Source: a bacterium
GTDB taxonomy: Bacteria; Patescibacteriota; UBA1384; XYA2-FULL-43-10; JAKAMI01
Assembly: GCA_021812945.1 (NCBI GenBank)
Contig: JAKAMI010000003.1
Coordinates: 1 to 54,566 of the forward strand
Reading direction: 5' to 3'
Length of the DNA: 54,566 nucleotides
Shown here: piece after piece, positions 1 to 54,566 of the stretch
Numbering within the stretch: position 1 is the stretch's first letter
Layout: each line of letters opens with the position of its first letter
Position numbers and translations under genes: made by a program
The notes under the pieces: generated by a model
Told to the model about the DNA's origin: nothing
Seen by the model: the letters and a program-made list of their open reading frames with translations, nothing else
Databases searched by the model: none

Positions 1-103
1 TGGTTCTTCGACTCCTGCCGAAGAGAGTGAGCTTAAGAGAGAGGACGAGCTTTGGGACAGACGTGCTGGGAGGAGAGAAGTGATTAATAAAAAAGGAGAA
101 CCG

Positions 104-241
104 ATGATGGGGACGGATTATGGAACAATGATGGGCTCAAACGGCAGCGCCATGATGATTTTTGGCTGGCTGGCTTACATTCTGATTGTCGTATTGACGA
201 TTTTCGGTATTGCGGCGCTTTGGAAATACCTGCAGAAATAA
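104..241 (+). CDS. Small single-TM membrane protein (45 aa, MMGTDYGTMMGSNGSAMMIFGWLAYILIVVLTIFGIAALWKYLQK), below the ORF-track cutoff
   Basis: Hand translation; AAGGAG SD-like sequence just upstream of ATG 104; Met/Gly-rich N-terminus, hydrophobic helix, basic tail; TAA 239-241. Confidence 0.7.
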   Translation: MMGTDYGTMMGSNGSAMMIFGWLAYILIVVLTIFGIAALWKYLQK

Positions 242-270
242 GCGGCAGCCGGACAGTGTGCCGCCGGCCG

Positions 271-801
271 TTATTTCACGATCTCGGTGATGAAGTAAAA
301 TATTGCGCTCAGGACGACTAATGGCGCGATAGGCATCAGGACTTTTTGGAACGGAAACCATGGTTTTCCACCATTCCGTTTTTTGATTTCAAGATAACCG
401 ATATGACCAAAATAGAAAAAAATACTCCCCAGTCCAATTCCTACCAATGTTTTGTCTACACCCCAGAACAGCCTGTCGGACGCTCCGATAATATTTTTAG
501 CATATAGCGGCAAGATAAGGGAACCGTAAAAGAAGATTAGAACTAAAGGTACGAATCCTTTAAATTCATATTTTTTCTTCCTAATCCAATTTATCGCCCA
601 GAGCGATGAAGAGAGTAGAAACCCGCCGATCCAAAGGCCGGAGATAGTATTATCCACCCCGAATCTTTCAAGTAGGACTAGCGCGCCGCCAACTGCCAGA
701 GTGCAGACGGGGCAGGCCGCAAATGCTTTACGAGTAGAAAAAACTGCCATCAGCACGAAAATCGAGACAGCGGTCTTTGTTTTGATTTTAGTTATCGACA
801 T
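271..801 (-). CDS. Multi-pass membrane protein with N-terminal CPVC motif
   Basis: AFA-ACPVC after a signal-like segment, then ~4 hydrophobic helices; last gene of the copZ-copA-dsbA run. Confidence 0.8.
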   Translation of the reverse strand: MSITKIKTKTAVSIFVLMAVFSTRKAFAACPVCTLAVGGALVLLERFGVDNTISGLWIGGFLLSSSLWAINWIRKKKYEFKGFVPLVLIFFYGSLILPLYAKNIIGASDRLFWGVDKTLVGIGLGSIFFYFGHIGYLEIKKRNGGKPWFPFQKVLMPIAPLVVLSAIFYFITEIVK

Positions 802-812
802 TGGAATATTTC

Positions 813-1484
813 CTAGAGCGCTTTATCGATTTTGATTTTCAGGTCGTCGAAGGAAAGCGCACCCTGGAGCGTTTCGACATTTCCGTTTTTATCGACAAGG
901 TAGCTCGAAGGAGTACCCTGAATCTTTAATAATTCGCCGTCTTTAAGATCGGATTCGATTTTAGAAATATATTTTTGATTGGTTAAATCTATTTTGAATT
1001 GCTCCGTATTTAAACCGATCACGGAAGCGTACCGGATCAAATCAGCTTCAGCGAGGCCTTGGCCGTCGGGCTGGGAATTTTCTACGAGCTTGTCGTGAAA
1101 TTCCCAGTATTTGCCTTGCGCACCAGCTGCCTCGGCGGCTATGGCAGCTTCTTTGGCGGCCTTATGGAAGGGGAGTGGAAAATGTCGATAAACCCATCTG
1201 ACCTGATTGGGATATGCAGAAATGATTTTATTCAAAGTCTTGTCGTATTTAATGCAATAAGGGCACTGGTAGTCGGAGTAATCCACTATAGTGATTGCGG
1301 CGTCTTTGTTCCCTCTGACGGTGTCACTGTCTCTGAAACGCAATATTTCACTTTGTGAAACGGTTTGACCGGCATCCGGCTGAGTCGCGTTATTGGAATT
1401 TTTCTTTGCGGCGGTATAAATAGCGAACAAAACCAGCAAAGAGACACCTGCGATTAAAATAATTTTTATTGTGTTTTTCATCAT
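813..1484 (-). CDS. Membrane-anchored DsbA-family thioredoxin-fold protein
   Basis: N-terminal TM; DYSDYQCPYC, YRHFPL and IQGTP (cis-Pro) motifs. Confidence 0.92.
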   Translation of the reverse strand: MMKNTIKIILIAGVSLLVLFAIYTAAKKNSNNATQPDAGQTVSQSEILRFRDSDTVRGNKDAAITIVDYSDYQCPYCIKYDKTLNKIISAYPNQVRWVYRHFPLPFHKAAKEAAIAAEAAGAQGKYWEFHDKLVENSQPDGQGLAEADLIRYASVIGLNTEQFKIDLTNQKYISKIESDLKDGELLKIQGTPSSYLVDKNGNVETLQGALSFDDLKIKIDKAL

Positions 1485-1506
1485 AAAATACGACTAATTA
1501 TATATT

Positions 1507-4230
1507 TTAAGACCCCATGCCCGCGCTGATGCGGGCAAATTCCAAGAAGAGCAAAGTGAAGCCGGCAATCATGGCCACGGGAGCAATCAGCGACAGCCAG
1601 TTCTTCCGACCGGGTTTAAAGTTTCGAAGCAGTATCGAATTTGAAACCACTGAAATCGAGCTTAGGGCCATAGCCAGACCTGCCAATTCCGGTTTTAGGA
1701 CCAGGCCTAAGCCGATAAAGACTCTGGCGGCAATTGGAATTCCGATGACATTATAAAACAGGGCGAAGAACATATTTTGCCGGATTTTGCCCATTGTTTC
1801 TTTGGAAAGCTCAATGGCCGAGACGACGTCGCGAAGGTCATTTTTTATTATGACAACGCCGCCGGTCTCCATGGCCACATCGGTGCCCGAACCCATAGCG
1901 ATGCCTAAGTTGGCCTGGGCTAGAGCCGGAGCATCGTTTATGCCGTCGCCGACCATAGCTACCACCCGCTGTGAGCGGGAATTACTAATATCTAAATCCG
2001 AATTCCTAATCAAATCCCAGTGTCCTAAGTTCAAATCCTTCAAAAGTCCCGTTTGCAAAGCTTTGACGGCTAGAGCCTTATTTTCCGGTAAGACTTCAGC
2101 CAAGACATTGCTGATACCAACCTGCTTGGCAATAGCTTCGGCGGTTTTTTGGTTGTCACCGGTAATCATCCAAACATCAATTCCCAGATTCACCAGCTTG
2201 ACAATCGCTTCTTTGGAGGTCTGTTTGACGGTATCCGCCACAGCGATGAAGCCAAGCACCGTTTTCTGGTCTGTGAGGATCATAACCGTCTTTCCTTCCG
2301 ACTCGAGGCGAGATATGTCGTTGTTGACTAGTCCGGCATCAAGTTTAGCGATATCGGTGACCAGCTTTCTATTGCCAAAAAAATATTTTTTCTGATTGAT
2401 TAGTCCTTCGACACCGTGGCCGGGGATAGCTTTAAAACCGGTCACTTCGTCTAAGTCTACTTTTTCTTCCTCTGCTTTTTTAACAATGGCTTCCGCCAGC
2501 GGGTGCTCGGAACCGTGTTCAAGCGAGGCGGCAATCCGCAATAGCTCTTTTTGATTTTTGATTTTTGATTTTTGATTTAATGTGACATCAGTCACAACCG
2601 GCGTGCCGTTGGTCAAAGTGCCGGTTTTGTCAAAGACAATCACCCTGATTTTCTCAGCCGCTTCGAGCGGCTCGCCGCCTTTAATGAGTATTCCGTACTC
2701 GGCCCCCTTACCCGTTCCGACCATAATAGCCGTAGGAGTGGCCAGGCCCAAAGCGCAAGGGCAAGCGATGACAATAACGGCGGTAAAAGCCATCAGAGCA
2801 AAGGTGAGACCAGCTCCGAGTACAACAAACCAGATCAGAAACGTCAAAACCGCCACCCCGATGACTATTGGCACAAAAACGGAAGAAATACGATCGGCAA
2901 AGGCTTGTATCGGAGCTTTTGAACCTTGGGCGTCTTCGATTAGTCGGATAATTTGGGAAAGGGTTGTTTCGGCACCGATCTTGGTCGCCTTGAACTCGAA
3001 GCTGCCGGTCTTATTCATTGTCGCGCCGATGACCGGGTCTCCGACTTGTTTTTCGACCGGCAGACTCTCACCGGTCACCATTGATTCGTCGAGTGCTGAC
3101 GAACCCTTGGTGATAACACCGTCAACCGGAACTTTTTCACCCGGTCGAACCAGAATAATATCATCATGTAATACTTCTTCAATCGCGATGTCGAGCGTTT
3201 TACCGTCTCTTATCACCCTGGCAGTTTTGGCTTGAAGGCCCATCAATTTCTTGATAGCGTCCGAAGTTTTACCTTTTGCCTTGGCCTCCAGCCATTTGCC
3301 GAGAATCACAAAAGTGATTAAGAAGGCGGCAGTTTCGAAGTAAAGCTCGGGAATTTTCATTCCGTCGAGTCCAAAAATAGTATGATTACGTAATACAAAC
3401 AGTAAATAGTTAATCAAACTATAAAAATAGGCGGTTGAAGTACCGATGGCGATGAGCGAATCCATATTGAAAGTTTTCATCTTGAAACTTGACCAGGTGC
3501 CTTTGTAAAAACCGGCGCCGATAATGAACTGAACCGGAGTGGCTAAAATTAAGGATACGAGACCAAAATAAGGGGGAAGAGAAGCTGCCCCGGGCAAAAA
3601 CTTAAAAAAATCGAGAAACATAAAATACAGCATCGGGAACGAGAAGACCAAGCCGTAAATAAACTTTTTCTTAACAGCGTTTGTCTCCCGCTCCCGTTTT
3701 TTACGGTCGAATTCACTGTCGCTTTGGTCGATCTTGGTAGCGCTGTAACCGGCTTCTTTGACCGCATTTATCAGATTCTCGGTGTTTGTGCTATTTGAAT
3801 CATAATCTACCAAGGCTTTTTCCGAGCCAAAGTTAACGCTGGCTTGTATGACGCCGGGGACTTTTTTGATTGATCGTTCAATAATACCGGCGCAAGAAGC
3901 GCAGTGCATACCGGAAAGTGAAAGCGAAACGCGTTCCTTAATCTCCTTCGAGGTCGAAACTGACGATTTCGGTTCCGCTTTCGCCGGCTGGGAAGCCTCG
4001 TTTGATTCGATTTCGTTTGAGCTGGTAATCTTGGCAGTATAGCCGGCTTTTTTAACAGCCTCAAGAATCTGTTCATCGCTGACTGATGAGCGGGCAATTA
4101 GCCGGCCCGTACCTTTTTTAAAGTTGATGGCAATATTGCTCGCGCCGATATCTTCCAACTCGGCTTCAATAATTTTTTCGCAGGAGGAGCAATGCATACC
4201 GCTAATTTTGAGTTCGATTTGTCTTTTCAT
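1507..4230 (-). CDS. copA: Cu(I)-translocating P1B-type ATPase, two N-terminal HMA domains
   Basis: GMHCSSC/GMHCASC, TGES, CPC, DKTGT, GDGIND, YN and MxxSS motifs. Confidence 0.97.
1965..2038. repeat. Heptamer quasi-array plus short palindrome translated in frame within copA
   Basis: TAATATC TAAATCC GAATTCC [TAAT] CAAATCC CAGTGTC CTAAGTT CAAATCC (1986-2038); CCCGCT-GTG-AGCGGG (1965-1979). Confidence 0.7.
2548..2575. repeat. 4x perfect TTTTTGA tandem inside copA
   Basis: Direct reading; encodes [10 protein letters not shown] on the minus strand. Confidence 0.9.
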
Positions 4231-4237
4231 GGTGTTT

Positions 4238-4438
4238 TTAAGCTAACTGATAATCGGTACCGGCCAATGCGGCCTTGACCTGTTCTTTGTTGATTGTCTC
4301 GTTGCCTTTGATCGAAATGTGGCCGTTAAGCTCAACTTCAACACTTTCCACTCCGGCAAGTTTCTTGAGTTTAAGAGAGATCAGTTTTGTACAGGCCTCG
4401 CAGTTGATACCGGAAACCTGAAAATGACTTGTTTCCAT
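4238..4438 (-). CDS. HMA-domain copper chaperone (CopZ-like); start reassigned to ATG 4438
   Basis: GINCEAC motif; AAGGAG at 4445-4450; the longer ORF-track start runs over the promoter/operator. Confidence 0.85.
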
Positions 4439-4468
4439 AGTGTTCTCCTTTGTTAGTAAGTTATTGTA

Positions 4469-4507
4469 ACCTATACCTAGGGTATAGGTATATGAATAAA
4501 TTGTCAA
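4469..4507 (-). promoter_or_regulatory. Sigma70 promoter with overlapping CsoR-type operator palindrome
   Basis: TTGACA(4507-4502)-17-TACCCT; perfect IR ACCTATACC-TAG-GGTATAGGT (4469-4489). Confidence 0.75.
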
Positions 4508-4556
4508 GATATTCCAAAACAGAGTTTCGACATAACTATTTTAAAGAGATGAAAAA

Positions 4557-6302
4557 CTATTGGGCAATTATCAGGCCGCGGCGCGAGCCCATAGCGCAGG
4601 TAATATAGTACTTACCCGGTTTGGTAATGTTGAGTTCGAAAACAGAAGTTTTGCCTTTGGTTAGAACGTCATAGTCTTCTGTAAGTTCCGGAACGGTGAT
4701 TGAGCTCATGCAGCCGCTACCGTCTTCTTGGGCTAGGACCTCAAGGCGGACATTCCCAACCTTGACATTAAACTGATTCGGTTGGATATCGGTTTTGATC
4801 GCGTAGGTTGCCCTGATAACTTGTGCACTGGAGGTGGAAGCGGCAGGAGGGGGAGCTGAGGGGGACGGTGAGGGCTGAGGTAAGGCCGAATTTTGACCGG
4901 TATTTTGACTGGGTGTTTGATCTTTTGGTCCGCCGGAGTCGTTATCGACCACTGTGAACGAGCCGCGGTACATACCCATAGAACAGGAAAAGGGGATGAG
5001 GCCGACTTTGTCGGGGGTAAACTCGAAAGTATTTTCGCCGGGCTTAAGGAATTTGCGAATATTTAAGTCTTGAGAAAAAAGACTGGCGGCACAGGAGTTC
5101 GGATCTTTGGAATCGACAATCCATTTGACCGGAATGCCTTTTTTAACGATGAAACTGTTGGGTTGATAGCCGGATCCGGTTTGAGTCATCCGGACAATTT
5201 GGACGCCGTTTTCAGTCGTCACATTAGTATCGGCACCAAGATTTTTGGCGCTACTGAAATTTCCAAAAGATAATTTTGAGCCAAGACCGGTAAGGTTAAG
5301 GCCATTGGAAATATTCAGAATAGCCAAGATGGTGACGATGATTCCGGCAAATTTAAAGAAGCGACGGGCGAATGCGCCCTTGATGACTGAAGTCAGTCCT
5401 CCGACACCCAAAAGTCCGGGCGCGGTGCCAAGAGCGAAAGCACCCATCACAAGAGCGCCTTGCCAAAAATTACCGGTGCTCATGGCGTAAAGCTGCATCG
5501 CTTGGGTGAAGCCGCACGGCAGGAAAAATGTCAGAGCGCCGACCATCATCGAATTAGTATGGCTATACTCTTTTTCGTGATGTTTTTTTATGCCTATAAA
5601 TTTGCTGATTGAGCCGGGCAGACTAAAACTGACATTGGCCAAACGAGGCGAAAGCTCGGTTAGCTGGAGTCCGACTATCAGCATAACGATGCCGACGACG
5701 ATGGTTAAAACGCCAAGCGTCGGGCCGGAAAGTTGGAAAGCCTTGCCTATCAGTCCGATCATTCCGCCAAGTAAAAAGTAAGAGGAGATCCGGCCGATGT
5801 TGAAAAACAAGTGGGGGCGAAACTTTTGAATCGGTGTGGCTTCAGGGTGTTTCTCGCTGTGACGGGCCGAAATTCCAAGTATTAAGCCGCCGACCAGGGC
5901 CATGCAACTTGAAAAACCGGCGGTTATGCCTATCAGCACTACTACTATCAAACTGGAAGGGTTGCTAAGCGAGCCGGCGGAGAGATTGAAAACTCCGAGT
6001 CGGCTCAAAAGAAAGTAGAGTACTGCCAGGATGATGACGCATTTAGTTAGGTCTTTGTAGATTTCGGGGTTAGTAGTTATCCAGGATTTGGGCTTATCTT
6101 CCCCGACTTCATAGCCGGCTTCCAATATTTTTGAATTTACGGCACTTAAATCAAGCCGTTTTTTAGAATAAATATCGGCCAAGCGCTTCTTGTAACTTAT
6201 TTGCACGCTTTTTATCTCGGGGATCTCCTTGAGCTTGTCCTCAATCAGAATCTCACAGGACCGGCAATGCATACCTTTTATTGGGACAGTCGTTTTGTTC
6301 AT
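4557..6302 (-). CDS. HMA + TauE/SafE(DsbD_2)-like membrane domain + cupredoxin-like domains
   Basis: GMHCRSC; SSCMALVGG and LPCGFTQ motifs; FSCSMGM and ITCAMG cupredoxin-type ends. Confidence 0.88.
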   Translation of the reverse strand: MNKTTVPIKGMHCRSCEILIEDKLKEIPEIKSVQISYKKRLADIYSKKRLDLSAVNSKILEAGYEVGEDKPKSWITTNPEIYKDLTKCVIILAVLYFLLSRLGVFNLSAGSLSNPSSLIVVVLIGITAGFSSCMALVGGLILGISARHSEKHPEATPIQKFRPHLFFNIGRISSYFLLGGMIGLIGKAFQLSGPTLGVLTIVVGIVMLIVGLQLTELSPRLANVSFSLPGSISKFIGIKKHHEKEYSHTNSMMVGALTFFLPCGFTQAMQLYAMSTGNFWQGALVMGAFALGTAPGLLGVGGLTSVIKGAFARRFFKFAGIIVTILAILNISNGLNLTGLGSKLSFGNFSSAKNLGADTNVTTENGVQIVRMTQTGSGYQPNSFIVKKGIPVKWIVDSKDPNSCAASLFSQDLNIRKFLKPGENTFEFTPDKVGLIPFSCSMGMYRGSFTVVDNDSGGPKDQTPSQNTGQNSALPQPSPSPSAPPPAASTSSAQVIRATYAIKTDIQPNQFNVKVGNVRLEVLAQEDGSGCMSSITVPELTEDYDVLTKGKTSVFELNITKPGKYYITCAMGSRRGLIIAQ

Positions 6303-6360
6303 CAGCGCTCGCCCTCTTATGCCAGCCTAAAGGCTGGTCTCAAAAAAAATGAGTCTAAGA

Positions 6361-6633
6361 TTATTTATTCGCCAGTTTGCCAACCTTCAGAATCTCGACA
6401 ATCATCTCCTGTTTCCGAGCTTCGTTGCTGGAAGATATAGCTTTTTTGAAACAACTGTTGAGGTGGCCCTCCATGAGCATCTGATGGGCAGATTTTAGGA
6501 GGCCGATCACCGCCAAGTTTTGTTGCATGATGTCGATGCAGTAGTCATCGTTTTCGACCATTTTCACGATCCTGTCAATGTGGCTACGAGCTTTTTTGAA
6601 ATTGACCAGAGTGTTCTTTTTTTTCGATTCCAT
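6361..6633 (-). CDS. csoR: CsoR/RcnR-family metal-sensing repressor
   Basis: YCIDIMQQNLAV and EGHLNSC (C-H-C Cu ligands); 90 aa; leads the copper cluster. Confidence 0.9.
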   Translation of the reverse strand: MESKKKNTLVNFKKARSHIDRIVKMVENDDYCIDIMQQNLAVIGLLKSAHQMLMEGHLNSCFKKAISSSNEARKQEMIVEILKVGKLANK

Positions 6634-6668
6634 AGTTTTGCGACTAAAAATTAATACACACCCCTACC

Positions 6669-6720
6669 CCCACCTCCGGTGGGTGTAACTCTATCTTAAC
6701 CGATAACAGAACATTGTCAA
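6669..6720 (-). promoter_or_regulatory. csoR promoter and second CsoR-type operator
   Basis: TTGACA(6720-6715)-16-TAAGAT; IR CCCACC-TCC-GGTGGG (6669-6683) inside C/G tracts. Confidence 0.6.
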
Positions 6721-6794
6721 CATCCAAGCTTCGGTAGACAATGGCCTGAATTTTGGTTACATACTTAAGCCATTTGCTAGTTTGACGTAATGGC

Positions 6795-7325
6795 TTAATA
6801 TTGATCGTTGGGATTTATGAGTCCCAGATAGACTTCTTCGTAGTATTTGCCGTCCTTGAGGATTTGGTCTCGGAGGCGGCCCTCTTCAACGAAACCGAGA
6901 GTTTTGTAGAGTCCGATGGCTTTAAGATTGTAACCGTTGGCCACCAGTAGAATCTTGTGAAGTTTAAGCTTGTCAAAACCGTAATCAATAATAAACTTGC
7001 AGGCGGCTCTGCCGATACCTTGGCCTCGATACCCGTTCTCACCAATGACGACGTAAAGCTCGGCATTTTTATCGACAGGATCGCCCTCGGTCAGACCGAC
7101 TATGCCGATTGGTTTGCCGTCGGCCTCGATAATAAAACGCCGATCGTTTTTGTTCCTTTGATATTTCTCGAACCATTTCAGTTGGTCTTTTAGATTTGTC
7201 CCTTGCCGGATTTGCCAACCCAAATTCGAACGAACGGCGGGGTTTCGCATCCACTTGGTTTTGTTCTCTACATCGGCCCGCTCAAATAGCCGAAAGGTTA
7301 GCTTGTATCTAATTTCTTTAGTCAT
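6795..7325 (-). CDS. GNAT N-acetyltransferase (RimJ/RimL/SpeG-like)
   Basis: YRGQGIG acetyl-CoA motif; NLKAIGLYKTLGFVEEG. Confidence 0.88.
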   Translation of the reverse strand: MTKEIRYKLTFRLFERADVENKTKWMRNPAVRSNLGWQIRQGTNLKDQLKWFEKYQRNKNDRRFIIEADGKPIGIVGLTEGDPVDKNAELYVVIGENGYRGQGIGRAACKFIIDYGFDKLKLHKILLVANGYNLKAIGLYKTLGFVEEGRLRDQILKDGKYYEEVYLGLINPNDQY

Positions 7326-7544
7326 TTATACTCGTCATATGATTATACCAGAATACACTCCTCTAGACTAGTGAATACAATATTACTCTCTCGGATCATT
7401 CTTGACTTAGTAGTATATTCCGTGGGGATTTTTCACGCTGACTCGTTCAAGATGATGGTGAGCGGTTTCTGTGGCACTATTTGCCAAAGCTGATGAAATT
7501 TGCGAAAATGTATTCAAGATCAACATTAAATTGTGGGAGGGAAT

Positions 7545-8162
7545 GTGGCAGAAGAAACAAAGTCAGTACCAGCACCGGCTCCGGAACAACCAAAGGAATC
7601 CCCGGCTCCGGCTACGCCGGCGCCAACGAGCGGCGGTTCCAGTAAAACCGGCACCAAGGTTCTGATCATAATCATCGTGATCGTAGTCGTTCTCGGCGTC
7701 ATCGGTTATTTCGTAAGCCGGTATTTGGCTCGAAAAGTCGGAGAAAGTGCGGCTGAAAGCATACTTTCAAGCGCAACCGGCGGCAAAGTCGATGTCTCTT
7801 CCAGCGGCAACGGCGCTTCGGTGACTACCAAAGATGGCACCGTTTCAACCGGCGACAAGGCCAGCTGGCCGGCCGATATGCCCGGTTCGATACCGAAAGT
7901 TTCATCCGGCGCCATCACTTACTCGTCTAAAAATGCCAGCGGAGTCTATACTTACTGGTCGGTGGTTTATGACAAAGGTAGCACCGATATTATTACCAAG
8001 TACAAAGCCGATCTGGTGGCTAAAGGTTGGACGGTAACCGGAGAGGTCAATTCCAGCTATATCGACTCGGTCACCGCGACACTTGGGAAACTTGAAGTAA
8101 GTTTGTCCTACGATCCTTCCAGCGGCGGGATGACCCTGGCTGTGACGCAGACCAATAATTAA
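7545..8162 (+). CDS. Single-pass membrane protein with Pro/Ala-rich N-tail and extracellular domain; probable GTG start 7545
   Basis: GGAGG at 7536-7540; strong TM VLIIIIVIVVVLGVIGYFV. Confidence 0.75.
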   Translation: MAEETKSVPAPAPEQPKESPAPATPAPTSGGSSKTGTKVLIIIIVIVVVLGVIGYFVSRYLARKVGESAAESILSSATGGKVDVSSSGNGASVTTKDGTVSTGDKASWPADMPGSIPKVSSGAITYSSKNASGVYTYWSVVYDKGSTDIITKYKADLVAKGWTVTGEVNSSYIDSVTATLGKLEVSLSYDPSSGGMTLAVTQTNN

Positions 8163-8174
8163 TTATCTCTGTCC

Positions 8175-9188
8175 ATGCCCAAAAACCACCGGCCGGTTTT
8201 GCTAAATGAAGTGGTCAAAGTTTTCGATTATCTCGCAAGGATCAAGAATCCTGTTTTTGTGGATGGCACAATCGGTTTGGCTGGGCACAGCTCTGCAGTA
8301 GCCGAGCAAATATCAATAACCAAGAAACAAGAAACAAACAAATCTCAAATTCCAAACTCCAAACTCCAAATAATTGGAATTGATAAGGACAAGGAGGCGC
8401 TAGACGTAGCAAAATCAAAAATCAAAACTCAACAATCAAAATTATTAAATGATTTCATTTTAGTCAATGATGCGTTAGTCAATGATGCGTTTGAAAACAT
8501 CAAGTCGATATTATCCTCATTGAAAATCGAAAAAGTTGACGGAATTCTTCTGGACCTCGGGGTATCATCCATGCAACTGGACGAAGGGGAGAGGGGATTT
8601 AGTTTTCAAACTGATGCCCCGTTAGATATGCGCATGGACCGGAAACAGAAATTAACTGCCGCCGGTATTGTAAATAAATATCGGGAGGAAGATCTAGTCA
8701 GGATATTTTTCGAATACGGCGAAGAAAAGTTCGCTCGAAGGATCGCTAGCCTGATAATTAAATACCGAAAAGTCGAGTTGATAGAAACAACTTTTGAATT
8801 AGTTGAAATAATAAAGCAGGCGATTCCCAAAAAACTTCAGTTCAGCAAAACCCACCCGGCAACCAACGTTTTTCGGGCTTTACGCATGGAAGTGAACTCT
8901 GAAGTTGTAAAATTAGAGCAGGGGATCAGGGATTGCGTTGATGTTTTAAGTATTGGAGGCCGGCTTGCTATCATCACTTTTCACTCTATCGAAGACCGGA
9001 TTGTCAAACAAACACTCAAAGAATTAGCTGATCCATGTAAATGCCCAAAAGAGATTCCCGAGTGTATATGCGGCCTTAAACCGATTATAAAATTGATAAA
9101 TAAAAAACCGATTACCGCCTCAGAATCGGAGATCGACTCCAATCCTCGCTCCCGCTCCGCCAAACTCCGAATCGCCCAAAAAATCTGA
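8175..9188 (+). CDS. rsmH: 16S rRNA m4C1402 methyltransferase
   Basis: HRPVLL, DGTIGLAGH, DLGVSSMQLD, LDMRM, FHSIEDR, NPRSRSAKLR. Confidence 0.96.
   Translation: MPKNHRPVLLNEVVKVFDYLARIKNPVFVDGTIGLAGHSSAVAEQISITKKQETNKSQIPNSKLQIIGIDKDKEALDVAKSKIKTQQSKLLNDFILVNDALVNDAFENIKSILSSLKIEKVDGILLDLGVSSMQLDEGERGFSFQTDAPLDMRMDRKQKLTAAGIVNKYREEDLVRIFFEYGEEKFARRIASLIIKYRKVELIETTFELVEIIKQAIPKKLQFSKTHPATNVFRALRMEVNSEVVKLEQGIRDCVDVLSIGGRLAIITFHSIEDRIVKQTLKELADPCKCPKEIPECICGLKPIIKLINKKPITASESEIDSNPRSRSAKLRIAQKI
8309..8441. repeat. Two heptamer quasi-arrays translated in frame within rsmH
   Basis: 8309-8368: AATATCA ATAACCA AGAAACA AGAAACA [AACA] AATCTCA AATTCCA AACTCCA AACTCCA (60 nt); 8411-8438: AAAATCA AAAATCA AAACTCA ACAATCA. 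Confidence 0.75.
8460..8489. repeat. Perfect 15-bp tandem duplication in rsmH (LVNDA x2)
   Basis: TTAGTCAATGATGCG repeated twice. Confidence 0.9.
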
Positions 9189-9197
9189 GTCTCGATC

Positions 9198-9290
9198 ACG
9201 CCTAAAGACAGTCTTACTAGGCGTGCGAAGACTGTCTTTAGGCGTACAAGTCAGCAATGACAGTCTTCGAGGCCGGTGAAGACTGTCATT
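9198..9290. repeat. Two related REP-like hairpins between convergent rsmH and smpB (possible bidirectional terminator)
   Basis: 18-bp perfect stem 9198-9215/9228-9245; 13-bp perfect stem 9256-9268/9278-9290; shared core GACAGTCTT/AAGACTGTC. Confidence 0.8.
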
Positions 9291-9334
9291 ATCTAGAATC
9301 TATATTCCACATTCTATATTCAACATTCAGTACT

Positions 9335-9787
9335 CTAATTTCTCAAACTGCCGGCCCGTTCTTGTTCTCGGTTCAAATCTTTTCGTTTGATTGATTCCCG
9401 CTTGTCCCAGAGTTTTTTGCCTTTTCCAAGAGAGATGATGACTTTGGCGCGGCCTTTTTTGAGAAATATTTTGAGCGGAATGACACTTAATCCCTTTTCT
9501 TGCGACTGACCCATCAATCTTTTGATCTGCTCCTTATGAAGCAAAAGTTTTCGAGTTCTTGTCGGGTCGCCCTCGCTTACCTCGATTTTTGCGCCCAAAA
9601 GCCAGGCTTCCTCGTTAATTATTTTCACATGGCTGCCGGTTAGATTAACCTTGCCGATACGGATTGACTTTATTTCCAGCCCTGTTAAAACCAGACCGGC
9701 TTCAAGATCTTCGGATAGTTCATAGTTGAAACCGGCTTTTTTATTTAAAGCTTTAGTGTTTGGGGATTTTTTTCGTTTCTTAGGCAT
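9335..9787 (-). CDS. smpB: SsrA-binding protein; start reassigned to ATG 9787
   Basis: NKKAGFNY, EAGLVLTGLEIKSIR, RTRKLLLHK, KKLWDKRE. Confidence 0.95.
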   Translation of the reverse strand: MPKKRKKSPNTKALNKKAGFNYELSEDLEAGLVLTGLEIKSIRIGKVNLTGSHVKIINEEAWLLGAKIEVSEGDPTRTRKLLLHKEQIKRLMGQSQEKGLSVIPLKIFLKKGRAKVIISLGKGKKLWDKRESIKRKDLNREQERAGSLRN

Positions 9788-10802
9788 GATTATTTTTAAA
9801 GATCCGCTTGACCAGACTCCAGTCTTGAGCAAGCACCGAAATAACCGCAGCCACGGGAATAGCCAAGAGCGCACCGGCCACGCCCAGAAGCTTGGCCCCG
9901 GTCACGACCGCGATGATGATGATGACAGGTGAGAGACCGACGGCTTTCTTCATTATCTGTGGCACCAAAATGTGATTTTCAAGTTGTTGGACCACCACAT
10001 AGAGAATGACCACAAACAGCGCCTTGAGCGGAGAGACGGTTAATCCGACAATCACGGCTATTGCTCCCGAGATGATCGGTCCGAGAACGGGAACGATTTC
10101 AAGCATTGCCGAAATCAGTCCTAGGGTCAGGGCGTAAGGAATCCCGATGATAAGCAGGCCGACAAAATCTACAACACCGACCACCAGACCCAAGACCAGT
10201 TGCCCGCGCAACCAATCGCCGACCTTGCTGACAATTTTACGGGCAATATCGGTAATATCATCTTGTTTTTCGGAGGGCACCAGGGCGAAAAACGAAGTTT
10301 TAAAGGCTTTCTCGTCAAGCAGAAAATAAATACTTAGGACAATGACGGTGATCAGGGAAACAATACCGCCAAAGATGCCGGCAGTCGCTGAAAAGATATT
10401 GCCGGAAGCTGAAGCTAAGCTGGAGGAAATTTTATCGAAAGAACTTTGCAAGCTTGGCAGATAATCTCGGGCGGCCTGATAGTAAGGGGTCAATCGGTTG
10501 ATATAGCTCGGCACGTTTTGGGTAAACTGTTTGGATTGAACCACTAGAGGCGGAATGATAGCGTAGAGTACGCCAGCCACGGCCGCGATCACTATCAAAA
10601 ATACGATACTGACTGCTAATCCCCTTTTCATATATTTACCGAGATAATCGATGATCGGCGAGACGGCGGCCACGATGATAACGGTGATAAAAAGAAGCGC
10701 CAGGACGTCGCGGACGAGGTAGATTAGGTAGATCGCCAAAAGAGCGGCGGCAATCTTAAAAATTGTTACCAGCGAGACGTCGATTTTAATTTTTTGTTCC
10801 AT
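9780..10802 (-). CDS. AI-2E (PerM) family transporter
   Basis: Multi-TM; VPVLGP and VQQLENHILVPQIMKKAVGLSP motifs. Confidence 0.9.
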   Translation of the reverse strand: MEQKIKIDVSLVTIFKIAAALLAIYLIYLVRDVLALLFITVIIVAAVSPIIDYLGKYMKRGLAVSIVFLIVIAAVAGVLYAIIPPLVVQSKQFTQNVPSYINRLTPYYQAARDYLPSLQSSFDKISSSLASASGNIFSATAGIFGGIVSLITVIVLSIYFLLDEKAFKTSFFALVPSEKQDDITDIARKIVSKVGDWLRGQLVLGLVVGVVDFVGLLIIGIPYALTLGLISAMLEIVPVLGPIISGAIAVIVGLTVSPLKALFVVILYVVVQQLENHILVPQIMKKAVGLSPVIIIIAVVTGAKLLGVAGALLAIPVAAVISVLAQDWSLVKRIFKNNHA

Positions 10803-10813
10803 AATAAATCCCG

Positions 10814-11458
10814 TTAGTTAATAATATTCGCGTAGGTAAAGGACCAATTCGGGACTTGTTTTAAAGTCAACGAATCGTTTTCGCTGATAGCGTAGCTGGT
10901 TCCGGAAGGGAATAAAATATCCAGGTAACCGCTTTTTCTGGTGAGCGCAGACTTAACCAGTGTGGGATTACCTATTATCGCGACTTCATAACTGGGGGAA
11001 GAAGCTTCGAAATGGCTGTTTGCGATAATGCGCTGGCCGTTAATGGAGAAGCCATCTACCCCGATATTCCTGATGGTGTTGGCCAGATCAACCAGTTGCG
11101 GCTGAGTCAAGGTTTGGTTGATTTTCAGCACCAGACCGCGGCCGGTTACGGGAAGAAAACCGTTGATAGTTTGATACCTATTTAGGTCGTTATTCAGGGT
11201 CTGGTTGGCCGTGGTTTGGTTGGTTAGGGATTGGCTGTAATTATTCACCTGAGCGTCGAGCGACAACACCTCTTGTCTCAGTTCGGTATTACTTTTGGTG
11301 AGTTTCGCAACTTCAAGGGCTAGAATCTGATTATTTTCAGGCTGTATCAGGATCCGGACCTCACGACCGGCGTAAAATTGCCGGACGATAAAAAAGCCAA
11401 AAACTAGCCCCAGAACGGCGAAAATAACCAAGTCGCGTTTTTTAAATTTATTTATCAT
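10814..11458 (-). CDS. DUF881 family protein
   Basis: TM + coiled coil + GRGLVLKI, SINGQRI; paired with the adjacent DUF881. Confidence 0.75.
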   Translation of the reverse strand: MINKFKKRDLVIFAVLGLVFGFFIVRQFYAGREVRILIQPENNQILALEVAKLTKSNTELRQEVLSLDAQVNNYSQSLTNQTTANQTLNNDLNRYQTINGFLPVTGRGLVLKINQTLTQPQLVDLANTIRNIGVDGFSINGQRIIANSHFEASSPSYEVAIIGNPTLVKSALTRKSGYLDILFPSGTSYAISENDSLTLKQVPNWSFTYANIIN

Positions 11459-12186
11459 TGGTTGCCGCCTTTCAGATCAAAGCTGCCCGTATAAGCGCCG
11501 ATCGCCAAGTTGTTTTCCGGCAAGACGCTGAAAACAAGCCCGTTGCCGGATTTGCGACGGTACAAATCGCTGAGATTCGACTGGTTTTTGATCTGAGCCG
11601 ACATCAGTCTTTGATCGCCTATGGCTTCTATCTTGAAAGGATTGGACAAACGCGAATTATTCACCAGAATCGTATTGACAATACAATCTATCGACGAATT
11701 GTAAACGATCCTTTCGCCGTTGAGACTGATAGCCTCGGCGCCCGAACTCCAGAGCAGATTGACAACATCGCGAAGATCGGCGGCGTGGATGATTGAGTCT
11801 TCGGTGACGGTACTTTGATCGGAATCGTTTAAAATGATGACAACGCCGGGGCCGGAAAGCTTGGTCAAGCCGGCGAGGGCTTTTTGCGTCTCCATTAAAT
11901 CTACCTTGGTTTTATCGGCGCTTAGATCTTTTAAGTTTCTCTGATAATCGGCGATTTTGCTTTGGTTGCTTCGGATTTCGGCTTTAAGCTCTTGCTGCTC
12001 GGTTTGCAACATATCGCGTGTCTCTTTCAGGCTCAAGACGGGCGTGACCGGATTGGTCACTCTAGTGGGGAGTGATTTCCATTGAGCGGAAACCAGCAGG
12101 CCGAAAACTATGCCCATCGCTAAAAGAAGCGCTTGGTAACTTTTGAAGCGATGGATTCCGATCTTCTTGATGTCGCCGATTTTCAT
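11455..12186 (-). CDS. DUF881 family protein
   Basis: AGLTKLSGPGVVIILND, DLRDVVNLLWSSGAEAISLNGERI. Confidence 0.9.
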   Translation of the reverse strand: MKIGDIKKIGIHRFKSYQALLLAMGIVFGLLVSAQWKSLPTRVTNPVTPVLSLKETRDMLQTEQQELKAEIRSNQSKIADYQRNLKDLSADKTKVDLMETQKALAGLTKLSGPGVVIILNDSDQSTVTEDSIIHAADLRDVVNLLWSSGAEAISLNGERIVYNSSIDCIVNTILVNNSRLSNPFKIEAIGDQRLMSAQIKNQSNLSDLYRRKSGNGLVFSVLPENNLAIGAYTGSFDLKGGNQ

Positions 12187-12249
12187 CCATCTGATAATAA
12201 CATTTTTGTTTACAAATGGAAAGAAAACAGCTACGATATAAGCTGATCC

Positions 12250-12325
12250 GCCCTCGTAGCTCAGTGGATAGAGCGCCTCCGTCCTAAGGAGGGCGTCGCA
12301 GGTTCGATTCCTGCCGAGGGTACCA
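12250..12325 (+). tRNA. tRNA-Arg(CCT)
   Basis: Cloverleaf; anticodon arm CCTCC-GTCCTAA-GGAGG; GGTTCGATTCC; encoded CCA. Confidence 0.95.
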
Positions 12326-12422
12326 GTACGACTCTCCGCCAGCCGGCAGATCGCTTATGGCAAGCCAGTCATTAGTTAAGGGGTTTGGCTGGGGTTTTCG
12401 GGTTGGGTTCGATTATTGTTGT

Positions 12423-12521
12423 TTGTTTGGTGATTGTTTTTTGGTCATTGGAATTTTGATCGGGGATTAGCTTAACCACCACAGATCTTATTCACAGATT
12501 TTGCACAGATAATTAACACAA
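12423..12521. repeat. Inter-tRNA repeat debris: heptamer quasi-array plus CACAGAT units
   Basis: TTGTTTG GTGATTG TTTTTTG GTCATTG (12423-12450); CACAGAT x3 at about 12480-12510. Confidence 0.55.
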
Positions 12522-12528
12522 ATACCGT

Positions 12529-12604
12529 CGGAGTGTGGCCTAATTGGTAAGGCACACGATTCGGGTTCGTGAGACTCCGGGTTCGAGTCCCGGCACTCCG
12601 ACCA
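12529..12604 (+). tRNA. tRNA-Pro(CGG)
   Basis: Acceptor CGGAGTG/CACTCCG; anticodon arm CACGA-TTCGGGT-TCGTG; CCA. Confidence 0.95.
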
Positions 12605-12619
12605 AGTGTTACAATATAA

Positions 12620-12849
12620 GGATTCGGCCGGTACGTCGAAATAGACAATGGACACTTTATTACTTCCATCTACGCTCACTTAGACACTATTGATCCCAAA
12701 ATTCATGTTGGCGATACAATTACCGCTGGGACAATTATCGGCACCAGAGAGGTAGCACCGGCTGGTCAACCGGCCCGCACCTTCACTTCCAGATCAACAT
12801 TTTTGGGATACCTGTCAACCCGAGAACGTTTTTGACGGGAGACCCATAA
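12620..12849 (+). pseudogene. 5'-truncated, frameshifted M23 metallopeptidase remnant
   Basis: GFGRYVEIDNGHFITSIYAHL..VGD..GTIIGTR in one frame; GSTGWSTGPHLHFQI..PVNP..FL in another; shift at AGAGAG 12746-12751; upstream in-frame TAA at 12617-12619. Confidence 0.85.
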
Positions 12850-14088
12850 TTATTTTTTTCTTTTTCGATATTTATTTTCTGCAAGGCTAAGGTGATATTT
12901 GTGAAAATCATCGCTGTCTTTCTCGTTATCGAGCTGCAACATTTCGAAAGCTCGGCCACGGCGATATGGGCCGAATAGTTTAGCGAATTCACCCTTAAAA
13001 CGATAAAGAGTCTGGAATTCGTCATGTTTGCCATCTTCTTTGTTGTATTCTTGCTGCCAAGGACGACGGCCATAAGCATCAAATCCAATTGCTGGCCCAT
13101 TTTTGCTACCAATTAATATTTCGGCCGTATAATTTACGCCTCTTGGATCAGGCATCAGCAAATAACCGTTACCATAATCATGCCAATCACTTTTCGAGAT
13201 ATATTTTTCGGGGAAAAGCCATTCTTCTTTGCCTGCAGCAATATATCTGTATGCTCGATTCTTGATGATAAAATTAATTTCTCTAACTTCCTGCTCGGAC
13301 AGATGGCGTAGAACTTGCAGCTCGGTAAATTTGAAGATTGCTCCGCGGAAGAAGTCGGGATTTGGCCGCAGATCAGTTTCTTTTTGATAAGGATTTCTGA
13401 CCCATGAGAGGTTTGTCAAGATCAAGATCTTATCCATTGCTAGAGGGAATATCGTATGAGTGGCGTGAAATCTAATATCAGGATCATTGGTCCCTCGGCA
13501 CCAACCTGAACGCGGACCGCATCGGCGGTTATAAACCGTAACAGGGTGATCTGAAATTATAAACTTTGTGTCGGACTGAGAAGCGTCAGCAATTTGCCAA
13601 ATACATTCCGTCCAGATCGCACAATAAATTTGTCTAATACGGACCATAGAACCAAGTATTTTGTTCTGGTCAGTTGTATCAACTTGATCTGCCAACCATT
13701 TCAATCCCTTAGGCGTTCGAAGCTTTTGCGTGCTCATATACAGTAATAAGTTGTTAAAAGCTTCTCCATTGGCTGACGGATGCTGGAAGCTGGTAAAATA
13801 ATCTACTGCTTTTCGACCATTTGAATCAATCTGACCAAAAAAGAGTTGCTCGATCTTGGTTGACTCTTCCTGGCCGAAAGTCGTCGTATAGAGGTCATCT
13901 TCGGCAAAACACTGTTTGGTTCCAGTTTTCTTGAGTGCTCGTTTTGTATGAGAGACTCCTCTCGGGTCAATAAATGTTTCAGGTTTTAAATCCAGATAAT
14001 ATAAAATTTGATCCCGCTCAGGTGGATCGATAAAGCGTTTTTGATACCATTCCGGAACATAGTGGTTGTGATGGTATTCGTTAGCCAT
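12850..14088 (-). CDS. DUF4238-domain protein
   Basis: N-terminal HHYVPEWYQKRF; internal FIISDHPV; PLAMDKILIL. Confidence 0.85.
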   Translation of the reverse strand: MANEYHHNHYVPEWYQKRFIDPPERDQILYYLDLKPETFIDPRGVSHTKRALKKTGTKQCFAEDDLYTTTFGQEESTKIEQLFFGQIDSNGRKAVDYFTSFQHPSANGEAFNNLLLYMSTQKLRTPKGLKWLADQVDTTDQNKILGSMVRIRQIYCAIWTECIWQIADASQSDTKFIISDHPVTVYNRRCGPRSGWCRGTNDPDIRFHATHTIFPLAMDKILILTNLSWVRNPYQKETDLRPNPDFFRGAIFKFTELQVLRHLSEQEVREINFIIKNRAYRYIAAGKEEWLFPEKYISKSDWHDYGNGYLLMPDPRGVNYTAEILIGSKNGPAIGFDAYGRRPWQQEYNKEDGKHDEFQTLYRFKGEFAKLFGPYRRGRAFEMLQLDNEKDSDDFHKYHLSLAENKYRKRKK

Positions 14089-14938
14089 TTTCAGCCCTCA
14101 TCAACTTCAAAAGTTTATTCGATAGATCTGATTTTGTTTTGACATCTATAAACGCGAACGCACCTCGCTTTGAGATACGCTTAATTTTTCTAAGGCTGAA
14201 CCAACAGATCGAAAAGATTTTTCTTTTTGCAAAGCTAGCTAATTCTGGTTTATCCCGCAGCCAAATTTGGCTTAGAAATATTGAGAGTGAATCGTAAGCA
14301 GCCCAAACGGCAATTAAATAAATGAATGGCAAACAGCATAATGTAAAAACGATTGGTAAAAGAAATACCTCCAAATTGTGCAGTGTCCAAAAGCTTTGAA
14401 AGTTATGACTGATGTTCCAGGAGACAAAGAATAATAAATACAACCCGATAAGGCCGATTATTCTATCAGAGAACCTTTTAACCGGTAAAGTTTCCTTTTT
14501 GGCACCAGCAATAATACTAAATGCGGAAAGTAGAAACATTGCAGGAATTAGGATAATTTCACCCCAAACACTAAAGGCATAAAGACCGACAAGAAACTCG
14601 AGTACAACAACCCATTTTATGCTTTCAATAAATTGCTTTTTAAAATCCTCGCTAACTTTTTCGAAGTTGAGCAACATAATAAAAGCAGCACCGAGCCAAT
14701 AAATCGTATCCTTCAGTAATGAAATATCCCAGAGTTGAAAATGGCTAAATATTAAAACGATCAGAAGATTGTAAGTAAGCATCAAAATTACAGGAAGATC
14801 TATTTTTGGTTGCAGAGCTACTTCAAACAACGAAAAAAGTGACGCTCGAAATTCCTTCTTGGGCATAGCCCATAAGAGCACCAAAACAATAAAAACTAAA
14901 GAGACAAAGTCTCGATTGTTGAAATCCAAAAAATTCAT
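14081..14938 (-). CDS. Uncharacterised multi-pass membrane protein, overlapping the DUF4238 start by 8 nt
   Basis: 285-aa ORF, about 7 hydrophobic segments, basic C-tail. Confidence 0.75.
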   Translation of the reverse strand: MNFLDFNNRDFVSLVFIVLVLLWAMPKKEFRASLFSLFEVALQPKIDLPVILMLTYNLLIVLIFSHFQLWDISLLKDTIYWLGAAFIMLLNFEKVSEDFKKQFIESIKWVVVLEFLVGLYAFSVWGEIILIPAMFLLSAFSIIAGAKKETLPVKRFSDRIIGLIGLYLLFFVSWNISHNFQSFWTLHNLEVFLLPIVFTLCCLPFIYLIAVWAAYDSLSIFLSQIWLRDKPELASFAKRKIFSICWFSLRKIKRISKRGAFAFIDVKTKSDLSNKLLKLMRAENG

Positions 14939-14955
14939 GACTAATTCCTGAATAA

Positions 14956-14984
14956 ATCATAACATCCAAAAGTACGATGTTAAA
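14956..14984 (-). promoter_or_regulatory. Extended -10 promoter with overlapping inverted repeat upstream of the membrane/DUF4238 pair
   Basis: TTTAAC-17-TGt TATGAT (14961-14956); IR TAACATC-N9-GATGTTA (14960-14982). Confidence 0.5.
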
Positions 14985-15015
14985 TTGACTTAAACTTTTT
15001 CGGCCTAGTTTTTCC

Positions 15016-15546
15016 TTATTTACAGAAAATACACACGGGTTTAATCTCGGAAGCTTCTTCTGTTGCGATATAGTAAACCGTGTGAGGATGAATTACTGCG
15101 CCACATTTAGAACACGACTGGTCAATTTCAGATGACATATCCAAATATTCCGTCTGATGCTTGAATGATTTTTCTGTCTCTTCTTCAACTGCAGGTCTGT
15201 CAAATCGAAAAGACAATTCGGCCCTGAGCCGCTTAGATTTTGAGTCTTTAAAAGTGATGAAGAATTGTACTATTGGAATTGTTTTCTTTTTGTTCGGATT
15301 GTCTTTGTACCATTTATACAGGTTTTTCAATATATCGTAGATATAGTTTGATACGACACCGGTTAAAATTCCGCTAATATATTGATGACTATGAAGCCAA
15401 AGAACAATTTGTTCAGTACCCGGGCCCGCGCCGAGTTCGGTGCATCGTTCATAACGAAATCCTTGGCTTTCTAATTCTTTGGAAAGTTCTTTAATGCCGT
15501 TTTGTGAAAAACCACTAGAGTCATAAAAAAAGTACCAGTTTTTCAT
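15016..15546 (-). CDS. Hypothetical protein with C-terminal CxxC..CxxC zinc ribbon
   Basis: CSKC..CIFC; amphipathic helix GILTGVVSNYIYDILK. Confidence 0.65.
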   Translation of the reverse strand: MKNWYFFYDSSGFSQNGIKELSKELESQGFRYERCTELGAGPGTEQIVLWLHSHQYISGILTGVVSNYIYDILKNLYKWYKDNPNKKKTIPIVQFFITFKDSKSKRLRAELSFRFDRPAVEEETEKSFKHQTEYLDMSSEIDQSCSKCGAVIHPHTVYYIATEEASEIKPVCIFCK

Positions 15547-15548
15547 AG

Positions 15549-15818
15549 TTATTTTGCTTGTAAGTCTCTAATTTTCTCAATCACTTGCTTATAACTCACT
15601 AATTTGCCGTCGATCATTACACCACCAGCCCACAGCGACATCCAGTCACCATTTTTCGCAACAAGACGAGCTCCTGGATATTCACGATATTCCTTGACGA
15701 GCCGGTCTGGTCCTTGATTTAATAGCTCTAAAATTTTCTTCGAGAAATTATTATCCTGTTTTTCGAGGGCTTCGGTTAAATCGCTAACCAATTCATCAAG
15801 ATTTTTGTAGTTTTTCAT
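15549..15818 (-). CDS. Hypothetical protein (89 aa)
   Basis: Tightly packed ORF between Fic and the 176-aa gene. Confidence 0.6.
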   Translation of the reverse strand: MKNYKNLDELVSDLTEALEKQDNNFSKKILELLNQGPDRLVKEYREYPGARLVAKNGDWMSLWAGGVMIDGKLVSYKQVIEKIRDLQAK

Positions 15819-15838
15819 AATAAAAATATCAAGGATTG

Positions 15839-17029
15839 TTATTTTATGATTTTATTTTTCATTCTGGCTTCTTTGAACGAATCATCAAAAATTTCGTAAT
15901 AATCGGCATAAATATATTTCTGGGCATAATCAGAACTGCCTAGTGGTTCTAGGATTTTTAGATCTCGCAAACGATTGATCACTTTATAAGCACCTGGTTT
16001 GGTAAAACCGGTCCATTTCATTATTTCTGCAACACCTACAATAGGCTGTCCATATAGTTTGCGAACGATTTCCAGTGTTGAGTCTGCTGATTTTTTGCCA
16101 AGTTTTTGCATTTTGATAAAGTCGCAATCTCGAAGTGCAGTGATTTTGGCGCAGGCCTCGATAGATGATTCGGCAATCTCTGCGACTCCTTCGAGGAAAA
16201 ACTTGAGCCATTGGTCAATTTGTGTATCTTCGTCGTGGTAACCCTGCAGTTTTTCGTAATACAGCTTCTGAAATTTTTTAAAATAACTAGACAGATATAG
16301 AACGGGCAACTCCAAAAGCTTCGCATGGTGGATGTAGAGCGCAATTAACATTCGTCCGGTCCTGCCATTTCCATCAGAAAATGGGTGGATTGTTTCAAAT
16401 TGTGCGTGAATCAATCCGGCTTTAATAAGTGACGGGTAGTTGTCCTCAATGTGGATGAATTTTTCCAGATCATTGAGAGAATTTTGCATATCATGGGGCG
16501 CAGGCGGAACAAAGGAGGCATCGGCTGGCGTTTTACCGCCAATCCAGTTTTGGGAAACACGAAATTCGCCCGGGTAAGGGTGTTGAGTTGACCTGGCTTC
16601 GGTCATTAGCTTTTGGTGAATCTCCTTGATCATCCGAAGCGAGATTGGTAGAGTTTTGGTTCTTTCAATACCATAATTAACCGCATCGACATAATGGACG
16701 ATGTCGTCGACGTCAGGACTCAAACGGAGTTTGTCTTCGGTAACCGGTGCGGCTACAACATCTTGGAGTGTCGCTTTGGTTCCTTCAATTTGGCTGGAAT
16801 AAGCGGCATCTTTTTTGACGAACATCAACAGAAAGAAATTCTTATCCGGGAGGAGTCTGGTAATTCCGTCAAGTTTACCGACCAAACGAATTGCTTTCTC
16901 GTGTATTTTGTATAGTTCAGGGCTAATCTCAAAACCACCCTTTGGCGGAAATTCAAAAGGCGTGAAGGCGCGATATCTCTTCGGTTGCATCACATATTTA
17001 CCGATTTGTACTTTGTTTACTTCTTTCAT
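15839..17029 (-). CDS. Class II Fic-family protein with C-terminal wHTH
   Basis: HPFSDGNGRTGR catalytic motif; N-terminal SSQIEGT inhibitory motif. Confidence 0.93.
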   Translation of the reverse strand: MKEVNKVQIGKYVMQPKRYRAFTPFEFPPKGGFEISPELYKIHEKAIRLVGKLDGITRLLPDKNFFLLMFVKKDAAYSSQIEGTKATLQDVVAAPVTEDKLRLSPDVDDIVHYVDAVNYGIERTKTLPISLRMIKEIHQKLMTEARSTQHPYPGEFRVSQNWIGGKTPADASFVPPAPHDMQNSLNDLEKFIHIEDNYPSLIKAGLIHAQFETIHPFSDGNGRTGRMLIALYIHHAKLLELPVLYLSSYFKKFQKLYYEKLQGYHDEDTQIDQWLKFFLEGVAEIAESSIEACAKITALRDCDFIKMQKLGKKSADSTLEIVRKLYGQPIVGVAEIMKWTGFTKPGAYKVINRLRDLKILEPLGSSDYAQKYIYADYYEIFDDSFKEARMKNKIIK

Positions 17030-17042
17030 GGTAATGGTAACA

Positions 17043-17082
17043 TATTATCATATTATGTTTACCTTTGTCAAATGAGGTAAAC
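17043..17082 (-). promoter_or_regulatory. fic promoter with operator-like IR around -35
   Basis: TTGACA-18-TAATAT with TGn; IR GTTTACCT-N10-AGGTAAAC (17057-17082). Confidence 0.6.
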
Positions 17083-17478
17083 TGTTTGAACATGTCCCAC
17101 ACCATATATTTTATCACTTTGCCCTGCCCGAGAGAATAACAAAATCCAGTGTGACAAACTCGCTATATTGTCCAATCTTAGCTAAACAATGCTGCAAGTA
17201 TGTTGATACATCGCAGAATAAAAACGATCATCTTCGGAATAACAGATAGCAGCCGATCGAGAAGTACCAGTCGAAACTTGAACGGTTTCACGATTTCCGT
17301 TAGGACTATGTATTTTTACAACAAACTGTATTAATATACTTCAAAGAAATGCAAACTATAATCATATTTTTCAAACCGTAAATATCTGTGCCCTATCTAA
17401 ATTTGCCTTTCTACTTCACCAATCCTTATGTTTTTGGATTAATCAATTGATGACCCGATTAACAATCAAATTCTTCAT

Positions 17479-17767
17479 ATCTACAAAAGTAGAAATCTTA
17501 TGAAGGTATTAGATGTGAAGTTATTGACGACCCGAAGTACGGATCTACAAAAGTAGAAATCTTATGAAGGTATTAGATCTAGTAAAATATTGGTGTCTTC
17601 ATTTAAATCTACAAAAGTAGAAATCTTATGAAGGTATTAGATTCTTTGGCTTTGTATTTCTCTCCGATATCTACAAAAGTAGAAATCTTATGAAGGTATT
17701 AGATAGTCTGTTGAGTACGCCGATGGTTACGATCTACAAAAGTAGAAATCTTATGAAGGTATTAGAT
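17479..17767 (-). CRISPR. Type V-A CRISPR array: 5 identical 36-nt repeats, 4 spacers (28, 28, 26, 27 nt)
   Basis: Repeats at 17479, 17543, 17607, 17669, 17732; minus-strand repeat ATCTAATACCTTCATAAGATTTCTACTTTTGTAGAT ends in the Cas12a handle TTTCTAC-loop-GTAGAT. Confidence 0.97.
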
Positions 17768-18707
17768 TGGTTTTGTGATTGTAAAGATTAATTAAAAAAT
17801 TAGCATTTCCAACCGCTTTGTTGTAGACTTCAATCCCTTTTTGAGTTAAATACTCATTAAAGTTTGAAATTACAAATAAGTCTTTCTCGATTGGGTATAA
17901 CTCATTGTTTTTTTTATCTTCCAGCACAATTTTTTTACTTTTTAAATATTTATATATTCCCATATATTCGTCCATTTTGTCTGTAAACACCAATATATTG
18001 TCACAAAATCTCGGTAAATTATCATTGACAATCCTAGTAGCAACAGCAGTAGATTTTTCCTGTTTAGTGGTGTAATAGTTCTCGCGATTTTGACTAAAGC
18101 CACTAAAATAAGTAAAGAAACCTTTAAATCTTTTAATGGCATTCAAAATATCATCTTTGGACAACACCTTGTTATCTCGGGTTTCTACCCCGATAAACTC
18201 ATTGACATTTCTTCTAATATATTCCAAAATTCCAACTTCGGTTAAAACTTTAAACCCGCTTTTCTTTAAAATGTTTTTTTTCTTACTATCGAATCCAACT
18301 TTATTTTTGAACACTTCACCCACTTCACTGTAAGCCTTTTCGAATTGCATTCGTAGCTTCTTTTCTTCAATCTCTATTTGTTTATTAAGATGCTGTTTTT
18401 TATTTTTGTCTTGTTCGCTTCTCCGCTTTTCTACTAAGCTAAAATATTTGGAAAATGTAATAATCTTTGCAGTTTTCGATTCCAGTGCACCCGTAATAAA
18501 TTCCCCATGTATTTTATCAAAAATTGGTTTCAATACTTGATATGCATTTTCAATATCTTGATCAACAAGAAAAGTCTGCAACTTTTCATCGAATTGCAAA
18601 TTTTTATTAATATTTTCACGAGTTTTTCCAATCGGCCTTAACTCAAACCTAAGTGTCTTTGTCAGTGCAAACTTCTTTGTAAAAGAATGCCAAATTAATT
18701 TATTCAT
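17751..18707 (-). pseudogene. cas12a: Cas12a (Cpf1) N-terminal fragment (WED-I + REC1, 313 Cas-derived codons) ending inside the first CRISPR repeat
   Basis: FTKKFALTKTLRFELRPIGKT, KGFFTYFSGFSQNRENYY, STAVATRIVNDNLPRFCDN, YLTQKGIEVYN..INLYN; last 5 residues and TAA come from the repeat; no RuvC. Confidence 0.9.
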
Positions 18708-18796
18708 TACTTCCTTTCACTATGTGATTAAGATGTTTTTTTGATTCATCTTGATTCTGCGCTTTGTTGGGGGATTTTCAAGAGGGATGACAATCG

Positions 18797-18930
18797 CCCC
18801 GCCGCTGGTTGTGTAATTGCGGGCTTGTATTTGAGCTCGGTCATCGAATTGCCGCAACCGCCATAAGTCCCGGGTCTCAAGCCCTGAGGCGGTGATAAGG
18901 CGGTTGATGGTCAACCGACACCGGAGTGTT
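18797..18930 (-). ncRNA. Candidate 6S-like structured RNA
   Basis: Own promoter TTGAAT-17-TATATT (18966-18938); 5' CUCCGGUGUCGGUUG pairs with 3' CAACCAGCGGCGGGG (13/15 incl. GU); inner stem GGGCUUG/CAAGCCC. Confidence 0.4.
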
Positions 18931-18983
18931 TAGTTAGAATATACGCTTAGTGAAAAGTAAATTCAACCAATGAATACGTATGA

Positions 18984-19019
18984 AAAAATCACACAAGAAA
19001 ACCATCTCGTGTGATTTTT
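18984..19019 (-). terminator. Intrinsic terminator after hup
   Basis: 11-bp stem AAAAATCACAC/GTGTGATTTTT followed by a U-run on the minus strand. Confidence 0.7.
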
Positions 19020-19037
19020 CATATGTATTGGTCGAAA

Positions 19038-19310
19038 TTATTTGATCTTGCTGCGGAAAGTCTTGGAAGGATGAAAGCGCGGCATCTTGACCGCTTTGAT
19101 TTTGATCTTTTCCCCGGTTCTGGGATTGACGCCGACTCGGTCTTTGCGATGGCCGATATCGAACGTTCCAAAGCCGGTCAAGGTGACTTTTTTGCCTTTG
19201 GCAATTTCATCGACGACCAGATTGAGCATCGAAGTGACACCGCTTTTGGACTCTTTTCTGGAAAGTCCGGTTTTTTTGGCGACTAAGTTGATCAGTTCGT
19301 TCTTATTCAT
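19038..19310 (-). CDS. hup: HU DNA-binding protein; start ATG 19310
   Basis: MNKNELI, VTLTGFGTF, RVGVNPRTGE, PRFHPSK. Confidence 0.95.
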   Translation of the reverse strand: MNKNELINLVAKKTGLSRKESKSGVTSMLNLVVDEIAKGKKVTLTGFGTFDIGHRKDRVGVNPRTGEKIKIKAVKMPRFHPSKTFRSKIK

Positions 19311-19328
19311 GTCTCTCACCTCCTCTCG

Positions 19329-19410
19329 TTTTCAAATTTCAAAACTCTAAATCCTAAACTCTAAGACGTAATTCAATATTCTACATTCTATATTCCAGGT
19401 TCGATATTCT
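19329..19410. repeat. Heptamer quasi-arrays between ymdB and hup
   Basis: ATTTCAA AACTCTA AATCCTA AACTCTA .. ATATTCT ACATTCT ATATTCC; second block matches the array at 9302-9329. Confidence 0.7.
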
Positions 19411-20185
19411 AACCAACTCTTTCGTTTACCAGCTTAACGGATTTTACCGTATTGTCAAGACCAGTCTCAATAATCACGGCATTAAAAATCACCTCGCCTC
19501 GGGGCACCTCGACGCGTATGGGCATCTGGGTCAAAAATCCTTCGACGATTAAGTTTTTATCAGCGCCGATGACCGAGTCCGATACCCCCACCATCCCGAC
19601 ATCGGAGATAAAAGCAGTTTTCTTGTCTGAGATTTGCAAATCGTTGGTCTGGACATGGGTGTGGGTACCGATAATAGCGGCAACTCGGCCGTCGAAATGC
19701 TTAAAGAGGGCGCATTTTTCACTGGTGGCTTCAGCGTGAAAATCGACGATAATGGTTTGATCCGGATGATCTTTGATAATATTTTCAAGCGTTTCAAAAG
19801 GACTTTTAAGGTTGGGTCCGATAAAAACCTGACCGAGCAGATTAACCAAAACGATTTTTCTGCCCAAGACCTCAATCTCGGCCAGGCCGCGGCCGGGTAC
19901 GGCATCCGGGTAGTTGGCCGGCCGGAGCACCTTGGTCTTCTTATCGGCTAGGACAGGGACAAAGTCCCGCTTATCCCAGATGTGGTTTCCGGAAGTGAAA
20001 TAGTCGATGCCGCCTTTGATCATCTCCAGATAATTTTTCTCAGTCATCCCGATTCCGGCGGACAGATTTTCGCCATTGGCCACAACTAGATCGATTTTTT
20101 CCTTCCTCACCAAATCGGGCAACAGTTTTTTAACTGCGTTCCTAGCCGGTCTGCCAAAAATGTCACCGATGAAAAGTAAGTTCAT
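19409..20185 (-). CDS. ymdB: YmdB/TIGR00282 metallophosphoesterase
   Basis: GDIFG, NGEN, SGNH, HAEATSEK, GTHTHVQT; near rny. Confidence 0.92.
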   Translation of the reverse strand: MNLLFIGDIFGRPARNAVKKLLPDLVRKEKIDLVVANGENLSAGIGMTEKNYLEMIKGGIDYFTSGNHIWDKRDFVPVLADKKTKVLRPANYPDAVPGRGLAEIEVLGRKIVLVNLLGQVFIGPNLKSPFETLENIIKDHPDQTIIVDFHAEATSEKCALFKHFDGRVAAIIGTHTHVQTNDLQISDKKTAFISDVGMVGVSDSVIGADKNLIVEGFLTQMPIRVEVPRGEVIFNAVIIETGLDNTVKSVKLVNERVG

Positions 20186-20190
20186 AATTT

Positions 20191-20225
20191 AGTTGAAAGT
20201 CTAAAGTTAAAAGTCGAAAGTCTGA
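20191..20225. repeat. Five-unit heptamer array downstream of the four-helix-bundle gene
   Basis: AGTTGAA AGTCTAA AGTTAAA AGTCGAA AGTCTGA. Confidence 0.85.
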
Positions 20226-20572
20226 GGCCGAATGCTTTTAATAAAACCAGACAAAATCTTTGATATCTCAATTGCTAATAACTGGATCTGATTAAAATTT
20301 TCTCGATCAATATATCCAAGCCTAAGAGCCAAAAAACTCATCGATCTAACCTCGCCACATGATCCTTTGGATATGTAGAGGAATTTTTTTAGTTCTTTGT
20401 CGGTTTGTCGCTCAAAACCCTCGGCAATGTTATTCATTATCGAGACACATGCGCGTTGCACTTGGTCCCTGAAACTGAAGTCTCTATTGTGCTTAAGCAG
20501 GGTGTATATGAGAATCGTAAGCTCTTGGGCTTTTTGCCAGGCGATAATATCTTCAAATTTTCGCATCGTCAT
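20207..20572 (-). CDS. Four-helix-bundle protein (23S rRNA IVS/TIGR02436-like)
   Basis: FEDIIAWQKA, DQVQRACVSIMNNIAEGFER, FLYISKGSCGEV. Confidence 0.93.
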   Translation of the reverse strand: MTMRKFEDIIAWQKAQELTILIYTLLKHNRDFSFRDQVQRACVSIMNNIAEGFERQTDKELKKFLYISKGSCGEVRSMSFLALRLGYIDRENFNQIQLLAIEISKILSGFIKSIRPQTFDF

Positions 20573-20583
20573 TATTCCCCCAG

Positions 20584-20618
20584 TTGGACTTTCAGCTTTA
20601 AGCTTTCAACTTTAGACT
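20584..20618. repeat. Five-unit heptamer array upstream of the four-helix-bundle gene, inverted relative to 20191-20225
   Basis: Reverse complement reads AGTCTAA AGTTGAA AGCTTAA AGCTGAA AGTCCAA. Confidence 0.85.
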
Positions 20619-22141
20619 CACTTGGCGTATTCGATTGCCCGGGTTTCGCGGATCACGTTGACCTTGATCTGGCCCGGGTACTGCATCTCATCCTCAATCC
20701 GTTTGGCGATCTCCTTGGACATCTTGGTCGCGGAGAGATCATCCACGTCTTCCGGTTTCACGATGATACGGATTTCCCGACCGGCCTGGATGGCGTAAGA
20801 TTTTTCAACTCCGGGAAAAGCGTTAGCGATTGTTTCGAGATCCTTGAGTCGCTTGATGTACGATTCCAATGTCTCGCGTCTGGCTCCCGGGCGAGCGCCG
20901 GAGATAGCGTCGGCTGTCTGAACGATGGCCGCCTCGGTAGTCTTGATCTCAACATCTTCGTGGTGGGCTTCAATAGCGTGGATTAGATCGGCTGGCAGAC
21001 CGAACTTTCGAGCAATGTCACCGGAAATGATAGCGTGGCTACCGGGCACATCTTGATCAATAGCTTTGCCCAAGTCGTGCAAAAGTCCGGCCTTTTTGGC
21101 TAGCGCCACGTCTGCGTGAAGCTCTTCGGCCAGCATCCCGGCGATAAATGAGGCTTCGATAGAGTGCTGAAGTTGGTTCTGGCCGTAGGAAGTTCGATAT
21201 TTTAAGCGTCCCAAAACCCGAAGGATCTCCGGAGGCAGGCCGGCAACGCCGACCTCGAAAGCGGCCATCTCGCCAGCTTTTTTGACCTCGACGGCCACCT
21301 CTTCCTTGGCCTTTTCGACCACTTCCTCGATTCGAGTCGGGTGAATCCGGCCATCGGCGACCAATTTGTCCATGGCAACTTTGGCGATCTGGCGCCTGAC
21401 CGGGTCGAAGGAGGAGAGGACAATAACGTCGGGAGTGTCGTCGATGATCACATCCACGCCGGTGGCTTTTTCAAAGGCCTGAATATTTCGGCCCTCGCGA
21501 CCGATGATTCGGCCTTTCATCTCGTCCGAAGGGATAGAGACTGAGGAAACGGTGTTTTCGACGGTGAAGTCTGGAGCCAAGCGCATCATAGCTGTGGCGA
21601 TAGTTTTGCTGGCGTGAGATTGAAGCTCGTCCTTAATGTTCTCCTCTTGCACCTTGATTTTCTTGACCAGCTCGTCTTTACTTTCCTTTTCCACCAAGTC
21701 CAAAAGAACCTTTTTGGCGTCGTCTTTGGACATTTTGGCGATACGCTCCAGGCTTTCTTCCTGTTTCTTGCGGATTTCTCTGAGACTGTTCTTGACCTCG
21801 GCAATAGAATCTTTTTCTTTGGCGATACCGATGCGGGATTTCTCAATGTCGTCCAAGCGGCGCTCAAGAGAATCCTCGCGCCGGCGCAGATTTTTTTCGA
21901 GCTCTACCAGATACTTTTGTCTCTCGGCTTCTTCTTTTTTGGCCGATTCCTTAATCCTTAGAGCCTCGTCTTTGGCTGAGAGGACGATCTCTTTTTCCTG
22001 CTTCTTGGCGCTCTCGACAATGTTTGAAGCTTTGTCTTGGGCGGCTTTAGCTTCCTTGCCGTCTATCAGGCGTTTGATAAATAAACCCAAAACACCACCG
22101 GCTAAGAGGCCGGCGACCGTCAGAATTAGATAAAGCAACAT
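20618..22141 (-). CDS. rny: Ribonuclease Y; probable start ATG 22141
   Basis: N-terminal TM, coiled coil, KH GRIIGREGRNI, HD LLHDLGK. Confidence 0.96.
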   Translation of the reverse strand: MLLYLILTVAGLLAGGVLGLFIKRLIDGKEAKAAQDKASNIVESAKKQEKEIVLSAKDEALRIKESAKKEEAERQKYLVELEKNLRRREDSLERRLDDIEKSRIGIAKEKDSIAEVKNSLREIRKKQEESLERIAKMSKDDAKKVLLDLVEKESKDELVKKIKVQEENIKDELQSHASKTIATAMMRLAPDFTVENTVSSVSIPSDEMKGRIIGREGRNIQAFEKATGVDVIIDDTPDVIVLSSFDPVRRQIAKVAMDKLVADGRIHPTRIEEVVEKAKEEVAVEVKKAGEMAAFEVGVAGLPPEILRVLGRLKYRTSYGQNQLQHSIEASFIAGMLAEELHADVALAKKAGLLHDLGKAIDQDVPGSHAIISGDIARKFGLPADLIHAIEAHHEDVEIKTTEAAIVQTADAISGARPGARRETLESYIKRLKDLETIANAFPGVEKSYAIQAGREIRIIVKPEDVDDLSATKMSKEIAKRIEDEMQYPGQIKVNVIRETRAIEYAK

Positions 22142-22384
22142 TTTCAATTCCTTTCAAAGTGTTCATTTCGCCCCAGTTATTGTCTCGAATTGGTTTCATC
22201 TCGGGCATAAATAACTTGGTAAATATTGGTAAATAATTGATAATCTACATCACATAGTAACTAATAATCCGGTTCTCGTCAAGAAAAGTCGGCTAAAAAA
22301 TGACGAAATGCGGAGGACTGCACCATAAGAATCACATCATCAGAATTGGACAAATGGGATGAAAAATGTTATGGTCACTGTATT

Positions 22385-23701
22385 ATGCAAAAAAGAACAG
22401 CCACGGTAGCCATTGTCGGGCGGCCAAATGTCGGCAAATCATCACTTTTTAATCGCTTGGTGGGGAAAAGAAGCGCCATTGAAGCCGACATCGCCGGAAC
22501 GACCCGCGATCGAGTTTGCGACTCGGTTTTTTGGAATAAGAAAAGTTTTGATCTAATAGACACGGCGGGCTTAGCGGATTTGAAAAATACCGGCAAAGAC
22601 GAACTGGTCGACCTAATTAAGGATGATGTGTTCGAAGCGATGGAATTGGCCGATCTGGTGCTGTTTATGACCGACTATACCGAATCTGCCACAGACTTGG
22701 ACAGACAAATTGCCGGACTTTTTAGGCGGGCCAAAAAACCGGTAATCATCGTTGTGAACAAGTGTGATAATCTCAAGCGACTTGAGGATATTGATAATCA
22801 TAAAAGGCTCGGTAACTGGCCGGTTGTTGGAGTTTCGGCCACGCTCAAAAAAAATCTGGGAGATCTACTGGATATAATTCTAAAAGAACTTAAAAAAATC
22901 GGCAACTTCGATTATACCGGCCAGAATCTAAATCGAGAGATCCCTAAAATGGCTATAGTCGGTCGTCCCAACGCCGGCAAATCGACACTATTCAATGCCT
23001 TATTCGGTGGTCAAAAAGCCATCGTTTCTAGCGTTCCGGGTACAACCAGAGACGCCAAACAGACGACTATCGGCCGGGGAAGTGAGCAGATGATCATCAC
23101 CGATACCGCCGGCGTGCAGAGGTCGAAAAAATCCGGACGCGGGGTCGAAAAATTCTCGCTTATCCGAACCGTCAAGGCGATTTTGGATTCGGATATTGTA
23201 GCTTTGATAGTAGATGCCACCGAAGGCATTACCGCGTTGGACAAGAAGCTGGCCGGGTATGCCAGCGATAACTGTCGCAGTCTACTCTTGGTCTTCAATA
23301 AGATTGATCTTTTAAAAACCGAGAACGAAAAAAACAATTTAATCAACCAAGCTCAAGTTGAATTTAATTATTTACCATACGTTCCTCTGATTTTCGTGTC
23401 TGCCGTGTCCGGCGAAAGTGTCAAAGTCACCATCAAACAAGCCTTTGAAGTACTAAATTCTCGAAAAACTCTTGTTTCCGAAGCCGAACTGGTCGAACTT
23501 CGAGACCTTTTGAATAAAAACTTGGGACAAATGCCTGAACTTAGGAGCATTTTACAGACCGGCTCAAACCCGCCTGAGTTCTCCCTGACCTTCAAGGGAC
23601 CAAAAAAGTGGCATTTCAGCCACACTCGCTTCATTGAAAATCGGCTACGAGACAACTTCGATTTCCGCGGCACTCCGATAGCTATTAAAATCAAAGATTG
23701 A
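22385..23701 (+). CDS. der: Ribosome biogenesis GTPase Der; probable start ATG 22385
   Basis: Two G domains (GRPNVGKS, GRPNAGKS), DTAG x2, C-terminal GTPI. Confidence 0.93.
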   Translation: MQKRTATVAIVGRPNVGKSSLFNRLVGKRSAIEADIAGTTRDRVCDSVFWNKKSFDLIDTAGLADLKNTGKDELVDLIKDDVFEAMELADLVLFMTDYTESATDLDRQIAGLFRRAKKPVIIVVNKCDNLKRLEDIDNHKRLGNWPVVGVSATLKKNLGDLLDIILKELKKIGNFDYTGQNLNREIPKMAIVGRPNAGKSTLFNALFGGQKAIVSSVPGTTRDAKQTTIGRGSEQMIITDTAGVQRSKKSGRGVEKFSLIRTVKAILDSDIVALIVDATEGITALDKKLAGYASDNCRSLLLVFNKIDLLKTENEKNNLINQAQVEFNYLPYVPLIFVSAVSGESVKVTIKQAFEVLNSRKTLVSEAELVELRDLLNKNLGQMPELRSILQTGSNPPEFSLTFKGPKKWHFSHTRFIENRLRDNFDFRGTPIAIKIKD

Positions 23702-23713
23702 TTTTAATAGTTA

Positions 23714-23803
23714 TCCCCTCGCGAAAATACAAACCAAACAAAAATACAAATAAAACGCCGCGCCTATTTACACTTTTGCTTAATTTGTAGATTTGCGAAG
23801 GGA
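23714..23803. repeat. 90-bp MITE-like unit with imperfect 20-bp terminal inverted repeats
   Basis: TCCCCTCGCGAAAATACAAA vs revcomp TCCCTTCGCAAATCTACAAA (16/20); right end identical over 22 nt to 31629-31650. Confidence 0.6.
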
Positions 23804-23807
23804 CAGG

Positions 23808-24437
23808 CTATTGTCCAAATGTCCAGTGTTTTACCAGACCGAATTGACTGAAAGGGTAGATATCCAGCCAGGCTCGCCCGATGATGTTATCGAGGGGCAA
23901 ATTGCCCCATTCTCGGGAGTCGGAAGAATGTTCTCTGTTGTCTCCCAAAACAAATAATTCATTTGCCCCGACTTCGAATTTATTGTTATCCCCGCTAACG
24001 GTCGTTTTAACATTGCCGGAAATGTAGGGTTCCTGCAAAAATATTCCGTCAGGGTGGGTGGTATTGATGATTTTTACTTTGTTATCCAGCATCTCGACGG
24101 TCTCGCCGGGAAGACCGATGACTCTTTTAATATAGTTTTCGTTAGCTTGTCCCGGAGGATGGAAAATGATTACGTCTCCGCGCCGCGGCAAGTGAAAATG
24201 GTAACCGATTTTCTCCACCAATAAATACTCGTTGTTGTGGAAATTGGCCTCCATGCTGCTACCGTCGACAATAAAAGGTTGGACTATAAAATATTTGATC
24301 CCGAAAGCGATTACCACCACCACGATGGCGGTTTTCAAAAGATCCCAGATAAATTCGAGAAAAGAAAAATGATCGTCGGATTTCTCCTCGATCTTGTTCA
24401 AATTATCACTCCAGTCACGGTTGTCTTTGTCGTTCAT
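23808..24437 (-). CDS. lepB: Signal peptidase I
   Basis: VDGSSM, YIKRVIGLPGE, GDNREHSSDSR. Confidence 0.95.
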   Translation of the reverse strand: MNDKDNRDWSDNLNKIEEKSDDHFSFLEFIWDLLKTAIVVVVIAFGIKYFIVQPFIVDGSSMEANFHNNEYLLVEKIGYHFHLPRRGDVIIFHPPGQANENYIKRVIGLPGETVEMLDNKVKIINTTHPDGIFLQEPYISGNVKTTVSGDNNKFEVGANELFVLGDNREHSSDSREWGNLPLDNIIGRAWLDIYPFSQFGLVKHWTFGQ

Positions 24438-24484
24438 TTAAACCTCGTATCAACCTATGCACGCTTGCAACCTAATCTTATATA

Positions 24485-24542
24485 GTCATCCCGTATAGTC
24501 TGGCACATAAAAGCCAAGATACTGAAACAAGTTCAGCATGAC
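24485..24542. repeat. GTCAT..ATGAC REP-like element
   Basis: GTCATCCC..GATACTGAAACAAGTTCAGCATGAC. Confidence 0.6.
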
Positions 24543-24617
24543 AGACTTGGAGAAATCATCACCATTTAAATTTTACCAAGGTTGACAGTTAGCGTCAACC
24601 TCAGCTAAACTTTAATT

Positions 24618-25334
24618 ATGCATCCGATATTATTTCATCTCGGCGATGTCAGTGTTTACTCGCACGGTTTTATGATTTTATCGGGAATCGTTTTGGCCGG
24701 GGTTACGGCTTATTTTCTAGCTAAGAGATCAGGTCTCCGGACGTCGAATCTCATCGACAATTTTACCTCCGCGGTTTTAGTCGGGATCATTTTTGCTCGA
24801 ATCACCTTTGACCTGGTTTACATTCGCCAGCTCAAAAGTTTTTGGGAGGCGTTTTACATCTGGCAAGGCGGCCTGATCTCCTGGGGCGGTTTTCTGGCCG
24901 GTTTTGTTGTGCTGGTGATTCTGATCAAGAAACAAAAAGAACCGCTTTGGCAATGGCTGGACGTTTTAGGGGTCTCGGCGCTCTTGGGCATTGGCGTCGG
25001 CCGGATCGGCTGTGTTTGGACCGGCGATATTGCCGGAAGATTAACCTCGAACTATCCCCATGGCTTTCCGGTGGCATTTTACGAATCGGTCTTCACTTCG
25101 CTCCTGTTTGTGGCCATTCTGGCCACCATATTTTTTCTGAAGAAAATTCCGGTCGGCTTTCGTTTTGTCTATGCCCTTCTCGGTTACTCGCTGATACGAT
25201 TGGTTATCGACGGCTACCGCGACCTTCCATTACTATTTATAGGCTTAAATAGCAGTCAAATCGCCGCCTTATCCGTGGTGGTTCTGGTTTCGGTAGTATT
25301 TTTGTTGAGAATTATTAATCGAACCAAGAAATGA
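24618..25334 (+). CDS. lgt: Prolipoprotein diacylglyceryl transferase
   Basis: MHPILFHLG, IWQGG..GG, GRIGC, FYES; operon with lspA. Confidence 0.85.
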   Translation: MHPILFHLGDVSVYSHGFMILSGIVLAGVTAYFLAKRSGLRTSNLIDNFTSAVLVGIIFARITFDLVYIRQLKSFWEAFYIWQGGLISWGGFLAGFVVLVILIKKQKEPLWQWLDVLGVSALLGIGVGRIGCVWTGDIAGRLTSNYPHGFPVAFYESVFTSLLFVAILATIFFLKKIPVGFRFVYALLGYSLIRLVIDGYRDLPLLFIGLNSSQIAALSVVVLVSVVFLLRIINRTKK

Positions 25335-25738
25335 TTTCGCAACAAAGAAATTATCTCATTTCGATAATTATTATTCTTGGGCTACTGCTGGCAGATCAGT
25401 TTATTAAGGTGAAGTCTATCTTGTCTTTTAACTATTTTCTAAATCAGAATACCTTCTTGGGCCTTTTCAAAAACAACTCGCTCGGGATAGTTTTGCTGGT
25501 GATTTTGATTCTCTTGGTGATATATCTGGCTCTAAAGCAACAAGATAAAATAATCATCTACTCGGTCATATTCGCCGGATTGGGCTCAAACTTGGTTGAT
25601 CGCGCTATCCATCACGGGGTCATAGACTACTGGATATTATTTCGATCTCTTTGGTTCAACTTGGCCGATCTGGCCATTGTTGTCGGCTTAGCTTTTCTGG
25701 TAAACAGTATTATCCAAACTAAAAAATCCGGCGGATGA
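25331..25738 (+). CDS. lspA: Lipoprotein signal peptidase II
   Basis: ADQFIK, GSNLVDR, GVIDY, FNLAD. Confidence 0.85.
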   Translation: MISQQRNYLISIIIILGLLLADQFIKVKSILSFNYFLNQNTFLGLFKNNSLGIVLLVILILLVIYLALKQQDKIIIYSVIFAGLGSNLVDRAIHHGVIDYWILFRSLWFNLADLAIVVGLAFLVNSIIQTKKSGG

Positions 25739-25787
25739 CCGGAATGATTTAGAATGAAGCCGGGAGATCAAGACCTCGTCTTCGTTT

Positions 25788-25882
25788 GTCATTCCCGCCT
25801 CTCGGTTTTACTCGAGATAAACTCCGGCGGGAATCTACTCTATCAATTATTAGTGGATTCGCACGCCTCAAGCGGGGATGAC
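25788..25882. repeat. GTCAT..ATGAC REP-like composite palindrome
   Basis: GTCATTCCCGC..GCGGGAATC..GGATTC..GCGGGGATGAC. Confidence 0.75.
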
Positions 25883-25896
25883 ATATTGTTTTGATT

Positions 25897-26238
25897 CTAT
25901 TTGACTTTCTCAACCACAGCCTTGAAGACTTCGGGCTCGTTTTGAGCTAGGCTGGCTAGAACTTTACGATCTATCTCAACTTTGGCAACTTTGAGTTTGT
26001 TGATCAGCAGGCTGTATTTTAAGCCCAAAAGACCTGCGCCGTTGTTGACGGTGGTGATAAAACCGGCTCGCATGACTCGTTTTTTGGCTCTTCGGTCGCG
26101 ATAACTGTAAACCCCGGCTTTAAGTGTAGCCTGCCTAGCCAGCTTGACGCTGGTTTTGCGGGTACCGCGATAACCCTTGGCGCGAGCCAAGAGTTTTTTA
26201 TGGCGATTTTTAGACGGGACTGAAGTTTTTACTCTCAT
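25897..26238 (-). CDS. rplT: 50S ribosomal protein L20
   Basis: MRVKT..AKGYRG..YSYRDRRAKKR..IDRKVLASLA. Confidence 0.96.
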   Translation of the reverse strand: MRVKTSVPSKNRHKKLLARAKGYRGTRKTSVKLARQATLKAGVYSYRDRRAKKRVMRAGFITTVNNGAGLLGLKYSLLINKLKVAKVEIDRKVLASLAQNEPEVFKAVVEKVK

Positions 26239-26283
26239 ATTCTATTTCTTATTACTTACTGCTTAATACTTACTTCTTGTTGC

Positions 26284-26469
26284 CTAGATTCCCGGGACCA
26301 ATCTCTTAATCTTTTTGGCATCCCGACTCGAAACGGTAAATCTTTTGCCGTCTCGATCGGATTTGTTAGTCAAAAGATGCCGGCTGGCGGCATGCTGTCC
26401 TTGAATCTTGCCGGTTCCGGTGACTTTGATCCTTTTGACGGTCGCTTTATGTGTTTTTAGTTTCGGCAT
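26284..26469 (-). CDS. rpmI: 50S ribosomal protein L35
   Basis: MPKLKTHKATVKRIKVTGTGK; between infC and rplT. Confidence 0.95.
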   Translation of the reverse strand: MPKLKTHKATVKRIKVTGTGKIQGQHAASRHLLTNKSDRDGKRFTVSSRDAKKIKRLVPGI

Positions 26470-26980
26470 TTTCTTTTACTTTCGGTTTGATAAGATTGGC
26501 TTCGATGCGATTACCTTGTTTTCTCGGGCTCGATTCGTATGCCATATGTGTTTTTTCGGCGAATTCTCTAAAAACTCCCAGAGCTCGATCGACAAAGATG
26601 TTTTCTCTGCCGACCAATCGCATATTGACCCGAACCAGATGACCTTTTTCGATGAATTCGATAGCTCTTTTAGCTTTGAAATCAAGATCGTGCTGGTCTA
26701 TGTTGGCAGATAACCGAATCTCTTTGAGTTCGGAAACCTTACTATTTTGATTGTTTTTCTTGGCCTGTTTGGCTTGATCGTATTTGAACTTGCCATAATC
26801 CATAATCCGGCAGACCGGCGGATTGTTATGCGGGGAAATCTCGACCAGATCCAAAGCCGCATTTTGAGCCAATTTCAACGCCTCAAAGGTCGCAATCTCT
26901 CCGATGCGGTCGCCGTTTTGATCGATAACCATTACCCTTGGGGCCCTGATTCGTTCATTGACCCGATAAAATTTTTCTAT
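26447..26980 (-). CDS. infC: Translation initiation factor IF-3, non-canonical ATA (or ATT 26983) start
   Basis: Frame extends upstream as (I)IEKFYRVNERIRAPRVMVIDQNG; AGGAG 5 nt before ATA; in-frame TGA at 26999-27001; DYGKFKY motif. Confidence 0.9.
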   Translation of the reverse strand: MEKFYRVNERIRAPRVMVIDQNGDRIGEIATFEALKLAQNAALDLVEISPHNNPPVCRIMDYGKFKYDQAKQAKKNNQNSKVSELKEIRLSANIDQHDLDFKAKRAIEFIEKGHLVRVNMRLVGRENIFVDRALGVFREFAEKTHMAYESSPRKQGNRIEANLIKPKVKENAETKNT

Positions 26981-27024
26981 AATTTCTCCTACTTGACATC
27001 AATGATGGGTATTTTTTCTTTATC

Positions 27025-27113
27025 GTCATTCCGGACCCCGTATCTAGTACGGGGCAGGCCAGATCGGGAATCCAGACGGATAACTCATGGATCCTTCGCA
27101 AGCTCAGGATGAC
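27025..27113. repeat. GTCAT..ATGAC REP-like element in the infC leader with nested palindrome
   Basis: GTCATTCCGGAC-CCCCGTA.TACGGGG..GATCGGGAATCC..GGATCC..GCTCAGGATGAC. Confidence 0.7.
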
Positions 27114-27175
27114 AATCACGCAACATCATATTTAACTTAAATCAGTATTAAAAATAGCAGATTTCCGAGTCCAAG

Positions 27176-27958
27176 TCAACTTTTACGGTCAAACCGGGTA
27201 TCGCGGTGGACGATGAGGCGCAGAATCTCGGGGCTGCTTTCGATAAGCTGGGGAGTCGTGGCGACGTCTTCTTTGTTGATAATGAAATTAAGATTTTTAT
27301 GACTGAACACCCGAAGTCTCGGCGCCTTAAAACGGCTGGTGTTTAGGACGTCGTTGCTCTGAGCTGAGATCTCCAAGTATTTCAGCAGACGGGAAATAGG
27401 ACGCGCTTCGCGCTCGCTTTCCGAGATCAGCAGGATATCCAGCAGATTGTTTCGGTTATCCTTGGCAGTTGGGTTAATATTGCGAATTAGCAGCTTTTTA
27501 GCTCTGGCCTGAGCTATAAATCCGTCAAATTCCAGAGTGATGTTTACCGGATGTGTGATCTTGAGCTCGGTTGAGATTAGAAAATGCTGGCCGTTTTCAA
27601 AACGGCCAAGTCTAACCTCGTCGATTTTGCGGAAACGCAGATTCTTGGCGGCGCTGTGCCAATCACTACCATTGACCAGGTTGTTAATCTCCGTGGAAGC
27701 GTTGAGCGGGATCATCCCAAAGGCGGTTTTGGCGCCGACCAGTTCGGACGCTACCGTGTTGATCAAAGCGTCGTTGCCAATAGCAACCACCGTAGAAAAA
27801 TTCCTTTGAATGGCATCTCTCACCAGCTCTTTGGAAGTTCGGACTTGGCTCGGGAAAACGTATTCTCCGCTTATTCCAAGCTCGGCCAGATAATCTTTTA
27901 TCCGCTCGCTATGAGCCTTATTCTTACATTGTCGAATGTCAAAAATATAGTAGTACAC
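27176..27958 (-). CDS. Diacylglycerol-kinase-like (YegS/DAGK family) protein; probable GTG start 27958
   Basis: VVAIGNDALINTV (degenerate GGDGT), FGMIPL; the ORF-track N-terminal MIFDI comes from the heptamer array 27965-27999. Confidence 0.65.
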   Translation of the reverse strand: MYYYIFDIRQCKNKAHSERIKDYLAELGISGEYVFPSQVRTSKELVRDAIQRNFSTVVAIGNDALINTVASELVGAKTAFGMIPLNASTEINNLVNGSDWHSAAKNLRFRKIDEVRLGRFENGQHFLISTELKITHPVNITLEFDGFIAQARAKKLLIRNINPTAKDNRNNLLDILLISESEREARPISRLLKYLEISAQSNDVLNTSRFKAPRLRVFSHKNLNFIINKEDVATTPQLIESSPEILRLIVHRDTRFDRKS

Positions 27959-28023
27959 GATAGAAATATCAAAAATCAAATATCAAATATCAAAAATTCT
28001 AGGCAAAATCAGTTGATTCGATA

Positions 28024-28386
28024 TTATTTTTTCTCTACCGGTTCTTCTTCGACAACCTGTCCGGCACCTTCGGTCATCTGGCTTTTACCGTTGAAAATAG
28101 CACCCTGCTTAATAATCAGAATCTTGGTGATGATATCACCGGTGACCTGGGCCTTTGGATTGAGGTCGACCTTTTCGCTGGCATTTATCACGCCTTTTAC
28201 CAGACCCGAGATCTCCACGGTCTTGGCTTGGATCGGACCGGAGACGACGGCAGTTTCTCCGATAGTAACCAGTTGCTCGCTTTTAATCTCGCCCTCAACC
28301 GTTCCGTTGATCTGAATCGAGCCCGGGTTCTTGACGCTGCCTTTGATTTTGACATTGGCGCCGATGATGGTATCAACGTTCTCCAT
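28024..28386 (-). CDS. Bactofilin (polymer-forming cytoskeletal protein)
   Basis: TIIGANVKIKGSV..INGTVEGEI..VTGDI..IKQGAIFNGKSQM. Confidence 0.92.
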   Translation of the reverse strand: MENVDTIIGANVKIKGSVKNPGSIQINGTVEGEIKSEQLVTIGETAVVSGPIQAKTVEISGLVKGVINASEKVDLNPKAQVTGDIITKILIIKQGAIFNGKSQMTEGAGQVVEEEPVEKK

Positions 28387-28700
28387 ACTCCGTCCTTTCC
28401 TTTTTTAAGAGATTTATTATTTATTGCTTCTTTAAGGATAACAAATAATATTGGCGAGTAAAAGACGCCAGAGCACTAACGCGCTCTTTCCCTCACGAAA
28501 GTACAAAATGATACAAAAGTACAAAAAATATCCCAGCCAACGCACCGACTGACTCTTGCGGAGGCTTGACGAATCTGGTATACTTTGTCCGCTTGTTACA
28601 GATTTTTTAATATGAGGTAGCGACCGCCACAGATTAGTCCCAGGGTCAATGGATAATCAGTGGAATTGATCAATGAATGTCGCGGTTTCAATCAAAGAGA

Positions 28701-31556
28701 ATGGAATCAATAAAAATAGTCGGTGCCAGAGAGCACAATCTAAAAAATATCAGTCTCGATATTCCCCGAGACAAGCTGGTGGTAATCACCGGACTTTCAG
28801 GTTCCGGCAAGTCGTCGCTGGTTTTTGATACTATTTTCGCCGAAGGCCAGCGGCGCTATATCGAATCTCTGTCTTCTTACGCCAGACAGTTTTTGGGCAT
28901 GATGGAAAAACCGGATGTCGACTACATCGAAGGTTTATCTCCGGCTATCTCCATAGACCAGAAATCGGCTAGCCGAAACCCGCGTTCAACAGTCGGAACG
29001 GTAACCGAGATTTACGATTATCTCCGGCTTCTCTTTGCCCGAGTCGGCCATCCCCACTGTCCGATCTGCGGGGACGAGATAAAAAAGCAGTCTCCGAACC
29101 AGATTGTCGAGATTATCGAGAATTCCTGCGACAAAGCCTGCCGCATGATGATTCTTTCGCCGATCGTCAGTGATAAAAAAGGCGAGCACAAAGACGTTTT
29201 TTTAAGAATCCGCAAAGCCGGATTTGTCCGGGTCAGAGTCGACAAGGCCGTCATGGATTTAGATGAGGCCGAAGAAAAAGAACTCGATAAAAACCTCAAG
29301 CATTACATCGAGATAGTCGTAGATCGACTGATTATCGAACCCAAGAACCTTAAAGACAAAGCATCTTCGGAGAAAGAGGCCGATCATAAACGCCTGTTTG
29401 ATTCGGTGGAAAAAGCCTTGGAATACGGCCAAGGCCGGCTTATCTTGGCGGATGTTGACAGCGGCAATGAAAAATTCTACTCTGAAAATTTCGCTTGCGC
29501 CAAAGATGATTTTTCGTTGGCCGAGCTTTCTCCGCGCGTTTTTTCTTTTAATTCGCCGCACGGCGCCTGTCCCGTGTGCCAAGGTTTGGGTAGCAGACTG
29601 GAGATCGACCCGAAAATGGTTTTGCCAAATAAAAATCTGACCTTAGCTGAAGGTGCCATCAGGCCGTGGAGCCGTAGCGCCAGTTCCGGTTACTGGTACT
29701 TGGCCATTTTAGAGAAAGTCGGCTTGAACTCCGGTTTTGATTTGAGTACTCCGATCAGGGATATTTCAGAAGGAAATATCGACTTGATACTGTATGGCAC
29801 GGGAGAAAAACTTTATTCTATAAACGGAATATTGAAAAAGTATGAAGGTGTAATACCTAACCTTTATCGCCGTTATAAAGAGTCGGAATCCGAATACATC
29901 AGGCATGAAATTGAGCGATACATGGTCAACAAAACCTGTCCGAGTTGCCGCGGCGGGAAACTCAAAGCAGAAGTCCTGGGAGTAACTGTCGGCAAATCCA
30001 ATATCGTCGAAGTCTCAAAACTCACGGTTGATAAATCCATAGCTTGGTTTGAGAAGATAGAAACGCAAATGACAGTTTCGGAAAAAGAAATTTCCAAGCA
30101 AATCGTCAAAGAAATAATTTTAAGATTAAAATTTTTAAGCAATGTTGGTCTGCCTTATCTTACCATTGACCGCAACGCCTCGACTTTGGCCGGCGGCGAA
30201 GCGCAAAGAATCCGGCTGGCGACTCAGATCGGCTCGGGGCTTATGGGCGTCTTATACATTTTGGACGAACCGTCCATAGGTCTCCACCAAAGAGATAACG
30301 CCAGACTCTTGGGGACACTAAAACGTCTCCGAGACCTCGGTAACACCGTTTTGGTGGTGGAGCACGACGAAGAAACCATGAGACTGGCGGATTGGCTTAT
30401 AGATATCGGTCCGGGCGCCGGGGAGCATGGCGGCAGAGTTGTAGCCGCAGGTTTGCCTCAAGACATTGAAAATGATCCCGAGTCCATCACCGGCCAGTAT
30501 CTTTCAGGTAAAAAAGAGATCGCTATTCCCAAAGTCCGGCATTTCGGCAGCGGTCAATTTTTAAAAATAATCGGCGCCAAAGAAAATAATTTGAAAAATA
30601 TCGAGGCTCAGATCCCATTAAATACCTTGACCTGTATCAGCGGGGTATCGGGATCGGGGAAATCGACTCTGATTAACGACATTCTAGCCAAAGTCCTCTC
30701 TAATAAGTTTCATCACACCAGATTCGTTCCCGGCGAACATGAAGAGATTTTGGGAATGGAACATCTGGACAAAGTTATCGACATTGATCAATCTCCGATC
30801 GGACGCACCCCCAGAAGCAATCCAGCTACATATACCGGCTCTTTTACCCACATCCGCGATCTGTTTTCACAGACTCGTGACGCCAAACTGCGCGGCTTCA
30901 GGGCGGGACGGTTCTCCTTTAACGTCAAAGGCGGCAGATGCGAAACCTGCCACGGCGACGGGGTCATCAAGATCGAAATGCACTTTCTGCCGGACGTTTA
31001 CATTACCTGCGAAGATTGCCGTGGCAAAAGGTACAACCAGGAAGTTCTGGAAATATTATACAAAGATAAAAACATCGCCGATGTCTTGAATATGACGGTG
31101 GAAGAGGCTTCTAAGTTTTTTGAGCACATTCCGTCTATCTACTCAAAACTAAAAGTACTATTTGACGTCGGCTTAGGTTACATCAAGCTTGGCCAGTCGG
31201 CAACCACTCTCTCCGGAGGTGAAGCTCAGAGAATCAAGCTGGCGACTGAGTTGGCGCGCAAATCTACCGGTCAAACTCTCTATATTTTGGATGAGCCGAC
31301 TACCGGTCTGCATTTTGAAGACATCAAAAGACTTCTGCAGGTTCTCTTCGCTCTGGTTGAAAAGGGCAATACCGTGGTGGTTATAGAACACAATCTCGAT
31401 GTCATTAAATCGGCTGATTACATCATAGATCTGGGTCCGGAGGGAGGAGACGGAGGCGGCGAAGTCATAGCCATCGGTTCTCCGGAGGAGATCGCCAAGA
31501 ACGCCAAATCGTACACCGGCCAGTATCTGAAAAAGATCCTCAGCCGTATGAAATAG
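28701..31556 (+). CDS. uvrA: Excinuclease ABC subunit A; probable start ATG 28701
   Basis: [16 protein letters not shown], two LSGGEAQRI signatures, Zn fingers. Confidence 0.97.
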
Positions 31557-31655
31557 CATTGTTAACGCTTCAGATCTTAACTATAGACCGATTAATAGAT
31601 CAGTACTATCTTTTTTGTACTTTTGTAAAATTTGTAGATTTGCGAAGGGAAGTTG

Positions 31656-32204
31656 TTATTCCTCGAACGATTCGACTTTATAACTCATCACCTTCGGAAG
31701 CTCTTTCTCGAAAATATTTTCCGGTAAGCTTGCTTTTCTGAGCAGACTTTCTAAAAATAGCGCCTTATCCTTTATCTCCTGCCAAACTTGAGGCAGGTAG
31801 GTTGCACTCTTATTGTTGAATTCGATAGTCAATCCTTCTTCTTTATTGATCTTGGCGATCAAATCTTGTTCATCGCTGTATTCGATTTCGGACGTTGGAC
31901 TAAGAACAGAGATCTCTATCCGAATATTTTCGAATTCATTCTCGATGACCGGCGGAAAACGAAAATCGGAAAAAGCCGCGGCGCGGGCGTTATGCTTGAC
32001 ATTTTCGACAATATTTTCAAACGGCTCAAGACAGCCGATACATCCGCGCAGTTCGTTGTTTTTGGTTAGCGTCACAAAAGTCGCCGCTTTAAAATCCAAC
32101 CCCTCAGGTTGATTACCGGACGATTTATTTCGATCGGATAACTCCGACTCGATAGAGCCTCGTGCCAGTTTGAGCAAATACCTTTTTTGGGTCCCATTTA
32201 GCAT
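31656..32204 (-). CDS. amrA: AmmeMemoRadiSam protein A (AMMECR1 domain)
   Basis: ATFVTL..LRGCIG, DFRFPP, IEISVLS, ATYLPQVW. Confidence 0.92.
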   Translation of the reverse strand: MLNGTQKRYLLKLARGSIESELSDRNKSSGNQPEGLDFKAATFVTLTKNNELRGCIGCLEPFENIVENVKHNARAAAFSDFRFPPVIENEFENIRIEISVLSPTSEIEYSDEQDLIAKINKEEGLTIEFNNKSATYLPQVWQEIKDKALFLESLLRKASLPENIFEKELPKVMSYKVESFEE

Positions 32205-32207
32205 AGA

Positions 32208-33101
32208 TTAAATATTTCCCAAATAAATATACTTTAAGCCGGCTTTTTTACCGATCTCTTCGGTTTTTTTGAGGGAGGACAAGGCGGTAGGCAGACGATC
32301 CAGCATTTGATAACTCGGGAAGAATCGGGAAAGGTGCCAGGGTATTTTTGGACTCAGAGACTTGATAAAATCCGCCATCTGCTTCAACTCCGTTTCCGAA
32401 TCATTCAATCCGGGGATCAAAAGAGTGGTCAACTCCAGATGAACCCCGGCCTCAAAAAGCGATTCAATATTGTTTAGAACCGGTTTCAACCGGCCGCCAC
32501 AGATTTTAAGATAGAACCGATCGGAAAATGATTTTAGATCAAGGTTGACGGCATCGAGATACGGGAGAATGAGTCTTAGGGTTTCTTTGGACATAAATCC
32601 ATTGCTAACCCAGACGTTTTTTAGATGGGCTTTTCGGGCCAATTTCATTGTTCTGAGCGCAAATTCACAAAAAACAGTCGGTTCGTTGTAAGTATAGGCA
32701 ATGCTTGGGAGTTTATTTTTAAGGGTCAGATCGACAATCTCCTCTGAAGTGATTTTTTGGCCATAATCAATTATTTTATCTTGATCATTTTGCTTTTCAG
32801 CATCTTTGACACTTTGAGAAATATCAAAATTTTGACAAAAACTGCAACGGAAGTTGCAACCGTAAGTGCCGAACGACATGATTTTTGTCCCCGGAAGAAA
32901 ATGATAAAGCGGCTTTTTTTCTATGGGGTCGATATTTAGTGAAGCAACTTTGTTGTCAACCAGTAGTCTTAATTCTCCCATCCTATTTTGGCGTACCCCG
33001 CAAATGCCGGTTTTGCCTTGGCTTATTCGGCAATAGTGATTGCAAGCCAGGCATCTGATGGATTCGCCATTTAATTTTTGGAAGAGATCATCTTTAGACA
33101 T
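32208..33101 (-). CDS. amrS: AmmeMemoRadiSam radical SAM enzyme
   Basis: CLACNHYC, IDPIEKKPLYHF, GCNFRCSFCQN, YTYNEP, YIYLGN. Confidence 0.93.
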   Translation of the reverse strand: MSKDDLFQKLNGESIRCLACNHYCRISQGKTGICGVRQNRMGELRLLVDNKVASLNIDPIEKKPLYHFLPGTKIMSFGTYGCNFRCSFCQNFDISQSVKDAEKQNDQDKIIDYGQKITSEEIVDLTLKNKLPSIAYTYNEPTVFCEFALRTMKLARKAHLKNVWVSNGFMSKETLRLILPYLDAVNLDLKSFSDRFYLKICGGRLKPVLNNIESLFEAGVHLELTTLLIPGLNDSETELKQMADFIKSLSPKIPWHLSRFFPSYQMLDRLPTALSSLKKTEEIGKKAGLKYIYLGNI

Positions 33102-33270
33102 TTGTCGGTCGAATTATTAGAAAACAGACCGTAAACACTCCCGCAAAAATCTCAGCCGAGATGAGACCGATAGTTTTTAAATCAGAGATAATCGTGCCCA
33201 CCAAGAAGAAGGCGATCGAGGCTATGACCAAACTTATAACCGCACAAATTGCTACCAATCGTCCCAACAT
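33094..33270 (-). CDS. Small two-TM membrane protein (58 aa), overlapping the amrS start
   Basis: Hand translation MLGRLVAICAVISLVIASIAFFLVGTIISDLKTIGLISAEIFAGVFTVCFLIIRPTNV; ATGTCTAA overlap. Confidence 0.6.
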   Translation of the reverse strand: MLGRLVAICAVISLVIASIAFFLVGTIISDLKTIGLISAEIFAGVFTVCFLIIRPTNV

Positions 33271-33298
33271 AATTTAATTCTATCACTCAACCAATATA

Positions 33299-33335
33299 TT
33301 TTCTACTGTCCACCCGGCGGGTGGACAGTAGAAAA
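33299..33335. repeat. REP palindrome left of RAYT
   Basis: Perfect 17-bp stem TTTTCTACTGTCCACCC-GGC-GGGTGGACAGTAGAAAA. Confidence 0.92.
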
Positions 33336-33356
33336 TCATTCATGTAAAATACAACT

Positions 33357-34028
33357 ATGGTGACGGCAAGAAAGCTAGTCTTTAAGGATGGGTATTATTA
33401 CCACGTTTTCAATCGCGGAGTTGATAAGCGTGATATTTGCACCTGCAATGCCGATTACAATCGAGTGATAGAGACCTTCATGTTGTACAAATATAAAGAT
33501 CCCGAGGTAAAGTATTCTCGGTTCAAGGATTATTCTGATATTAAAAAGAATGAAGTGTTTGATAAACTCAAGCAAAGGGGAGATGTTTTAGTAGATATAA
33601 TCGGATTTTGTTTGATGCCTACTCATTTTCATTTTCTCTTGAGACAGACACAATCCGGTGGCATATCCGAGTTCCTTTCAAATATTACAAATAGTTACAC
33701 CAAATATTTTAATACAAAATACAAGCGTTCGGGTTATTTATTCCAGGGAAGTTTTAAGGCAGTGTTGATCGAGGATGACCAACAATTGATGCACATATCT
33801 CGATATATCCATCTTAATCCAGTTGCGTCCAAGATCTCAACTATCGAAGATCTTTCAAAATATCCATGGTCGTCGTATTGGGAGTATGTCGGTAAGAATC
33901 GGAGCGTTTGCAATCCAGAACCAATTCTTGAACTGTTCGGTTCAGAGAAGCGGTATGTCGAATTTGTTGCTAATTATGCCGATACGGCAATACGCTTACA
34001 CGATCACAAAGATCTAGATTTGGACTGA
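33357..34028 (+). mobile_element. REP-associated tyrosine transposase (RAYT, Y1 HUH)
   Basis: YYHVFNRG, FCLMPTHFH (HUH), YIHLNPV (catalytic Tyr), YPWSSY; REP hairpins on both sides. Confidence 0.92.
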
Positions 34029-34029
34029 T

Positions 34030-34066
34030 AATTCTACTGTCCACCCGCCGGGTGGACAGTAGAATT
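34030..34066. repeat. REP palindrome right of RAYT, inverted relative to the left copy
   Basis: Perfect 17-bp stem AATTCTACTGTCCACCC-GCC-GGGTGGACAGTAGAATT. Confidence 0.92.
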
Positions 34067-34084
34067 CCGGCCTAGGGAGGGAAG

Positions 34085-34113
34085 TTGACACAAATCGGCC
34101 GGCTTGGTATAAA
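34085..34113 (+). promoter_or_regulatory. Near-consensus sigma70 promoter for the riboswitch operon
   Basis: TTGACA-17-TATAAA with TGn. Confidence 0.8.
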
Positions 34114-34139
34114 GGAGAAGATTTATTAACAATTATTTG

Positions 34140-34320
34140 TTGTGCGAAACGTCTCTTTGGAGAGACGGGGAAGTGCGGTGAGATTCCGTCACAGTCAGGC
34201 TACTGTAATATTTTTCACAAGTGGAAAATATTACCCTGAGCGATCCTGAGCTTGTCAAAGGAGAGTTGAAGGGTAATGTAATTACATAGTGAAGAATGAG
34301 TCAGAAAACCAGCACAGTCC
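34140..34320 (+). promoter_or_regulatory. Cobalamin (B12) riboswitch
   Basis: GGGAA-GTGC-GGTGAGATTCCG..ACTGT core and B12 box GAGTCAGAAAACCAGCAC closing the GTGC/GCAC helix. Confidence 0.85.
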
Positions 34321-34365
34321 GCGATGCCCGAGAGGGCGGAGTCGGATAATCCCCATGGAGGAAAC

Positions 34366-35745
34366 ATGTTTAGGTGTTTGGTTTCAGGTTCCAGAGCTAT
34401 CGTTACAGCTCTTTTTTTGATGATCGGACTGGTTTACGGCATCCAGGCGACTCAGGCCAAGATGACTGATCCGGAAATTTCAGCCTCGCTTGCTTATTTG
34501 AAATCTTATCAGAACCAGAGCGACGGGGGGTTAAAAGAGAAAGGGCAAGCGGAGTCGCAGCTAATGCAGTCGTCTTGGGCCGCCGTGGGCATCTCGGCCT
34601 CGGGGTATGATCCCGCTTCTTTCAAAACAGACGATCAAAGCCAAGACCTATTAAATTACATCAAGGTCAACTCATGCGCTCTAACCTCGATAACCGATAT
34701 CGAAAGGTCTATCTTGGCCGTGAAATCAGCCAATCAAGATCCCAAAATCTTCTTCGGCTGCGATTTGCTGGACAAGGTTACCACCGACGGGACGACGGGG
34801 AAAATAGGGCCGGATTTAATGAGCACTATCTTTGGTAGCTATGTTTACAAGGCGACCAAGCAGCCGATCAGCAACGCAACCGTCGAATATTTAAAAAGCC
34901 AACAAAAATCCGATGGCGGATTTGATCCTTCCGGTTGGGGGACAGATAGTAATACGTCATCACAAGTTGTCATATCATTGCTCGATGCCGGGCTGGACAA
35001 GGCCGATCCGGTCATACTCAAGACTGTTTCTTACCTGAAAAATTTGCAAACTGAAAACGGCGGTATCAAATATGATACCAATACCTGGACGGTAAACACC
35101 GACTCATTTTCCGATTCTTTTGTTTTGCAAATGATTTCTGCGCTTGGCCAGGATCCAAAGTCGGTCGAGTGGCAAGCGGACAGTGGTAAATCAATTCTGG
35201 ACGATCTGGATTCTCTACGCAAGCCGGATGGTTCGTATCTATACTCGGTCGATTCCTGGGGTGACGGCACGCCGGTCTGGACCACCTCGATAGTCTTATC
35301 CGGTTTGAGCGGACTGTGGTATCCGGTAACAGACCAGACGCTCGCAACTTTTCAGCCGCAAAGCAGCACGTCCGTTAGTGGCAGTTCCGTCCAAACAGTT
35401 CAACCGGTCACTCCAAAACCCAATCCGCAGCCTGTGGCTACAACCACGATCGAACCATCTCCGCCGCAAATCCAGCCGGCGATAATTCCGAAAGTATCAG
35501 CGGCTAAAAAGATTGTCGTCGTAAACAACATTTCGCCCAAGGGGGCGGCGGTAGCTCCAACCCAACCCCCAACTGTTACGGTTAACCAGACCCCGGATTC
35601 AATTCCCCAACCTCAAGTACTGGGTCAAAGCGACCAGCGGCCGGTCGGCATCAACTACCTGTGGCTGGCGATTCTTGGAACGATTGCATTTATCATCGGC
35701 GTGGTATTGTCGCTGGTTCTTCGAAGGCCTAAAAAATTGCCATAA
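34366..35745 (+). CDS. Secreted, C-terminally anchored prenyltransferase/squalene-oxidase-repeat alpha/alpha-barrel protein (transcobalamin alpha-domain-like); start ATG 34366
   Basis: GGAGG 34357-34361; QxxDGG repeats (YLKSYQNQSDGG, YLKSQQKSDGGF, LQTENGGI); Pro/Thr stalk; C-terminal TM and basic tail. Confidence 0.75.
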   Translation: MFRCLVSGSRAIVTALFLMIGLVYGIQATQAKMTDPEISASLAYLKSYQNQSDGGLKEKGQAESQLMQSSWAAVGISASGYDPASFKTDDQSQDLLNYIKVNSCALTSITDIERSILAVKSANQDPKIFFGCDLLDKVTTDGTTGKIGPDLMSTIFGSYVYKATKQPISNATVEYLKSQQKSDGGFDPSGWGTDSNTSSQVVISLLDAGLDKADPVILKTVSYLKNLQTENGGIKYDTNTWTVNTDSFSDSFVLQMISALGQDPKSVEWQADSGKSILDDLDSLRKPDGSYLYSVDSWGDGTPVWTTSIVLSGLSGLWYPVTDQTLATFQPQSSTSVSGSSVQTVQPVTPKPNPQPVATTTIEPSPPQIQPAIIPKVSAAKKIVVVNNISPKGAAVAPTQPPTVTVNQTPDSIPQPQVLGQSDQRPVGINYLWLAILGTIAFIIGVVLSLVLRRPKKLP

Positions 35746-35774
35746 TTATTTTTGATAAAAATCAATACGGAACT

Positions 35775-36527
35775 ATGAAAACCTTTCTGCTGATTTTACT
35801 TATCGTGCTTCTCCCCGGCAGTTGCTTGGCGAACCGAGCGGCCGTCGCCATACTTCACAGCACCGGAAATATCGCCTCCAAATGCGTGCCGTTTGACGAG
35901 GATAAAATGACCGGCCTGGAACTTCTGACCAGAGCCGGCCTAAACCCTGTCGCCGACCGAGGATTTATAACTGAAATAGACGGCGAAAAAGCCCAGGACA
36001 GCACGGCAATCAGCAGTTCAAATGATTACTGGTTTTATTACATCAATCCGTCAGGCGGGAACTGGGAATTTTCTCAGTCCGGAGCAGCCAATTCGACGGT
36101 TGTAAACGGACAAACCGACGGTTGGCAAATAGGCGGCAAGGCGATCTATGACGGCTTGAAAAATTTGCATTTTTCCGACATTTGCAAAGCTATAAGTAAC
36201 CCGACGGGTCCAACCCCAGCGATCGTTCCGGTTGTCCAAAACCAAGCCGCTAAACCGGCTGAAAATTCAAAAACGCAAAGTTCTAACCAAAACACGCCGG
36301 CCGCCGTATCAAAATCTTCAACCGATCCGGCTTCCGAAGCTGCAGGCGCCCAAAAAATTTCTCCGACTCAAACTCAACCCAAGGTCTTGGGCGCTGAGCA
36401 AGACAATAAATTTAACAAGTACACGACTATATTTTACATTCTCGCCGCATCTATTGCTCTAGCTCTGGGCTTGATTGTTCCCGTTGTACTAAGAAGAATA
36501 TTGGGTAAGTTGAAGCGATTTCGCTAG
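35775..36527 (+). CDS. Secreted, C-terminally anchored DUF4430-like (transcobalamin beta-domain-like) protein
   Basis: GFITEIDG..YWFYYIN..FSQSGAANSTVVNG..DGW; stalk, TM, basic tail. Confidence 0.75.
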   Translation: MKTFLLILLIVLLPGSCLANRAAVAILHSTGNIASKCVPFDEDKMTGLELLTRAGLNPVADRGFITEIDGEKAQDSTAISSSNDYWFYYINPSGGNWEFSQSGAANSTVVNGQTDGWQIGGKAIYDGLKNLHFSDICKAISNPTGPTPAIVPVVQNQAAKPAENSKTQSSNQNTPAAVSKSSTDPASEAAGAQKISPTQTQPKVLGAEQDNKFNKYTTIFYILAASIALALGLIVPVVLRRILGKLKRFR

Positions 36528-36586
36528 ATTCTTCGCAGAGGCTCAGAATGACCTGGCGGAGGTTTTCAGATTGAGGTGAGAGGTAG

Positions 36587-39500
36587 TTGATTCATCGTCT
36601 CTGGGTTGGTAAAATACAAGAAGATAAGAAACGGAGGGAGACGACCTTGGGACAACTATTGGGGATTTCGCATCGCCTGCTCCATAAAGCGACCGACAGT
36701 TTTCACGATCGGCTGGTTTTGCGGTCTCAAATTTATGCCAAATGGCACGAACAACCCCACCACCGCAAAGTCCACTTGTCGATCCTCGGTATTTATTGTT
36801 TGATTATCGCGGCTATTATAACCCAGCAATTCGCTCCGGCTTACCAACCACACTCTTTGGCCTCGTCGGGGAGCTGGAACTTTGCCAATACCACTGACTA
36901 CACCTACGACAATACAAAGGTCAACATCGCCGGCAACCAGGCGACGCTGAAAGGGACCGACGTGCAGGGAGTTAACTGGATTGCAAACGATAGTTCCGGA
37001 AATAGCTGGCCGTATCGAAAAGCAGTTACTATCTCCCATCTCAACGTCGGCTCGACACTGACGAATTTTCCGGCCAAGGTGGAGATCGCCGCCGATACAG
37101 ATATTGGTGCCCACGCCAAAAGTGATTTGACCGATCTGAGATTTACCTTGTCTGATTACAAAACCATTCTCCCTGCCGAACGCGAGACCGGAGCAATCGC
37201 TACCGGCTCGGCGTCCGGTATCTTTTGGGTGCAGGTTCCAAGTATTTTATCCACCGCCGACACTGTTATATATGTATATTATGGCAACACCTCTGCCTCG
37301 GCTCAAACCAGCCCGAGTAGTGTTTGGGATAGTAATTATAAAGGGGTTTGGCATCTGGGAGAAAGTGCTAATCCGTACAATGATTCCACAACCAATAACA
37401 ACGTTAGCACCTCTGGCACGTATCCGTCGCAGTCAGATGCAATTATTGGAAAAGGGCAATCGTATGCTAAAGCGAGTAGCCAGTATATATCGATCCCTAA
37501 TTCTGCCAGTCTTAATCCGACCGCGGCAATTACAGCACAAATTTGGTTCAAACCAGTCGCTTCGACAGCACCCTACATGCTGTTTGCAAAGGGAGACCAG
37601 CCTAGAATTTATGTAAATGATAATAGTGGAAATGTCTATTGTAATATTACAATTAACGGTATCTCGCTTGGTCTGGGGCCATTTACGGCGACAATGGGGT
37701 CTTGGAATTCAATAGGTATTCGCTACGATGGCGCGAATGTTCAAGTATATGTGAATGGTCTAGCATCGGGCAGCCCAACCGCAGCAACAGGTTCTATAAC
37801 AACAAATGCCAACCCACTCACAATAGGTTCACAAGGCGCGGTATATTACTATAACGGTTTATTAGACGAATTTAAGATTTCCGACTCCGCCCGTTCGGCC
37901 GATTGGATTAAGTTTGAGTACTATAATCAAAAAGACACCGCTGGGCAGTTGACCTTCGGGGCTCAAACAACTGTTAATCTAGTACCTGTTACCCACGCCC
38001 CGGGAACCGACTGGATCGCAACGGATACCGGTCATGATTGGCCGTATCGAAAAGCAATTACAATCTCTAAAACCAACGTCGGCTCGACACTGACGAATTT
38101 TCCGGCCAAGGTGGAGATCGCCGGTGATACAGACATTGGCGCCCACGCCAAAAGCGACCTTACAGACCTAAGATTTACGTCGTCCGGAGGTGCGACTATT
38201 CTGCCCGCCGAACGCGAGACCGGAGCAATCGCCGCCGGCTCGGCCAGTGGTATCTTTTGGGTACAGGTGCCGTCGATTTCTTCAACTGCCGACACTATTA
38301 TATATGTATACTACGGCAATGCTTTCGCCGCGGCCCAAGCCAATCCGAATGGAGTATGGGACACAAACTACAAAGCGATTTACCACCTGTCTGATCCGAC
38401 CAATCCAACGGATTCGACCGGAGTAAATAACGGGACCAATTACGGATCGACTGCGACCGCAGGAAATAACGACGGCGGGGCGGCATTTGTCGCTTCAAGT
38501 TCTCAGTATATAAGCATTCCCAACAACGCATCATTGCAAAACACATCTTTTTCAATTGATATGTGGATGCAAACATCAGACGCTAACAGTTTGCAAGTTT
38601 TCGCTGGTAAAGCTGACGGCTCAAACGGTTACGCCATAGCATACCACGGAAATAATGCTCCGGGTAATTTTGGAATGTACGCGATGGTACAAACCGGCGG
38701 AGTTGAAAAAGATGCCTTTTCAACTTTAGGCGCTTTGTCTATAAATACCTGGTATCATATTGTGGGAACGTATGATGGCACAACAATAAAACTTTATAGA
38801 AATGGGGTCCTAGACAGCAGCACTTCGGTTTCGAACGCTTTGGGGACAAGCGCTTCAATCCTAACCATTGGCAGACATGCTCCGACTCCATATTATGTGA
38901 GCGGAAAAATTGACGAAGTTCGTATTTCCAACTCTGCCCGCTCGGCCGATTGGATCAAGTTTGAGTACTACAACCAAAAAGATGCGGCTGGCCAGTTGAG
39001 TTACGGAAGCCAATCGACGCTTGGAGGATATTTTGACTACACCGCCGCCAATGTCACTGCCCAAAGCTACAATACTGTTTCGGCTTTTTCGGCCACGACC
39101 TCCGGCACCGGCTTGGTTAAGTTTCAGGTCTCGCCAAATAGCGGGACAACCTGGTACTGGTGGAACGGTTCGGCCTGGGCAGCCACAACCAATGGTTCTT
39201 GGGAGGCGAATACGGCCGCTGACGTTAACACTCATTTTGCCGACGGGTCGTTTAATTCCCTCGGCACCGCCCCCAAAACTTTCAAGTGGCGGAGCTTCTT
39301 TACCTCGGACGGCTCACAGCAGCCGATTCTCTCCGGTATCTCGCTGACCTATCTCTGGGACACTTTGGCCCCGTCGAACCCGACGCTTGTTCCAACGAGC
39401 CAAAAGGTCGGAGGAACTGCTATCGCTACGGGCAATTTTTACAATTATGCCAACCCCTACTACGGCTGGACGGCTGTGACCGATGTGGCCAACGTAGGCG

Positions 39501-41950
39501 AGACACCCTCGGGCACGGCCGGCTACTATATATATTATGGAACAGATAATACGGCTTTGCCGACTTCTGCCCGAGGTATGGCAAATGAACTTGGCGGCAC
39601 CGGTATTCATTATCAAACTACCACCGGATTTGAAGTCGGAGTCGATTCGACGGTTATGACGACCGGTAATACATATTACTTAAGAGCTCAAACCAAGGAT
39701 AATGCCGGTAACATATCCGCCGCCGCAACTTTATTTACCTACAAGTACGATAGTACCGCTCCCAGCTCTCCCGCCTACGTGTCGGTTTCGCCTTCGGGCT
39801 ACTCGCGCACCAACTCTTTCACTTTCTCCTGGCCGGTCAGTGGCGCCGACGGCCCGTCGGATCCGGGGGTAAACCCGTCCGGACTTCTAAAATATCAATA
39901 CCAGCTCGGCACGGCCGGCTGGGTTGATGTGCCGGGGAACGCGACAACGGCTAGCATCGCTCCGACCAATCCGGCCTACAGAACCGGCGCCAATGTTTTT
40001 GCTTTGCGCTCCGTTGATGTCGCCGGCAATTTGGCCACCCCGGCCCAGGTTACTTTCTATTTCAATAGTTCCACGCCGACAGCACCGACAAACCTAGCCG
40101 TCGCGCCTTCGACGCCGTCCAGTAGCAACTCCTTCGCTTTTTCCTGGGGGTTGCCGCAAACCTATACCGGCTCAATCGCCGGTTACTATTATTCGATCAA
40201 CGCCTTGCCGACGCTTGTAAATGCCACTTTTACAGCTTCGACTTCGCTCGCCGCCGCTCCGTTTGCGACCCAGCAAGGACAAAACACTTTTTATATCGTG
40301 GCCAAAGACGATGCCGGAAATGTTGATTTTGATTCCTGCAACGCCATTTCCGGTAATCCGACCACCGACGGTTGCGCCAAGGTCAACTTTACCGCCAACA
40401 CTTCGGCGCCCGGGATACCGACCGGACTGCAGGCAGTTGATACCAGTAACCGCGACGCTGCGCTTTATTCCGATGTTCTAAAATGGATTGCACCGGTTAG
40501 CCAAGGCACCGGTTTTGCCGGCTATTCGATTGAACGATCAATTGACAACATCAATTTTGCTCAAGTTGCGACAACCTCGGGGACTTCCTACGTTGATGAT
40601 AATTTGCAGTCTCAGCTTTACTATTATCGTCTGCGTTCAAAGGACAACGCCAGCCAATACAGCGCCTATTCGGCCGTTGTCTCTATCACCCCCACCGGCC
40701 GGTATACCACACCGCCGGCGTTAACAGACGGCCCGACGGCCGCACCCAAGGCATTTTCGATCAGCGTCTCTTGGCAAACTGATCGGGAATCTTCGAGTTT
40801 TGTCGAGTACGGGCTGACCGCCAACACGGTCGGCAAAGAAAGCGGCGGCAAAACCATTGGCGCGCTGGAGCAATCCAAAAAGCACGCCGTCACCGTCGAC
40901 GGCCTGCAGCCGGACACCTTGTATTATTACCGTTCGGTCTGGCTGGACTCTGACGGCAACCGCGGCCAGAGCGATGTCTTTAATCTTCGCACCAGCCCCG
41001 CTCCCTCGATAGCCGAAGTCAAGCAATCGAATGTCACGCTTAATTCGATGCTGATCACCTGGCAGACAAATGTTGTGGCTAACTGCGCCATAATCTACGG
41101 GCCATCAACCGCTTACGGCGGCAGCACTTCAGAAATTTCCGGCGTGCTTGCAGCCAGCCATTCTTTGAATCTGACCGGTTTGAACGACAGCACGACTTAT
41201 CACTTCAAAGCATCTTGTACCGATGCCGATTCAAACCAGTTTATCTCCGACGATTATTCGCAGCCAACCTTGGTCCGGCCGATTATTTCAAACCTCAAAT
41301 CGGAGCCGGTCAAAGACGCCCCGACCACCACCATCCGATTCACTTTTTCCACCAACATCCCGACTACAACTATCGTTTCTTACCAAAACGGTACCGGTTC
41401 AACTTTGACCCAGTCAAATGCCGAGCCTAAAACCGACCACGACATCCAAGTCAAAGATCTGGCCGATAAAACCACCTATACCTTTCAGGCCAGCGGAGTA
41501 GACCAGCACGGCAACACCGTAGCCTCAGACAAAGTTTCTTTTGCCACCCCCAACGATACCCGTCCCCCCAAGGTCTCCAACCTCTCCATCGAAGTCAAAG
41601 CTCAAGGTTTCTCCTCGGCTCAGAAAGCTCAAGTAGTTGCCTCTTGGACTACCGATGAACCCTCAACCAGCTGGTTGGAGTACGGCCAAGGTATCACTTC
41701 AAACGATTATCCCAGCAAGACCTCGGAAGATCAGACTCTAACCAACAGCCATGTCATCATTGTTGGAGAACTTGAACCAAGCAAGATCTACCATCTAAGA
41801 GTCGGTTCCCGTGATGCTGCCGGCAATGCCGGTTACTCCTCCGATACCACTACCATTACCGGTAAGATTCAAAGATCAGTCATCGATATCATCATCACCT
41901 CCCTCCAGAAGAGTCTGGGCTGGCTGTTCGGGCTGAGTTTCGGGAGGTAG
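36587..41950 (+). CDS. Giant surface protein: 2x (DUF2341 + LamG-like) modules followed by FN3/Ig-like repeats
   Basis: N-terminal TM; duplicated WPYRKA.TI..LTNFPAKV..DLRFT..FWVQVP..IYVYYGN..VWD.NYK modules; LamG YYNGLLDEFKIS and GKIDEVRIS; Thr/Ser-rich FN3-like tail. Confidence 0.85.
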   Translation: MIHRLWVGKIQEDKKRRETTLGQLLGISHRLLHKATDSFHDRLVLRSQIYAKWHEQPHHRKVHLSILGIYCLIIAAIITQQFAPAYQPHSLASSGSWNFANTTDYTYDNTKVNIAGNQATLKGTDVQGVNWIANDSSGNSWPYRKAVTISHLNVGSTLTNFPAKVEIAADTDIGAHAKSDLTDLRFTLSDYKTILPAERETGAIATGSASGIFWVQVPSILSTADTVIYVYYGNTSASAQTSPSSVWDSNYKGVWHLGESANPYNDSTTNNNVSTSGTYPSQSDAIIGKGQSYAKASSQYISIPNSASLNPTAAITAQIWFKPVASTAPYMLFAKGDQPRIYVNDNSGNVYCNITINGISLGLGPFTATMGSWNSIGIRYDGANVQVYVNGLASGSPTAATGSITTNANPLTIGSQGAVYYYNGLLDEFKISDSARSADWIKFEYYNQKDTAGQLTFGAQTTVNLVPVTHAPGTDWIATDTGHDWPYRKAITISKTNVGSTLTNFPAKVEIAGDTDIGAHAKSDLTDLRFTSSGGATILPAERETGAIAAGSASGIFWVQVPSISSTADTIIYVYYGNAFAAAQANPNGVWDTNYKAIYHLSDPTNPTDSTGVNNGTNYGSTATAGNNDGGAAFVASSSQYISIPNNASLQNTSFSIDMWMQTSDANSLQVFAGKADGSNGYAIAYHGNNAPGNFGMYAMVQTGGVEKDAFSTLGALSINTWYHIVGTYDGTTIKLYRNGVLDSSTSVSNALGTSASILTIGRHAPTPYYVSGKIDEVRISNSARSADWIKFEYYNQKDAAGQLSYGSQSTLGGYFDYTAANVTAQSYNTVSAFSATTSGTGLVKFQVSPNSGTTWYWWNGSAWAATTNGSWEANTAADVNTHFADGSFNSLGTAPKTFKWRSFFTSDGSQQPILSGISLTYLWDTLAPSNPTLVPTSQKVGGTAIATGNFYNYANPYYGWTAVTDVANVGETPSGTAGYYIYYGTDNTALPTSARGMANELGGTGIHYQTTTGFEVGVDSTVMTTGNTYYLRAQTKDNAGNISAAATLFTYKYDSTAPSSPAYVSVSPSGYSRTNSFTFSWPVSGADGPSDPGVNPSGLLKYQYQLGTAGWVDVPGNATTASIAPTNPAYRTGANVFALRSVDVAGNLATPAQVTFYFNSSTPTAPTNLAVAPSTPSSSNSFAFSWGLPQTYTGSIAGYYYSINALPTLVNATFTASTSLAAAPFATQQGQNTFYIVAKDDAGNVDFDSCNAISGNPTTDGCAKVNFTANTSAPGIPTGLQAVDTSNRDAALYSDVLKWIAPVSQGTGFAGYSIERSIDNINFAQVATTSGTSYVDDNLQSQLYYYRLRSKDNASQYSAYSAVVSITPTGRYTTPPALTDGPTAAPKAFSISVSWQTDRESSSFVEYGLTANTVGKESGGKTIGALEQSKKHAVTVDGLQPDTLYYYRSVWLDSDGNRGQSDVFNLRTSPAPSIAEVKQSNVTLNSMLITWQTNVVANCAIIYGPSTAYGGSTSEISGVLAASHSLNLTGLNDSTTYHFKASCTDADSNQFISDDYSQPTLVRPIISNLKSEPVKDAPTTTIRFTFSTNIPTTTIVSYQNGTGSTLTQSNAEPKTDHDIQVKDLADKTTYTFQASGVDQHGNTVASDKVSFATPNDTRPPKVSNLSIEVKAQGFSSAQKAQVVASWTTDEPSTSWLEYGQGITSNDYPSKTSEDQTLTNSHVIIVGELEPSKIYHLRVGSRDAAGNAGYSSDTTTITGKIQRSVIDIIITSLQKSLGWLFGLSFGR

Positions 41951-42076
41951 GTTAGCGGCTGATTTTGAACGAAGATGGATCAAACTACGCGGTTTTTTCG
42001 GAAATGATGCAATTGAAGTTATCCAATACAGCTTGAGCGAAGCGTTCAATATTACAAAAAAGACCAAAATTCTCTA

Positions 42077-42153
42077 TGGTCGGGGTGGGCAGACTCGAAC
42101 TGCCGACCCCCGCGTCCCAAACGCGGTGCTCTAGCCAACTGAGCCACACCCCG
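42077..42153 (-). tRNA. tRNA-Pro(TGG)
   Basis: CGGGGTG/CACCCCG acceptor; CCGCG-TTTGGGA-CGCGG; CCA. Confidence 0.95.
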
Positions 42154-42164
42154 ACGTGTAAATA

Positions 42165-42210
42165 ATTTTCAAGTATCAATATTCAATTAAGTATCAATTA
42201 TCAAGTATCG
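42165..42210. repeat. Heptamer quasi-array upstream of tRNA-Pro
   Basis: AGTATCA ATATTCA [ATTA] AGTATCA ATTATCA AGTATCG. Confidence 0.65.
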
Positions 42211-42245
42211 AGTGCAACAGCGAGTACATTTTACCAGGTCTGAGG

Positions 42246-42974
42246 CTATTTGTATAGTCCCTTGAGGACGTTCTTGCGGATTTGCCAAGATGCCGCGATC
42301 ATTTTAAGACCATCTTTAATGGGATTGACAGTGCTGTGGGGGTCGTCATTCCAGATTATCGGGACTTCGGCGATCTTGTACCCCAACGTTCGGGCTATTG
42401 CCAGCATCTCAATGTCGAAACTCCAGCGGTCAACTGTGAGCCGCGAGAAGATTTTTTTAGCGGCATCGGCCGACAGAAGCTTGAAACCACATTGCGTGTC
42501 CTTGATCCCGCGGACGGCAAGGGTTTGAATTATCAAATTCAGGACATCGCTGCCTACTCGGCGGAACAACGACTGTTTCCGTTTCTGGCCTCCTCCGGCT
42601 ACCCGTCTGGAGCCTATGACAACATCATACTTATCAGTAAAATCAAACAAACGGTCTACCTGCTGAAATGGTGTCGAGTTATCGGCGTCAGCGAACAAGC
42701 GGAAATCTCCGGAAGCCTCAAGTATACCTTGTTTTACCGAATACCCCTTACCCTTATTTTCTTTGCGATTGATAACTTTCAGCCCTTTTACCTTATTCTG
42801 GAACTGAAGCGCAGCTGTGAGCGTGTCATCGGGAGATCCGTCAATCACGACAATAACTTCCATCCCAAAATCATGAGATTTCTGGTAATCGGTAATCGCT
42901 TCAAGGATTTTGTGGATTCGTTCCTGCTCTTTGTATGCGGGAACGATGACGGATAAATGGGGATTTGAAGTCAT
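42246..42974 (-). CDS. GT2 polyprenyl-phosphate glycosyltransferase (DPG/DPM synthase-like)
   Basis: VPAYKE, DGSPD, NKGKG, DAD, VIGSR, DTQCGFK, FDIE. Confidence 0.92.
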   Translation of the reverse strand: MTSNPHLSVIVPAYKEQERIHKILEAITDYQKSHDFGMEVIVVIDGSPDDTLTAALQFQNKVKGLKVINRKENKGKGYSVKQGILEASGDFRLFADADNSTPFQQVDRLFDFTDKYDVVIGSRRVAGGGQKRKQSLFRRVGSDVLNLIIQTLAVRGIKDTQCGFKLLSADAAKKIFSRLTVDRWSFDIEMLAIARTLGYKIAEVPIIWNDDPHSTVNPIKDGLKMIAASWQIRKNVLKGLYK

Positions 42975-42983
42975 AAATATTTC

Positions 42984-45248
42984 CTAATTATTAGCGGAAG
43001 GGGTAGTTATATCCGGTTCTGGTCTGTCATACTTCGTAATCGGATAAGGCGACTTGGGCGGGTTCTTTTGCATATCTGCCGGCGTAACCTGAAATACCAG
43101 AATCGAGTTTCCGATAACTGCAACCGGTTGGTAATCTCTAAGCCAATCGTAGGACCATTTACCTTCTTGCTGCCCATACATTCTGGAGAATTGATAAAAA
43201 GTAGCAGAGATGGCGATGTAGCCGGTAACCGGACCGTAGCCGGAGCGCCAGCTGGCGGAGTGGGGGATAAAATAACTCGGAACGCTTCCTCCGAAGTAAT
43301 CGATGTAGATCCCCTGAACGTGGTTGTCGTCTACCCACTTGGCCAACCTTTTCAAATCTTGTCCCCAATCCAGCGAGGAGTCGACCAACAGATCGTATTT
43401 GTTCCGGCCGTAAGTCAGTTCGTTGAAATACGAGATATAGTTCGGATAGGCGATCAAGCTGCCGACGATCATCCAGACCGCCAGCAAGCCAACCATGACT
43501 TTTGGCCAGGTTATTCCAGCGGCATTTAGAATATTTTTCAACTGGAAACCGATGAAGATTAAAACGAAAGGAATCGTCGGCATAAGATGACGAATGCCGA
43601 TATTGAGCGAACCTTTGAGCGTCACAGCCCAGTAGATCGCCACAGGAGTTAGAAGCAGGACGTAAATCCAGGTGTTGGCTCTAAATTTCTTGATCATCGC
43701 CAGAAGCCCGCCCCAAAAGAGTAAAATTACGGGCAATGGAGTCTTGATTAACCAGGCTACGGGAAAGTACCAGCTGATACCTTTATCCGAAAAATGTCCC
43801 AGGATAAAGGTTGAATTGCCGCCGCCGACTCGGCCGAAAACCAGAAACAGGCCGAGAATATAATGGCCGATAGCCCTGGTGATCGGGTTGCCTTCGAGAA
43901 GGTGCAAAAAGTTTCTAAAAACCAGAGTTCTGGCGTCGTTGGTTAAATTCGCCTCGATAAGTTTATGTTCTATACCCGCGGGAGTATTCCAGACAAAGGG
44001 AATGTATACCAGCCAAACCGCGGCTAAGCCGATAAGACCTATGTAGATGCCCCGAACCAGCAGCGGCCGGAAGTTATGCCAAAATCCCTTGAGTCGAGAT
44101 TTTCTGGAAAAAGCGAGAAACACGAGATAAAGAATTAACACCGGAATCAGCAGTACGGCCGAAAATTTCAAAAGCTGAGCTATCCCGAAAGCCAGACCGG
44201 CATAAACCAGATTCTTTTTAGTCGGACTGTTTGTCCAGTGCCAAAAATAATAAATTGACAAAACAAAACCGAGCGCCGCGGCCACATCGGTGGTAACCAG
44301 GTGTCCGTGGGCCAGAAGATCCGGATAAAAAGCAAAAAGTGTTAGGACGATAACCGCCACCTTCCGGCCGGCAAGCTCGCGGGTAAAACGATAAACAAAT
44401 ACTCCTAAAATAAGAAGCAAAATAATTATCGGGATTCGGGAGAGGTTTATTACCGCATCCGGATTATTACCCAGACGATAAATAAAATCCCAACCAGATT
44501 CCCATTGGTTAATATCGTTCCAAGCCGGGCTATTGGTAAGTTCATTGACCTTGATAAATTGAAGAGGAATGCCGGCTATAGCCTTGGTTAGGGGTGGATG
44601 TTCCGGATTGAGCCGATAATCGTGATATTTTAAATAACTGTAACCGGAAGGTATGTGAGCGACTTCATCAACGGTTCCGGAGTCGCCAAACATCACGAGG
44701 ACCGAAATGGCGGCCATAATCCCGAGCAATAAAACACCGATCAGATTGAACCAGAGACGTTTTCGACGTTCCGGCGCTGTCGCTTCGGCAATATCAACTT
44801 TTTTGTAAGTCCAGAACTTGTTAGCGAAAAAGTTCCAAATAATTCCGGCGCCGCTGGCGCAGGTCAGCGCCGCCAATTTGATAACGGTAGCTGAAAAAGA
44901 GGAGGGGACTATCGACAGAACTATCGAATAGACGAGAGTATTGATTATGAGGCCGACAACGCTGACCGCGAAAAACCGGCCGAAGTAGACTGAGCCTTTT
45001 GAAATTTTTTGGGAATCATTTTTAGAAAATCCGGACTTAAATTCATTTGAAAAGGTCCAGGCGGAGTTCATGACAAAGCTATTGATAGCGGCCAGCACAA
45101 AGGAAATTGCTTTTGCCAGAGGGCTAAACTCGGCGAAAAAGGGCACCAGCCGGATCAAAAGGAAGAACACCAACCAATCGACGCCGGTGTTGATAATCCC
45201 GACGAAGGCAAATTTAACAAACTGGACTACCGATGGTTTAAGCTTCAT
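42984..45248 (-). CDS. Fusion: GtrA-like flippase + GT-C (ArnT/PMT_2-like) glycosyltransferase
   Basis: N-terminal QFVKFAFVG..N..WTF..WNF..NK.WT (GtrA); TVDEVAH..EHPPL GT-C motifs; many TMs. Confidence 0.8.
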   Translation of the reverse strand: MKLKPSVVQFVKFAFVGIINTGVDWLVFFLLIRLVPFFAEFSPLAKAISFVLAAINSFVMNSAWTFSNEFKSGFSKNDSQKISKGSVYFGRFFAVSVVGLIINTLVYSIVLSIVPSSFSATVIKLAALTCASGAGIIWNFFANKFWTYKKVDIAEATAPERRKRLWFNLIGVLLLGIMAAISVLVMFGDSGTVDEVAHIPSGYSYLKYHDYRLNPEHPPLTKAIAGIPLQFIKVNELTNSPAWNDINQWESGWDFIYRLGNNPDAVINLSRIPIIILLLILGVFVYRFTRELAGRKVAVIVLTLFAFYPDLLAHGHLVTTDVAAALGFVLSIYYFWHWTNSPTKKNLVYAGLAFGIAQLLKFSAVLLIPVLILYLVFLAFSRKSRLKGFWHNFRPLLVRGIYIGLIGLAAVWLVYIPFVWNTPAGIEHKLIEANLTNDARTLVFRNFLHLLEGNPITRAIGHYILGLFLVFGRVGGGNSTFILGHFSDKGISWYFPVAWLIKTPLPVILLFWGGLLAMIKKFRANTWIYVLLLTPVAIYWAVTLKGSLNIGIRHLMPTIPFVLIFIGFQLKNILNAAGITWPKVMVGLLAVWMIVGSLIAYPNYISYFNELTYGRNKYDLLVDSSLDWGQDLKRLAKWVDDNHVQGIYIDYFGGSVPSYFIPHSASWRSGYGPVTGYIAISATFYQFSRMYGQQEGKWSYDWLRDYQPVAVIGNSILVFQVTPADMQKNPPKSPYPITKYDRPEPDITTPSANN

Positions 45249-45265
45249 TACCCCTCCAAATTAAA

Positions 45266-46777
45266 CTATTTTACCCCGCTTCTACTCACCGACTTGACGG
45301 TCACTCTAAATTCTAGATACTTTCCCAGCATAAGTCTAGTTTGAGATTCGAGAGCGGGAATGGCGCTGAATATAATATTAGTAAAGGCCAAGATGATGGG
45401 GGTGATAACCCATTCGCGCGCCAAGTACCAACCATGCCGGTATTTTTTGCGGCAAGGGGGAAGAATTAGTGTCGATAGCACCAGCGTGGTGATCATGCCG
45501 ACCCAGGCTACCATAGCCAATCTGGAGTAAACCAGAGGAAAACTGTAGGCATAAATTGAATTAAAAAAAGTATGGCTAAAGATGAAAGGATACCAAGCCA
45601 CCACAGCAAGGATCAGAGAAGCGGTAGACCAATTAAAATACGAATCAAAAAGCAATATTGCCTTGTAAAGCTTGTCCCAGAAAGAGATTTCGTGATCCTT
45701 CAGCATATTTGTATAAACGTAAGGCAGATCGGAGATACCCCATGACCAGCGGCGTTGTTGTAAGTATTGTTCTTTGAAAGTTAGCCAGAGACTATCGGCC
45801 AGCACCGCATCCATATAGATCGGCGTAAACATCGGCACAACTTTGTGGCGGCCTTTGAGGGCAAAGTAAGATCTCCAGAACTGGTGGCCGTCTTCGACAA
45901 TCGTTGTTTTAGACCAAAAATCCACCTTGATCAGTCCCTCGAGGCTTTGGGCGTGGGCGGAAAAATTGCGCAATAGATGGGGTTGGGTAGCCACGATCAT
46001 TTGCCAAAAAGCGCTGCTCATGGCCATAATCCTCATCGGCGGCGGAACGTCCCAGATGTTGTTGAAATACATTGGCAGCGGCTGAAAAGACTTGTCGGCC
46101 GGATTGCTGTCGGTGATAAATTTGTAGGTTAAGCAGGGCAGGTATTTCGGATCCATGCGGTTATCGGCGTCCATAGTCGTTACGATGACATCTTTGTATG
46201 GAATATCTTTTGAGTCGATAAATTTCAAAATCTCCTTGGCACTGTAGTAAATATTGGCCCCCTTGCCTTTAATCTCATTCGGCAAGTCTTTCGGGTGCAG
46301 AGTGGAAGCAAAGTGGAAAAACTTGCTTCCATACTCTCTTTTCAGGCTGGAGGCTATCTCTTCGGCATTGGCACGATCTCTTTCTTCCGTGGCCAGCACG
46401 TAGATAATACGGTCGTTTGGATAATCGGAATTGATCACCGACTCGATCGAATGTTCCAAAATTATTTTTTTCTCTTTGTAGGTGGGAACTATCACCAGAT
46501 GGTAGATGTCGCGCCAATCCCGATCGATTTTTAGAGCCATCAGATCTTTTAACCAATCAATTTTGCGGTCTCGGTTATAAAGGCGGTAAGCGCCGAGTGT
46601 TCTTGCGGCAATCAGGATAGTTCTAAAAAGCCAGTAAACCATATAAGCGATCATTGCCGCGGCGAAAACCCGGGGGAAGTAATAAGCCATAGGTATGGTC
46701 AGAAGCAAAGTCGACCAGGCCAGCACGCCGGGGACGATTTCGAAAAACCGATAAAGAGAGGTCTTGTTCTTAATCAT
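45266..46777 (-). CDS. Processive-type GT2 membrane glycosyltransferase
   Basis: PTYKE, KGANI, MDAD, VED, QQRRW (QxxRW); flanking TMs. Confidence 0.85.
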   Translation of the reverse strand: MIKNKTSLYRFFEIVPGVLAWSTLLLTIPMAYYFPRVFAAAMIAYMVYWLFRTILIAARTLGAYRLYNRDRKIDWLKDLMALKIDRDWRDIYHLVIVPTYKEKKIILEHSIESVINSDYPNDRIIYVLATEERDRANAEEIASSLKREYGSKFFHFASTLHPKDLPNEIKGKGANIYYSAKEILKFIDSKDIPYKDVIVTTMDADNRMDPKYLPCLTYKFITDSNPADKSFQPLPMYFNNIWDVPPPMRIMAMSSAFWQMIVATQPHLLRNFSAHAQSLEGLIKVDFWSKTTIVEDGHQFWRSYFALKGRHKVVPMFTPIYMDAVLADSLWLTFKEQYLQQRRWSWGISDLPYVYTNMLKDHEISFWDKLYKAILLFDSYFNWSTASLILAVVAWYPFIFSHTFFNSIYAYSFPLVYSRLAMVAWVGMITTLVLSTLILPPCRKKYRHGWYLAREWVITPIILAFTNIIFSAIPALESQTRLMLGKYLEFRVTVKSVSRSGVK

Positions 46778-47106
46778 TGAACCATAAAAAAACGATAGGA
46801 ATAGACGACCATAATGATATTTAAAAGGTTGATAAAAACAGCGACAAATAAAAGCAGGTGGGCGATGGAGGCGGACTTGCGAATTATGGAAACAGCCAGT
46901 ACAAGATTGACAAACATCACAATTAGGGTGTACTGAAAAGGGAAGACGCTGATCGGGGTATAGATCGGCAGTTGGTTATTTTGAATCAGAAAACGCCACA
47001 GAAAAAACAGCAGAGCCGCGGATAAAATCCAGATAGCAGACAGCGTTACAAAGAGTTTGTCAACGCCCAATTTGTCAAGATAGGATGATTTCTTTTTTGC
47101 CGTCAT
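46774..47106 (-). CDS. Small membrane protein (3 TM)
   Basis: ATGA overlap with the GT2 gene; hydrophobic. Confidence 0.65.
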   Translation of the reverse strand: MTAKKKSSYLDKLGVDKLFVTLSAIWILSAALLFFLWRFLIQNNQLPIYTPISVFPFQYTLIVMFVNLVLAVSIIRKSASIAHLLLFVAVFINLLNIIMVVYSYRFFMVQ

Positions 47107-47120
47107 ATTATAAAATTATT

Positions 47121-47196
47121 TGGAGCCGCCTCCGAGAGTCGGACTCGGGACCTTTGCTTTACGAAAGCACTGCTCTGCCAACTGAGCTAAGGCGGC
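47121..47196 (-). tRNA. tRNA-Thr(CGT)
   Basis: GCCGCCT/AGGCGGC acceptor; loop TTCGTAA; CCA. Confidence 0.9.
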
Positions 47197-47271
47197 TGGA
47201 GCGGGAGACGAGACTCGAACTCGCGATCTCTTCCTTGGGAAGGAAGCATTCTACCACTGAACTACTCCCGC
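47197..47271 (-). tRNA. tRNA-Gly(CCC)
   Basis: GCGGGAG/CTCCCGC acceptor; CTTCC-TTCCCAA-GGAAG; CCA abuts tRNA-Thr. Confidence 0.93.
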
Positions 47272-47378
47272 AAATTCAAAAGGTTTGGATTCGTACAATC
47301 TTAGATTATCAAAAAGATCCGACAACAGCAACCTAAACAGCCTTGTATTTGCTTCATAGATTAGATATATTATGGGCA

Positions 47379-48656
47379 ATGGATAAACTGACCAAAATTT
47401 GGAGCTATAAAGACCTCAGAAACAAGATCCTTTTGACTCTGGGTCTGCTGCTTATAACCAGAATATTCGCTCATATCCCGCTACCCGGTGTAAATTTGGA
47501 AGCCTTAAAATCATTTTTCGATAAAAACCAAATCTTCGGGCTTTTGAACATGTTCTCCGGAGGTTCGATGTCCAACTTCTCCATCATAATGATGGGAGTC
47601 GGCCCCTATATCACCTCTTCCATTATCTTTCAGCTCCTCGGTATGGTAATTCCGAAACTCGAAGAACTGCAAAAGGAAGGCGAATCAGGCCAACAAACCA
47701 TCACTCAATACACGCGGCTATTGACCGTGCCTCTGGCTTTCATGCAGGGTTATGCCATGCTGGTGCTCCTAAAAAACCAGAATATCATTCCCGCCTGGAA
47801 TGTCGGACAGTTGTTGGTGACTTTACTGGTGATAACCGCCGGTACGATCCTTTTGATGTGGATTGGCGAGATCATCACCGAAAAAGGCGTTGGCAACGGT
47901 TTGTCTCTGATTATTACCATCGGGATACTGGCAGGGTTGCCTACTCAGTTTAGAAATACCTTGTCCCTGCTCAATACCGGAAGCACGACTCAAATCATCG
48001 CGCTTTTGGGTTTTGCCGCTCTGGCTTTGGCGGTGATTGTGGCAATCATATATATAAATGAAGGCCAGAGAAATCTACCGGTGACTTATGCTAGGAAGGC
48101 TCGAATGGGGGAGACTATGATGTCCGGCGTGGACACGGTTCTACCCATACGTGTCAATGCTGCCGGCGTCATCCCGATAATCTTTGGCATGAGCATTATG
48201 ATTTTTCCCGGGGTAATCGCCAAGTTTTTTCAAAGCGCCAAATCCGTCGTTATTGCCAATGCCGCAACCTCAGTCGAGCGGTTTTTTAACAATCAATTGT
48301 ATTACGGTATCATATACTTTATTCTCATCTTTGCTTTTACCTATTTCTATACTTCGGTAGTTTTCCACCCGGATCGAGTGGCCGAGAATCTTCAAAAACA
48401 GGGTGGATTCATACCTGGCCTAAGGCCCGGTAACGAGACGGCAAATTATCTGCAAAAGATTATTTCCAGACTGACATTTGTCGGCGGGCTGTTTCTAGCC
48501 GTCATAGCTATTTTGCCCTTCATCTTGCAGTCCTCGACCAAAGTCAAAACGATTTCCATCGGGGGAACCGGTATTCTGATCATCATATCGGTAATCTTGG
48601 AGACTTATCGTCAAATCAATTCTCAACTTTCGGTTCATACATACGATCATTATTAG
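47379..48656 (+). CDS. secY: Preprotein translocase SecY; probable start ATG 47379
   Basis: MGVGPYITSSII, GVGNGLSLII, GVIPIIF, GGFIPGLRPG, GGTGILI. Confidence 0.97.
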   Translation: MDKLTKIWSYKDLRNKILLTLGLLLITRIFAHIPLPGVNLEALKSFFDKNQIFGLLNMFSGGSMSNFSIIMMGVGPYITSSIIFQLLGMVIPKLEELQKEGESGQQTITQYTRLLTVPLAFMQGYAMLVLLKNQNIIPAWNVGQLLVTLLVITAGTILLMWIGEIITEKGVGNGLSLIITIGILAGLPTQFRNTLSLLNTGSTTQIIALLGFAALALAVIVAIIYINEGQRNLPVTYARKARMGETMMSGVDTVLPIRVNAAGVIPIIFGMSIMIFPGVIAKFFQSAKSVVIANAATSVERFFNNQLYYGIIYFILIFAFTYFYTSVVFHPDRVAENLQKQGGFIPGLRPGNETANYLQKIISRLTFVGGLFLAVIAILPFILQSSTKVKTISIGGTGILIIISVILETYRQINSQLSVHTYDHY

Positions 48657-48667
48657 CTTTTCTGAAA

Positions 48668-49609
48668 ATGAAGAAAAGAAAGACAAGATTGGGTGTGTGG
48701 TCATTGCTAATCATAGTGCTGACTTTTGCCGCGGTCTATTTTTATGTTACCAAAAGCAATAACGGGGATTCCGGAAGCAACGGCAACGGCAAAAAAGAAC
48801 CGGTTTTGATTTATCTAAAACAAAATTCAAGCCGACAGTCTCTTATCCGTTATTCGCTATCCACCCAATCCGAAAGTACGATTGTCGGCACGGACAAAGT
48901 CGGCGCGTTTGTCAATCTGGTCCCCAGCGGACAAGAGAATAAGTCCTTTTTCCTGCATACGATCAACAATAAAAGTTTAGTCGATCTTTTAGACGTTAAA
49001 ACGGGAGAAATCGATCCTCTTGGAGATGTTACCGAGTTTAAACCCGCAGCCCTGTATCCGCTCAAGAATGGAAATTTTGCCCTTTTCAGAGTCTCCGACA
49101 AACACATTATTGTGCTGGACGACCAGTTTAGGAAGTTGTCCGAGCATCCGGCCGAGGCCGATGTTACCTGCATCTGTTCGACCTCCGACGGGGCGCTAAA
49201 GTATTCGAGTTTTGACGGATCCGCCTCGACATTGGTTACGCTCAGTCCGAACAAACCGGCGGCAAACGGCAGTAAAATAGAGGGCAAGATTTACAGTTTT
49301 AGTTGCGAAGCCGATGATCAAAATGTCCTTTATGCCAAAAAGATTGTCTCAAAAGACCAAGTTCCCGACAGCACCAGTAGCAACACCTTTTGGAAGATTG
49401 CCATAATCGACTTGGCAACTGGAAAAGAGTCGATCCTTTCCGATGGAAATTTTGACCAAAATCCCATCGCAAACAATGACTACAGCTTGTTCGCCTATCA
49501 AAAAAAGTATGACACTGCGGATCAAGAAGACGGCAGAATCTTTATTTTAGACACCAAAAACAAAAAGGATCGCCTCGGGGCCGGAGTACCGCTGCAATTT
49601 ATTTATTAA
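48668..49609 (+). CDS. Membrane-anchored extracellular protein, possibly beta-propeller (TolB-like)
   Basis: N-terminal TM then beta-rich segments; sits between secY and adk. Confidence 0.6.
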   Translation: MKKRKTRLGVWSLLIIVLTFAAVYFYVTKSNNGDSGSNGNGKKEPVLIYLKQNSSRQSLIRYSLSTQSESTIVGTDKVGAFVNLVPSGQENKSFFLHTINNKSLVDLLDVKTGEIDPLGDVTEFKPAALYPLKNGNFALFRVSDKHIIVLDDQFRKLSEHPAEADVTCICSTSDGALKYSSFDGSASTLVTLSPNKPAANGSKIEGKIYSFSCEADDQNVLYAKKIVSKDQVPDSTSSNTFWKIAIIDLATGKESILSDGNFDQNPIANNDYSLFAYQKKYDTADQEDGRIFILDTKNKKDRLGAGVPLQFIY

Positions 49610-49619
49610 CTCTAGAAGA

Positions 49620-50264
49620 ATGATCAAGGTAATTATTATCAACGGGTTGCCCGGGTCGGGTAAGGGCACGCAGGCGTCCCTCTTGGCCAAGGAACTGGAC
49701 TACGCGCACGTTTCGAGCGGACAACTGATTCGTGAGGCCATCAGTTCCGGCAAAGAAGACAAGTTCACCGCAGGACTGGTTGAGCGGTATGAAAAGGGGA
49801 TTGTTCAGCCGGACGATGTGGCCAACCGGCTGGTCTTCGAGCGTTTGCTTGGGCTTAGGGACGCCAAGGGCATCATTTTCGATTCATTCCCGATATCTCT
49901 CGGACAAAGCAAATTTCTTGAGGAGAGGTCGAGAGAGCTTAACTTGGCCAAGCCGGTGTTTATACACCTCAAAGTCGATCCGGAATCCGTAGTGCAGAGA
50001 CTTAAAACCCGAAAAATATGCTCAAGCTGCGGCCAGCCGGTGATTGATAAAAATGATAGTTTGCAAATCTGCCAAAAATGCGGCGGGAAGCTGACCAGAA
50101 GAAGCGACGATGATCCCGCAACGGTCCGGACGCGAATAGACAACTACAGACCGTTACTTCTCCGACAGATCGAGTATTACCGGAACAAGGGCAAGATCGT
50201 CGAAATAAATGGTAATGGCAGTATCGAGGAAGTCTTCAGGAGAATTAAAAGAGGTCTTGCGTGA
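49620..50264 (+). CDS. adk: Adenylate kinase with Zn-type LID
   Basis: GLPGSGKGTQA; CSSC..CQKC LID; RRSDDD; conserved position before map. Confidence 0.88.
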   Translation: MIKVIIINGLPGSGKGTQASLLAKELDYAHVSSGQLIREAISSGKEDKFTAGLVERYEKGIVQPDDVANRLVFERLLGLRDAKGIIFDSFPISLGQSKFLEERSRELNLAKPVFIHLKVDPESVVQRLKTRKICSSCGQPVIDKNDSLQICQKCGGKLTRRSDDDPATVRTRIDNYRPLLLRQIEYYRNKGKIVEINGNGSIEEVFRRIKRGLA

Positions 50265-51025
50265 TCGAAATCCTAAACCAAGACCAAATACGGAATCTTC
50301 GAGCCGGCGGTAAAATACTAGCCGGAGTTTTGGATCTGGTGGTAAAAGCGGTCAAACCCGGAATGCCGACACTGGGCTTGGACCAGATTGCCGAGACCGA
50401 GCTGAGGCGTCTTGGCGCCACGCCTTCATTCAAAATGTATAGCGAGTCGGGCGAAAAACCTTTTCCGGCCACCCTTTGTGTTTCGATAAATAACGAGGTA
50501 GTTCACGGCTGCCCCACGGCGCAGAAGATTGTCAAAGCGGGCGATCTGGTCAGCCTCGATATCGGCTGCCTCTATAAAGGTCTCTATACCGACATGGCCG
50601 TAACGGTTCCGGTAGGTAAAGTTGAGCCTGCTGCCCGGAAACTTCTGGAGATTACCAAAAAATCCTTGTCGATAGGCATTGCTAAGGCTCGCAACAACAA
50701 TTTTATCGGTGATATCGGGGCCGCCATAGAAGCTTATGTGCTGCAGCACGGATTCAGCGTTGTCAAGGATCTGGTGGGGCATGGCATAGGCTCTAAGCTT
50801 CATCAGGATCCCGCAATACCGAATTTCGGCCGAGTCAAAACCGGAGAAAAGATTCAAACGGGTATGGCTTTGGCCATCGAACCGATGGTGAACTTGGGCG
50901 GCGAAGGAGTCACAACCTCGAAAGACGGTTGGACCATCAAAACTTCAGACAGCAATCTCTCAGCGCATTTTGAGCACACTATCGTAGTCACCGACTCTGC
51001 GCCGGTTATAGTCACGAAAATATAG
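50261..51025 (+). CDS. map: Methionine aminopeptidase type I
   Basis: VVHG, DIG, DMA, GHGIG, IEPM, AHFEHT. Confidence 0.96.
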   Translation: MIEILNQDQIRNLRAGGKILAGVLDLVVKAVKPGMPTLGLDQIAETELRRLGATPSFKMYSESGEKPFPATLCVSINNEVVHGCPTAQKIVKAGDLVSLDIGCLYKGLYTDMAVTVPVGKVEPAARKLLEITKKSLSIGIAKARNNNFIGDIGAAIEAYVLQHGFSVVKDLVGHGIGSKLHQDPAIPNFGRVKTGEKIQTGMALAIEPMVNLGGEGVTTSKDGWTIKTSDSNLSAHFEHTIVVTDSAPVIVTKI

Positions 51026-51067
51026 CGCTTAAAATATTTACCAGTTGTATCCACGGTCTAAAATCGT

Positions 51068-51096
51068 TTGACTTTTCCCGATTTGTCTGGTATCCT
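51068..51096 (+). promoter_or_regulatory. Sigma70 promoter for the infA/alpha operon
   Basis: TTGACT-17-TATCCT with TGn. Confidence 0.6.
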
Positions 51097-51106
51097 TAAG
51101 CCAAAT

Positions 51107-51325
51107 ATGGGAAAAGATGTTATCGAAACTGAAGCTGTGGTGGAGGAAGCATACCCCAATGCGAGTTTTAGTGTTCTTCTAAGCTCTGGACACAAGATTT
51201 TGGCGCATCTTTCCGGTAAAATGAGAAAAAATTTCATCAAGGTAATGCCGGGCGATAAAGTTATTGTCGAGGTAACTCCCTACGATTTGAGCAAGGGAAG
51301 AATTACCCGACGCCTGAAGGTGTAA
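51107..51325 (+). CDS. infA: Translation initiation factor IF-1; start ATG 51107
   Basis: [28 protein letters not shown]. Confidence 0.96.
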
Positions 51326-51364
51326 GTAAACAATCAAGGGGCGGTTATTTTATTGGAATTATTT

Positions 51365-51511
51365 ATGAAAGTCAGAGCATCCGTAAAGCCAATGTGCAGT
51401 AAATGCACTGTTGTCAGACGAAGTAAAAAGGGCAAGGAAAAACGACTGTCGGCCAAGCCACGGCTTTTCATAATTTGCGAGAACGCAAAACATAATCAAC
51501 GTCAAGGATAA
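51365..51511 (+). CDS. rpmJ: 50S ribosomal protein L36 (48 aa, with loop insertion), absent from ORF track
   Basis: [27 protein letters not shown]; between infA and rpsM. Confidence 0.93.
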
Positions 51512-51513
51512 GA

Positions 51514-51900
51514 ATGGCAAGGATCGCCGGGGTTAATATTCCAACCGAGAAAAGAATCGAGATCGCCTTGACCTATATTTTCGGCATATCTCTGGCTACC
51601 AGCAGGAAGATACTGGCAGCCACTAAAATCGACGGAAATATTAGAGTAAAAAACCTGACCGAATCCCAGGTCGAAAGCATCCGCAGTTATTTGGATAAGA
51701 ATTTCAAGGTGGAAAACGACCTAAGGATTGAAGTTTCACAAAATATCAAACGCTTGAAAGAGATAAACTCCTACCGCGGTATAAGACATATTAAGAATCT
51801 CCCCGTCCGAGGGCAAAGAACAAAAACCAACGCCAGGACAAAACGCGGTAAGAAAGTAACGGTCGGAAGCGGTAGAAAATTAGCCGCCCAAAAAACTTAG
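51514..51900 (+). CDS. rpsM: 30S ribosomal protein S13
   Basis: [34 protein letters not shown]. Confidence 0.97.
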
Positions 51901-51911
51901 ATATGTAAGGT

Positions 51912-52003
51912 GACCGCCACAGATTAATTCCACAGATCGGGACAGGATCCCTGCCTGCCGGCAGGCAGGAGTGGATAATCAGTGGGATCAATCTGTGGAG
52001 GTC
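51912..52003. repeat. MITE-like element between rpsM and rpsK with central 20-nt palindrome
   Basis: TIR GACCGCCACAGATT / AATCTGTGGAGGTC (13/14); CCTGCCTGCCGGCAGGCAGG 51950-51969; related copy at 28622-28663. Confidence 0.75.
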
Positions 52004-52017
52004 CTCAACATTTTATT

Positions 52018-52410
52018 ATGCCTAAGCCAAACACAAAACCCAACAAAAAGAAGAACTTGACCCAAATCACCAAGGGTAATATTTTTGTGAAATCAACATT
52101 TAACAATACCCTAATCAGCGTGACCGATGAAAACGGGAACATTATCAACTGGGCCAGCTCTGGATCCAGCGGTTTTAAGGGTGCCAGAAAATCAACCCCG
52201 TATGCGGCTCAAACCGCGATGACTCAGCTGATGGAAAAGATTAAAAATAGGGGTTTGAGCCAAGTAAAAGTTTTCGTCTCCGGTGTCGGAAACGGCCGCG
52301 ACGCCGCCATTCGAGTTCTCTCAAATTATCATATTGACGTTTCGATGATCAAAGATATTACTCCGGTGCCTCACAACGGTTGCCGCCCTAAGAAAACGAG
52401 GAGAGTCTAA
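52018..52410 (+). CDS. rpsK: 30S ribosomal protein S11; start ATG 52018
   Basis: STFNNT, GFKGARKSTPYAA, DITPVPHNGCRP. Confidence 0.96.
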   Translation: MPKPNTKPNKKKNLTQITKGNIFVKSTFNNTLISVTDENGNIINWASSGSSGFKGARKSTPYAAQTAMTQLMEKIKNRGLSQVKVFVSGVGNGRDAAIRVLSNYHIDVSMIKDITPVPHNGCRPKKTRRV

Positions 52411-53004
52411 ATGCTGGTTACTGCTTGCAAACAATGCCGAAGAGAAGGAGAGAAGCTTTTTTTGAAGGGTGATCGATGCATCGGCCAGAAATGCGCCGTG
52501 ATCAGGAAACCTTATGTTCCGGGATTTTTAGGTGCCAAAGCCAACGCTCGTATCAGCGACTATGGCAAGCAATTAAGAGAGAAGCAAAAAGCTCGAAGAT
52601 ATTATCAGATCGCTGAAAAACAGTTTTCAAATTATTATAACGCCTCCTCAAAAAAAGAGGGAAATACTTCGGAAATTTTATGGCAAACACTTGAGCTGAG
52701 ACTGGATAACACTATCAGGAAACTGGTCGGTGGTATCTCGGTCCGTTCGGCCCGCCAGATCATCAGCCACGGTTGGACCAAAGTCAACGGTAAAAAAGTC
52801 AGTATTCCCTCGTACGTTTTGAAAACCGGCGACGAGATCACTATTTCTCAAAAAAATCTTAAAATGGCGGCGAAACAATCATTGCCGAAATGGTTGACCG
52901 CGGACGCCAAGATGGAAAAGATTAAAGTTACCGCTATCCCCGATATGAAAGATGTAGAAGTCCCGTTCAATATTAGCCTCGTGATTGAATATTATTCTAA
53001 ATAG
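52411..53004 (+). CDS. rpsD: 30S ribosomal protein S4
   Basis: CKQCRREG..C, YGKQLREKQK, LELRLDN, RSARQIISHG. Confidence 0.94.
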   Translation: MLVTACKQCRREGEKLFLKGDRCIGQKCAVIRKPYVPGFLGAKANARISDYGKQLREKQKARRYYQIAEKQFSNYYNASSKKEGNTSEILWQTLELRLDNTIRKLVGGISVRSARQIISHGWTKVNGKKVSIPSYVLKTGDEITISQKNLKMAAKQSLPKWLTADAKMEKIKVTAIPDMKDVEVPFNISLVIEYYSK

Positions 53005-53019
53005 CTTAAAGGAGTTTTT

Positions 53020-53955
53020 ATGGAAGCTGAGACTCTGCCAAAAATTATGGTAACAGATAAAGACCAAAATCAGGCTTTGATTGAGATAGAGCCTTTGGAA
53101 CCGGGTTTTGGATATACCATCGGAAACAGCTTGCGCCGCGTGATGCTTTCCTCGCTTCACGGTTCAGCTGTTACCGAAGTCAATATCGAGGGCGTAACTC
53201 ATGAATTCACTTCGATTCCGCACGTCAAGGAAGACGCTTTGGAGATAGTGCTAAATATCAAAGAACTGAAAATTAAAAATCTATCCAGCGAACCTCAGAA
53301 GATTGAACTGGATGTTAAAACCGCCGGAAAAGTCACCGCCAATGACATTAAAACCAATCCAAACGTCGAGGTTATCAACACGGACGCATACCTGGCCACT
53401 CTGGATAAGGGCGGGAAGCTGAAAATGGTAATGACAGTTGAAAACGGCCGAGGTTTTTTGCCGACTGAGAATCGCGAGAAAACTGAAAATTTCGGCGCTA
53501 TCGCCATAGATGCCGCTTTCACCCCGATCGAACTGGTCAACTATCGGGTTGAAAATACTCGTGTCGGGCAAATGACCGATTACGATAAGCTGATTCTGAA
53601 CGTTAAAACCAACGGTCTCAAGTCTCCCAAGGAGGCTATCGACGAGTCTATCAACATTTTAATAAACCAGTTCGAAATGCTCGCGGGCAAGAAAGTGGAA
53701 GCCAAAGAGGCGGAAACTGAAGAAGTCGGAGAAGAAATTGCCGAGGAACCAAAAAAGGCGATTGCCGGTTCCCCTGAGGTTAATTCAAAAACAAAAGTTA
53801 CCGAGCTGGATCTGACTTCACGGACAGTCAACGCCCTGCTCAATTCCGGGATTAAAACATTCGGGGGTCTTAGACGCCTAAGCGATCTTAAGCTGTCCGA
53901 AGTTAAAGGACTCGGCAGCAAGGGATTTGACGAGATTAAAGCTATTTTGAGCTAA
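53020..53955 (+). CDS. rpoA: RNA polymerase alpha subunit
   Basis: EPLEPGFGYTIGNSLRRVMLSS, GVTHEF, DAAFTP, alphaCTD. Confidence 0.96.
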   Translation: MEAETLPKIMVTDKDQNQALIEIEPLEPGFGYTIGNSLRRVMLSSLHGSAVTEVNIEGVTHEFTSIPHVKEDALEIVLNIKELKIKNLSSEPQKIELDVKTAGKVTANDIKTNPNVEVINTDAYLATLDKGGKLKMVMTVENGRGFLPTENREKTENFGAIAIDAAFTPIELVNYRVENTRVGQMTDYDKLILNVKTNGLKSPKEAIDESINILINQFEMLAGKKVEAKEAETEEVGEEIAEEPKKAIAGSPEVNSKTKVTELDLTSRTVNALLNSGIKTFGGLRRLSDLKLSEVKGLGSKGFDEIKAILS

Positions 53956-54485
53956 TGCTAAACCAAACCAAAAAATTTCATCGCAAGAAAAACCATCGCG
54001 AAATGCTGTTCCGCAATTTAGCGACGTCGCTTTTTTTGTATGAAAAAATCATCACCAACAAAACCAAAGCGCGCGCTTTGGTCTCGACAGCCGAGAAAGT
54101 TATCAACAAAGCTAAAAGCGATAGGCTTATTAATACGCGTTTTGTTTACGACTATCTTCTGGACAAAAACGCGGCAAAAAAGTTGTTTAGGGTTATTTTG
54201 CCCCGGCTTAAAGATAAAACCAGCGGATATTTCAACCGGTACGACGTCGGGACGTTTCTCGGTGACGGCTCGCCCAAAACAATCGTTCAGTTTTACGATT
54301 ATAAACCGGTAGAAAAACCCAAAGAGATTGCATCCGAGGAGGCTACTGAACCCCAAAAACCCGTGACCAAGAAAGATTTAAACCGTGCCAAAAAACTGGA
54401 GAAACTGACCAAAGACCAGACAAGAGGCGAAGTTAAAACCATTGTTAGGAAAAAGGGCGAGAGAAGGATTTCAAATGAAAAATAA
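53955..54485 (+). CDS. rplQ: 50S ribosomal protein L17 with charged C-terminal extension
   Basis: HREMLFRNLATSL..KIIT..KARAL; follows rpoA. Confidence 0.9.
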   Translation: MLNQTKKFHRKKNHREMLFRNLATSLFLYEKIITNKTKARALVSTAEKVINKAKSDRLINTRFVYDYLLDKNAAKKLFRVILPRLKDKTSGYFNRYDVGTFLGDGSPKTIVQFYDYKPVEKPKEIASEEATEPQKPVTKKDLNRAKKLEKLTKDQTRGEVKTIVRKKGERRISNEK

Positions 54486-54566
54486 AGAGCCCAAGTGGTT
54501 TATTTTTGATGCGGAGGATAAGGTTTTGGGACGTATCGCCACCGGTATCTCTGACGCGCTCAGAGG
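54475..54566 (+). CDS. rplM: 50S ribosomal protein L13, 5' part (runs off window)
   Basis: MKNKEPKWFIFDAEDKVLGRIATGISDALR. Confidence 0.85.
   Translation, partial: MKNKEPKWFIFDAEDKVLGRIATGISDALR

Follow-up and report, generated by a model that had tools for sequence, protein, structure and literature searches.

The contig analysed here, 54,566 nucleotides long and referred to below as the window, carries on its reverse strand the 5' part of a cas12a gene that runs to within 8 nt of the first repeat of a short type V-A CRISPR array. The locus is the dead remnant of a decayed type V-A system and not a new effector. Its features, with those of the surrounding island, are as follows.

12605..19037, no strand assigned: variable island, from tRNA-Pro(cgg) to the HU gene, delimited by composition and synteny
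15839..17029, minus strand: Fic-domain defence-type neighbour gene (SoFic; PADLOC SoFic 1.4e-102, Pfam Fic_N/Fic on the identical gene of contig L003)
17030..17478, minus strand: AT-rich trailer, 449 nt, from the last repeat to the Fic gene
17479..17767, minus strand: orphan, leaderless type V-A CRISPR array with five identical 36-nt repeats, ATCTAATACCTTCATAAGATTTCTACTTTTGTAGAT
17732-17767, 17669-17704, 17607-17642, 17543-17578 and 17479-17514, minus strand: the repeats, 5/5 identical
17705-17731, 17643-17668, 17579-17606 and 17515-17542, minus strand: the spacers, of 27, 26, 28 and 28 nt
17767..17768, minus strand: cas12a/repeat junction, ...CACAAAACCA / ATCTAATACC, with the true breakpoint 0-8 nt upstream of the repeat edge
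17751..18707, minus strand: open reading frame of 318 aa, uninterrupted from an ATG start at 18707
17768..18707, minus strand: cas12a-derived part of this frame, made up of codons 1-313 and one further nt and comprising WED-I with roughly the first 80% of REC1
17751..17767, minus strand: tail of the frame supplied by repeat 1 (last two bases of N314, then L-I-P-S and TAA), by direct reading
18715-18710, minus strand: SD-like AGGAAG, a putative native cas12a signal, by direct reading
18781-18754, minus strand: promoter-like TTGAAA-16-CAGAAT, a putative native cas12a signal, from a consensus scan only
18710..18781, minus strand: the whole stretch of putative cas12a expression signals

The N-terminal WED-I and REC1 homology that identifies a Cas12a effector is present in the stub. 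The Pfam REC1 profile matches it at 2.7e-29 over positions 2-207 of 250, the PADLOC Cas12a model at 1.2e-72 over positions 5-305 of 1363, and Cas12a chains in the PDB at up to 3.6e-23, in alignments that extend to residue 313 and pair the stub residues INLYNHKT with INLYNQKN of Lb2. Only 6 of 70 highly conserved Cas12a columns are changed, mostly conservatively, and intact homologues vary as much. A preliminary description of this DNA had reported a 313-codon frame with an SD and no nonsense mutation; the frame is indeed uninterrupted and the SD is present, but it is 318 codons long, 313 of them derived from cas12a. The repeat begins (base 1, at 17767) with the second base of codon 314 and so supplies two thirds of the N codon, L-I-P-S and the TAA stop, and reading from codon 314 onward bears out the earlier statement that the NLIPS tail and the terminator come from the repeat.

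Beyond this point the effector is gone. The REC1 match stops at profile position 207 of 250 and the frame at aa 318, leaving the stub with neither a complete REC1 nor any REC2, WED-II, PI or WED-III. Translated searches (tblastn) of the 54.6-kb window found no homology to RuvC/Nuc, WED-III, cas4, cas1 or cas2 (best E 0.18), to the middle part of Cas12a (a 729-aa query from locus L007; best E 1.4) or to a segment spanning RuvC-I/II/III and the Nuc lobe (best E 0.57), and the Cas4, Cas1 and Cas2 proteins of a complete type V-A locus likewise had no matches within it. The leader is missing as well: coding sequence abuts repeat 1, and a search for the conserved GGCTTA motif of the leader end was negative in the window. 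The preliminary description had listed RuvC/Nuc, the WED-III region, cas1/2/4 and the leader as lost, and the searches agree with it. The parts absent from the stub are those responsible for crRNA-handle binding, pre-crRNA processing, PAM recognition and DNA cleavage in Cas12a. Since it lacks WED-II/III, PI, REC2 and RuvC/Nuc, the 318-aa product could neither process the array nor interfere. Between the open reading frame and the array there is no terminator-like site, and any transcript would therefore continue across the repeats; the stub mRNA, started from the putative old cas12a promoter, may carry the array at its 3' end, and nothing in the window could process such a transcript.

The array itself has the hallmarks of type V-A. 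At its 3' end the repeat forms the Cas12a handle stem-loop, TCTAC-TTTT-GTAGA-T, and the handle motif occurs five times against 0.28 occurrences expected by chance. The 19-nt handle, GATTTCTACTTTTGTAGAT, is common to the window repeat and to more than 200 CPR arrays adjoining cas12a or cas2. The four spacers are unique, and their lengths of 26-28 nt lie within the range of about 26-30 nt typical of such arrays. All five repeats are identical and the one at the junction is a full 36 nt, as had been noted earlier. No second copies or self-targets of the four spacers were found in the window; in IMG/VR three spacers returned nothing, and one returned a chance match of 20/28 lacking a T-rich PAM. 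In the trailer, tblastn detected no cas remnant, and local alignment of the repeat gave no degenerate terminal copy that scored better than shuffles.

The cas12a homology is secure up to NLYN, at codon 310. Codon 311 of the stub is H where Q is invariant in 20 homologues, and relatives are variable beyond that position; no origin can therefore be assigned to the 7-8 nt (C AAA ACC A) that immediately precede the repeat. Because secure homology stops at NLYN, the breakpoint can be placed only within 8 nt or less of the repeat. The earlier statement that homology runs to within a few nucleotides of the repeat thus holds in that the end lies near the edge, while the INLYNHK it cited is secure only as far as NLYN. 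A recent single deletion through ATCTAA microhomology had been among the earlier options; the closest full-length relative against which it could be judged is 54% identical in amino acids, and a relative at the DNA level was absent from all fetched loci.

Genome and metagenome collections were scanned for the 19-nt handle, which yielded at least 119 and at least 120 stretches respectively, and homology to Cas12a, Cas4, Cas1 and Cas2 was mapped relative to the first repeat of each array. Among the matches listed, 74 distinct loci are canonical CPR type V-A systems in which cas2 lies upstream of repeat 1 and stops 115-300 nt short of it, and a GGCTTA(...TAAGCC) motif stands near the leader end in 51 of these (69%), again among the matches listed. 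The window shares with the canonical arrangement (cas12a-cas4-cas1-cas2-leader-array, as in L060, which is Kiruna_bin-03023, and L007) the 36-nt repeat, the handle, the spacer length and an array downstream of cas12a on the same strand, and the Cas12a N-termini of canonical loci are 40-54% identical to its own. In contrast to them, it lacks about 75% of cas12a, the adaptation genes and the leader, and its repeat abuts coding sequence. Overall, cas12a 5' stubs next to repeats were found in six lineages, including the window, among at least ~240 handle loci.

Window: stub of 313 aa; complete repeat, with the breakpoint 8 nt or less from its 5' edge
L081 (SR1 HOT-345): stub to about aa 1004, cut after the RuvC-II motif FEDLNAGFK; complete repeat, joined at its 5' edge
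L061 (Saccharibacteria): stub to about aa 190, ending ...QSSTGS; complete repeat, joined at its 5' edge
L049: stub to about aa 160; joined inside the repeat, at the start of the stem-loop
L092: stub to about aa 56; part of the leader kept
L159: stub of about 37 aa; about 40 nt without assigned origin, then one repeat

Coding sequence reaches the 5' edge of a complete repeat in half of these lineages, namely the window, L081 and L061. For L061 we considered whether cas12a homology might run on into the repeat (VYSI against AYRI), and rejected this, as the first 9 nt, GTTTATTCC, are identical to the L024 repeat. What is new here is that, in unrelated lineages, cas12a coding sequence has repeatedly been joined to a repeat precisely at its edge, as the integration option of the preliminary description had anticipated.

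L081 is the case in which the ancestral state can be reconstructed. Up to the junction its cas12a is 93-94% identical in DNA to that of three intact loci (L209, L131 and L171). The ancestral gene at the breakpoint reads ...GGC TTC AA/A AGA GGT (GFKRGR) and the ancestral leader/repeat boundary reads ...AAAGTGGA / GTTTAGAA, while the L081 junction reads ...GGT TTC AA / GTTTAGAAC. The deletion removed 5.1-6.5 kb, its right end coincides with the leader-repeat junction within 1 nt, and microhomology at the junction amounts to 1 nt at most. A foreign end is thus joined to nucleotide 1 of the repeat, within 1 nt; at the window junction, examined for the same kind of join, the repeat is complete and the breakpoint is resolved to 8 nt or less. 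Spacers shared between L081 and its intact relatives, which would mark the retained repeat as the leader-proximal one, were sought among these loci and none was found, a point that weighs against an integrase origin.

For the window we infer a single event, its size and the involvement of an integrase. One deletion of about 5-6 kb would have removed cas12a from codon ~314 onward together with cas4, cas1, cas2 and the leader, so that what is left of cas12a came to abut a CRISPR repeat at its 5' edge. We suggest that this deletion was made by the locus's own adaptation machinery, Cas1-Cas2, a reading to which we give a probability of roughly 40% and which is suggestive rather than proven. It is favoured as a cause because the 5' edge of the repeat is the first, leader-side, strand-transfer site of Cas1-Cas2. 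In the proposed sequence of steps, a broken or resected 3' end inside cas12a would take the part of an oversized "prespacer", and leader-side half-site integration would link it to the first nucleotide of repeat 1. The polarity would be as required: the left fragment of a break in cas12a ends in a top-strand 3'-OH, and its transfer to the top-strand leader-repeat junction would give cas12a(5')-repeat 1 and release the rest of the operon. We know of no experiment in which Cas1-Cas2 joins a chromosomal end in vivo.

The biochemistry of the Francisella novicida type V-A system is consistent with several of these steps. Its Cas1 alone makes leader-side half-site products, in which a DNA 3' end is joined to nucleotide 1 of the leader-proximal repeat; integration accepts prespacers of widely different length provided that they have a 3' overhang, and half-site products build up when full-site integration fails (PMC13034035). 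Integration there also depends on the repeat's initial six bases, including TCTA at positions 2-5 (PMC13034035), and the window repeat (ATCTAA...) carries TCTA at the same positions. The substrates in that work were short prespacers, in vitro or in E. coli (PMC13034035), whereas the use of a chromosomal end is our extension to the present case. Nicks made by integration at the leader-proximal repeat are known to give rise to free DNA ends and to self-spacer hotspots (PMC5737086). That a broken cas12a end was integrated at the repeat boundary had been one of several options in the preliminary description; it now gains indirect, comparative support from the edge-precise joins of L081 and L061, although the window breakpoint itself is fixed only to 8 nt or less. 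On the other hand, the chance of a breakpoint falling that close to a repeat edge is about 0.14 for the window taken singly, which counts against an integrase, as does the observation that three of the six stubs (L049, L092 and L159) are not edge-precise. The more general proposal, that edge-precise cas12a::repeat-1 fusions are genomic scars of an integrase deleting its own genes and leader, is a tentative one.

Intramolecular transposition by insertion sequences and transposons makes adjacent deletions, and Cas1 is related to casposases. Such deletions resemble the joins described here in having one endpoint fixed at a recombinase site and the other variable, with absent or minimal microhomology. 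The difference lies in the roles of the two ends: in transposition the fixed end attacks, whereas in the proposed Cas1-Cas2 route the fixed end would be the target and the variable end would supply the attacking 3'-OH. Orphan arrays such as that of Lactobacillus acidophilus NCFM (PMC6990116) are alike in that a frozen array outlives its cas genes and that escape from autoimmunity is a plausible driver; unlike them, the window keeps a cas stub, and one deletion endpoint is still readable, at an integrase target site. The deletions that follow self-targeting (Vercoe 2013 and Selle 2015, as cited in PMC6990116) are likewise kilobase-sized and disable targeting, but they are described there as using IS copies or microhomologies at arbitrary sites, and the account given of them in PMC6990116 reports none ending at a leader-repeat junction.

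Taken alone, the window locus is an ordinary pseudogene with an orphan array, and annotation as a "Cas12a system" or "mini-Cas12a" is unwarranted. Its value is as one of several independent cas stubs that preserve the endpoint of a killing deletion, an endpoint that coincides with the target site of the integrase. Should the pattern hold in a larger survey, natural genomes would show that leader-side half-site integration, known until now chiefly as an intermediate in vitro, has mutagenic consequences; the frequent loss of CRISPR-Cas would gain a mechanism, as would the origin of leaderless orphan arrays, and the process would be testable in the Francisella V-A model. If the proposal is true, self-inflicted, site-specific loss of CRISPR-Cas, akin to the adjacent deletions made by transposases, could be read from natural genomes.

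The strongest competitor to an integrase-made deletion is an ordinary illegitimate one, by replication slippage or alternative end joining with zero to a few nucleotides of microhomology, whose endpoint fell near the repeat edge by chance. We consider this somewhat unlikely. Any internal deletion of a cas12a...array locus necessarily leaves a 5' stub and distal repeats, alternative end joining with 1-9 bp of microhomology is a documented deletion route (PMC6990116), and both the three stubs that are not edge-precise and the uncertainty of up to 8 nt in the window are readily accommodated. The L081 deletion fits less well, as its endpoint is no more than 1 nt away from the leader-repeat junction, microhomology is 1 nt at most and no partial spacer is evident. 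Likewise, three of six stubs at or near the edge would be unexpected if endpoints were uniformly distributed (a rough binomial p of about 0.01-0.04, calculated post hoc).

A second alternative is autoimmune: the array would have acquired a same-orientation spacer derived from cas12a, Cas12a would have cut the matching protospacer, and single-strand annealing or recombination between spacer and protospacer would have deleted the interval. This predicts seamless coding sequence up to the 5' edge of the next repeat. DNA next to CRISPR loci is known to be a hotspot for the uptake of self-spacers (PMC5737086), cas genes are known to be lost as an escape from self-targeting (PMC6990116), and TTTN is the type V-A PAM (PMC13034035). 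The window has TTTT at offsets -26, -27 and -28 from the junction, equal to the spacer lengths of its own array, an observation that fits this route and counts against the integrase; the base rate in this gene is 12%, and a run of T in a gene of 30% GC is weak evidence. No TTTN lies 26-28 nt upstream of the junction in L081 (CGTT, TCGT, ATCG) or in L061 (AACA, TAAC, ATAA), and recombination would have to proceed across only 26-28 bp. Overall, we regard the autoimmune route as improbable.

Whatever made the deletion, the remnant might have been kept as a functional module, with the stub acting as a regulator or a dominant-negative REC1 or the array giving crRNAs in trans to a Cas12a encoded elsewhere in the genome. 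The intact frame, the SD and the retained conserved residues would suit such a role; the handle is the same as in many CPR V-A systems, so that a co-resident Cas12a could use the transcripts; and the locus is unchanged across samples. The identical repeats, the intact reading frame, the conserved columns and a GC content that has yet to ameliorate point to a recent deletion, which would predict all of them, and the kept residues are therefore no evidence of selection. A second cas12a was not seen in the 54.6 kb, and persistence is uninformative on selection where all copies belong to one population. The truncation falls within REC1, whose profile is matched over positions 2-207 of 250, and established Cas12a structures indicate that WED-I alone cannot form the WED fold. 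Stub lengths in the other lineages are unrelated, and there is no conserved stand-alone family: among candidates for a family of Cas12a N-terminal proteins, P0002, P0007, P0015 and P0018 proved to be frameshifted or split pieces of longer genes, while the remaining short proteins end at contig ends, and none has a repeat-encoded tail. A retained module, which the preliminary description had offered as an option, is thus without positive support and very unlikely.

The locus recurs in independent assemblies. An identical 318-aa protein is on record on eight contigs, of which four (L002-L005) were examined as DNA loci; they come from two ENA assemblies, one NCBI MAG (GCA_021842565.1) and one Logan assembly, representing four different samples. 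Over 1.7-11 kb each of them matches the window at 99.95-100% identity, and each has the same junction sequence. L003 and L004 read through the complete array, which has the same four spacers, and on into the Fic gene, whereas L002 and L005 end just inside repeat 1. Misassembly at the repeat, also raised by the preliminary description, is excluded by the presence of the same junction in four further contigs from four samples, and any artefact is extremely improbable: contigs that break just inside repeat 1 reflect common assembler behaviour at CRISPR arrays, but the junction is internal to all five contigs, three pipelines recovered it, two contigs reach unique flanking DNA, and a 36-nt repeat is unable to create a cas12a/repeat k-mer that is absent from the reads. 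No spacer turnover was seen between samples in the comparison of the window, L003 and L004. The array is frozen, and the near-identity of the assemblies and the shared spacers indicate a single population.

The remnant lies in a variable island whose content comprises a DUF4238 gene, three unknown ORFs, SoFic, the array and the cas12a stub. In the composition profile the GC content at the remnant is 29-32%, compared with 43-55% in the flanking core genes. Two syntenic relatives, L249 and L252, whose RNase Y is 85% and 80% identical, retain the gene order RNase Y-YmdB-HU ... tRNA-Pro(cgg)-tRNA-Arg-DUF881. In both, the interval from HU to tRNA-Pro holds other genes and neither cas12a nor an array, which identifies it as variable. 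An Rfam search of the 16-20 kb region returned only sub-threshold matches to miRNA models, on the HU terminator hairpin. Judged by its sequence relationships, the host is a Patescibacteria (CPR) genome of Berkelbacteria-like affinity. Its Cas12a is of CPR type, as the earlier label "Peregrinibacteria-type" implied, but the label holds only approximately: the host RNase Y is closest to proteins under that name, at 63-66% identity, and the nearest repeat among the matches listed, with 2 mismatches, is that of a Berkelbacteria MAG (L113).

The truncated cas12a gene of the SR1 bacterium HOT-345 (L081, 6644-8000, in MPSQ01000001.1) is fused to an array of 26 repeats and, since it is retained only through the RuvC-II glutamate motif (FEDLNAGFK), its predicted product, judged from sequence, would be a Cas12a without RuvC-III/Nuc. 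About 20 kb away on the same contig, this genome has another V-A array (L124), whose leader is canonical.

Broken cas12a genes also occur in other loci. The closest Cas12a homologue (L001, 10001-11296; 54% identity), located where a 772-kb contig ends, contains a frameshift past residue ~334. Another locus (L007, 2673-6933) has three abutting cas12a pieces followed by intact cas4-cas1-cas2. The frameshift and the split gene are the result of either decay or sequencing errors.

Truncated or solitary repeats were found in several other settings:

L049, 6764-6920: remnant array with both end repeats truncated
L041 (JAGYNK010000012.1), ~2260-2559 (coordinates in minus-strand orientation): junction of a Y2 transposase ORF (Pfam Y2_Tnp) and a repeat
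L121, 1206 and 1994: solitary repeat pair, with a matching pair in L165, L191 and L194

The first repeat of the remnant array is truncated on its 5' side, with cas12a joined where the stem-loop begins, and the last repeat on its 3' side (...TTTCTACTTTT|caataa). At L041, a truncated IS91-family Y2 transposase ORF (matching profile positions 11-103 of 183) runs straight into a V-A repeat that stands alone; an array of six repeats lies 2.1 kb away. The junction may be a further join between the 5' edge of a repeat and arbitrary DNA. The members of the solitary pair (GTTTAGAAAC... and GTTCAGAAAC...) lie ~790 nt apart, and their flanks are common to several contigs.

Single repeats are also associated with cas12a itself:

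L032, 7784-7819: single repeat upstream of intact cas12a
L043, 888-923: single repeat upstream of intact cas12a
L058, 6693-6728, minus strand: single repeat upstream of intact cas12a
L072, 7555-7590: single repeat on the same strand as cas12a

The first three, all full-length, are positioned 70-300 nt upstream of the cas12a start codons. Repeat-derived autoregulatory elements have been described for other cas operons, and these upstream repeats resemble them.

Some tRNA or tRNA-like genes are followed, 5-17 nt past their 3' ends, by a solitary copy of the Cas12a crRNA handle GATTTCTACTTTTGTAGAT, an arrangement seen in at least three distinct contexts and recurring across many metagenome contigs among the matches listed:

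L133, 420-540: solitary handle after tRNA(UCA)
L146, 7273-7470, minus strand: solitary handle, then a hairpin and another tRNA-like sequence (no ARAGORN call for the latter)
L212; L134/L163/L180; L073/L139/L150/L166/L213/L239: solitary handle after a tRNA or tRNA-like gene

Such handles may be solo guides processed via the tRNA.

Among the 74 canonical CPR V-A loci in the matches listed (L009-L248), 69% of leaders share a conserved leader-end motif, tctttttGGCTTAnnTAAGCC, whose 3' end falls ~8-10 nt ahead of repeat 1; it is a candidate site for leader anchoring or a host factor.

Within the window, a GC-rich intergenic stretch of ~200 nt (18735-18945) separates the cas12a stub from the HU terminator hairpin; it had no match in Rfam and a folding z-score of just -1.7. 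A low-GC island (12605-17029) adjoins tRNA-Pro(cgg) and contains:

12850-14088: DUF4238 protein
14081-14938: 285-aa ORF, membrane-protein-like as judged by eye
15839-17029: SoFic-type Fic gene
within 12605-17029: two small unknown ORFs

This island looks like a defence-type hotspot, and the cargo at this site differs in relatives.

Follow-up and report, generated by a model that had tools for sequence, protein, structure and literature searches.

A PF05635 gene between inverted heptamer arrays at the rny–ymdB junction of a candidate-phyla-radiation bacterium, a putative intervening-sequence-type cassette

Results

The window, i.e., the whole stretch of 54,566 nucleotides that was analysed, derives from an uncultured bacterium of the candidate phyla radiation (CPR) and carries on its minus strand the housekeeping genes rny and ymdB with a gene for a four-helix-bundle protein between them (Table 1). 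According to the initial annotation, five AGYNNAA heptamers start at the rny stop and five inverted heptamers leave a gap of 5 nt to the ymdB ATG, enclosing a TIGR02436-like ORF, and the sequence agrees with this description; the units of the 3′ arm are the reverse complement of the 5′ unit type. The count of “exactly five” units is right for this locus, but five is no special number, as related elements have 3–25 units per arm with a median of 4, and for the same reason the idea that five units match a pentamer was rejected.

Table 1. Features at the rny–ymdB junction of the window.
Feature	Position	Strand	Profile match
rny (RNase Y), upstream host gene	20618–22147	−	TIGR03319, 3e-193
TGA stop of rny, with whose A the 5′ array begins	20620–20618	−	
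5′ arm, five tandem heptamers: AGTCTAA AGTTGAA AGCTTAA AGCTGAA AGTCCAA	20584–20618	−	
Leader CTGGGGGAATA, short, G-rich Shine-Dalgarno-like run ahead of the ORF	20573–20583	−	
Four-helix-bundle gene, 121 aa	20207–20572	−	PF05635/TIGR02436
3′ arm, five inverted heptamers: TCAGACT TTCGACT TTTAACT TTAGACT TTCAACT	20191–20225	−	
Spacer AAATT, 5 nt, 3′ arm to ymdB ATG	20186–20190	−	
ymdB (TIGR00282 metallophosphoesterase), downstream host gene	19409–20185	−	PF13277, 9e-90

A second ATG of the four-helix-bundle ORF at position 20566 would yield 119 instead of 121 aa. Its TAA sits within the third unit of the 3′ array, so that the last seven codons (RPQTFDF) are array-encoded; this tail is missing from the homologues, whose C-termini read ...IKTL. 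Any Shine-Dalgarno-like tetramer was found for only 11 of 75 related genes. Inspection by eye led us to drop a reading of the arrays as promoters or Shine-Dalgarno sequences, since the spacing is not consistent and start codons directly adjoin the arrays.

The encoded protein matched PF05635 (2.6e-32; 111.6 bits, cut-off 33.8) and TIGR02436 (2.5e-31; 108.1 bits, cut-off 24). PF05635 was its sole Pfam match, with no HUH/Y1 catalytic domain in the cassette gene, in line with the earlier remark that no transposase can be recognised in the cassette. The AlphaFold2 model displayed four helices (pLDDT 93), and a Foldseek comparison of this fold returned 2GSC (TM 0.88) and 2RLD (TM 0.80), PDB entries with five chains each, followed by Avd of diversity-generating retroelements (DGRs; TM about 0.77). 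Both the family identity and the structural kinship to DGR Avd that had been assigned from the sequence are thus supported, the latter by a model. CPR homologues share about 65% sequence identity, and this strong conservation argues for a role beyond that of a passenger. Neither a transposase nor many near-identical copies were found: the window holds one copy of the cassette, and the closest non-self relative of its protein is 71% identical.

Three consecutive AGYNNAA units, (AGYNNAA)x3, with no more than one mismatch were matched seven times in the window versus 0.08 expected, six of these matches falling in the two arrays. A repeat search revealed inverted arms with 82% complementarity over 28 nt and 73% over 37 nt, and the arm-arm duplex was computed at −28.4 kcal/mol versus −10.1 ± 2.8 kcal/mol for shuffled arms, a value that none of 2000 shuffles equalled. 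Pairing tolerates shifts by one unit, with 27/35 positions paired in register 0, 25/28 in register +7, and 23/28 in register −7, and when the whole element is folded to minimum free energy, the ORF lies in a loop closed by the outer 17 bp. Arm duplex and whole-element fold therefore agree computationally on the imperfect, register-tolerant stem looping out the ORF that had been predicted. Other period-7 arrays in spacers of the window are single-armed and unstructured; viewed as ORF-less hairpins, they did not fold, with z ≥ 0 for most. The cassette combines terminal inverted repeats, a trait of TIR transposons and MITEs, with the PF05635 ORF inside complementary termini that marks intervening sequences (IVSs) and the inverted pair of tandem 7-nt units between co-transcribed genes that is typical of STRR-type hairpins.

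CPR arrays are of AAAGT type upstream of the gene and of ACTTT type downstream. At least three AAGT upstream together with at least three ACTT downstream were present in 54 of 75 related CPR loci versus 0 of 174 control ORFs, so that the statistical association between arrays and four-helix-bundle genes, on which the initial annotation had made its proposal depend, proved very strong. The CPR loci, 521 kb in total, contain 190 such arrays, of which 157 lie at most 150 nt from a PF05635 gene; the ymdB loci of other phyla, 513 kb in total, contain none. Neighbouring genes are mostly co-oriented (upstream 63/66, downstream 58/65) with gaps of about 45–50 nt, and operon contexts are ordinary in 110 or so related loci. 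With an E. coli rrn probe, the gene was found inside rRNA in none of 109 CPR loci; one CPR locus has 23S sequence 1.2 kb off on the opposite strand. If one extrapolates roughly from the loci sampled here, CPR genomes may contain on the order of ten cassettes each.

Arms were paired by at least 15 bp in the whole-element minimum-free-energy folds of 66 of 77 elements versus 30 of 150 control segments. After double-centring, cognate arms paired better than non-cognate ones by −5.9 kcal/mol, with 89% of the values below zero (permutation p < 5e-5); unit variants appear to be genome-specific in CPR, so that concerted evolution within genomes could supply part of this signal. The correlation from arm to arm was weak (period, rho 0.29; copy number, rho 0.25; not significant), the copy number of arrays varies among strains with identical protein (L010 vs. 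L016), and the outermost units lean to TAGT...ACTA at both ends. Mismatches between arms comprised G.U and A.C in equal number (51 each) and were mostly transversions, leaving no mark of selection specifically on the sense RNA. The A-rich array comes first in all CPR cases, a polarity not predicted by a pure stem requirement. Inverted arrays without an ORF are also present in CPR loci.

The common adjacency of rny and ymdB was confirmed for other phyla, where the two genes are neighbours in 66 of 80 loci and in no case have a PF05635 gene between them. A contig scan with YmdB gave relatives from other phyla only (≤50% identity), and junction states were obtained from protein homologues and contig look-ups. 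One relative, its YmdB 63% identical to that of the window, has the empty site that the initial annotation had called for, with a 6-nt rny–ymdB spacer. Other relatives displayed arrays only with the gene absent (60% YmdB identity), arrays with an intact gene (70%), arrays with a pseudogene (ATG>ATA, E72>stop; 74%), and a 3′ array at a contig end (83%). Arrays outlast a dead or lost ORF in L195 and L196, and those relatives which have the gene at this site always have arrays, contrary to the case of a gene conserved here without them. In this lineage, the cassette has been passed on vertically for a long time rather than having moved recently.

Outside CPR, we read 29 loci from Cyanobacteriota, Bacteroidota, Alpha- and Gammaproteobacteria, Gemmatimonadota, and viral contigs, and 27 of them revealed tandem arrays of 7–9-nt units, which are usually inverted and differ in unit by locus; a few cassettes (L208, L217, L219) have direct arrays. 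The gene-plus-repeats design thus occurs in at least five bacterial phyla, its carriers including cyanobacteria, Riemerella, Gemmatirosa, Xanthomonadales, and viral contigs. A phage collection searched for homologues gave no match; IMG/VR contained just four distant homologues, yet with heptamer arrays. PF05635 genes of Nostoc, Anabaena, Calothrix, and others lie between heptamer arrays, and the cyanobacterial protein clade follows the heptamer type across orders and contexts: Nostoc and Stanieria proteins are 80% identical, both with GGCAGAG units, and those of Calothrix and Pseudanabaena 74%, both with AAGCTAA units. On Nostoc plasmids, two junctions are either occupied or empty, with flanking proteins 91–100% identical between backgrounds; these pairs show a possible duplication of ATG or TTCTRA, which is confounded by likeness to the repeat unit and by selection on start and stop codons. 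In Xanthomonas, a PF05635 gene between accB and accC is flanked by GGGAATC, an abundant repeat of that genus with about 186 sites per genome, 70–75 of them paired convergently (PMC4692102). Azospirillum has a true 23S rRNA intervening sequence with a PF05635 gene and inverted arrays of GGACAGA-type heptamers, and because the same design is found there, the earlier analogy with an mRNA intervening sequence appears to be homology of the whole element.

Discussion

The region is probably an IVS-type cassette with stem-forming arms that is co-transcribed with its operon. Directly established are its anatomy, the association of arrays and gene throughout the family, the series of presence and absence, arm co-variation, and a counterpart in rRNA; insertion and movement of the cassette, cleavage, and the role of the protein are what we infer from them. 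A promoterless PF05635 gene nested between inverted arrays of short tandem units would have entered a spacer of roughly 6 nt between rny and ymdB in an ancestor of this CPR lineage, with vertical inheritance since. Transcribed along with the rny-ymdB operon, the A-rich 5′ array may pair with the U-rich 3′ array in several 7-nt registers to form a stem of 17–37 bp, looping out the ORF. By analogy with rRNA IVSs such as that of Coxiella, this stem is probably cut by the double-strand-specific RNase III, which would part the rny and ymdB messages and free a short mRNA for the four-helix-bundle protein, capped by the stem. The annotated ORFs of the window did not include an RNase III gene. The arrays probably turn over fast by slippage while the unit stays common to both arms, and the ORF may decay with the arrays remaining. 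By homology, the protein is predicted to be an Avd-like nucleic-acid-binding pentamer, probably serving the cassette and not the operon. Units of TIGR-Tas arrays are about 36 nt long, and an identity of our arrays with these was rejected because the length does not fit.

Tentatively, the arrays might instead belong to a system that works at the DNA level, as its ends or its products, with the PF05635 protein acting as their partner in trans and the RNA stem as a by-product. The protein, encoded between the repeats it services, would bind, spread, or maintain its cognate arrays, as RAYT does for REP. This would be consistent with the protein clade tracking the unit (GGCAGAG in Nostoc/Stanieria, AAGCTAA in Calothrix/Pseudanabaena), the Xanthomonas gene flanked by the dispersed GGGAATC unit of its genus, the ORF-less inverted arrays in CPR loci, the recent gain or loss of whole cassettes in Nostoc, the strand-symmetric mismatch spectrum of the arms, and the TAGT...ACTA tendency of the outermost units at both ends. 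However, the PF05635 family has no known catalytic motif, arrays survive a dead or missing ORF (L195, L196; Coxiella), near-identical CPR copies are lacking, no non-self match exceeding 71% identity to the window protein, and a common unit is also predicted by simple co-inheritance of gene and arms. It is conceivable, if rather doubtful, that PF05635 proteins are the missing trans-acting partner of STRRs, of GGGAATC in Xanthomonas, of the AAAGT arrays in CPR, and of rRNA IVS stems. Every protein lineage may then have a 7-nt unit of its own that it recognises, nucleates, or maintains, and the array-bracketed gene, coding for a non-enzymatic-looking Avd-like pentamer, may be the “master” copy of its repeat family. 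If true, the PF05635/heptamer system would be a functional parallel to RAYT/REP.

We consider it unlikely that the inverted arrays are an STRR-like operon hairpin serving the host, with the four-helix-bundle gene as a dispensable passenger of the loop. Arrays at rny–ymdB are indeed kept where the gene is a pseudogene or missing, they adjoin the upstream stop and the downstream start, and mRNA stability, transcript segmentation, or translational coupling, here of rny and ymdB, are the kinds of roles proposed for STRR hairpins with 7-bp units between co-transcribed genes (PMC2670836). Nevertheless, a 6-nt spacer suffices in one relative, the junction is free of such a structure in most bacteria, and the protein is under strong purifying selection; moreover, the design also occurs in rRNA and between unrelated genes, which suggests that the unit is the cassette and not the host operon. 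An Avd accessory factor of a DGR would fit the fold match (TM about 0.77) and the fact that PF05635 models match Avd proteins too (PMC10053308), but it is highly improbable here: the gene has rny and ymdB as neighbours, the closest structures, 2GSC and 2RLD, are non-DGR proteins, the 110 or so related loci have ordinary operon contexts, and DGR membership was rejected because the scanned ORFs of the window proved free of reverse-transcriptase domains. Chance low complexity or neutral slippage in an AT-rich spacer, to which the further period-7 arrays in window spacers might point, has a negligible probability and is refuted by the excess of (AGYNNAA)x3 (7 vs. 0.08), the association in 54/75 CPR loci, and the proximity of arrays to the genes. 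In addition, the arms are mutually complementary whereas the other window arrays are single-armed and unstructured, and the arrangement is repeated around homologous genes in five phyla.

With an IVS-type cassette as the preferred reading, three long-standing unknowns, namely the role of the S23/IVS protein, the existence of rRNA IVSs, and the purpose of heptamer repeats, may be one problem, tied together by one gene family lying between inverted, lineage-specific 7-nt arrays in mRNA operons as well as rRNA. The cyanobacterial STRRs are termed unexplained in their description (PMC2670836). In annotation, cassettes split operons, including cas operons of cyanobacteria, metagenome assemblies break at the arrays, and spurious “CRISPR-associated” calls for the PF05635 family may result. 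That tiny CPR genomes would keep on the order of ten cassettes each, roughly extrapolated, is itself notable.

Comparison with Known Systems

MITE-like Correia elements of Neisseria are co-transcribed, inverted-repeat insertions in operon spacers that are cut by RNase III. The cassette resembles such elements as an inverted-repeat insertion in an operon spacer that is predicted to fold in the transcript; Correia-type elements have no conserved ORF, but defined terminal repeats with target duplications and many near-identical copies. The REP/REPIN-RAYT system may share with the cassette one small gene between inverted short repeats that are also dispersed gene-free, as seen in the ORF-less arrays of CPR loci and reported for GGGAATC in Xanthomonas (PMC4692102). 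In contrast, the cassette protein is a four-helix bundle and not the HUH/Y1 transposase of REP/RAYT, its repeats are tandem arrays instead of single palindromes, and the analysis gave no sign of spread in trans. DGR Avd displays the same four-helix-bundle fold, and homologues of the window protein crystallise with five chains, but sequence identity to Avd is about 10%, and the cassette gene sits in an ordinary operon, with no reverse transcriptase among the window ORFs scanned.

STRRs and the heptamers GGGAATC of Xanthomonas and GGGGAYT of Nostoc have tandem 7-nt units in common with the cassette. They are intergenic in operons, often form convergent, hairpin-capable pairs, and vary in copy number (PMC2670836, PMC4692102). 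Unlike the cassette, most of these arrays enclose no gene; S23 or four-helix genes beside the heptamers are not mentioned in PMC4692102, nor PF05635 genes in the consulted portion of the STRR description (PMC2670836). The CPR units are A/T-rich and not G-rich, which makes G-quadruplex ideas inapplicable.

The IVS of Coxiella has an S23p ORF, terminal inverted repeats, and two to three tandem GACAGAT heptamers in variable number; it is cleaved by RNase III at the first repeat, and its ORF is decaying (PMC4990558). Compared with rRNA IVSs, the cassette of the window lies between two protein-coding genes and not in a 23S or 16S rRNA helix, CPR units are of AAAGT type with 7–9 nt, unlike those of rRNA IVSs, and RNase III cleavage, demonstrated for rRNA IVSs, is a prediction for the cassette. 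Otherwise, rRNA IVSs such as those of Leptospira and in helix 45 of Coxiella burnetii are like the cassette: they carry an ORF of the same protein family, their complementary termini form a long stem, they are co-transcribed with the host gene, and they have tandem heptamers (in Coxiella in the 5′ part and strain-variable) and a decay-prone ORF, with the RNA element persisting.

Results

The rny-ymdB junction

Read on the minus strand, the junction between rny (RNase Y) and ymdB carries five heptamers that start at the rny stop and five inverted heptamers that end 5 nt before the ymdB ATG, as the initial annotation had described with the right coordinates, counts and distances, and the enclosed ORF, which it had called TIGR02436-like, matched both TIGR02436 and PF05635. 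The ORF ends in ...CGG CCT CAG ACT TTC GAC TTT TAA, with its stop codon inside the 3' array; the seven C-terminal residues (RPQTFDF) are array-encoded and absent from homologues, whose ends read ...SGFIKTL.

Features of the window, with positions on the forward strand
Feature	Position	Strand	Remark
rny	22147..20618	minus	TIGR03319, 3e-193
5' array	20618..20584	minus	AGTCTAA AGTTGAA AGCTTAA AGCTGAA AGTCCAA; gapless with rny TGA
Leader		minus	CTGGGGGAATA, between 5' array and ORF
121-aa ORF	20572..20207	minus	PF05635 '23S rRNA intervening sequence protein' 2.6e-32; TIGR02436 'four helix bundle protein' 2.5e-31
3' array	20225..20191	minus	TCAGACT TTCGACT TTTAACT TTAGACT TTCAACT
Spacer		minus	AAATT, from 3' array to ymdB ATG
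ymdB	20185..19409	minus	PF13277, 9e-90
HU gene		minus	next after ymdB
Further degenerate period-7 arrays	19320-19411, 26243-26278, 9299-9329, 27964-27994, 42169-42213; also 2548-2578, 8321-8441
318-aa ORF	18707..17751	minus	PF18501
ATCTACAAAAGTAGAAATC x5	17479-17750		adjoins 318-aa ORF
GTCATTCC...GGGAATC inverted elements	about 25790-25835 and 27025-27075		in spacers
Y1 transposase gene	33357-34028		IS200-like; PF01797, 4e-9; region 33303-34062
TTTGTAGATTTGCGAAGGGA	23784-23803, 31631-31650		exact 20-nt repeat
CCGCCACAGATTA...GGATAATCAGTG	28624-28662, 51914-51984		upstream of uvrA and rpsK

The protein has more than 7000 homologues; the best 120 show 61-71% identity, and those of them with names are Patescibacteria (candidate phyla radiation, CPR). 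Homologues are typically 114 aa long, with invariant NNIAEGFE and KGSxxE.RS motifs. The AlphaFold2 model is a four-helix bundle (pLDDT 93), for which Foldseek returned 2GSC (TM 0.88) and 2RLD (TM 0.80), crystal entries of five chains each, and then Avd (4DWL, 8UB7; TM about 0.77), the accessory protein of diversity-generating retroelements (DGRs), in line with the structural kinship named in the initial annotation. No reverse transcriptase was present among the window ORFs scanned, and a DGR was therefore rejected.

Three successive AGYNNAA units with at most one mismatch matched the window seven times versus 0.08 expected, and six of the seven matches fall in the two cassette arrays. The arms were detected as inverted repeats of 28 nt (82% complementary) and 37 nt (73% complementary), with a duplex energy of -28.4 kcal/mol versus -10.1 +/- 2.8 for shuffles, none of 2000 being equally good. 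Both the imperfect stem looping out the ORF and the register-tolerant 7-mer ends of the initial annotation are borne out by prediction: the minimum-free-energy fold of 20630..20180 has an outer helix of 17 bp around the ORF (z = -2.5), and the arms pair in registers 0 (27/35), +7 (25/28) and -7 (23/28). The further period-7 arrays of the window occupy operon spacers, including ymdB|HU and that upstream of rplT, while two fall within ORFs, one as a low-complexity insert of rsmH; being single-armed and in the folding test not structured above shuffles (z >= 0 for most), they are a phenomenon distinct from the cassette arrays. The ymdB|HU spacer of relatives carries different 7-mers (AATTTAN x4 in locus L186).

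Site history

Relatives were ranked by YmdB identity to the window. At 83%, the contigs of L186-188 begin within an ACTTT array adjoining the ymdB ATG; at 74%, L196 has both arrays around a PF05635 pseudogene (start ATG>ATA, conserved Glu72 codon TAG); at 70%, L189 has an intact gene between its two arrays (114 aa, 66% identity to the window protein), with array units of 8-9 nt versus 7 in the window. In L195 (about 60%) both arrays flank 140 nt of non-coding sequence, and L192/193 (63%) provide the empty site, rny TAA-AAAAAT-ATG ymdB. From this series of presence and absence, the cassette is old at rny|ymdB and vertically inherited in this CPR lineage; array turnover is fast, both arms having changed their unit length jointly, and arrays can outlast a dead ORF. 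In other phyla the adjacency of rny and ymdB, which the initial annotation gave as common, was found in 66 of 80 loci, none with a PF05635 gene between. The ORF-less cassette of L195 (2320-2440) contains a GTCATTGCGAG...CAATCTCC segment resembling the short GTCATTCC...GGGAATC inverted elements of window spacers.

Arrays around PF05635 genes in CPR

The cassette design recurs around CPR homologues whose contexts are unrelated (YfhO|GT4, GT2|GT2, downstream of alaS): AAAGT(C/T) units, at intervals of 7-10 nt, precede the gene and (G/A)ACTTT units follow it. Across 75 non-redundant loci from a metagenome scan, the 70 nt upstream of the gene held on average 4.0 AAGT and 0.2 ACTT, and the downstream flank 4.2 ACTT and 0.3 AAGT. 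At least three units on both sides were found in 54/75 loci versus 0/174 control ORFs of the same loci; 157 of the 190 arrays of at least four units in 521 kb of CPR loci lie within 150 nt of a PF05635 gene, and 513 kb of ymdB loci of other phyla held none, so the association of arrays with four-helix-bundle genes stands. The neighbouring genes point the same way in 63/66 upstream and 58/65 downstream cases, and the gaps to them have medians of 50 and 43 nt; the cassette therefore occupies operon spacers.

CPR elements have 3 to 25 units per arm (median 4) with a period of 7-9 nt, the outermost tending towards TAGT...ACTA on both sides. An SD-like tetramer precedes 11/75 genes; 42/75 encode a C-terminal IKTL* and 40/75 have ACTT in the final 15 nt, the terminal coding sequence (AAA ACT TTA TAA) doubling in many genes as the first 3' unit. 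Inverted arrays without an ORF occur elsewhere in L119, L123, L138, L139, L167 and L184, and copy number varies among strains sharing an identical protein (three units in L010, one in L016). Many metagenome contigs stop inside or just past arrays (L018-L025, L186-L188); arrays seem to break short-read assemblies, and metagenome-assembled genomes therefore probably show fewer cassettes than exist.

When whole elements were folded, 66/77 had at least 15 bp between their 5' and 3' arms (median 32 arm-arm pairs), as against 30/150 control segments. Cognate arms reach -35.7 kcal/mol versus -29.7 for arms of different loci, an advantage of -5.9 kcal/mol after removal of row and column effects (89% of loci below 0; permutation p < 5e-5), and share more 8-mers than non-cognate ones. 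Part of this signal may be concerted evolution within genomes, since unit variants look genome-specific; L119 and L123, for instance, have the same variant in arrays with and without a gene. G.U showed no excess over A.C among arm mismatches (51 vs 51, with 166 transversions), and thus no mark of selection on the sense RNA specifically.

Heptamer cassettes beyond CPR

On IMG/VR contigs, four distant homologues (37-41% identity) are flanked by heptamer arrays (AACGTTG, AAGCTAA, AAATTTG), and tblastn against plasmids added cyanobacterial, Riemerella, Azospirillum and Gemmatirosa genes, 26 loci in all. Most flanks had 7 as their best tandem period (13/18 upstream and 16/18 downstream in a first batch, with 7-9 in a second), and 18 of the 26 loci had an inverted-repeat score above shuffles at z > 6. 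Three loci (L208 Pseudanabaena, L217 Oscillatoria, L219 Gemmatirosa) have direct arrays, left unexplained by a stem model; in Pseudanabaena the upstream array comprises about 15 AAAGCTA units and the downstream one more than 10 AAAGCCA units. Two loci have a 3' array alone, L199 a weak, non-significant one, and none was found in L212. Units are element-specific (GGGAAAA, AAGGTTY, GGTGACA, AGTCAGG, GGGAGTA, GGAGATA, GGGTGTA, GGCAGAG, GGGAGCA, CAGGGGAG and others), and the protein clade follows the unit across cyanobacterial orders and differing gene contexts, as in Nostoc 7120 and Stanieria (80% identity, GGCAGAG) or Calothrix and Pseudanabaena (74%, AAGCTAA).

The Azospirillum copy sits within a 23S rRNA gene (Rfam LSU, 2139 bits), probably in helix 45, because its flank CCGAAGCUGCGG adjoins that helix in E. 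coli 23S rRNA. Inverted GGACAGA/GGACGGA heptamers flank it, and the classical intervening sequence (IVS) of rRNA genes therefore shares the cassette design. The gene of the 2GSC protein (XCC0516 type) lies between accB and accC in Xanthomonas and Dokdonella (L225-L231), a place conserved across Xanthomonadales, with GGGAATC-type units upstream and their complement downstream, up to the accC ATG. At two junctions of near-identical Nostoc plasmids (flanking proteins 91-100% identical), one strain carries a cassette that the other lacks, of a different type at each junction, which indicates that whole cassettes were gained or lost recently.

Cassettes also occur inside cas operons, at cas6|cas4 (Anabaena sp. 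90, Pseudanabaena) and cas10|cmr3 (Picosynechococcus; L203, L208, L213). Such sites may be the reason for the family's 'CRISPR-associated' score in large screens (PMC10910872).

Other elements of the window

The sole Pfam match of the 318-aa ORF is the REC1 'alpha helical recognition lobe' domain; its N-terminus presumably is Cas12a-like, and the adjoining repeat is one that we take to be of the Cas12a CRISPR type. Its neighbours are Fic and DUF4238 genes, with no Pfam-recognisable cas1, cas2 or cas4 among them, and 17479-18707 resembles a truncated type V-A locus. The Cas12a-fragment gene also lies beside HU in conspecific contigs. The TTTGTAGATTTGCGAAGGGA repeat, just 3' of two minus-strand genes, and the CCGCCACAGATTA...GGATAATCAGTG module may be regulatory or small-RNA elements.

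Discussion

The observation of the initial annotation is confirmed, and its reading as a cassette is supported by a 23S IVS of the same design, the array association and the empty site, with RNase III cleavage suggested by homology. That an IVS-homologous cassette was inserted at rny|ymdB is very likely. The unit of inheritance would be the gene with its inverted arrays, placed at operon stop|start junctions where host transcription would read through, and by homology with rRNA IVSs the predicted stem would be cleaved by RNase III, a processing to which we give an even chance. The strand-symmetric mismatch spectrum, the fixed A-rich-first polarity of CPR arrays, the match of protein clade to unit and the identity of the Xanthomonas flank unit with its genome's dispersed GGGAATC repeat suggest that more than a stem is at work. 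In a less likely alternative the PF05635 protein may act in trans, binding, spreading or maintaining its cognate arrays, with the RNA stem as a by-product. Such a partnership would parallel RAYT/REP. Elsewhere in the window, the Y1 transposase gene has a RAYT/REP-like arrangement, with near-identical perfect palindromes, CTACTGTCCACCCG(G/C)CGGGTGGACAGTAG, on its two sides. Overall, the IVS-type cassette is the best-supported account and more likely than not.

Elements of this kind are already known. In the Coxiella helix-45 IVS an S23p ORF lies between terminal inverted repeats that pair into a 28-bp stem; Coxiella RNase III cuts the IVS in vitro, and its in vivo ends by RACE lie mid-stem; two to three tandem GACAGAT heptamers, varying by strain, precede the ATG, the 5' cut falls at the first repeat, the ORF is degenerating, and the RNA was judged more relevant than the protein (PMC4990558). 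CPR 16S and 23S insertions carry PF05635 ORFs (PMC11270868). Cyanobacterial STRRs are 7-bp tandem repeats forming hairpins between co-transcribed genes, and their function is described there as unexplained (PMC2670836). GGGAATC arrays number about 186 in Xanthomonas, where two of them lie convergently and close together in 70-75 cases, and Nostoc carries GGGGAYT arrays; their role is 'still to be elucidated' in that report, which makes no mention of S23 or four-helix-bundle genes (PMC4692102, Rehm et al. 2015). In the literature covered, itself incomplete, we found no paper that connects genes of the PF05635 family, other than those in rRNA, with heptamer arrays at their flanks. While IVS elements and heptamer hairpins are thus known, the operon-resident CPR form looks new, as does the cross-phylum rule that PF05635 genes lie between inverted tandem heptamers.

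Follow-up and report, generated by a model that had tools for sequence, protein, structure and literature searches.

A cobalamin riboswitch and two membrane-tethered proteins with a likely role in B12 capture outside the cell

The delivery of vitamin B12 to its importers is poorly understood in Gram-positive-type and CPR bacteria, and for ECF-type B12 transporters we know of no established extracytoplasmic binder. In Bacteroidetes, the lipoproteins BtuG and BtuH capture B12 with high affinity at the cell surface and feed it to BtuB, and their expression is controlled by riboswitches. The window analysed here, a stretch of 54,566 nucleotides, contains a locus in which a cobalamin riboswitch precedes two genes, here called A and B, and the question that it raises is what the two encoded proteins do. 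The locus is most likely a two-gene operon with the riboswitch at its 5' end, whose products likely catch B12 outside the cell. The reading that we favour, with a probability of about 0.65, is that A and B capture corrinoids at the cell surface, a toroid of A closing as a clamp over a beta-domain of B, and then hand the ligand to an importer.

Promoter, riboswitch and layout of the two genes

The near-consensus promoter reported in the first-pass annotation is borne out: 11 of the 12 positions of its -35/extended -10 core, read from the sequence, match the consensus (Table 1). The -10 element is skipped by a consensus scan because the scan demands T as the final base of the hexamer. Genes A and B are co-oriented downstream of the promoter and riboswitch, with B 3' of A. 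A longer version of gene A (473 aa) opens at 34324; homologues of A begin at the methionine equivalent to the ATG that GGAGG precedes.

Table 1. Features of the locus and of its products (nucleotide positions are those of the window; aa, residues of the protein)
Feature	Position	Strand	Remarks
-35 hexamer, TTGACA	34085..34090	+	6/6 against consensus; from sequence
Extended -10 element, TGgTATAAA	34105..34113	+	17-nt spacer from -35; from sequence
Cobalamin riboswitch aptamer, RF00174-type	34125..34331	+	30.6 bits, GA 31.5, E = 5e-6
Shine-Dalgarno sequence, GGAGG	34357..34361	+	4 nt 5' of the ATG of gene A; from sequence
Gene A, predicted membrane-tethered alpha/alpha toroid protein	34366..35745	+	459 aa; ATG preceded by GGAGG
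VLG motif of A, PQPQVLGQ	35617..35625	+	11 residues before TM segment; recurs in relatives
Gene B, predicted membrane-tethered beta-domain protein	35775..36527	+	250 aa
VLG motif of B, TQPKVLGA	36384..36392	+	10 residues before TM segment
Segments of protein A	signal peptide aa 1-31; toroid aa ~32-320; stalk aa 321-431; TM aa 432-452		followed by the tail RRPKKLP
Segments of protein B	signal peptide aa 1-19; beta-domain aa 20-139; stalk aa 140-216; TM aa 217-239		followed by a basic tail

The riboswitch lies in sense orientation in the 5' leader, between the promoter (34085-34113) and the Shine-Dalgarno sequence and start codon of gene A (34357-34368). An Rfam scan of the window at the gathering threshold returned tRNAs only, without RF00174; the element, which falls 0.9 bit under the gathering score of this model (30.6 against 31.5), surfaced only under permissive filters, and a permissive local scan aligned it to the entire model, positions 1-189. 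Simple folding of the expression platform (z = -1.2) revealed no clear terminator or helix sequestering the Shine-Dalgarno sequence. The low score, the miss by the default scan and the simple fold would suit a chance or decayed match in front of constitutively expressed surface proteins, an explanation that we find scarcely credible in view of the match to the full-length model and of what is seen in related loci. Aptamers at the same position in orthologous loci score 43.1, 40.0, 39.2, 31.8, 29.9 and 29.6 bits against RF00174, the riboswitch is also upstream in L001, L002, L003 and L005, and it occupies the same place in all related loci that have sufficient upstream DNA. RF00174 reaches the gathering score in 21 of the 29 metagenome loci and is at most 2 bits off in four, the upstream DNA being truncated in the remaining four. 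Across seven aligned loci, compensatory double changes affect 13 of the 29 consensus stem pairs and fall in P1, P3 and P6, while the core GGGAA..GGUG..AUUCC..CAGU...CUGUAA and the B12 box (AGUCAGAAAACCAGC) are invariant. Because the element recurs at the same position in related loci and its stems covary, we take the window riboswitch to be real despite its score under the cutoff, as the annotation had proposed. The promoter, the riboswitch and two secreted proteins of the same layout are all present in the sequence.

This layout consists, in A and B alike, of a signal peptide, a globular domain, a stalk rich in P, T, Q, S and A, a P-x-VLG motif, a TM segment and a basic tail. The stalks are roughly 70-110 residues long and Pro/Thr/Gln-rich, and the motifs PQVLGQ (A) and PKVLGA (B) stand approximately 10-12 residues before the TM segment. 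The signal peptides, the C-terminal TM segments and paired conserved cysteines, which in the beta-domain of B are Cys37 and Cys137, support a prediction that both products are extracytoplasmic and tethered to the membrane. Genes of the DsbA/DsbD type are found in the same window.

A terpene-cyclase-like toroid and a divergent beta-domain

Protein A contains three strict QxxDGG-type repeats, as read from its sequence, and matches the Pfam model SQHop_cyclase_C above its cutoff (8.6e-10, 38.6 bits). It also matches the NCBIfam model SCO2321_fam (NF053823) with 37.3 bits (E = 1.5e-9), under the curated cutoff of 300, and the toroid of locus L004 scores 93 bits against the same model. Pfam PF01122 (Cobalamin_bind) has no match in protein A at E <= 1, and a PDB profile search with A returned only squalene cyclase-type proteins and no transcobalamin. 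The AF2 model of the toroid, made for the homologue P0002, which is 49% identical to A, has a pLDDT above 90, so that the alpha/alpha barrel first recognised from the repeats holds at the level of sequence, family match and model. In Foldseek, the best matches of this model are single-barrel terpene cyclases (E = 1e-7, TMt 0.60). Transcobalamin is matched with E-values from 1.7e-5 to 4e-4, among them 7qbg_A (E = 1.7e-5, TMt 0.46, rank 15) and 2bb5_A (E = 2.4e-4). The structural similarity to transcobalamin expected by the annotation is therefore significant, but terpene cyclases are closer.

Class II terpene cyclases and prenyltransferase beta-subunits (PDB 8paj, 8pak, 6sbb, 1gsz) are the best matches to toroid A in both sequence and structure, and share with it the QW-like QxxDGG repeats. 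The motifs DxDD and DDxxD were searched in protein A and neither is there. Protein A departs from the class II cyclases, which it resembles, in the missing DxDD motif, in being secreted and tethered by a stalk, and in its control by a B12 riboswitch. A cyclase function is therefore very unlikely, and judged from the model, A is a non-catalytic terpene-cyclase-like alpha/alpha toroid. An enzymatic role of protein A was rejected for its missing catalytic motif and its secreted location. B12 riboswitches also control B12-independent isozymes, such as MetE. With this precedent, and given the sequence similarity of A to squalene-hopene cyclase repeats, A and B could substitute, independently of B12, for some B12-dependent function of the envelope, or A could be an extracytoplasmic enzyme modifying terpenoids or glycans, expressed only when B12 is low. 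We regard this as very improbable, since A lacks DxDD and DDxxD and is secreted and held on a stalk away from prenyl-diphosphate substrates, and since relatives of the pair sit in ECF importer operons with adenosyltransferase.

Protein B is more divergent. Word-indexed homology searches with B alone or with a 4-sequence profile gave almost no relatives, whereas an exhaustive HMMER search with the beta-domain retrieved 2,554 representative clusters at E <= 1e-3, with positions 1-120 matched. The profile of the window-type beta-domain finds P0011 (PF28005) at 4e-19. B itself matches the NCBIfam model SCO2322_fam (NF040672) with 21.5 bits (E = 2.5e-4), under the curated cutoff of 85, and 146 of its 150 nearest relatives match this model at E <= 1e-3. 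These profile matches place B at a distance within the SCO2322 family, with homology across the whole domain. The match to DUF4430 (Pfam PF14478), with 21.2-21.3 bits and E ~4e-4, lies under the cutoff of 23.8, and DUF4430 is the most frequent Pfam match in the B family, found in 11 of 150 members at E <= 0.5. The DUF4430-like character first assigned to B is thus visible in the score, but the domain is better placed in the divergent SCO2322 family.

A relation of B to the beta-domain of transcobalamin (TC), intrinsic factor (IF) and haptocorrin (HC) is suggested by profile comparison only. In hhalign, B aligns in co-linear order with the part of the TC/IF/HC beta-domain that contacts the ligand, its C-terminal half; the comparison of alignments A8 and A11 (TC/IF/HC) gives P = 0.0032 with a probability of 9.9% over 53 co-linear columns, and that of A3 and A11 gives P = 0.03. 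PDB sequence searches with B profiles returned only matches to the low-complexity stalk. The AF2 model of the window B, from a 4-sequence alignment, has a pLDDT of 60.7; the beta-domain models have the order beta-beta-alpha-hairpin at the low confidence of pLDDT 40-80, and the beta-domain in the model of a fusion protein is likewise poor. Foldseek with the low-confidence B model found no match (best E = 0.6). The claimed kinship with transcobalamin keeps its hhalign signal, therefore, but the probability is near 10% and the structure model is too poor for Foldseek. The links of B to DUF4430 and to the transcobalamin beta-domain are only suggestive in sequence, and B is probably related, at a distance, to DUF4430/SLBB, the domain that makes up transcobalamin's C-terminal half.

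Gene pairs, fusions and importers in related loci

Gene B follows A directly in the window, in L001 and in L009, and the two are fused as one ORF in P0002 (locus L005), P0004, L006, L007 and several other top matches. The assemblies GCA_027460745.1 and GCA_021842745.1 carry a locus identical to that of the window. Adjacency or fusion of toroid and beta-domain is the majority arrangement in the family. This conserved adjacency and the natural gene fusions support the prediction that A and B form a functional pair, and the fused relatives match SCO2321_fam. For the scan of metagenomes for this pattern alignment A3 was used, the 25-sequence alignment being too diverse.

In 18 more distant loci, genes for an ECF S component, a CbiQ-type T component and an ABC ATPase lie downstream of the pair or divergent from it, and in two loci (L004 and L027) a cob(I)alamin adenosyltransferase gene is downstream. 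No ECF S, T (CbiQ) or A (CbiO) genes were found beside the pair in the window, L001, L005, L006, L007 and L009, and the larger ORFs of the 54.5-kb window were found to encode neither a component of ECF, BtuCD or TonB systems nor an enzyme that depends on B12. The transporter-less neighbourhood noted at the outset recurs around six related loci, and synteny conserves the A-B adjacency and the riboswitch, with adjoining ECF genes in the more distant loci only. The generic ABC ATPases encoded near L006 and L009 were weighed as possible B12 transporters but set aside, since a T component of the CbiQ type is missing there and the surroundings are MacB-like.

The pair is, by sequence and gene order, a remote version of SCO2321/SCO2322 (NF053823, NF040672; PF28005), which occurs in Streptomyces coelicolor and elsewhere heads riboswitch-controlled ECF-transporter operons, some of them with cob(I)alamin adenosyltransferase. 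As in that pair, a toroid gene is followed by a beta-domain gene, both proteins have a signal peptide and a C-terminal TM anchor, and a cobalamin riboswitch is upstream. The window differs in that its scores are far under the curated cutoffs (37 against 300 and 21.5 against 85 bits), in that its clade is without the Cys-rich insert (C-x-C-x-C) of most members, and in that ECF genes do not adjoin it. Searches of the literature on SCO2321/SCO2322-type proteins found no binding data and no functional study of either named family, and nothing relevant on SCO2321-2325, on CPR together with cobalamin riboswitches, or on SQHop_cyclase together with cobalamin. What is newly seen here is the kinship with SCO2321/SCO2322, the natural A+B fusions in the closest relatives and the transporter-less clade.

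A role of A and B in B12-related capture is strongly backed by context, because relatives combine the riboswitch with ECF operons, twice with cob(I)alamin adenosyltransferase. Of the capture role advanced from the sequence, this contextual part stands firmly, and the link of toroid and beta-domain to transcobalamin is weaker. By its linkage to riboswitches and ECF importers, SCO2321/SCO2322, a large named and uncharacterised pair whose beta-domain by itself comprises at least 2,500 sequence clusters, is therefore a candidate for the missing B12-capture step.

The beta-domain is the constant element of the family. Four loci (L011, L014, L015, L019) have two beta-domain genes without a toroid, so a toroid/beta clamp would not be obligatory in the family, and in L033 the riboswitch is followed directly by a beta-domain gene and then by ECF genes. 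B could then be the only one of the two that binds corrinoid. Toroid A, whose likeness to terpene cyclases is no smaller than that to transcobalamin, would be exchangeable and serve as a scaffold or co-receptor, for instance in docking or in cell-wall spacing, and no clamp would form. We hold this to be unlikely, given that most loci have toroid and beta-domain adjacent or fused, that the toroid is always under the same riboswitch as the beta-domain, and that transcobalamin is among the significant structural matches of the toroid.

Proposed capture of corrinoids and its known counterparts

In the mechanism that a clamp of A and B would imply, intracellular cobalamin would switch the operon off through the 5' riboswitch, and when B12 is scarce both proteins would be made, in equal amounts. 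They would be type-I membrane-anchored surface proteins and the extracytoplasmic corrinoid-capture part of B12 uptake: A as a terpene-cyclase-like toroid whose catalytic motifs would have been lost, B as a small SCO2322-family beta-domain with a disulfide. Stalks would hold both globular domains off the membrane. In the simplest order, the beta-domain of B would bind the corrinoid first and the toroid of A would close over it, as in intrinsic factor and transcobalamin. The captured corrinoid would then be handed on to a membrane importer, which in distant relatives may be the ECF transporter encoded directly downstream of the pair, and which in the window and its closest relatives may be encoded elsewhere or be of another kind. 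The binding of B12, the A-B complex and the hand-off are steps that we infer from this context.

The clamp itself is inferred by analogy with vertebrate transcobalamin, intrinsic factor and haptocorrin (PDB 2bb5, 2pmv, 4kki), in which a small beta-domain likewise accompanies an alpha/alpha toroid. These are single soluble chains, whereas A and B are predicted to be two separate TM-anchored chains; they have no significant sequence similarity to A or B, and transcobalamin is not the best structural match of the toroid. The logic of a riboswitch-controlled surface corrinoid binder that feeds a transporter, which is predicted here, is that of BtuG and BtuH, although their folds are unrelated (beta-propeller and others) and the locus has no outer-membrane lipoprotein or TonB-dependent partner.

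The concept of split toroid and beta-grasp B12-like binders is not new, as such proteins are already described in bacteria (PMC1796856, 10.1101/864751). Burroughs, Balaji, Iyer and Aravind (2007) predicted toroid+SLBB scavengers of B12 encoded beside CbiO/CbiQ genes (PMC1796856), and the predicted-scavenger features of their SLBB surface proteins (DUF4430), with or without an alpha/alpha toroid, recur in the present family. The anchor differs, LPXTG there and here a TM segment at the C-terminus together with a VLG motif; riboswitch control goes unmentioned in that paper, and when set against their SLBB proteins B matches DUF4430/SLBB weakly in sequence. In a study of Lactobacillus sakei, two products of an ECF operon were described as separate "alpha and beta transcobalamin subunits", and a heterodimer with the tetrapyrrole at its interface was proposed (10.1101/864751). 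Its halves are separate genes as in the window, but that pair, compared here by description only, belongs to an ECF operon, and the function given to it was heme uptake.

The authors of that study argued for heme and not B12 (10.1101/864751), and Burroughs et al. allowed "B12 or its precursors" (PMC1796856). The heme-modelled L. sakei pair, homologous in concept, with its reported heme uptake, raises the alternative that A and B capture another tetrapyrrole or a corrinoid precursor, such as heme or cobinamide, and not complete B12. This is distinctly improbable in our view: a riboswitch of the cobalamin class precedes essentially every locus of the family, control by a B12 aptamer would not be expected of a heme system, and the adenosyltransferase is linked in two loci. 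The B12 riboswitches and this linkage favour a corrinoid ligand.

For the favoured capture of corrinoids, the natural A+B fusions offer ready constructs on which cooperative B12 binding by the two halves could be studied, and the outcome would also inform the proposal that animal transcobalamins came from bacteria. With a Saccharibacteria MAG (CAYYMZ01) among its members, the transporter-less clade poses the question of how ultra-small vitamin-dependent bacteria import the B12 that they capture. A more speculative form of the reading, doubtful though conceivable, would give this CPR/Saccharibacteria-like clade a free-standing split transcobalamin assembled by its ligand, with P-x-V-L-G as a new anchoring or sorting signal and with fusions re-cut at the retained internal signal-peptidase site AxA|ANRA; an episymbiont could then draw B12 directly off the surface of its host. 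Between their A and B halves, the fused relatives retain two TM segments. A CPR origin of the window is plausible; one A+B fusion belongs to a Saccharibacteria MAG, and the sole match among species-representative genomes is a Candidatus Saccharibacteria MAG.

Promoter, riboswitch and gene order

The first-pass annotation described a promoter, a cobalamin riboswitch and two secreted proteins of the same layout at 34085-36527 on the forward strand, which is accurate by sequence and by Rfam match. The promoter is missed by the automatic scan because the scan demands a T at the last -10 position. The riboswitch begins twelve bases past it and, at 30.6 bits, falls 0.9 bit short of the gathering score; a default Rfam scan therefore leaves it out. 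It is genuine, as indicated by the full-length match, orthologous aptamers and covariation: in seven aptamers of the close clade the core and the B12 box are invariant (7/7), and 13 of 29 consensus-fold pairs, in P1, P3 and P6, keep pairing despite two-sided changes.

A cobalamin-class aptamer is found directly upstream, on the coding strand, in every fetched related locus with enough upstream DNA. The RF00174 scores in bits are 43.1 (L003/L005), 40.0 (L001), 39.2 (L009), 31.8 (L007), 29.9 (L002) and 29.6 (L006). A search with the beta-domain yielded 29 metagenome loci, of which 21 have aptamers that attain the gathering score, four fall less than 2 bits short (L006, L026, L034 and L032) and four are truncated upstream. 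Folding of the region of the expression platform in the window gives no significant structure. At 27 nt into the coding sequence of the first gene there is a terminator-like hairpin with a T-run, which could be chance or part of an expression platform.

Features of the locus and of other parts of the window
Feature	Position	Strand	Remark
Copper/redox cluster	271-6302	-	
DsbA-like thioredoxin	813-1484	-	in copper/redox cluster
Heavy-metal P-type ATPase	1507-4230	-	in copper/redox cluster; two HMA domains
DsbD-like membrane protein	4557-6302	-	in copper/redox cluster; fused to cupredoxin and HMA domains
Repeat array with abutting ORF	17479-18707	-	array of 64-bp period, 4.6 copies
318-aa ORF	17751-18707	-	REC1 recognition-lobe domain (Pfam, 2.7e-29)
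IS200-like Y1 transposase gene with inverted repeat	33357-34067		gene matches Pfam Y1_Tnp, 4e-9
Inverted repeat	34029-34067		perfect, 17 bp: aattctactgtccaccc-gcc-gggtggacagtagaatt
-35 hexamer	34085-34090	+	TTGACA, read from sequence
Extended -10	34105-34113	+	TGgTATAAA; 17-nt spacer after -35; near-consensus promoter
Cobalamin riboswitch	34125-34331	+	RF00174, full-length model match
GGAGG	34357-34361	+	precedes ATG of gene A
Gene A (toroid)	34366-35745	+	ATG at 34366, start point of homologues also
Hairpin and T-run	34393-34419		AGAGCT-8 nt-AGCTCT TTTTTTG
VLG motif of A	35617-35625		
Gene B (beta-domain)	35775-36527	+	29 nt after A
VLG motif of B	36384-36392		
1787-aa surface protein	36587-41950	+	directly downstream of B

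The inverted repeat follows the transposase gene and lies immediately 5' of the promoter. In five other assemblies, too, the A-B pair has this IS200-like Y1 gene ahead of it, and an identical A protein is present on 11 contigs from several assemblies, all with the IS200-like gene upstream. Downstream of B, the giant surface protein carries two units of DUF2341 plus Laminin_G_3, and repeats of the fibronectin/purple-acid-phosphatase-N type. Its gene is probably not a member of the A-B operon, since two other assemblies have a different gene at this place, on the opposite strand.

The toroid, the beta-domain and their anchors

The two proteins share one layout: a signal peptide that looks cleavable, then a globular domain, a stalk rich in Pro, Thr, Gln, Ser and Ala, a VLG motif (PQVLGQ in A, PKVLGA in B), about 11 residues further on a TM segment, and lastly a basic tail. 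Both halves, and many relatives (P0002, P0004, P0015-P0045), conserve a (V/I)-x-G-(A) motif, often P-x-V-L-G, which precedes the C-terminal TM segment with its basic tail by 10-25 residues. Together, motif, TM segment and basic tail recall the tripartite shape of sortase- or exosortase-type sorting signals, and known sorting-signal models give no match to this anchor region.

Protein A belongs to the Pfam alpha/alpha toroid group of terpene cyclases and prenyltransferases (SQHop_cyclase_C, 8.6e-10, above cutoff), and its sequence profile matches squalene-hopene cyclase repeats in the PDB (7e-12). In A, strict QxxDGG-type repeats occur three times, and two cysteines of the mature domain are conserved. 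The toroid of P0002, a natural A+B fusion from L005, is 49% identical to that of the window and gives a confident AF2 model (pLDDT >90 over residues ~40-320), whose best Foldseek matches are the single-barrel type II terpene cyclases 8paj and 8pak (E ~1e-7, TMt 0.60). From rank 15 on, the matches include transcobalamin (7qbg_A, E = 1.7e-5; 2bb5, E = 2.4e-4). The modelled toroid genuinely resembles the alpha-domain of transcobalamin in its fold, but the resemblance is not specific. A terpene cyclase enzyme is rejected, because A is secreted and stalk-tethered and inspection of its sequence finds no DxDD or DDxxD motif.

Word-based homology searches with B give almost no matches, while an exhaustive HMMER search with a four-sequence domain profile finds 2,554 representative clusters at E <= 1e-3 and 1,216 at E <= 1e-10. 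The 'SCO2322 family protein' of NCBIfam is matched by 146 of the best 150 among the 2,554 clusters; the fused proteins match the 'SCO2321 family membrane protein' as well. The window proteins fall far under the cutoffs of both models, and are by sequence distant relatives of these families, not members in the curated sense. SCO2322 proteins generally have the layout of B; most carry a Cys-rich insert, which the window clade lacks. Two cysteines and several Trp, Tyr and Gly residues are nearly invariant in the B family.

For the DUF4430-like beta domain claimed for B there is a sub-threshold Pfam match (21.2 bits, under the 23.8-bit cutoff), and of all Pfam families DUF4430 is the one matched most often across the B family (11/150 at E <= 0.5). 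A haptocorrin-like query picks up the bacterial DUF4430 structure 3u7z. Genuine beta-domains of transcobalamin, intrinsic factor and haptocorrin, copied from the printed alignments of the search tool, align with the B family in hhalign over 53 co-linear columns (P = 0.0032, with an HH probability of only 9.9%), including GF-x-x-I-x-G, YW and GA-x-Y-x-x-DG-D/E. AF2 beta-domain models of low confidence have the beta-beta-alpha-hairpin order expected of the transcobalamin-like SLBB clade, and give no Foldseek matches. A relationship of B to DUF4430 and to the transcobalamin beta-domain is suggestive only.

Gene pairing, importers and a possible B12 capture route

Conserved adjacency and natural fusions make A and B a functional pair, and gene context strongly backs a role for it in B12 uptake. 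B directly follows A in the window, L001 and L009, and the two form a single ORF in P0002/L005, P0004/L002, L006, L007 and several further top matches. At the fusion junctions the first TM anchor is retained, followed by a short basic loop and then another hydrophobic segment. A signal-peptidase-like site closes this segment, directly ahead of the conserved ANRAG with which the beta-domain starts. In the fusions P0002, P0004, P0012, P0013, P0025 and P0028 such sites, e.g. PAATS|ANRA and YAYA|AQRAG, are like those of the split forms. Because the TM pair and this site are kept, both domains stay outside the cell, and the fusions, judging from their junctions, are probably cut back into two chains.

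The window-like clade, with 39-44% beta-domain identity (window, L001, L002, L003/L005, L006, L007 and L008/L009), has the riboswitch and the pair; its flanks, as far as they are available, contain neither an ECF T nor an ECF S gene. The ABC ATPases close to L006 and L009 are of a generic type, have no CbiQ partner and were rejected as B12 transporters. The larger ORFs of the 54.5-kb window include neither a B12 transporter, which the first-pass annotation had likewise not seen nearby, nor any enzyme that depends on B12. Species-representative genomes give a single match, in a MAG of Candidatus Saccharibacteria; this supports a CPR origin of the window but does not prove it.

Relatives about 25-33% identical to B have, in this order, the riboswitch, toroid, beta-domain, ECF S, CbiQ-type T and a double ABC ATPase (18 loci), and ECF genes occur in every locus of this distant group that reaches a few hundred bases beyond the beta gene. 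A PduO-type cob(I)alamin adenosyltransferase is next in L004 and L027. In L011, L014, L015 and L019 two tandem beta-domain genes follow the cobalamin riboswitch, one of them in the place of the toroid, and in L033 only one beta-domain gene stands between the riboswitch, which it directly follows, and the ECF genes. L012 also has a group II intron (domains D1-D4 and catalytic core; 3231-4000, minus strand) upstream of the B12 locus, and L015 a glycine riboswitch (3887-3989, minus strand).

Low cytoplasmic cobalamin would lead the riboswitch to permit expression, and A and B would be exported, with C-terminal TM segments as anchors and stalks that hold them out, to bind corrinoid at the surface and hand it over to an importer. 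The riboswitch implies that B12 gets into the cytoplasm, which requires the genome to encode an importer at some other place or in some form. Fragments of intrinsic factor are known to associate only when cobalamin is present; by analogy, binding may start at the beta-domain, with the toroid then closing over it. This clamp is the less certain part, since the loci with two beta-domains make the toroid dispensable in the family.

Secreted transcobalamin-like beta-grasp proteins were predicted by Burroughs et al. (PMC1796856) to be fused or adjacent to alpha/alpha toroids, in some cases with a second paralogue, with CbiO/CbiQ adjoining and in organisms without B12 synthesis, a context that agrees with the distant-relative loci. 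An ECF operon of L. sakei has split 'alpha and beta transcobalamin subunits', assigned to heme (10.1101/864751). The toroid and beta-grasp B12-binder concept (2007), the split L. sakei subunits and the SCO2321/SCO2322 names are therefore already known. Universal riboswitch control of the SCO2321/SCO2322-type family, natural A+B fusions with an internal TM pair, a transporter-less clade in CPR-like genomes and a conserved VLG-type motif ahead of the anchor were not found described in the literature.

Other features of the window

The reverse complement of the array unit ends in ATTTCTACTTTTGTAGAT, which resembles a Cas12a-type CRISPR repeat. The array abuts the 318-aa ORF; the ORF and its mini array look like the remnant of a truncated Cas12a. 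A copper/redox cluster lies on the minus strand near the start of the window.
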